This document shows, in pieces, positions 1 through 20,000 of a stretch of 20,000 nucleotides of DNA. The stretch lies in the IMG/VR virus record IMGVR_UViG_3300027847_001767, one strand, 5' to 3'. The DNA comes from an uncultured virus (IMG/VR IMGVR_UViG_3300027847_001767). Lineage: Duplodnaviria > Heunggongvirae > Uroviricota > Caudoviricetes. The notes under the pieces were generated by a model, which saw only the letters and a list, made by a program, of their open reading frames with translations, was not told the origin of the DNA and searched no databases. A program made the position numbers and the translations under genes. Positions within the stretch are counted from its first letter, which is position 1; the number at the start of each line of letters is the position of its first letter.

Positions 1-1
1 A

Positions 2-931
2 GCTGGCGCTTTCGCACTTTCTTTACTAAATAGAATGTTATTGGATGCGAATATGGATGATGAAGATTACGATAGGTATATACATAATTCTTTTGCTGCC
101 ACAAACAATACATTAATTTTTAATCCTTTTGATCCTGCAAATCCTTGGACTTTACCGAAGCCTTGGTCTTTACTTCGGGTTGCTCAAAATTCTGCTGAGA
201 GTATATACGATGTAGCAAAAGGAAACAAACATCCACTTGAAGCAGCTATGGATATTGCAGGGGCATTAGTTACCGTATTTGATCCAATAGGGGGAACAGC
301 AAGTTTTACTGCATTTGTTCCAACCGTATTTAAGCCTTTTGCCGAGGCGTATATAAATATGGCATGGAACACCGGAGAGATAAGCTATGTGTTTAATGAT
401 CCTGCCGTACCAAATGTTATGGAGTATGCGAGTGCAACGAGCGATGATGCTGTTTGGTTTGCGGCACAGATATATAGACTGACAGGAAAGGCAATAGATG
501 TATCTCCAGATTATTATGAGTATATAGCTCATCAATATTATGCTGGAGGCCCTGAAATATATTTACATGACTTCCCGAAAGCTCTTAAAAACATAAAAGA
601 TGCAATAGTAGCTCAAGATTTTAACGCAATAGACACTCATGAACTTCCTGTATTCAGGCGTTTTTATAAAAGAATAAGCCAAAGAGAGCGGTATATCGTG
701 TACGATCTTTGGAAGTATGCGAACTATACTACGTTAAGATCAGATCTTGTAACAGATGAAGAAAGGAAATATATGGTAAGAGAACTTGCTACGGCTAAAA
801 AAAATCTAACTCCAAGATCCTTTAAAAGACTAACTGGTATTTTATTTGATAGGTATTTTTCTGAGCAAAAGAATACTTACAAAGATGTAAAGCTGTTTAA
901 TGAATACAAGAGATTCAAACAGGGTAGATAG
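2..931 (+). CDS. C-terminal part of a large phage protein with an LPD38-like domain (large polyvalent/virion-ejected protein); 5'-truncated by the window edge
   Basis: The frame is open from position 2 (AGAFALSLLNRM...). Motifs LPKPW, DPIGG..PTVFKPFAEAYIN..W.TGEI, DVSPDYYEY..QY..GG and LPVFRRF resemble LPD38 from memory; no HMM was run. Confidence 0.6.
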   Translation, partial: AGAFALSLLNRMLLDANMDDEDYDRYIHNSFAATNNTLIFNPFDPANPWTLPKPWSLLRVAQNSAESIYDVAKGNKHPLEAAMDIAGALVTVFDPIGGTASFTAFVPTVFKPFAEAYINMAWNTGEISYVFNDPAVPNVMEYASATSDDAVWFAAQIYRLTGKAIDVSPDYYEYIAHQYYAGGPEIYLHDFPKALKNIKDAIVAQDFNAIDTHELPVFRRFYKRISQRERYIVYDLWKYANYTTLRSDLVTDEERKYMVRELATAKKNLTPRSFKRLTGILFDRYFSEQKNTYKDVKLFNEYKRFKQGR

Positions 932-939
932 AGTTTTTT

Positions 940-947
940 TATATTTG
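940..947 (+). promoter_or_regulatory. Candidate Bacteroidota sigma-A -7 promoter element (TAnnTTTG)
   Basis: TATATTTG at 940-947 is intergenic, 21 nt upstream of ATG 969. No clear -33 TTTG. Confidence 0.5.
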
Positions 948-968
948 AGTTCATTAATATTTAAAATC

Positions 969-1412
969 ATGGGAATTTCTAAAAAGAATTTAATCCGATC
1001 ACTCTCTTTCTTGGCTGCAGTTGGAATAACTTTTATTGCAATTAATGTTTTCGGCCAAGAGGTTGAAATACCAACCGACCCCTCATCTCCAGTAGCAACC
1101 CCTGAATGGTTTGGTGGTGCAGTTGAGGCAATCTTTGGTGCTATTGTTCTTATTGCTGGGTATGTAAAGCATCTAATCCCAGGTATTAAGAAGATTAATC
1201 AAAACGTATATAAGGTACTAGCAATCGCTGTAGTGGTTGGCATCGCCTTTTTGTCTCTTGGATGGGCAAATGTTATCCAGCTATTATTTGGGTATACTTC
1301 TGTAACGTCTTTATATGAATTGGCTTTGAAGGCATTCATAAAGAAAAAGCCAGTAGATATAACGGAAAAGCCAGTAGATATAACGAAAAAGCCAGTAGAA
1401 AATGCTGCGTAG
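969..1412 (+). CDS. Holin-like membrane protein (signal/TM segment, 2-3 further TM helices, basic C-tail), 147 aa
   Basis: ATG 969 follows an A-rich leader and avoids overlapping the upstream gene. Hydrophobic segments: LSFLAAVGITFIAINVFG-Q, AIFGAIVLIAGYV, VLAIAVVVGIAFLSLGW, VIQLLFGY. The tail has KKK. Holin function is inference. Confidence 0.5.
   Translation: MGISKKNLIRSLSFLAAVGITFIAINVFGQEVEIPTDPSSPVATPEWFGGAVEAIFGAIVLIAGYVKHLIPGIKKINQNVYKVLAIAVVVGIAFLSLGWANVIQLLFGYTSVTSLYELALKAFIKKKPVDITEKPVDITKKPVENAA
1345..1399 (+). repeat. 21-bp in-frame tandem repeat, about 2.6 copies (KPVDITE/KPVDITK/KPVE)
   Basis: AAAAGCCAGTAGATATAACG(G/A) at 1345 and 1366, partial copy at 1387. Confidence 0.95.
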
Positions 1413-4400
1413 TCTTATTTACATAATTTTTTTTTCTCTTCATTTAACCTAGCAAGTCAGAATGACTTCTATCTAGATAGTAATTCGGAGAGGGTCTACT
1501 TGACTGTAGGCCCTTTATTTTCTTCGGCTACTATTGGAAAATTAAAATGTGAATTCTCTGAATATTTCTTATTTTCCTTCAAGAATGGCTTTATATACGA
1601 TACTCTCTTTGAGTCAAGCATTGACAATGGATTGTACGTCAAAGTCAAAATATCCCCCAAAAATGGGCTGGACTTTATAAAAAAATATGAGTCCAGCCTT
1701 ATTTATGCCCAACCCGACTTTATATGTCCTGTTTTCCACAACGATCTTTTGTGGCCCAAACAATTCCAACTAAATAATACAGGCCAATATATCGATGGTC
1801 AAAAAATAACTGCTGGCTTAGATGTAAATGTCCAATCTGTATGGAATACCTATACCGGAACTGGTATCAAGGTTTCTGTGATAGATGACGGTATTGAAGA
1901 CCATGAAGACCTACCCACTATCTTCAATAGTTATGCACCCGCAGACGGTGGAACTGGAGAACCTCAAGATGTAGGTAAGCGTGGTAGACATGGCATGGCC
2001 GTAGCTGGTATCATTTCAGCATTACACAATGATTTAGGAATTAGGGGCGTAGCTCCTTCTGCTATGTTGATTGGTGTAAACATCTTTAAGAGAGGGACAA
2101 GTATCTCTGACTATGCAGATGCTTTTATGTGGTCTATGAACCAAGGAGCAGATGTAATTAACTGTAGTTGGGGCTTCAAATACGAAGCGGTTGATATAAT
2201 AAGTGAGAATCCACGTCAATTTAACTTAATAGCTGGTGCTCAATGTGATGATGTATTCCCTGCTTTAACTTCAACAATCAATCATGTAGCTACTGCTGGT
2301 AGGAATGGCAGAGGTTGTGTATTGGTTTTTTCTGCTGGCAATTGGGCGCAAACAGGTCCATTGGGTCAAAATTCTATTGAGTGTGTGACTTATCCTGCAA
2401 ATCTAGCAAGTGTTATATCTGTAGGCGCCATAACACCTCAAGGGCAAAGAAGTATATATTCTAACTACGGACCTAAGTTAGATGTAGTAGCACCTTCTAA
2501 CGATTTGAATTTCTCGGGATCGAAAAGTTTCTTTGGTGTAAGGACTATTGATAGGGAGGGAACTGCGGGTTATGCGTCAGGAAACTATACCGCTAGATTC
2601 GGTGGAACGTCTGCTTCTGCTCCTGTTGTGTCTGGGGCTGCTGCCTTGATCTTAAATGCTGACCCTGGATTAAGTGCTTCCCAAGTCAAAGATTTGCTCT
2701 TAGGAACGACTACAGACGTTTTAACTGCTGGATTTGATATAGAGTCAGGGTATGGCTTGATTGATATTCAAGCAGCTATAGATGCTATAGGCACTACTGT
2801 AACAAGGTCTGCCCCTTGTGATCTTTTGGGTGGTGATGCCGATAATGACGGAATATGTTTGAATAGTGATTGTAACGACAACGATGCATCGTATCCCAGA
2901 ATACCAGGAACGCCTTGTGATGATGGAGATCCTTCAACAAGTAATGACGAAATAAGTATTGATGGTTGTTCTTGTGCTGGTGTAGCTATCCCTTGTTATC
3001 CATTTGCAGATGTGGATGGAGATGGTAGGTGTTCCAATAACGATTGTAACGACAATGACGCTGCTTTACCTGCTGCTCCTGGTACTTTATGTAATGATGG
3101 AGATTTAAGCACCCTTAGCGATACAATTACTACAGATAGTTGTACATGTGTTGGTATACCTATACCAGATGATTGTGCAACTTGTTGCGCTACTAATAAT
3201 TGTAATTGTACTTTTTATGTTCAAGATGTATCTACTTGTTTAGATACAGCAAGATTAACAGTGATAGGTGGTTGTTTTTCACCAACTACCTTGTCTTATA
3301 GATGGTCAACTGGAGATACTACAGAATCAACAGTTAGTGTTCCTGGACTGTATATTGTAACAATAACAGACTTGGCGGATTCGTGTGTAAGTGTGGCTAC
3401 GGGGCAAATACTTGGTGCTGATCAGCCAGAGGTATCTATAATTTATTCCAATATAACTTGTGCTGATGCTTCTTTGAATCTAACTTCTAGGTATGGGACG
3501 CCACCATATACCTATCAATGGAGTGGTGGGCAAAATTGGGATAATGATTGTAATCTTGACCTACAATGTAATTATTTGGTATATACTGAAGGTATATACG
3601 CTGTCACTGTAACTGACGCGAGTGGGTGCACTGACTCAACCTCTATAGATATTGATTTTATTGATTCTATTTTAACCGTCACTCTGACCGCTGTAAACGA
3701 CGAGGAGTGTACGGTTTTTGATGAAAGTTCGATTAGTGCTAGTGCTACGGGCGAAGCTCCTTTCTCTTATTTATGGACCAATTCAGCAACCAGCCAAATG
3801 ATAGGCTTCTTAGCTCCTGGGAATTATGGGGTGACTGTAACGGATGCAAATGGGTGTATTGGAACAGATACAATAAGTGTAGCTTTAAATGAAGGATCTT
3901 GTGATGCTCCTTGTGATTTTGGAATTATAGGAGATGTTGATGATTGCGATGGTGATATTACTATTACCGAAATCACACCATCTGGGGGTGTAACTTATAT
4001 ATGGAATGATTTGGTTACAACCCAAAACAGAACAGGCCTGGCACCTGGTCAATATAGTGTACAGGCTACAGACTCGTTGGGATGTAATGCTATGTTGGTT
4101 TTGGAGGTAGAAGATTGTTGTCCTGTTGAAATTTGTTGTAATTATATAGATGACGATGGAGATGGGTTGGTAGATTGCTATGATTTGGATTGTGCGTGTT
4201 CTGAGGCTACTGCTGCTGTTTCTGTAGAAAATAGTTCTAATGTTCCTACTTCTGGCAATGCGATAGGAGCTGTAGATGGCTTAACCGCAATATTCTCAGG
4301 ATCGGGATTTGCTGTTTATAAGTTTACGGCTAGTGTTAGTGGGGTAGCCAGATTATTTATAACCGATGAGGTTGGAACAGGACCTTACTCTATGCAAGTA

Positions 4401-7400
4401 AGCCAATCAAATGATAACATATCTTATTCAAATAATACTTTTTATACCGATGCAGATGTAAAGCCTTGGGCGTTTCCTATAGTTAGTAACATGGACTATA
4501 TAAGAGTTCATAACTTATCTGGAGTTGGACAAGGGTTCGAATTAGATGCAATCTTAGTGGGTGTATGTGGTGATGATTTCCCTTGTATGGGAATTGAAAA
4601 TACATGCCCATTACCAAATACGGTTGCGTGTGGAACTTTAATCGAAGATATTTTAGGGACAGATGGAAGTGTTTGTTATGTGTGTGAAGGAGTAGGAACT
4701 ATGTGTGTTTTAGGCGAAGAATGTATTGGTGGAACGTGTAGTGTTAATAATCCTTGTGCTCCTTTAAATGTTGGAGATGCTTGTAATGATGGCAACCCTT
4801 GTACCGAAAACACTACTATCAACTCTTTTTGCTTATGTACTGGAGGAAACGAAATAGCAAATGATTGTCAAGATCCTACTACTGTAGATTGTGGGGTAGC
4901 TTTAACTTCTATCTCTGGATGCTTTACTTGTGTTGGAGTAGGAACGAAGTGTGTTTCTGGAACTTGCACGAGTGAATGCTGTACAAACTTAACGGATGCA
5001 GGAGAGATAGCTGGAGAAGAAAGCAGTTGTTCGTTGTTTGATCCTTCCGAGATTACTGATTCTGTTGCTCCAAGCGGAGGATTAGGTGGAACAATAGAAT
5101 ATCAATGGCTTGAAGATGGACTTGTGGTTTCTGGAGCTACAACAAGTTCTTATAACCCACCCGTTATTTTTAGTACAAAATGGTATATAAGACAATCTAG
5201 AAGGGATTGCCAGATGGCATGGATTTCTACAGATACTATTTTTAAGTACGTAAATACTCCACCTACTACTATAATAACCGGAGATCAGTTTACATGCGCT
5301 TATGATTCAACCCAAATAACCGCTTCTGGTGGTGTTTCTTATGTTTGGAGTGATGGAGAGACAACTGCTTCTGCTTACTTGCTTCCTGGGTCTTATACAG
5401 TCACAACAACAGATGTAAATGGATGTACGGATGTAGAGTCTGTAAGTATTAGTGATTTGGGAGAACCTACAGCAAATATTACCGCAAGTGGTACTTCTAT
5501 ATGTGATGAACAAACTGTGAACCTGTCTTCTGATTTCGCTACTTCATATAATTGGTCAACTGGATCTACTGCTTCTAATATCGATGTGGGGCCTGGAACC
5601 TATACTTTGACTGTTACGGATGAAAATGGCTGTACCTCTACGGATTCTCAAGTAGTGAGTTCGTTGGGATCTTGTTGTCCTTTGGTTCTTAATCAAATAA
5701 ATGGTGGTTTTAGCATTATATCATGCAGTCCATACCAAGCAAGCATTCCTTTGTCATGGAATGCTACGACCCCTAATTATTATGTGTACTATAGAAAAAA
5801 CGGAGGAGCATTGATATTGAGCGGTGGCGCTCAGTCTGCTACATCAAAGAATGTGTCTGTAACTAGCCCTGGATCATTCTCAAGCGATTATTATGATTTT
5901 TATATAGTGGATAATGTAACTTCTGGTGGTGGGTGTAGCTCTAATATTGTTAGAGTTTGGGTTACGTGTAATTCTTGTACACCAATAACGTTGTCAGTAA
6001 ATCCATCTTTAGTTAATGGGTGTTCTATTCCAATAACAACTGTTACATTTAGCTGGACCGCAACCACACCTACATATCATCTCTGGTTTGGGGTTGGAAA
6101 TCCAGCTAGCAACTTCCAAGATTTCACAACTACAACAAACAACTCAATAGATAGAGGGTATGCATTGCCTGGTGATGCTCAATTTTATATAATTGATGGA
6201 GATGGGTGCCAATCGAATACTGTAACAATTGATGGATACTGTGAACAAGCAGAGAATTGCAATTTAGTGGGCGATGAAGATGGAGATGGCTTTGCTGATT
6301 GTTTAGATTCTGATTGTGTTCCAAATGCTAATGCAGGGCCAAACGTTAGTATATGTTCTGGTGATCAGACAACATTAACAGCAACGGGTGGTGCTTCATA
6401 TACATGGAATCAAGGGTTGGGATCGGGTGCCTCTAAGATTGTTAGCCCTACTGTAACAACAATTTATACTGTAACAGTTACAGCAAATAATGGATTTGCT
6501 TGTACTGCTACAGATCAAGTGACCGTAACGGTAACATCATGTGGGTGTGATCCTGCGGTTGGAACGCCTTGTTCGGATGGTAATGCGTGTACTATAAATG
6601 ATGTGATACAATTAAATTGTATTTGTGCTGGAACAACTATTACAAATGATTGCCCAGCAGCAAATACAGTGGCGTGTGGGGACGCTCTGGTTTCTCCTTC
6701 TGGATGCTTTACTTGTGCCGGAACAGGAACAATGTGTAGCTCAGGCGAAACATGTAGTGGTGGGGTGTGTACTGTTGATCCAAGTTGTCCGGCTTTATTA
6801 GATCCAGGTGGTGTAATTATAGTAAATTCTACATGTCCGTTTGGTGGAAGCCCAAGTGGAGGTTCCATTTCTCCCCCTAGTGGTGGTTGTAATGCTGGCT
6901 CTACACTTCAATACCATGCTGGCGGTGGTTGGTCTTCTACTTTACCTATATATGATCAAGATGGTCCGGCTCAATTAATACAGACTAGATGTAGATGTGA
7001 TTTGAATGGCACTACAGGAACAGTAAGTAATAAATCAACTACTCCAGCTACTTGCTCTGGATGTCCTGACTTATCTGCGGTTGCTCCTCCTATAGTTGTA
7101 GTAAATAGTTCTTGTCCTGGCGGTTCTCCTACTGGCGGTTCATGGGCAATGCCTGTTGCTTCTTGTCCTTCTGGTAGCACACTCCAAAGAAAAAGATCTA
7201 CAAGTGGAACATGGTCTTCGTCTACTTCGCCTATATCTTATCTTTTAAATTCTTCTCAGACATGGCAGACTAGGTGTGTATGTAGTTCTAATCCTTCATT
7301 TACAAGTCCTATTTCGAGCACAACAAGTGTTCCTGCAGTAACACCAAATGCGACTATAAGCCCATATGCAGGGCAAACAACGACTTGTGATGATCTTGTG

Positions 7401-7883
7401 CAATTGATAAGTAGTGCAAATAATGTAACTATAGATGATTATCTATGGTCTACAAGCGCAACGAGTCAAGCTATTAATGTATTGGCAGGATCGTATACAG
7501 TAACAATTACAAGTACTTTAGGGTGTGAAGGAATTGATAATCAAGTTATAAGTGAGGTGTGCGAATTAGGTATTACATCTGTAGTTAGGGGTGGGCAACC
7601 CGATATATGGGGAGCAGGGAATGATAATCTTTACTTTTTTGTAAGACATACTGCAGGATGTATTTCTAGTGGGCCAGGCTTATTGACAGAATACCGAATA
7701 AATAACGGCAATTGGATGTTTAGCTCAAATATTGGTGAAGGAGTTTTAATTTCTCCAGGTTCTTTAGGACATTATGTAAATTTAATTTCAAGTCCAGGCG
7801 ATGATATAGATGTAAGATGGACCCTTAGTCATTCTGATGGGTGCTCAGTTCAATATACCTATAATGATATAATTGCACAATGA
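1402..7883 (+). CDS. Giant exported S8 (subtilisin/kexin-like) serine protease with Cys-rich, SprB-like and Ig/PKD-like repeats; signal peptide separated from the body by a frameshift at T9 (1427-1435)
   Basis: Intact triad: VSVIDDG (Asp 1884), RHGMAVAG (His 1989), FSAGN oxyanion, GGTSASAP (Ser 2610). Repeats include GTPCDDG..., Y.W..G...GxYxVTVTDxxGC and DDDGDGLVDC. The main ORF has no ATG near its start; ATG 1402 plus a -1 shift gives MLRSLIYIIFFFSSFNLASQ. Confidence 0.85.
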
Positions 7884-10800
7884 GAATATTAATCTTTTGT
7901 TTGTTATCGATTCCATTGTTATCACAAGAGTTAACGGTTGATTGTGTATTCGAATCTCCAGACTCGATTACAACTGTGGTAAGTGGAGGGATAGCACCTT
8001 ATTCTTATATGTGGTCAGATTCAGACACAACAGAACATAGAGGCAATTTGAGTGCCGGTACATATATCGTAACTGTAGTAGATGCTACCAATTGTTATAA
8101 TGTGTGTGGGGTAGATATACCTGGTGCTCCTTGTAATATTATAATCGAAGAGACTATAGCAAAAGATACGTGTGGTAACAGTTTAGGATCAATAGACCTA
8201 AATGTAAGCGGTGGTTCAGCTTCTTATTCTTTCTTTTGGAATACAGGCGATACAATAGAAGATATTTTTAATATCCCTGCTGGATCATATACGGTACAGG
8301 TTATCGATAGTATGTATAATGCTTGTGATACCACGAAAACAATTGTAGTTCCAGATACCAGTATTACTATTTTAATCCCTTTTGTAGTCACCGAATCAGA
8401 TTGTGACAACGGAGATATAGATATTAGCCCTACTCCAGTGAGAGATGATTACAGCTTTGTATGGTCTAATGGCTTCTTAGGAGAGGATCTTATTGATGTA
8501 GGCGAAGGGTTTTATGAGGTAGATGTTTCGTATGGGACCTGTTTAGCTGATACTATTATAGAGATGACTGCAGATACAGTATTTGATGTCAGTTGTATAA
8601 TAGTTACCCCAAATACTATTTCTGTTACCCCTATAGATGGAACAGAACCAGTTACTTACTTATGGTCGGATGCAAATACAGAACAAACCAGAGACAGTTT
8701 AGTACCAGGATTATACCAAGTAACAGCTACAGATGCCGATGGATGTGTAGCAGAATGCGAGATACTATTACTAGGTTCTGATACTTGTTTTAATAGACAA
8801 CCCGTAATCAACCTTACTTTCGACCAGAACTGTTTAAATGATACGATAACGATTACAGCAAGCCCAGATACAGGTGCTTATGTTCCTGCTTGGAGCTCAA
8901 CTTCTACAATCCAGGGAGATACAAATTTGTGGTCGATTAAAATACTAAGTACTGCAGAAGAACAAATAGAGGCTACCCTCACTCTATCAGACGATACATG
9001 TTCATTCTTTTATAACATTGTTTTTGGTTCTATAAATTGTTGCGCTTGTGTACTTACGGATATAGATACAACCTTATGCTATGGTGACTCTATTGCTATG
9101 GCATTAGATACTACAAGCTGTTTAGGTCCATTAACCTATGCATGGTCTAATGGTGACACGGTTGAAAATCCTATGGTTTATATGGGTGGAAATTATGAAT
9201 TGACTTTAACAGATGCCGATGGTTGTTCTACGGTAGGGTATTATAAGGTTCAAACCCTAATAGCTCCTATTGTAAACATCGAAGGCGCTTTAAGCCTCTG
9301 TAACGGACAAACAAGTATGCTAACAGCTATTGGTGAGGTAGATTCGGTGTTATGGTCTACAGGCGACACGGTGGCCTCTATAACAATAGATACGGCAGGA
9401 ACTTATACTGTGACTAGCTATGGTGCTGGTTGTAATTCAATTGCTTCAGTAGACGTTACATTTTTTAGTGACAATTCTATTGATTTGGGAGTAGATACAA
9501 CTAATTGCGACCAAGTATTACTAGATCCAGGTTATTCGGGAACTTACTTATGGTCTACAGGTGCTATAAATAATAAAATTATAGTCAATCAAACAGGGCT
9601 TTATAAGGTTACAATAACAGATATAAATGGTTGTGAGGCGGTTGATAGTATCAATGTGACTATTAATATGCATCCTTACTTTGGGATAGTAAGTTCTAGT
9701 TCTTGTGATTCTACAGTTTTAAGTACAGGGCAAGTTGGAGATCATGCATGGTCTACGGGTGATTCTACAAGCACCACTACTGTATTGTCTTCAGGTTTTT
9801 ATGATGTGACAGTAACGGATGCGAATGCATGTACGAGGGTTCAAACAATAGATGTAACAATTTATGATACCGATATTTTAAGCCTACCAGACACTATACT
9901 TGCTTGTTCTGGGGAAGAGGTTACAATAAATACAGGTCTTTCTAGTGAGTTTGAGTTTTATTGGTTTAGGCATCCTCTAGGATTCTTTGGTCCTAATCTT
10001 GGTAGTGATTCATTCTTTGTAACAAGTGGGTTGAATGACGAAACGATAAGGGCGGGGGTTATAGATACAAATGGGTGCATAAAAATACATGATGTAGTTA
10101 TCGATCGATCTATTCCAGATGTTCAGTTGTTTGCTTTTGAAGACTTTAATGGTGATGGTAGAAGGAATTCTGCTACTCAGAGCTATTGCTTAGACACAAC
10201 TTATACAGATGTAGGGTTAGAAGGGGTTTTATTTGAAGTATATAATGTAGATGGAAGTTTGAGATCGTATGGGAATACAGATTCTAATGGATTTTATACT
10301 CCTTCACTTGAAGAAGGTTTTTATACCATGAGGGTTTATTCCGGAATATATGAGATCTCTCCTCAAAACAAAGGGGTAGATACAATAGATAGTGATTTTC
10401 CTATAACAGAAACATATAGTGAGATACCATTTGTTTTGGTTGGTTGTGATGCTGCAATAAGGTATGACGTAGGATTATATGAAAAAGCTACAATAAGTGA
10501 TTATGTATGGTTGGATGTAGATGAAGACGGTATTCAGGATATAGGAGAGAGTGGAGAGGGGCTTGTAGAAATAGAACTTATAGGTGAAGCTCAGACAAAT
10601 TCTGATGTATTTGGAGCATATGCTTTTGTTGTAGACCCTGGGCAGTATGAAATAAGAATAGATTTAAGTGGATACTTGGCCTCTCCGATGGATCAAGGCG
10701 CAGATGATGAATTAGACTCAGATATTATGAATGGTGGAGAAACAGAGCAGTTCTGGGCTTTGAGTGGAGAAAGCCTTACTTGTTGGGACTTTGGGCTTAT

Positions 10801-11395
10801 AGAAGATTGTGGGTGTGTTATAGATACTTTCTATCAATCAGCGCCTTGTGAGTTTGCGTGGGAGGTGACAGGGAATAATTGTAGGGCAGAAATTAGAAAC
10901 TCTTTCAATGAAGTGGTTAGTGTAGCTGATAAAAATGGATTGTATACTATTTATGTTTATAATGGGTCTAAGTTGTGTGAATCAGATACAGCAACAATAA
11001 GCGGATGTATAACTTATGATATATGCTGGGAGAAAGTTATAATTGGCGATCTAGATTCTGGAGAAACATTTACAATTCGGTGGAATTTGATAAATGATAA
11101 GCCTTATGATGCTACAGGTGTTGGGTTTGGTTTTGATTACAATGGTTCTCAAACATATATAAGCAGTAGTCCTACAGCATCAAACCATAGAACTAATTTT
11201 GGTAGGTGGGGCGGTATTGGTGGCGGTTTTATTGGTTGGGAGAATCAAACAATACCTGCAAATAATACGTTAACTTTGGAGGCAGATTTATCGCAAGACG
11301 ATAACGATAATAGTTTGATTCGTGGGTTTTATCTATCTTCGGACAAACCAATTGTTGTTGAATCGGGCGGCAGTTGCCAAAGTTCAGGTTTTTGA
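7880..11395 (+). CDS. Large exported adhesin-like protein: SprB/PKD-like repeats, two SdrD B-like domains, C-terminal DUF11-like domain
   Basis: Signal peptide MRILIFCLLSIPLLS-Q and ATGA overlap with the upstream gene. Repeated YxWSxG...GxYxVTxTDxxGC. ISDYVWLDVDEDGIQDIGE and DQGADDELDSD are SdrD-B-like; GETFTIRWNLIN...DATGV is DUF11-like. Confidence 0.8.
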   Translation: MRILIFCLLSIPLLSQELTVDCVFESPDSITTVVSGGIAPYSYMWSDSDTTEHRGNLSAGTYIVTVVDATNCYNVCGVDIPGAPCNIIIEETIAKDTCGNSLGSIDLNVSGGSASYSFFWNTGDTIEDIFNIPAGSYTVQVIDSMYNACDTTKTIVVPDTSITILIPFVVTESDCDNGDIDISPTPVRDDYSFVWSNGFLGEDLIDVGEGFYEVDVSYGTCLADTIIEMTADTVFDVSCIIVTPNTISVTPIDGTEPVTYLWSDANTEQTRDSLVPGLYQVTATDADGCVAECEILLLGSDTCFNRQPVINLTFDQNCLNDTITITASPDTGAYVPAWSSTSTIQGDTNLWSIKILSTAEEQIEATLTLSDDTCSFFYNIVFGSINCCACVLTDIDTTLCYGDSIAMALDTTSCLGPLTYAWSNGDTVENPMVYMGGNYELTLTDADGCSTVGYYKVQTLIAPIVNIEGALSLCNGQTSMLTAIGEVDSVLWSTGDTVASITIDTAGTYTVTSYGAGCNSIASVDVTFFSDNSIDLGVDTTNCDQVLLDPGYSGTYLWSTGAINNKIIVNQTGLYKVTITDINGCEAVDSINVTINMHPYFGIVSSSSCDSTVLSTGQVGDHAWSTGDSTSTTTVLSSGFYDVTVTDANACTRVQTIDVTIYDTDILSLPDTILACSGEEVTINTGLSSEFEFYWFRHPLGFFGPNLGSDSFFVTSGLNDETIRAGVIDTNGCIKIHDVVIDRSIPDVQLFAFEDFNGDGRRNSATQSYCLDTTYTDVGLEGVLFEVYNVDGSLRSYGNTDSNGFYTPSLEEGFYTMRVYSGIYEISPQNKGVDTIDSDFPITETYSEIPFVLVGCDAAIRYDVGLYEKATISDYVWLDVDEDGIQDIGESGEGLVEIELIGEAQTNSDVFGAYAFVVDPGQYEIRIDLSGYLASPMDQGADDELDSDIMNGGETEQFWALSGESLTCWDFGLIEDCGCVIDTFYQSAPCEFAWEVTGNNCRAEIRNSFNEVVSVADKNGLYTIYVYNGSKLCESDTATISGCITYDICWEKVIIGDLDSGETFTIRWNLINDKPYDATGVGFGFDYNGSQTYISSSPTASNHRTNFGRWGGIGGGFIGWENQTIPANNTLTLEADLSQDDNDNSLIRGFYLSSDKPIVVESGGSCQSSGF

Positions 11396-11421
11396 ATAAT
11401 TTTTTTAATTAAATTCATGTC

Positions 11422-11868
11422 ATGAAGATTTTAGTATTTATTTTTTCAATGGCTCTGACTTTGGGACTTAGCGCTCAAAAAAAACAGGTTGGTGGAAACT
11501 CAGGGCCTCCATCGTTTTCCGAAAAGTTCGCGGTTGACACGTTAACCAATTCTGACACGCTCACATTTACGCCCAATGCGTTTATTGTAGAGTTAGCTCA
11601 AGTTACTTATGCTGTTGTTTCAGACAGTCTTTCTGGTACAGATGCAGTCACCTATCATGTCGAAGAGGCATTAGGTAGTGGGACTCCAACTACTGTAGAG
11701 GCGGATTGGGTTCAAACTGCTACGGGGTCTATTTTAGCTGGCCCTACTAGCACAACAACCATTATCACAGCACAGCAAAACTTTGGGTGGCAATCACGAA
11801 TTATCTTTAGATCAGTTGGCACACAATCAGTTAGTATCAGACCCCAGGTCTCGATACGCAAGTTGTGA
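11422..11868 (+). CDS. Small exported Thr/Ser/Val-rich beta-sandwich-like protein, 148 aa
   Basis: Signal peptide MKILVFIFSMALTLGLSA-Q and alternating beta-strand pattern; function unknown. Confidence 0.7.
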   Translation: MKILVFIFSMALTLGLSAQKKQVGGNSGPPSFSEKFAVDTLTNSDTLTFTPNAFIVELAQVTYAVVSDSLSGTDAVTYHVEEALGSGTPTTVEADWVQTATGSILAGPTSTTTIITAQQNFGWQSRIIFRSVGTQSVSIRPQVSIRKL

Positions 11869-11919
11869 CATTATCAGAAAGTTATAGCTCATAGTCTTTA
11901 TACATTTGAAGGGTTTGAT

Positions 11920-11949
11920 AAGGCAGGGGTTGATTTTCCCTGCCTTTTT
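11920..11949 (+). terminator. Rho-independent terminator 1
   Basis: Stem AAGGCAGGG (11920-11928) / CCCTGCCTT (11938-11946) running into a T tract. Confidence 0.8.
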
Positions 11950-12029
11950 ATTTATCTTTAAAATGTTTAAGGCTTGGTTCGCCTGACGATTTCATAGTTT
12001 TGTTTTGATAATAGTTAAAGAAAAGAGTG

Positions 12030-12060
12030 GCCGCAGGAAGAAATTCTTGCGGTTTTTTTT
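12030..12060 (+). terminator. Rho-independent terminator 2
   Basis: GCCGCAGGAA-GAAA-TTCTTGCGG followed by T8. Confidence 0.85.
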
Positions 12061-12089
12061 GTTTGTTTCAAATATATAGCAGATATTCG
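12058..12089 (+). promoter_or_regulatory. Possible degenerate Bacteroidota promoter for the replication operon
   Basis: TTTG (12058-12061)-N20-GATATTCG (12082-12089), two mismatches to TAnnTTTG, just before ATG 12095. Confidence 0.3.
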
Positions 12090-12094
12090 CATGT

Positions 12095-12754
12095 ATGGGG
12101 TACAAGCACAAGATGGCCCCTAGCTTTCTAACGAGAGTGGACTCAAAGGTGTGTGTGTTTTATATTTATGTTTATTTAAAGTGTAGTGTTTCGGGCATCT
12201 ATAGTCCCGATATGAATGTATTGCAGCGCGAATTATGCTTAAAGATTCGCCCAAGGCAAAACCACCTTCTAGGTTCATTAAATGCTAGGGAAAGAACTGT
12301 AATAGAACTAGAAACAGGAAGATGGTTTGTTAAACACTTCTTGACCGATCAATATGGCGAAACATTAAATACTAAAAAAAAACTATACGAAAGGGTTGAA
12401 AAAGATCTGCAAGTAAATAATGTGAATCCCTTCTGGCTCGATATTGAGTTTAAAGAGATGGTAAAGAAAAGGAAAAGATCAATCGCAAAGTATGATGGTA
12501 TTTCTTCGCAGAATATCCTATGTATTAATACTCCATCCTTAATGACAAAACTAAAATTAGCTTACCCTAACATAGATGTACGAACAGAAATCAATGCAAT
12601 GAACGTGTGGTTTTTAAAGAATGAGCTAAAAGTTAAAAAAAGAAGGAATGCGAATTGGGCAAAGTTTGCATTCAACTGGTGTAAAAAAGCAGACGAAAAT
12701 CGTGGCGATAAAGCCTTTTCATTAAAAGACTCAGAATTTAACTATGATTATTGA
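12095..12754 (+). CDS. Putative phage replication initiator/replisome organiser
   Basis: Lies directly upstream of and overlaps dnaB. N-terminal FYIYVYLKC..SGIY winged-helix-like segment and C-terminal NWAKFAFNW are typical of phage initiators (inference). Confidence 0.5.
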   Translation: MGYKHKMAPSFLTRVDSKVCVFYIYVYLKCSVSGIYSPDMNVLQRELCLKIRPRQNHLLGSLNARERTVIELETGRWFVKHFLTDQYGETLNTKKKLYERVEKDLQVNNVNPFWLDIEFKEMVKKRKRSIAKYDGISSQNILCINTPSLMTKLKLAYPNIDVRTEINAMNVWFLKNELKVKKRRNANWAKFAFNWCKKADENRGDKAFSLKDSEFNYDY

Positions 12755-14150
12755 AGGGAAAATGATGCCTCAATCTATTCTTATGGAGGAGGCAGTGCTA
12801 GGGGGAATTCTAGTAGATAAGGATGGATTTTCTGAATCTCGTATCCATTTAGAAAGCTCTGATTTTTACAAGACCCAACACGAATATATATATCAAGCGT
12901 GTGAATCTCTATACAACGAGAACAAACCGATTGAACTGTTAAGTGTTCACGAAGAATTAAAAAGGTTGGAATTACTAGAGCAAGCTGGAGGGTTGGATTG
13001 CCTGGTAGACTTAACAAACAAAGTAGCATCAAGTAAAAACATTGCCCACCATGCTTCTATAGTTCAAACTATGAGCTTAAAGCGTAAGTGTATAGTTGCC
13101 GGAACGAACCTAGTGGTAAAAGGATACGATGAGGGCGCGGGGTATTCAGAAACGATGTCAGAGCACAACCTAGAGCTAATGAATATCTCAAACAGGCTCG
13201 ATGCTGGGATCTTACAATCAAATTTTGCAATCATTAAGGAAGTGGAGGATGATATGGCTCATAGTAAACTCAACAGCGGTATGGCCGGAATACCGATGAC
13301 AGGGATATATCTTTTTGATCAAATGACGAATGGAGCCAAGGAAGATAACCTTATAATAATTGCTAGTAGGCCTGGTATGGGCAAATCTGCTTTCGTGTGT
13401 ACTTCTGTAAACTTTATGATAGATCGAGGCTATAAGCCCGTTGTGTGGTCTTTAGAGATGTCTAACAAGGAAATTATGAGGAGGTTGATAGCAAATAGGA
13501 GTGGTATAGACTCTTTAGAGATATTAAAAGGAAATATACCAGATAAGGTTAGGCCCATTTATTCTAAGGCGGTTCATGGATTAAAAGAAAGTAAAGCTAT
13601 TCTGATTGATAAGGTGGGAGTAACGGTAATGGATATGAAGGCTCAAATAACTTCTTTAAAAAGAAAAAACAAGTGTGACATTTTATTTGTAGATCATGGT
13701 GGGTTATTAGATGAATCTACCCCAGGTAGATCTAGAAATGACAGTATAGGTTTTATTACCAAACAACTGAAGCAAATGGCTAAACAATTACATATACCTA
13801 TAGTATGTCTATGGCAGCTATCAAGAGAGGTTGAAAGAAGAGGAGGATCTTTTAGGCCGAGACTGTCAGATTTAAGAGATTCAGGTAATATAGAACAAGA
13901 TGCAGATGTAGTTACATTCCTTTATAGGCCAGAATACTATTGTAAACTTCTAGGGCAAAGCCTGGATGGGGAAACGATGCCAGTTAGGGTAGAATTAGAT
14001 AACGGAACTTATAGAACCGATCATGTAGACATAAAAGGGAAAGGCTTATTTGTTGTTGCCAAAAACAGAGATGGTAGAGTAGGTGATGTTCCCGTAGAAT
14101 TCATAGACTATACTTCGACATTTAAAGAATTAAAATCATTTGATTTCTAA
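12744..14150 (+). CDS. dnaB: Replicative DNA helicase DnaB
   Basis: N-terminal PQS..EEAVLGGIL...DFY..H; Walker A ASRPGMGKS; SLEMS; QLSREVERR..RPRLSDLRDSGNIEQDAD; KNRDG. Confidence 0.97.
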   Translation: MIIEGKMMPQSILMEEAVLGGILVDKDGFSESRIHLESSDFYKTQHEYIYQACESLYNENKPIELLSVHEELKRLELLEQAGGLDCLVDLTNKVASSKNIAHHASIVQTMSLKRKCIVAGTNLVVKGYDEGAGYSETMSEHNLELMNISNRLDAGILQSNFAIIKEVEDDMAHSKLNSGMAGIPMTGIYLFDQMTNGAKEDNLIIIASRPGMGKSAFVCTSVNFMIDRGYKPVVWSLEMSNKEIMRRLIANRSGIDSLEILKGNIPDKVRPIYSKAVHGLKESKAILIDKVGVTVMDMKAQITSLKRKNKCDILFVDHGGLLDESTPGRSRNDSIGFITKQLKQMAKQLHIPIVCLWQLSREVERRGGSFRPRLSDLRDSGNIEQDADVVTFLYRPEYYCKLLGQSLDGETMPVRVELDNGTYRTDHVDIKGKGLFVVAKNRDGRVGDVPVEFIDYTSTFKELKSFDF

Positions 14151-14213
14151 TGAAAAAAAGAAAGAGAATAATAATGAACCCAGACGATTATAAACTTTTA
14201 TTAAAATCTAGCC

Positions 14214-14789
14214 ATGTTGAGAATACCAGAGCAAAGAGCAACCCACCCCTTAGATTGGGACATAGCACTAGACTTGATGGAAAGAATAAAGGACCCGATG
14301 GAAAGTCTTCAGATACACATAGGATGTTACACAGCTTTAAGGGTAGGTGATATTCTATCTTTGAAGTGGGAAGACATTTATGATGTCGATAAGATTAATC
14401 TGATCGAGCATAAAACCAAAAATCTGAGAAGGATGGATGTTCACCATAAACTTAAAGAGGTTATTGAATGGGCTTATATCTCTTGTAACCGTCCACACTT
14501 TGATTTACATGTCTTTAGATCTATTAAGAAAAGAGATCAACCAATTACTGTCAAGGCCTATAATGACAGGTTGAAAAAGATATTCGCCAAGTATAGAATA
14601 GAGCATCCCTCAAATGCATCTCATACATTAAGGAAAACATGGAGCCAAAGGGTATGGGAATTTCACGGCAAAACAGACGAGGCTTTAATACTTGTTTCAG
14701 ATATGTTAGGACACGCTAACATTTCAACCACCAGAAGATACATTGGGATTCAAGGGAAGATTGTTAAACACACATACCTATCCATATGA
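14214..14789 (+). CDS. Tyrosine recombinase, catalytic domain only (191 aa)
   Basis: R (ALRVGD), K (EHKTK), HxxR (SHTLRK), H (LGH) and Y (RRYIG) are all present. Confidence 0.93.
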   Translation: MLRIPEQRATHPLDWDIALDLMERIKDPMESLQIHIGCYTALRVGDILSLKWEDIYDVDKINLIEHKTKNLRRMDVHHKLKEVIEWAYISCNRPHFDLHVFRSIKKRDQPITVKAYNDRLKKIFAKYRIEHPSNASHTLRKTWSQRVWEFHGKTDEALILVSDMLGHANISTTRRYIGIQGKIVKHTYLSI

Positions 14790-15121
14790 ATATTGAGGCA
14801 ATTAAAAAGGCGGCATTTATGCTGAATGTTGTGGGCAATGAGTCTAGAATCGATCTAATTAATATTCTGATTGATTGCGTAGAAATGCCAGTATGGCAAT
14901 TACAAATACTAACTAACTTAGAGCAAACAACATGCTCAAGACACTTGGCTTTATTAAGAAGAGTAAAATGTGTTAAAACACGGCGTAAAGGGAAAGAGAT
15001 TTATTACCGATTAAATAGAGTAAGGCTTCACGAAATAATAGTTTTCGCAAAAAAAATATCATATGATAAGAATAGGAATAGACCCTGGAACCAAAACAGG
15101 AGTAGGTATTTACGATCTTGA
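14786..15121 (+). CDS. ArsR/SmtB-family HTH transcriptional regulator
   Basis: R..LI..L....V.QL....LEQ...SRHL..LRR...V.TRR.GK.IYY; ATGA-coupled to the recombinase. Confidence 0.88.
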   Translation: MNIEAIKKAAFMLNVVGNESRIDLINILIDCVEMPVWQLQILTNLEQTTCSRHLALLRRVKCVKTRRKGKEIYYRLNRVRLHEIIVFAKKISYDKNRNRPWNQNRSRYLRS

Positions 15122-15488
15122 ATTAAAAAAATTGGTTCTAGTGGAAACCATGAGAGCGCATCAATTACATATCCTTTTACATGGTAGTTATAAGGTGTGG
15201 GGGAAATTAGAATTAGTTGTGTTCGAAGATGCTAGAATGGCGACCTACCGAAGAAAGCTAGAGTATCACAAAGCTCAAGGTGCTGGATCTATAAAAAGAG
15301 ACTGTACAATTATTGAGGAGATATGTGTTAGCAACAATTTGCCGTACAAGAAGACCAGGCCCAGGAAAGAATCAAATCAAATGTTGAGCGGTCCCAAAGG
15401 ATCTGAGTTTTTTAATAAAAATTACGGTTGGGAAAAAAGAACCAGCCACCATGCCAGAATTGGCGCATATCTAGCGATGTATGGATGA
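15063..15488 (+). CDS. RuvC-like Holliday junction resolvase (RNase H fold)
   Basis: N-terminal IGIDPG, VVFED and C-terminal TSHHAR. Confidence 0.7.
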   Translation: MIRIGIDPGTKTGVGIYDLELKKLVLVETMRAHQLHILLHGSYKVWGKLELVVFEDARMATYRRKLEYHKAQGAGSIKRDCTIIEEICVSNNLPYKKTRPRKESNQMLSGPKGSEFFNKNYGWEKRTSHHARIGAYLAMYG

Positions 15489-15936
15489 AAAGTTATGGCG
15501 TAAGTTTTCGGCCTACATTCGATTAAGAGATACAGACCACAATTATGAAGGAAAATGTTGCACTTGTGGGACTACAGTTGATTCTACTGACGCAGACGCA
15601 GGGCATTACATACCAGTAGGAGTTTCGAACCTACTTAAATTCTTGGAATGCAATGTTCATATACAGTGTAAGAAGTGTAACCAATTAGAATACGGAAGAG
15701 AAGAAGAGTATAAAGAGTTTATGATTCAGATGTATGATGAAAAATTGGTTGAAATCTTAGAGGGCTTAAAACATAAGATGGGGAAGTTTGATATTGATTT
15801 TTACAATAAAGGCATCACCCATTATTCTGCAGCTAATAAGATCTTAGTTAGATTAAAAACACAAGACATTAGAACACCTGAATATTTGTACGATTACAAT
15901 CAATCTATTTTAAGTTTAAAACCATACATATTATGA
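15481..15936 (+). CDS. ninG: NinG/Rap-family recombination endonuclease
   Basis: FSAYIRLRD, CCTCG, DAGHY and NVHIQCKKCN (HNH-like Zn sites). Confidence 0.85.
   Translation: MDEKLWRKFSAYIRLRDTDHNYEGKCCTCGTTVDSTDADAGHYIPVGVSNLLKFLECNVHIQCKKCNQLEYGREEEYKEFMIQMYDEKLVEILEGLKHKMGKFDIDFYNKGITHYSAANKILVRLKTQDIRTPEYLYDYNQSILSLKPYIL
15916..15936 (+). repeat. 21-bp direct repeat, left copy (TTAAAACCATACATATTATGA)
   Basis: Identical to 16420-16440; contains the ninG stop and the next gene's ATG. Confidence 0.95.
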
Positions 15937-16253
15937 AAGTTAAAATTAACGAACTAAGACAACTTTTTACTGAAAAATCATGCGATAATTCGCATTGGAT
16001 AATTGGTAAAAATTACCTTATCCGCACCGTCACAATGATTCAAGTCGGTAAGCTGGAAAAAATAACAGCTAATGAAATTGTATTATCAAATGCAAGTTGG
16101 ATTGCAGATACCGGAAGATTTGCCGAGTCATTATTAACAGGACAATTTAGCGAAGTTGAGTTATTTAATCCCAAATTCCCCTGCATTATTGGTCGAGGTG
16201 CATTGGTGGACGCTCAAATATTTGATTATAAATTACCTAACGCAACAAAATGA
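15933..16253 (+). CDS. DUF6948-like small phage protein, 106 aa
   Basis: IGKNYLIRTVT..VGKL....EIVL..ASWIADTGRF matches my recollection of this family; ATGA-coupled at both ends. Confidence 0.7.
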   Translation: MKVKINELRQLFTEKSCDNSHWIIGKNYLIRTVTMIQVGKLEKITANEIVLSNASWIADTGRFAESLLTGQFSEVELFNPKFPCIIGRGALVDAQIFDYKLPNATK

Positions 16254-16414
16254 ACGCAACAATATTAAGAATTGGCCATGATCGGTCGAGGTCGAAGTCG
16301 TGGTCGGGGTCGTGGTCGGGGTCGAGGTCGAGGTCGGGGTTGGGGTCGTGGTCGAGGTCGAGGTCGAAGTTGTGGTCGAAGTCGTGGTCGAAGTCGGGGT
16401 TGGGGTTTAATTAA
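16250..16414 (+). CDS. Uncalled 54-aa Ser-X dipeptide-repeat peptide MNATILRIGHDRSRSKSWSGSWSGSRSRSGLGSWSRSRSKLWSKSWSKSGLGFN
   Basis: ATG 16250 overlaps the upstream stop (ATGA); TAA 16412-16414 ends just before the right direct repeat. Confidence 0.75.
   Translation: MNATILRIGHDRSRSKSWSGSWSGSRSRSGLGSWSRSRSKLWSKSWSKSGLGFN
16286..16405 (+). repeat. 20 degenerate hexamers T(C/T)G-(AGG/AAG/TGG/GGG)
   Basis: 17 TCG and 3 TTG units; the TTG units at 16340, 16370 and 16400 are exactly 30 nt apart. Confidence 0.95.
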
Positions 16415-16419
16415 ACAAA

Positions 16420-16440
16420 TTAAAACCATACATATTATGA
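16420..16440 (+). repeat. 21-bp direct repeat, right copy
   Basis: Identical to 15916-15936; contains the amidase ATG at 16437. Confidence 0.95.
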
Positions 16441-17102
16441 GAGCTATTAGTGTTGACAAAGTTAATTTTCCTTCAAATCAGTATTTCCACACCATTTATC
16501 CTAAAAAGCAAATAGTTATACATCATACTGCGTCTGGCAAGGGTGCTAGTGGCGACATAGCATGGTGGAAAAGAGATGCCTTAGAAGTTGCTACCCCTTA
16601 CATTATAGAGAGGTCAGGAATAATTAAACAATTGTATGATCCTGGTAAATGGGCGTATCACTTGGGAACAAAGAATAAAACTTTAATGCGATTCAATATT
16701 CCTGTAAAAGATGGAAGGATATGGCATCGAACAAGGCTTCACCAAAGAAGTATTGGGATAGAGCTAGATAGTTGGGGGTTTCTAACTAAAAGAAATAGCG
16801 GGTATTATTCGTGGACAGGCAAAAAGGTAGATAACATTGTTCCTTATGAGAATGGATTTAGAGGAGAAAGCTATTTTGAAGCGTATACCGACGAAGCGAT
16901 TAAAGCCTTAGAGGAGTTGTTGCTTTTCTTATCAGTGGCATACAAAATACCCCTTTCTTATAATTACGAAGATCAATTTGAACTGTCGTATAAGGCATTG
17001 GTTGGCGAGCCAGGTCTTTACTCGCACGCATCATACCGAGAAGATAAGTGGGATTGCCACCCACAGCCTGAATTAATTCAAATGTTAAAATCACTAAAAT
17101 GA
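16437..17102 (+). CDS. N-acetylmuramoyl-L-alanine amidase (Amidase_2), probable endolysin, 221 aa
   Basis: IVIHHTA, AYHLG, SIGIEL and SH..YREDKWDCHP zinc-amidase motifs. Start moved to ATG 16437 (A-rich leader). Confidence 0.9.
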   Translation: MRAISVDKVNFPSNQYFHTIYPKKQIVIHHTASGKGASGDIAWWKRDALEVATPYIIERSGIIKQLYDPGKWAYHLGTKNKTLMRFNIPVKDGRIWHRTRLHQRSIGIELDSWGFLTKRNSGYYSWTGKKVDNIVPYENGFRGESYFEAYTDEAIKALEELLLFLSVAYKIPLSYNYEDQFELSYKALVGEPGLYSHASYREDKWDCHPQPELIQMLKSLK

Positions 17103-17791
17103 AATTTTTAAGCACAAAAGCTATCGATGATATAATATTCTTTGATATAGAAACTGCAGGAATGGTTGAGAACTATTCTGATCTACCAGAAAAAGGGAAA
17201 GAGTTTTGTAGTCGCATTATTCATGAGCTTAATAATACTGAAGAGAAGTATAGAGCTATTTGTGGTCTATATACTCCTATAAATAAGATTGTTTGTGTTT
17301 CGGTATACTGCAAAGGGTCTTCATTGCAATCTTTCTACGGAAGTGAAGCTGATATAATTAAAGAATTTAACGATTACATATACGCATATCAAAAACGGTA
17401 CTTGTGCGCTCATGGCGCATTTGGGTTTGATGCTCCTATGTTGTGCCAAAAATGTGTTATTCATGGAATAGAAATACCCCTTATGTATGATGTAATGGGA
17501 ATGAAACCCTGGAATGTAAAAAGCATTATTGACACTTTAGATATTTGGAAGGGAACAGGCTGGGGCAGAGGCAATAGGTTGGATGATATTTGTTTCGCAT
17601 TAGGTATTAAGTCTCCTAAAAGCGAAATGGATGGATCAAAAGTTCATTCTGCCTTTTATAATGGAAAGATTGAACAGATAGTAGCATACTGCGAAGCTGA
17701 TGTGACTGCATTGTTTAGAGTGCTTGAAATATTTATGGGTAAAAACAAAAAAAATGTACAAGAAAATACTTTGTTTTCTGGGTTTGCATGA
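17099..17791 (+). CDS. PolB-type 3'-5' exonuclease (DEDDy)
   Basis: ExoI FFDIET, ExoII AH...FDAP, ExoIII YCEADV, LGIKSPK. Confidence 0.9.
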   Translation: MKFLSTKAIDDIIFFDIETAGMVENYSDLPEKGKEFCSRIIHELNNTEEKYRAICGLYTPINKIVCVSVYCKGSSLQSFYGSEADIIKEFNDYIYAYQKRYLCAHGAFGFDAPMLCQKCVIHGIEIPLMYDVMGMKPWNVKSIIDTLDIWKGTGWGRGNRLDDICFALGIKSPKSEMDGSKVHSAFYNGKIEQIVAYCEADVTALFRVLEIFMGKNKKNVQENTLFSGFA

Positions 17792-17930
17792 TTGGTTGAT
17801 CTTTAAGGTGGTTGACCGGAAGGGTAATTTAAAGAATCATCATAGGCGGTGTGAGAATTGCAATATTCATCAAATACTAGGTGATAGCGAACTGTATCAT
17901 CCTAGTAAACAGGAATGGTTAAATTTTTAG
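17754..17930 (+). CDS. Small phage Zn-binding protein (DUF1660-like), 58 aa
   Basis: LCFLGLHDW...RCENC pattern; ATG 17754 follows an A-run. Confidence 0.6.
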   Translation: MYKKILCFLGLHDWLIFKVVDRKGNLKNHHRRCENCNIHQILGDSELYHPSKQEWLNF

Positions 17931-17932
17931 AG

Positions 17933-18016
17933 ATGATTCTTTATTCCCTATACATAGCCTTTGCCCTATTTGCTATTTTATTAATGCAATTACAATTTTT
18001 TAAAAACAACCAATGA
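17933..18016 (+). CDS. 27-aa single-TM microprotein MILYSLYIAFALFAILLMQLQFFKNNQ
   Basis: Starts 2 nt after the previous stop, fills the gap, and its TGA overlaps the helicase ATG (ATGA). Confidence 0.5.
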   Translation: MILYSLYIAFALFAILLMQLQFFKNNQ

Positions 18017-20000
18017 AACTAGATAAACTGTTAAAACAACTTAATCCTGAACAAAGACATGCTGTAGATAAAATAGATGGCCCCGTTATGGTTATAGCTG
18101 GACCAGGAACAGGCAAAACAACTCTCTTGTCAGCTAGGGTAGGGAATATAATGCAAGAAACAGATACCGACCCTCACAATATCTTATGCTTGACCTTCTC
18201 AGAATCGGGGCGTATGGCTATGAAGGATCGCTTGGTTAATCTTTTTGGTCCTATTGGTCATAGAATCCATGTTTACACCTTTCACGGCTTTGCAAACAAG
18301 GTATTACAAGAGAATACACACCTCATAGGCATTCAGGACATGCAACCTGCCACCGAATTGCAGAAAACAATGGTGATGTCAGAGATTATAGATTCAACAC
18401 CTATACACTCTCCTTTGCGTAGTAGGGGAGATATGTACTACTATCAAAGACCAATGAGGCATTTGTTTCATTTGATGAAATCTGAGAATTGGACGAGGGA
18501 ACACATTATGTTTTCTATAAAGGATCATCAAGAATCGCTTGAACATAGAGAAGAGTTTAGATACAAAAGAGCAAACAAGAAACTAGGGATACAGGTAGGA
18601 GACATCAAAGAAGCTGCGGTATCAGCAGAAATGGACAAGATGGGGAAGGTATTACACGCGGTTGAATATTTTGATGCTTACAATACAAAGATGAAAGAGC
18701 ACAGAATCTATGACTTTGACGATATGTTAGGATTTGCAGTCAATTCTTTTGAGAAGTATTCTTATATGCTCAATAGATACCAGGAACAGTATTTATACTT
18801 TCTGGTTGATGAATTTCAAGACACCAACGGTATCCAATTTAAATTACTCAATCAACTGACTTCGTATTGGGGTCGGAAGGCCAATGTATTTGTGGTGGGT
18901 GACGACGATCAGAGTGTTTACGAGTTCCAGGGTGCTAGAATACAAAACATAACTGATTTTGCAAATTCTTATCCCGAGATAGAAACAATTCACTTAAAAG
19001 TCAATTACAGGTCGAGACAGAATATAATAGATCTTTCTACTAATGTAATTACTAAGAATGTAGACAGGCTATCGAATGCGTTAAGATTTGAGAAGAAGTT
19101 TACATCATCTTCAAAAGAGAGGGCTCATATAGGCTGTTACAATTTTGAGAACGAGAATCAAGAACTATGTTACTTACTGGATGTAATAGAAACACATGAC
19201 AACCCCTCTGAACTAGCTATCATCTATTCTAAGCACTCTCAAGCAGAGAGGTTGATAAAGTTGTTAGATGCTAAAGATATACCGTATAGGACCTCTAGAA
19301 AGGTTAATGTCCTACATACGGGAGTGTTTCAGATGATGATGGAGCTATTAGAATTGTTTTCTTCTGACATTATTCCTAATCATCTGGCTTGGAAGTACAT
19401 GTCTTATCCTTTCACCGACCACAAAGAAGAACTAAAAAGCCTGGAACGTAACTGGACTGAGCGATTATTAGCACAAGAAGACTTCTATATGCTGTATAGT
19501 TTAATGAGAGGGTACGAAACTTCGTCCGTATTCAGTGATTTTGCTGAAAAGGTAGGAATACTTAGTGGACTGTTAGATTGGAGCAAACAGAGCATTAGAG
19601 AGTATAGTGCGTATAAAACTATGATGTCATTCTTTATAGAGAACACAAAATCTAATGGTGGGTTGGATTTTAAAGGATTAAAGCGCTTGGTTGATAAGAT
19701 GGAAGAGAATAATATCAGTCTTCCCGTTGAATATATCGATTCAGACGAGAAAGGGGTAACTCTTACTACTTCCCATGCGTGTAAGGGATTAGAGTTTGAT
19801 GATGTTTTCATGATGGACTGTGGTAAGAGATGGGAACCAGGTAGATCTCATGGTGGAAAGTTTTCTTTGCCTCCTACTTTGACTCATTCCAATATAGACA
19901 CAACAGAAGAGGCAGCCAGGAGAGCATTCTATGTATCAATGACAAGGGCCAGGAAGTTTTTAGTTATGACTTATTCCGGTATAGAGAGATGCTTATTCTT
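18013..20000 (+). CDS. UvrD/PcrA-family SF1 DNA helicase, 3'-truncated (absent from the ORF track)
   Basis: LNPEQ..AV, IAGPGTGKT, ILCLTFS, TFHGF, LVDEFQD, VGDDDQSVY.FQGA, NYRS, SHACKGLEF and FYVSMTRA in one frame, open to the window end. Confidence 0.95.
   Translation, partial: MKLDKLLKQLNPEQRHAVDKIDGPVMVIAGPGTGKTTLLSARVGNIMQETDTDPHNILCLTFSESGRMAMKDRLVNLFGPIGHRIHVYTFHGFANKVLQENTHLIGIQDMQPATELQKTMVMSEIIDSTPIHSPLRSRGDMYYYQRPMRHLFHLMKSENWTREHIMFSIKDHQESLEHREEFRYKRANKKLGIQVGDIKEAAVSAEMDKMGKVLHAVEYFDAYNTKMKEHRIYDFDDMLGFAVNSFEKYSYMLNRYQEQYLYFLVDEFQDTNGIQFKLLNQLTSYWGRKANVFVVGDDDQSVYEFQGARIQNITDFANSYPEIETIHLKVNYRSRQNIIDLSTNVITKNVDRLSNALRFEKKFTSSSKERAHIGCYNFENENQELCYLLDVIETHDNPSELAIIYSKHSQAERLIKLLDAKDIPYRTSRKVNVLHTGVFQMMMELLELFSSDIIPNHLAWKYMSYPFTDHKEELKSLERNWTERLLAQEDFYMLYSLMRGYETSSVFSDFAEKVGILSGLLDWSKQSIREYSAYKTMMSFFIENTKSNGGLDFKGLKRLVDKMEENNISLPVEYIDSDEKGVTLTTSHACKGLEFDDVFMMDCGKRWEPGRSHGGKFSLPPTLTHSNIDTTEEAARRAFYVSMTRARKFLVMTYSGIERCLF

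Follow-up and report, generated by a model that had tools for sequence, protein, structure and literature searches.

The 504-bp segment that lies between a NinG/Rap-like endonuclease gene and an N-acetylmuramoyl-L-alanine amidase gene in the 20-kb stretch of phage DNA analyzed here (the window) is probably the scar of an insertion, produced by staggered joints that needed no recombinase and shaped by selection, with no dedicated mobile element involved. The segment carries two small genes, namely, ORF106 and a gene for a peptide in which serine alternates with other residues (the Ser-X peptide), and it is bounded by two perfect copies of a 21-bp sequence. What is new is the recurrence of duplications flanking this pair of genes. 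The features concerned are listed in Table 1. The phage itself is marine and probably Flavobacteriia infecting; a blastn search against 50,697 phage records gave no match, and the amidase shares 42% identity with the one annotated in Tenacibaculum phage PTm1.

Table 1. Features of the window at and around the NinG/amidase junction.
Feature	Coordinates	Strand	Description
Small tyrosine-recombinase-like gene, 191 aa	14214-14789		Phage_integrase, E 2.6e-16; putative; 1.1 kb upstream of the insert
NinG/Rap-like endonuclease gene	15481..15936	+	Pfam NinG, E 2.3e-21; PHROG 171 and 5034
Direct repeat, copy 1	15916..15936	+	NinG C-terminus and stop, A/T-rich initiation region, ATG(A) now serving ORF106
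ORF106, first cassette gene	15933..16253	+	Small acidic protein, predicted Sm/LSm-like beta-barrel
Ser-X peptide gene, 54 aa	16250..16414	+	Leader MNATILRIGHD, then Ser alternating with Arg/Lys/Trp/Gly/Leu
Hexamer array GGTCGN x19.5	16284..16400	+	Tandem Repeats Finder; TCG-NGG in the peptide frame; hypervariable core
Spacer ACAAA, 5 nt	16415..16419	+	Peptide stop to copy 2; right edge of the inserted DNA
Direct repeat, copy 2	16420..16440	+	Same 21 bases, non-coding up to the amidase ATG(A); last NinG codons out of context
N-acetylmuramoyl-L-alanine amidase (Amidase_2) gene, downstream target gene	16437..17102	+	Pfam, E 1.1e-10

The 21-mer TTAAAACCATACATATTATGA occurs exactly twice in the window. 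Its copies, spaced 504 bp from start to start, enclose ORF106 and the Ser-X gene and have the NinG gene on their 5' side and the Amidase_2 gene on their 3' side; when the repeat is extended, 25 of 27 bases agree. The last six codons and the stop of NinG, whose translated C-terminus ends in SLKPYIL, fall inside copy 1 (LKPYIL and stop), and the ATG of this copy at 15933-15935 is the start of ORF106. Copy 2 begins 5 nt past the stop of the Ser-X peptide, and its ATG at 16437 is the start of the Amidase_2 gene. Since the last NinG codons are non-coding in copy 2, the junction is probably older than the insert. Deletion of 15937-16440 in silico yields TTATGA followed directly by GAGCT, so that the NinG stop overlaps the amidase start (ATG AGA GCT). 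The first-pass annotation of this DNA had described perfect 21-bp repeats enclosing a two-gene cassette, whose excision would leave no scar and a NinG gene that is intact and ATGA-coupled to the amidase, and both points were confirmed. Its view of a promoterless unit that lacks a transposase and borrows the initiation region of its neighbor also held, as no promoter-like or terminator-like site was detected on the + strand of 15937-16419 and no transposase within the insert, whose ends are also devoid of terminal inverted repeats. Searches of Pfam and PHROG identified no nuclease, recombinase, or reverse transcriptase encoded by the insert. On the other hand, the perfect identity of the copies had been taken as a sign of recent insertion or ongoing excision, but 21 bp of identity dates the event only loosely, and the proposed effect on translation of the amidase (endolysin) was not borne out by RNA structure, which was no stronger than that of shuffled sequences (z +0.55).

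The possibility that no insertion took place, and that the repeat arose by chance or is a regulatory motif common to gene starts, is refuted. A/T-rich initiation regions within one genome do look alike, but none of 200 dinucleotide shuffles contained two or more matches to the 21-mer, and a scan for further copies, which the first-pass annotation had proposed, turned up no third one in the 20 kb when both strands were covered and as many as 3 mismatches tolerated. When module start regions were compared with the starts of other genes, 9 of 499 scored at least 14, and eight of these nine came from duplicated modules or arrays, leaving a single case in 499.

ORF106 has 682 relatives, none of them named, that form a large phage family. 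Neither ORF106 nor the Ser-X peptide matched Pfam or PHROG. The structural model of ORF106 (pLDDT 89.3, pTM 0.76) contains a helix at 5-12, six strands, and an extra helix at 60-69; the hallmark of the Sm/LSm fold is a five-stranded antiparallel sheet, strongly bent, that is preceded by a helix at the N-terminus. Nearly all of the matches listed by Foldseek against the PDB were Sm/LSm chains, at weak scores (best E 1.7e-3, none at E<=0.001, TMq at most 0.54), and ORF106 is accordingly predicted to be an Sm/LSm-fold protein. The term "DUF6948-like" used for it in the first-pass annotation had to be revised, as none of 28 family members matches the Pfam PF22253 (DUF6948) profile at E<=1. Structure matches of ORF106 to DUF6948-domain proteins in BFVD were found at ranks 6, 22, and 32 (best E 3.5e-3, TMq 0.58), and a feature match to DUF6948 in the Atlas at rank 27 (score 0.86), so that the label appears to denote a likeness of fold only. 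A literature search on DUF6948 returned no paper.

The start codon of the Ser-X gene overlaps the stop codon of ORF106 (ATGA). Across loci, the hexamers obey the grammar TCG/TCT/AGY-NGG, in which X is mostly Arg, Trp, or Gly, and the leader and the pairing with ORF106 are conserved. From one locus to another, the array draws its Ser codon from either codon box, yet the leader remains in frame with it, and this identifies Ser-X as the reading frame under selection; on the same grounds the other frames of the array (Arg-Gly, and Pro-Arg antisense) were rejected as the selected frame. A diversity-generating retroelement was also rejected as the source of the NGG grammar because Ser codons that contain adenine (AGT, AGC, and TCA) do not vary inside an array, and no reverse transcriptase was found near the array. 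The array is hypervariable in near-identical phage pairs, and in one of these pairs 16 of 16 differences in 4.6 kb are located inside it. It changes far faster than the surrounding DNA, which makes the module a candidate conflict locus.

ORF106 and the Ser-X gene form a widespread, translationally coupled phage module that combines a predicted Sm/LSm-fold protein with a leader-(Ser-X)n peptide. The Ser-X gene follows an ORF106 homologue at 93 of the 106 loci with the core motif, and in a second set it does so in 48 of 54 cases; its ATG overlaps the ORF106 stop at 30 of 57 loci. The module is present in hundreds of phages that are otherwise unrelated, with roughly 385 hits in viral contigs, and DNA similarity between loci is mostly confined to it. 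Among the flanking ORFs at other loci, of which 150 of the 166 listed were scanned, the named families change from locus to locus, and 10 of the 150 have their best match in DNA/RNA metabolism. A role in lysis, as hinted at by the amidase neighbor in the window, was discarded, given that none of these 150 ORFs matches a lysis family. No paper on this module came up in literature searches that covered hypervariable serine-rich repeats and Sm-like proteins in phages as well as dipeptide-repeat microproteins.

Flanking repeats recur in the family, a point that the first-pass annotation had singled out for checking. At a score cut-off of at least 14, duplications flank 12 of 74 modules in the first set, or 9 of 71 without three tandemly duplicated modules, and 7 of 43 modules in an independent non-redundant set from which one array-on-array match was dropped. 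Applied to other ORFs, this test was positive for 22 of 1313 (Fisher p 1.2e-5), a rate of 1.7% that understates the one for real genes since the control set includes spurious ORFs. Flanking duplications are about 8 times more common at modules than at other ORFs, and about 85% of the modules have no flanking repeat. The repeats of the sixteen repeat-flanked modules are unrelated to each other in sequence, and their length ranges from 14 to 42 bp across loci. The initiation region and ATG are duplicated in the window and at L039 (27/27), L122 (30/33), L040 (20/21), L109 (33/40), L081, and L036; the duplications at L137 (21/21), L154, L098, and L158 are in the spacer and touch neither initiation region; and those at L121 (18/18) and L178 (24/24) cover the opening codons of the gene that comes next. 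Most of them contain or abut a start codon. The proposal that the unit inserts at translation starts is consequently supported in the window, where the site is the NinG/amidase stop-start junction, but not as a general rule, as elsewhere the spacer or first codons are also used. In all cases the start of the right copy is found at -20 to +41 nt relative to the stop of the peptide gene, the left copy terminates 0 to about 30 nt upstream of the ATG of ORF106, and the cassette ends have no sequence or structure in common between loci.

Several further observations were made at these loci. Comparable duplications flank other small genes within the same phages, and at L001 repeats of 43 bp that contain a promoter, a ribosome-binding site, and an ATG flank several small genes. 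The duplicated piece at L154 is a hairpin. On the left side of L002, L143, L178, and L106 there is another Ser-X array, and these loci may represent partial tandem duplications and not insertions.

The insertion scar is best accounted for as follows. A promoterless, translationally coupled module that circulates among many unrelated uncultured phages would have recombined into the overlapping NinG/amidase stop/start junction by two joints staggered by 21 bp, as a consequence of which the recipient junction would have been duplicated. The left copy would keep the NinG C-terminus and stop and would provide ORF106 with an initiation region and ATG, and the right copy would let the amidase keep its own initiation region. 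The joints probably formed by illegitimate or microhomology-mediated recombination or by template switching during phage replication, with selection purging products that truncate NinG or leave either gene startless, and no enzyme encoded by the cassette would be needed. Through short-homology recombination or slippage, the repeats could permit the insert to be lost precisely and without a scar. What is observed is the repeat, the genes it encloses, the conservation of the module, and the recurring flanking duplications, and from these we infer in which direction the event went, its recombination route, and its reversibility. That the duplications vary in sequence, length, and position is as expected of staggered non-specific joints combined with selection. 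The tight edges of the unit are not obvious from random illegitimate joints and thus leave room for an intermediate with defined ends.

One such intermediate would be a mini-circle: recombination between the repeats would free the module together with one copy, and this circle would re-enter by Campbell-type short-homology recombination, with the 21-mer serving as a linker as in PeSL shuffling. The perfect 21-bp repeat at a distance of 504 bp is the substrate needed, the unit edges are tight across loci, and the repeats at L001 and L154 are in line with this route, as are the PeSL circles shown experimentally in phi1/RB49 (Arbiol et al., PMC2839356). Nevertheless, the route is unlikely here and cannot make the first duplication. 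The 21-mer is present at no other gene start of the window and carries neither a promoter nor a stem-loop. None of 2.9 million viral contigs contains an exact match to it, which argues against a shared linker. In addition, neither a circle nor a deletion joint was seen in the contigs.

A self-directed, promoterless cassette that actively seeks translation starts, perhaps aided by the Sm-like protein or by template switches at the G-rich array, would be compatible with the roughly eightfold excess of duplications, most of which include or abut a start codon, with the tight edges, and with the presence of the module in so many otherwise unrelated phages. We nonetheless consider this quite improbable. 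The length and position of the duplications vary, four cases being off both initiation regions, the ends share neither sequence nor structure, the insert encodes none of the enzymes searched for, and the large majority of modules are free of repeats. Gene junctions are almost the only sites tolerated in packed phage genomes, so that selection alone predicts a bias toward starts. For these reasons, and because other small genes are flanked as well, the dedicated start-codon-targeting mobile element envisaged in the first-pass annotation is not supported. A more speculative version, also improbable, is that the module is a selfish, recombinase-free cassette with defined ends that uses a mini-circle or template switching provoked by the G-rich hexamer array and lands at gene junctions, duplicating tens of target bases so that insertion is harmless and reversible; the array might then be a fast-changing contingency locus in phage-host or phage-phage conflict.

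Site-specific recombination was considered in view of the putative Phage_integrase-family gene upstream of the insert, for which the 21-mer might be the attachment core of an integron-like or integrative cassette. Direct repeats around an insert do resemble attL and attR. However, a conserved site and a linked integrase would be expected of such a cassette, whereas the repeats elsewhere are unrelated in sequence and length and a single integrase is present among the 150 flanking ORFs of the other loci. Moreover, the dyad within the 21-mer is merely 4 bp, and no attC-like structure was detected at the locus, so that this explanation is very unlikely.

No empty NinG-amidase junction was found in viral or metagenome collections, and because of this the insertion is read from the scar alone. 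Relatives of NinG, none of them close in either type of collection, share 36-40% identity with it and lack synteny; no amidase relative was found in viral contigs, and the one in metagenome contigs is only 26% identical. The empty junction and the 504-bp circle anticipated by the first-pass annotation did not appear, as neither a deletion joint nor a circle joint was detected in the assembled contigs of four runs, a type of data from which rare forms are dropped. In run X5, window-identical contigs were present on both flanks, none on 15841-16430 and none bridging this gap, and this run therefore counts neither for nor against an empty allele. In runs X6 and X7, the filled form is represented by contigs that span its left junction (15631-15951) and its right junction (16408-16965). 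Contig counts were 9 for NinG and 8 exact plus 1 variant for ORF106, with no excess of NinG without ORF106. At other loci, the L039 module is followed by a gene whose only match was its own contig. The 20 relatives of the gene downstream of L137 (41-54% identity, module absent within 2.5 kb) were rejected as an empty site, since they share no upstream genes either.

Phage genomes are mosaic, and the joints at which small genes enter packed operons are rarely caught. Here, a joint is resolved to the single base, and like scars recur around one module in two independent phage sets; literature searches on direct repeats of initiation regions found no such scars reported in phages. This results in a testable picture of staggered joints, a duplicated stop/start junction, and survival only where both neighbors remain translatable. 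It would extend the notion of insertion with target duplication from bacterial defense islands to phage operons and would make the Sm-like and Ser-X pair an accessory that is often gained.

Comparison with known systems places the window insert apart from transposons and insertion sequences, as a transposase, terminal inverted repeats, and a duplication of fixed length are all absent. Another point of comparison are the PeSL cassettes of T4-type phages, on which Comeau et al. (2014, PMC4122927) reportedly also worked. PeSL cassettes and mini-circles (Arbiol et al. 2010, PMC2839356) and the window insert have in common small accessory phage genes between repeats, recombination that can delete or move a gene, and the fact that a dedicated recombinase is not known. 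PeSLs, however, consist of a conserved promoter and a terminator hairpin and are present in many copies per genome, whereas the window repeat is a unique initiation junction found twice in 20 kb. That article refers to morons (Hendrix et al. 2000) as accessory units between phage genes that probably arose by illegitimate recombination; these carry their own promoter and terminator, whereas the window unit has neither and relies on the resident operon and a borrowed initiation region. As far as the protein is concerned, the early proteins GoF, MotB.1, and Frd.2 of Tevenvirinae are described in PMC12152347 as having an LSm-like fold and suspected of acting on RNA; Sm proteins of eukaryotes and archaea are the other point of reference. 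Like the Tevenvirinae proteins, ORF106 is a small phage protein with a predicted Sm/LSm barrel, but these are not known to have a repeat-peptide partner, and no sequence kinship is shown. The Foldseek matches of ORF106 are weak (best E 1.7e-3, TM about 0.5).

A further parallel is the insertion with long target duplication documented for restriction-modification gene complexes in bacterial chromosomes (Furuta, Abe and Kobayashi 2010, PMC2853133). In both cases a gene block without a mobility gene lies between direct repeats whose length and sequence vary by event; in the published class these duplicate a target sequence that was unique, as they probably do here. The repeats of the restriction-modification complexes often overlap the 3' end of a neighboring gene, as is the case here. 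They differ in that they surround defense genes and are longer than 30 bp, which is the authors' cut-off, whereas the repeat in the window is 21 bp and those at the other loci are 14-42 bp, in phage genomes. Unlike in that class, it is one small module that recurs here, and the duplicated piece is an initiation region that serves two genes.

The NinG/amidase junction of this virus is an informative insertion scar. The direct repeat TTAAAACCATACATATTATGA encloses a module of ORF106, predicted to be Sm/LSm-like, and a gene for a peptide in which Ser alternates with other residues (Ser-X). The ORF106 ATG is overlapped by the NinG TGA and the peptide ATG by the ORF106 TGA, whereas the peptide stop lies 5 bases before repeat copy 2, the ATG of which is the amidase start. 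Deletion of 15937-16440 puts ATG AGA GCT immediately after NinG. The first-pass annotation had reported these repeats, the enclosed genes and the possibility of restoring the junction by deletion, and re-derivation of the layout and repeat positions showed it to be right at all coordinates. It had also suggested scanning for more copies of the 21-mer: besides these two, none was found within 3 mismatches on either strand of the window. Two copies were present in 0 of 200 dinucleotide-preserving shuffles of the window, and the match extends a further 6 bases at 4/6 positions, giving 25/27 overall. The RNA fold around the two copies was, overall, no better than that of shuffles.

Features of the NinG/amidase junction and of other parts of the window
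Feature	Position	Strand	Remarks
21-base unit, three tandem copies	1338-1399		Terminal part of ORF 900-1412
Two giant ORFs (2127 and 1171 aa)	1500-11395	+	Numerous degenerate repeats within them (families D2-D8), with a high content of Asp/Gly/Cys codons; first ORF matches protease family phrog_3677, E 5e-48
Tyrosine-recombinase-like gene (191 aa)	14214-14789	+	Catalytic domain only; in replication/recombination block
RuvC-like resolvase	15063-15488		Downstream of the tyrosine-recombinase-like gene, followed by NinG
NinG/Rap-like endonuclease	15481-15936	+	Pfam NinG E 2.3e-21; C-terminus ...SLKPYIL*
A/T-rich inverted repeat	15907-15946		11-nt arms, 18 nt apart; encloses copy 1
21-mer, copy 1	15916-15936
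ORF106	15933-16253	+	106 codons
Ser-X peptide ORF	16250-16414	+	54 codons; MNATILRIGHD, then Ser alternating with Arg/Lys/Trp/Gly/Leu
Arg-Gly frame	16278-17102	+	Open through to the amidase, in the same frame
Ser-X array	16284-16400		TCG-NGG in the peptide frame
A/T-rich inverted repeat	16403-16427		10-nt arms; spans peptide stop and copy 2
21-mer, copy 2	16420-16440
Amidase_2 gene	16437-17102	+	Pfam E 1.1e-10

ORF106 has 682 relatives in a large protein collection, and none of the 120 listed carries a name or a Pfam domain. The closest other ORF106 among the relatives listed is 60% identical, and the donor of the module is therefore unsampled. Among 50,697 deposited phage records, a relative occurs only in that of an uncultured virus, where a 43-codon CDS overlaps the end of this relative by four bases. 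For ORF106, AlphaFold gives a confident model (pLDDT 89.3, pTM 0.76), and the PDB matches listed for it are nearly all Sm/LSm chains, although weak (best E 1.7e-3, TMq <=0.54). Among viral models, DUF6948-domain proteins resemble it at a similar level (E 3.5e-3; Atlas score 0.86), but the Pfam DUF6948 profile matched 0 of 28 members of the ORF106 family at E<=1. Of the earlier label "DUF6948-like", likeness of the predicted fold is consequently kept, whereas family membership is dropped.

The module is a widespread, undescribed and hypervariable phage unit. Profile-guided scans of viral contigs confirmed 268/272 and 385/396 candidate stretches as members of the ORF106 family, and genome bins from many phyla, all metagenome-assembled, contributed 24 further loci. 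Of 110 loci plus the window (111 sequences), 106 contain the core motif of the family, and in 93 of these 106 a Ser-X ORF begins <=250 nt downstream; in a second, non-redundant set, such an ORF follows the ORF106 homologue in 48/54. The ORF106 stop overlaps the peptide ATG in 30/57 loci, the peptide leader is conserved (consensus MNAAxLRxGxD), and in some phages several peptide genes stand in series or the module is duplicated.

Since all frames of the window array are open on both strands, its reading frame needs an argument, which is provided by the serine codons. Over the loci these are TCG (1031), TCT (570), AGC (360), TCA (247), AGT (122) and TCC (24), and inside a given array they are uniform (median share of the commonest codon 100%, 78 loci). 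As TCN and AGY have no bases in common at the first two positions, Ser-X is the sole conserved frame, which the leader shares in every case. Of 2354 partner codons (window array and arrays in loci L001-L193), 2034 are NGG, giving Trp, Gly and Arg; the first base is nearly evenly T (717), G (668), C (509) or A (460). Glycine is encoded by GGG in 95% of array codons vs 21% in the adjoining ORF106 genes, and arginine by AGG/CGG in 95% vs 26%; GGG usage reaches 95% even in phages of 28-35% G+C. The sole explanatory remark to be made on this restriction is that Trp belongs to no codon family other than NGG. Differences between near-identical phages fall largely inside the array (L004/L005, 16/16 over 4639 aligned bases; L057/L091, 52/62; L020/L023, 29/35; L057/L067, 2/3) and consist of unit gains and losses and of changes at the N of NGG. 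These comparisons mark the array as a hypervariable coding microsatellite.

Many viral contigs terminate within the array, indicating that assemblies break there. The exact 54-aa window peptide is absent from a 15-billion-protein collection in which the exact sequences of its neighbours occur on 8-9 contigs; it appears that gene callers skip the peptide gene or that the peptide varies between contigs. In the Arg-Gly frame, translation from an ATG at 16278 would lengthen the amidase to 274 aa by adding 53 N-terminal residues of (Gly-Arg)n. An array frame is likewise open into the downstream gene in L039 but not in L002, and the continuity of the window array with the amidase is probably due to chance.

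Flanking repeats were sought at other loci, in modules with enough flank: the 112 bases spanning the start of ORF106 were aligned without gaps (+1/-2, cut-off score >=14) to the 170 bases spanning the point where the last peptide gene ends. In the first set, 12/74 modules reached the cut-off, or 9/71 without the tandemly duplicated modules L041, L034 and L035. The same test on other ORFs of >=60 codons gave 22/1313 (1.7%; Fisher p 1.2e-5 against 9/71). When module start regions were compared with other gene starts of the same loci, 9/499 comparisons reached 14, 8 of which stem from duplicated modules or arrays. A replication set was obtained with a different query alignment, and loci sharing >90% identity with the first set or among themselves were removed (63 of 76 loci kept); here 8/43 modules scored >=14, or 7/43 without one array-on-array match. 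The first-pass annotation had named a lack of flanking repeats at homologous loci as evidence against a mobile cassette, and this objection falls because repeats are present in both sets.

The recurrent repeats have no sequence in common between loci and form three geometric groups. In the first, as in the window, they span the initiation region, with their ends at the ATG or slightly beyond it (L039, 27/27; L122, 30/33; L040, 20/21; L109, 33/40; L081, 20/23; L036, 20/23). In the second, they occupy the spacer, upstream of two ribosome-binding sites that differ from each other (L137, 21/21; L154, 27/30, a hairpin; L098, 19/19; L158, 14/14), and in the third they extend over the start codon and initial codons of the following gene (L121, 18/18; L178, 24/24). 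A leader ORF of 16 codons starts in the left copy of L121 and terminates as ATGA at the ORF106 start. At L002 (42/42), L143, L178 and L106, where a second Ser-X array stands on the left, partial tandem duplication may account for the repeats. Right copies start -20 to +41 nt from the peptide stop, and the distance from the end of the left copy to the ORF106 ATG is 0 to about 30 nt. Comparable repeats occasionally occur at other small genes of module-bearing phages: in L001 (5900-7010), repeats of ~43 bases (promoter-like TTGACA...TAAAGT, ribosome-binding site, ATG) flank three consecutive small genes, an arrangement like that of PeSL-type regulatory cassettes in T4-like phages. In the L039 phage (61% G+C), the 20-base A/T-rich repeat GATCAGTTATAATAAAGATA (with mismatches) precedes two neighbouring genes upstream of the module, at 2485 and 2861, and may be a promoter.

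The whole stretch is found in one contig of the source run, and contigs from two independent runs cross the left and right junctions of the filled form. The 15936-to-16441 joint of an empty site was absent from the contigs of all runs examined, in which rare forms would be lost on assembly. Exact-sequence look-ups found 9 contigs with NinG and 8 with ORF106; the ninth has one-residue variants of both ORF106 and the amidase, and the insert is thus common to slightly diverged strains. For the recent insertion or continuing movement proposed earlier, there is no evidence either way.

Runs containing the window sequence are marine. The start region is A/T-rich and has no Shine-Dalgarno match, which we take to fit a Bacteroidota host. 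The nearest named relative of the amidase is that of Tenacibaculum phage PTm1 (42%), which likewise adjoins exonuclease and replication genes. Elsewhere, the module sits among small early-region genes; of 150 flanking ORFs at other loci, 10 have their best match in DNA/RNA metabolism and none in lysis families, so that the amidase is an incidental neighbour. We tentatively consider an early, nucleic-acid-directed or conflict-related role the most likely one, and it might be pictured, with similar reserve, as a putative Sm-like ring whose partner is basic, aromatic and disordered.

The insert has neither terminal inverted repeats at its ends nor a promoter or terminator. It also lacks an enzyme, and the repeats vary in length and position and are unrelated in sequence, all of which argues against a transposase- or integrase-like process. 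The small tyrosine recombinase 1.1 kb upstream is a weak candidate for moving the module, as other loci lack one and an integrase was seen in only 1 of the 150 flanking ORFs. The same variable, unrelated repeats and enzyme-less insert disfavour a mechanism that reads start codons; of the earlier proposal of a mobile cassette targeting translation starts, the insertion scar with recurring duplications stands, but such targeting is not supported. Instead, two staggered illegitimate or microhomology joints, or alternatively a template switch out and back, would have put the module into the junction, and the 4/6 match past the 21-mer may be the microhomology used. Where the NinG stop overlaps the amidase start, only a junction-duplicating product would keep NinG whole and also supply starts for both ORF106 and the amidase. 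The exact ATGA boundary would then result from selection.

The main point for which staggered joints do not account is the tight edges of the unit. These keep alive a defined-end intermediate, for example mini-circles, as demonstrated for PeSL cassettes (PMC2839356). On present evidence, the module is not a new class of mobile element. Its repeats match instead the class of "insertion with long target duplication", a recombinase-free process of unsolved mechanism which is described for restriction-modification genes of bacteria (PMC2853133).
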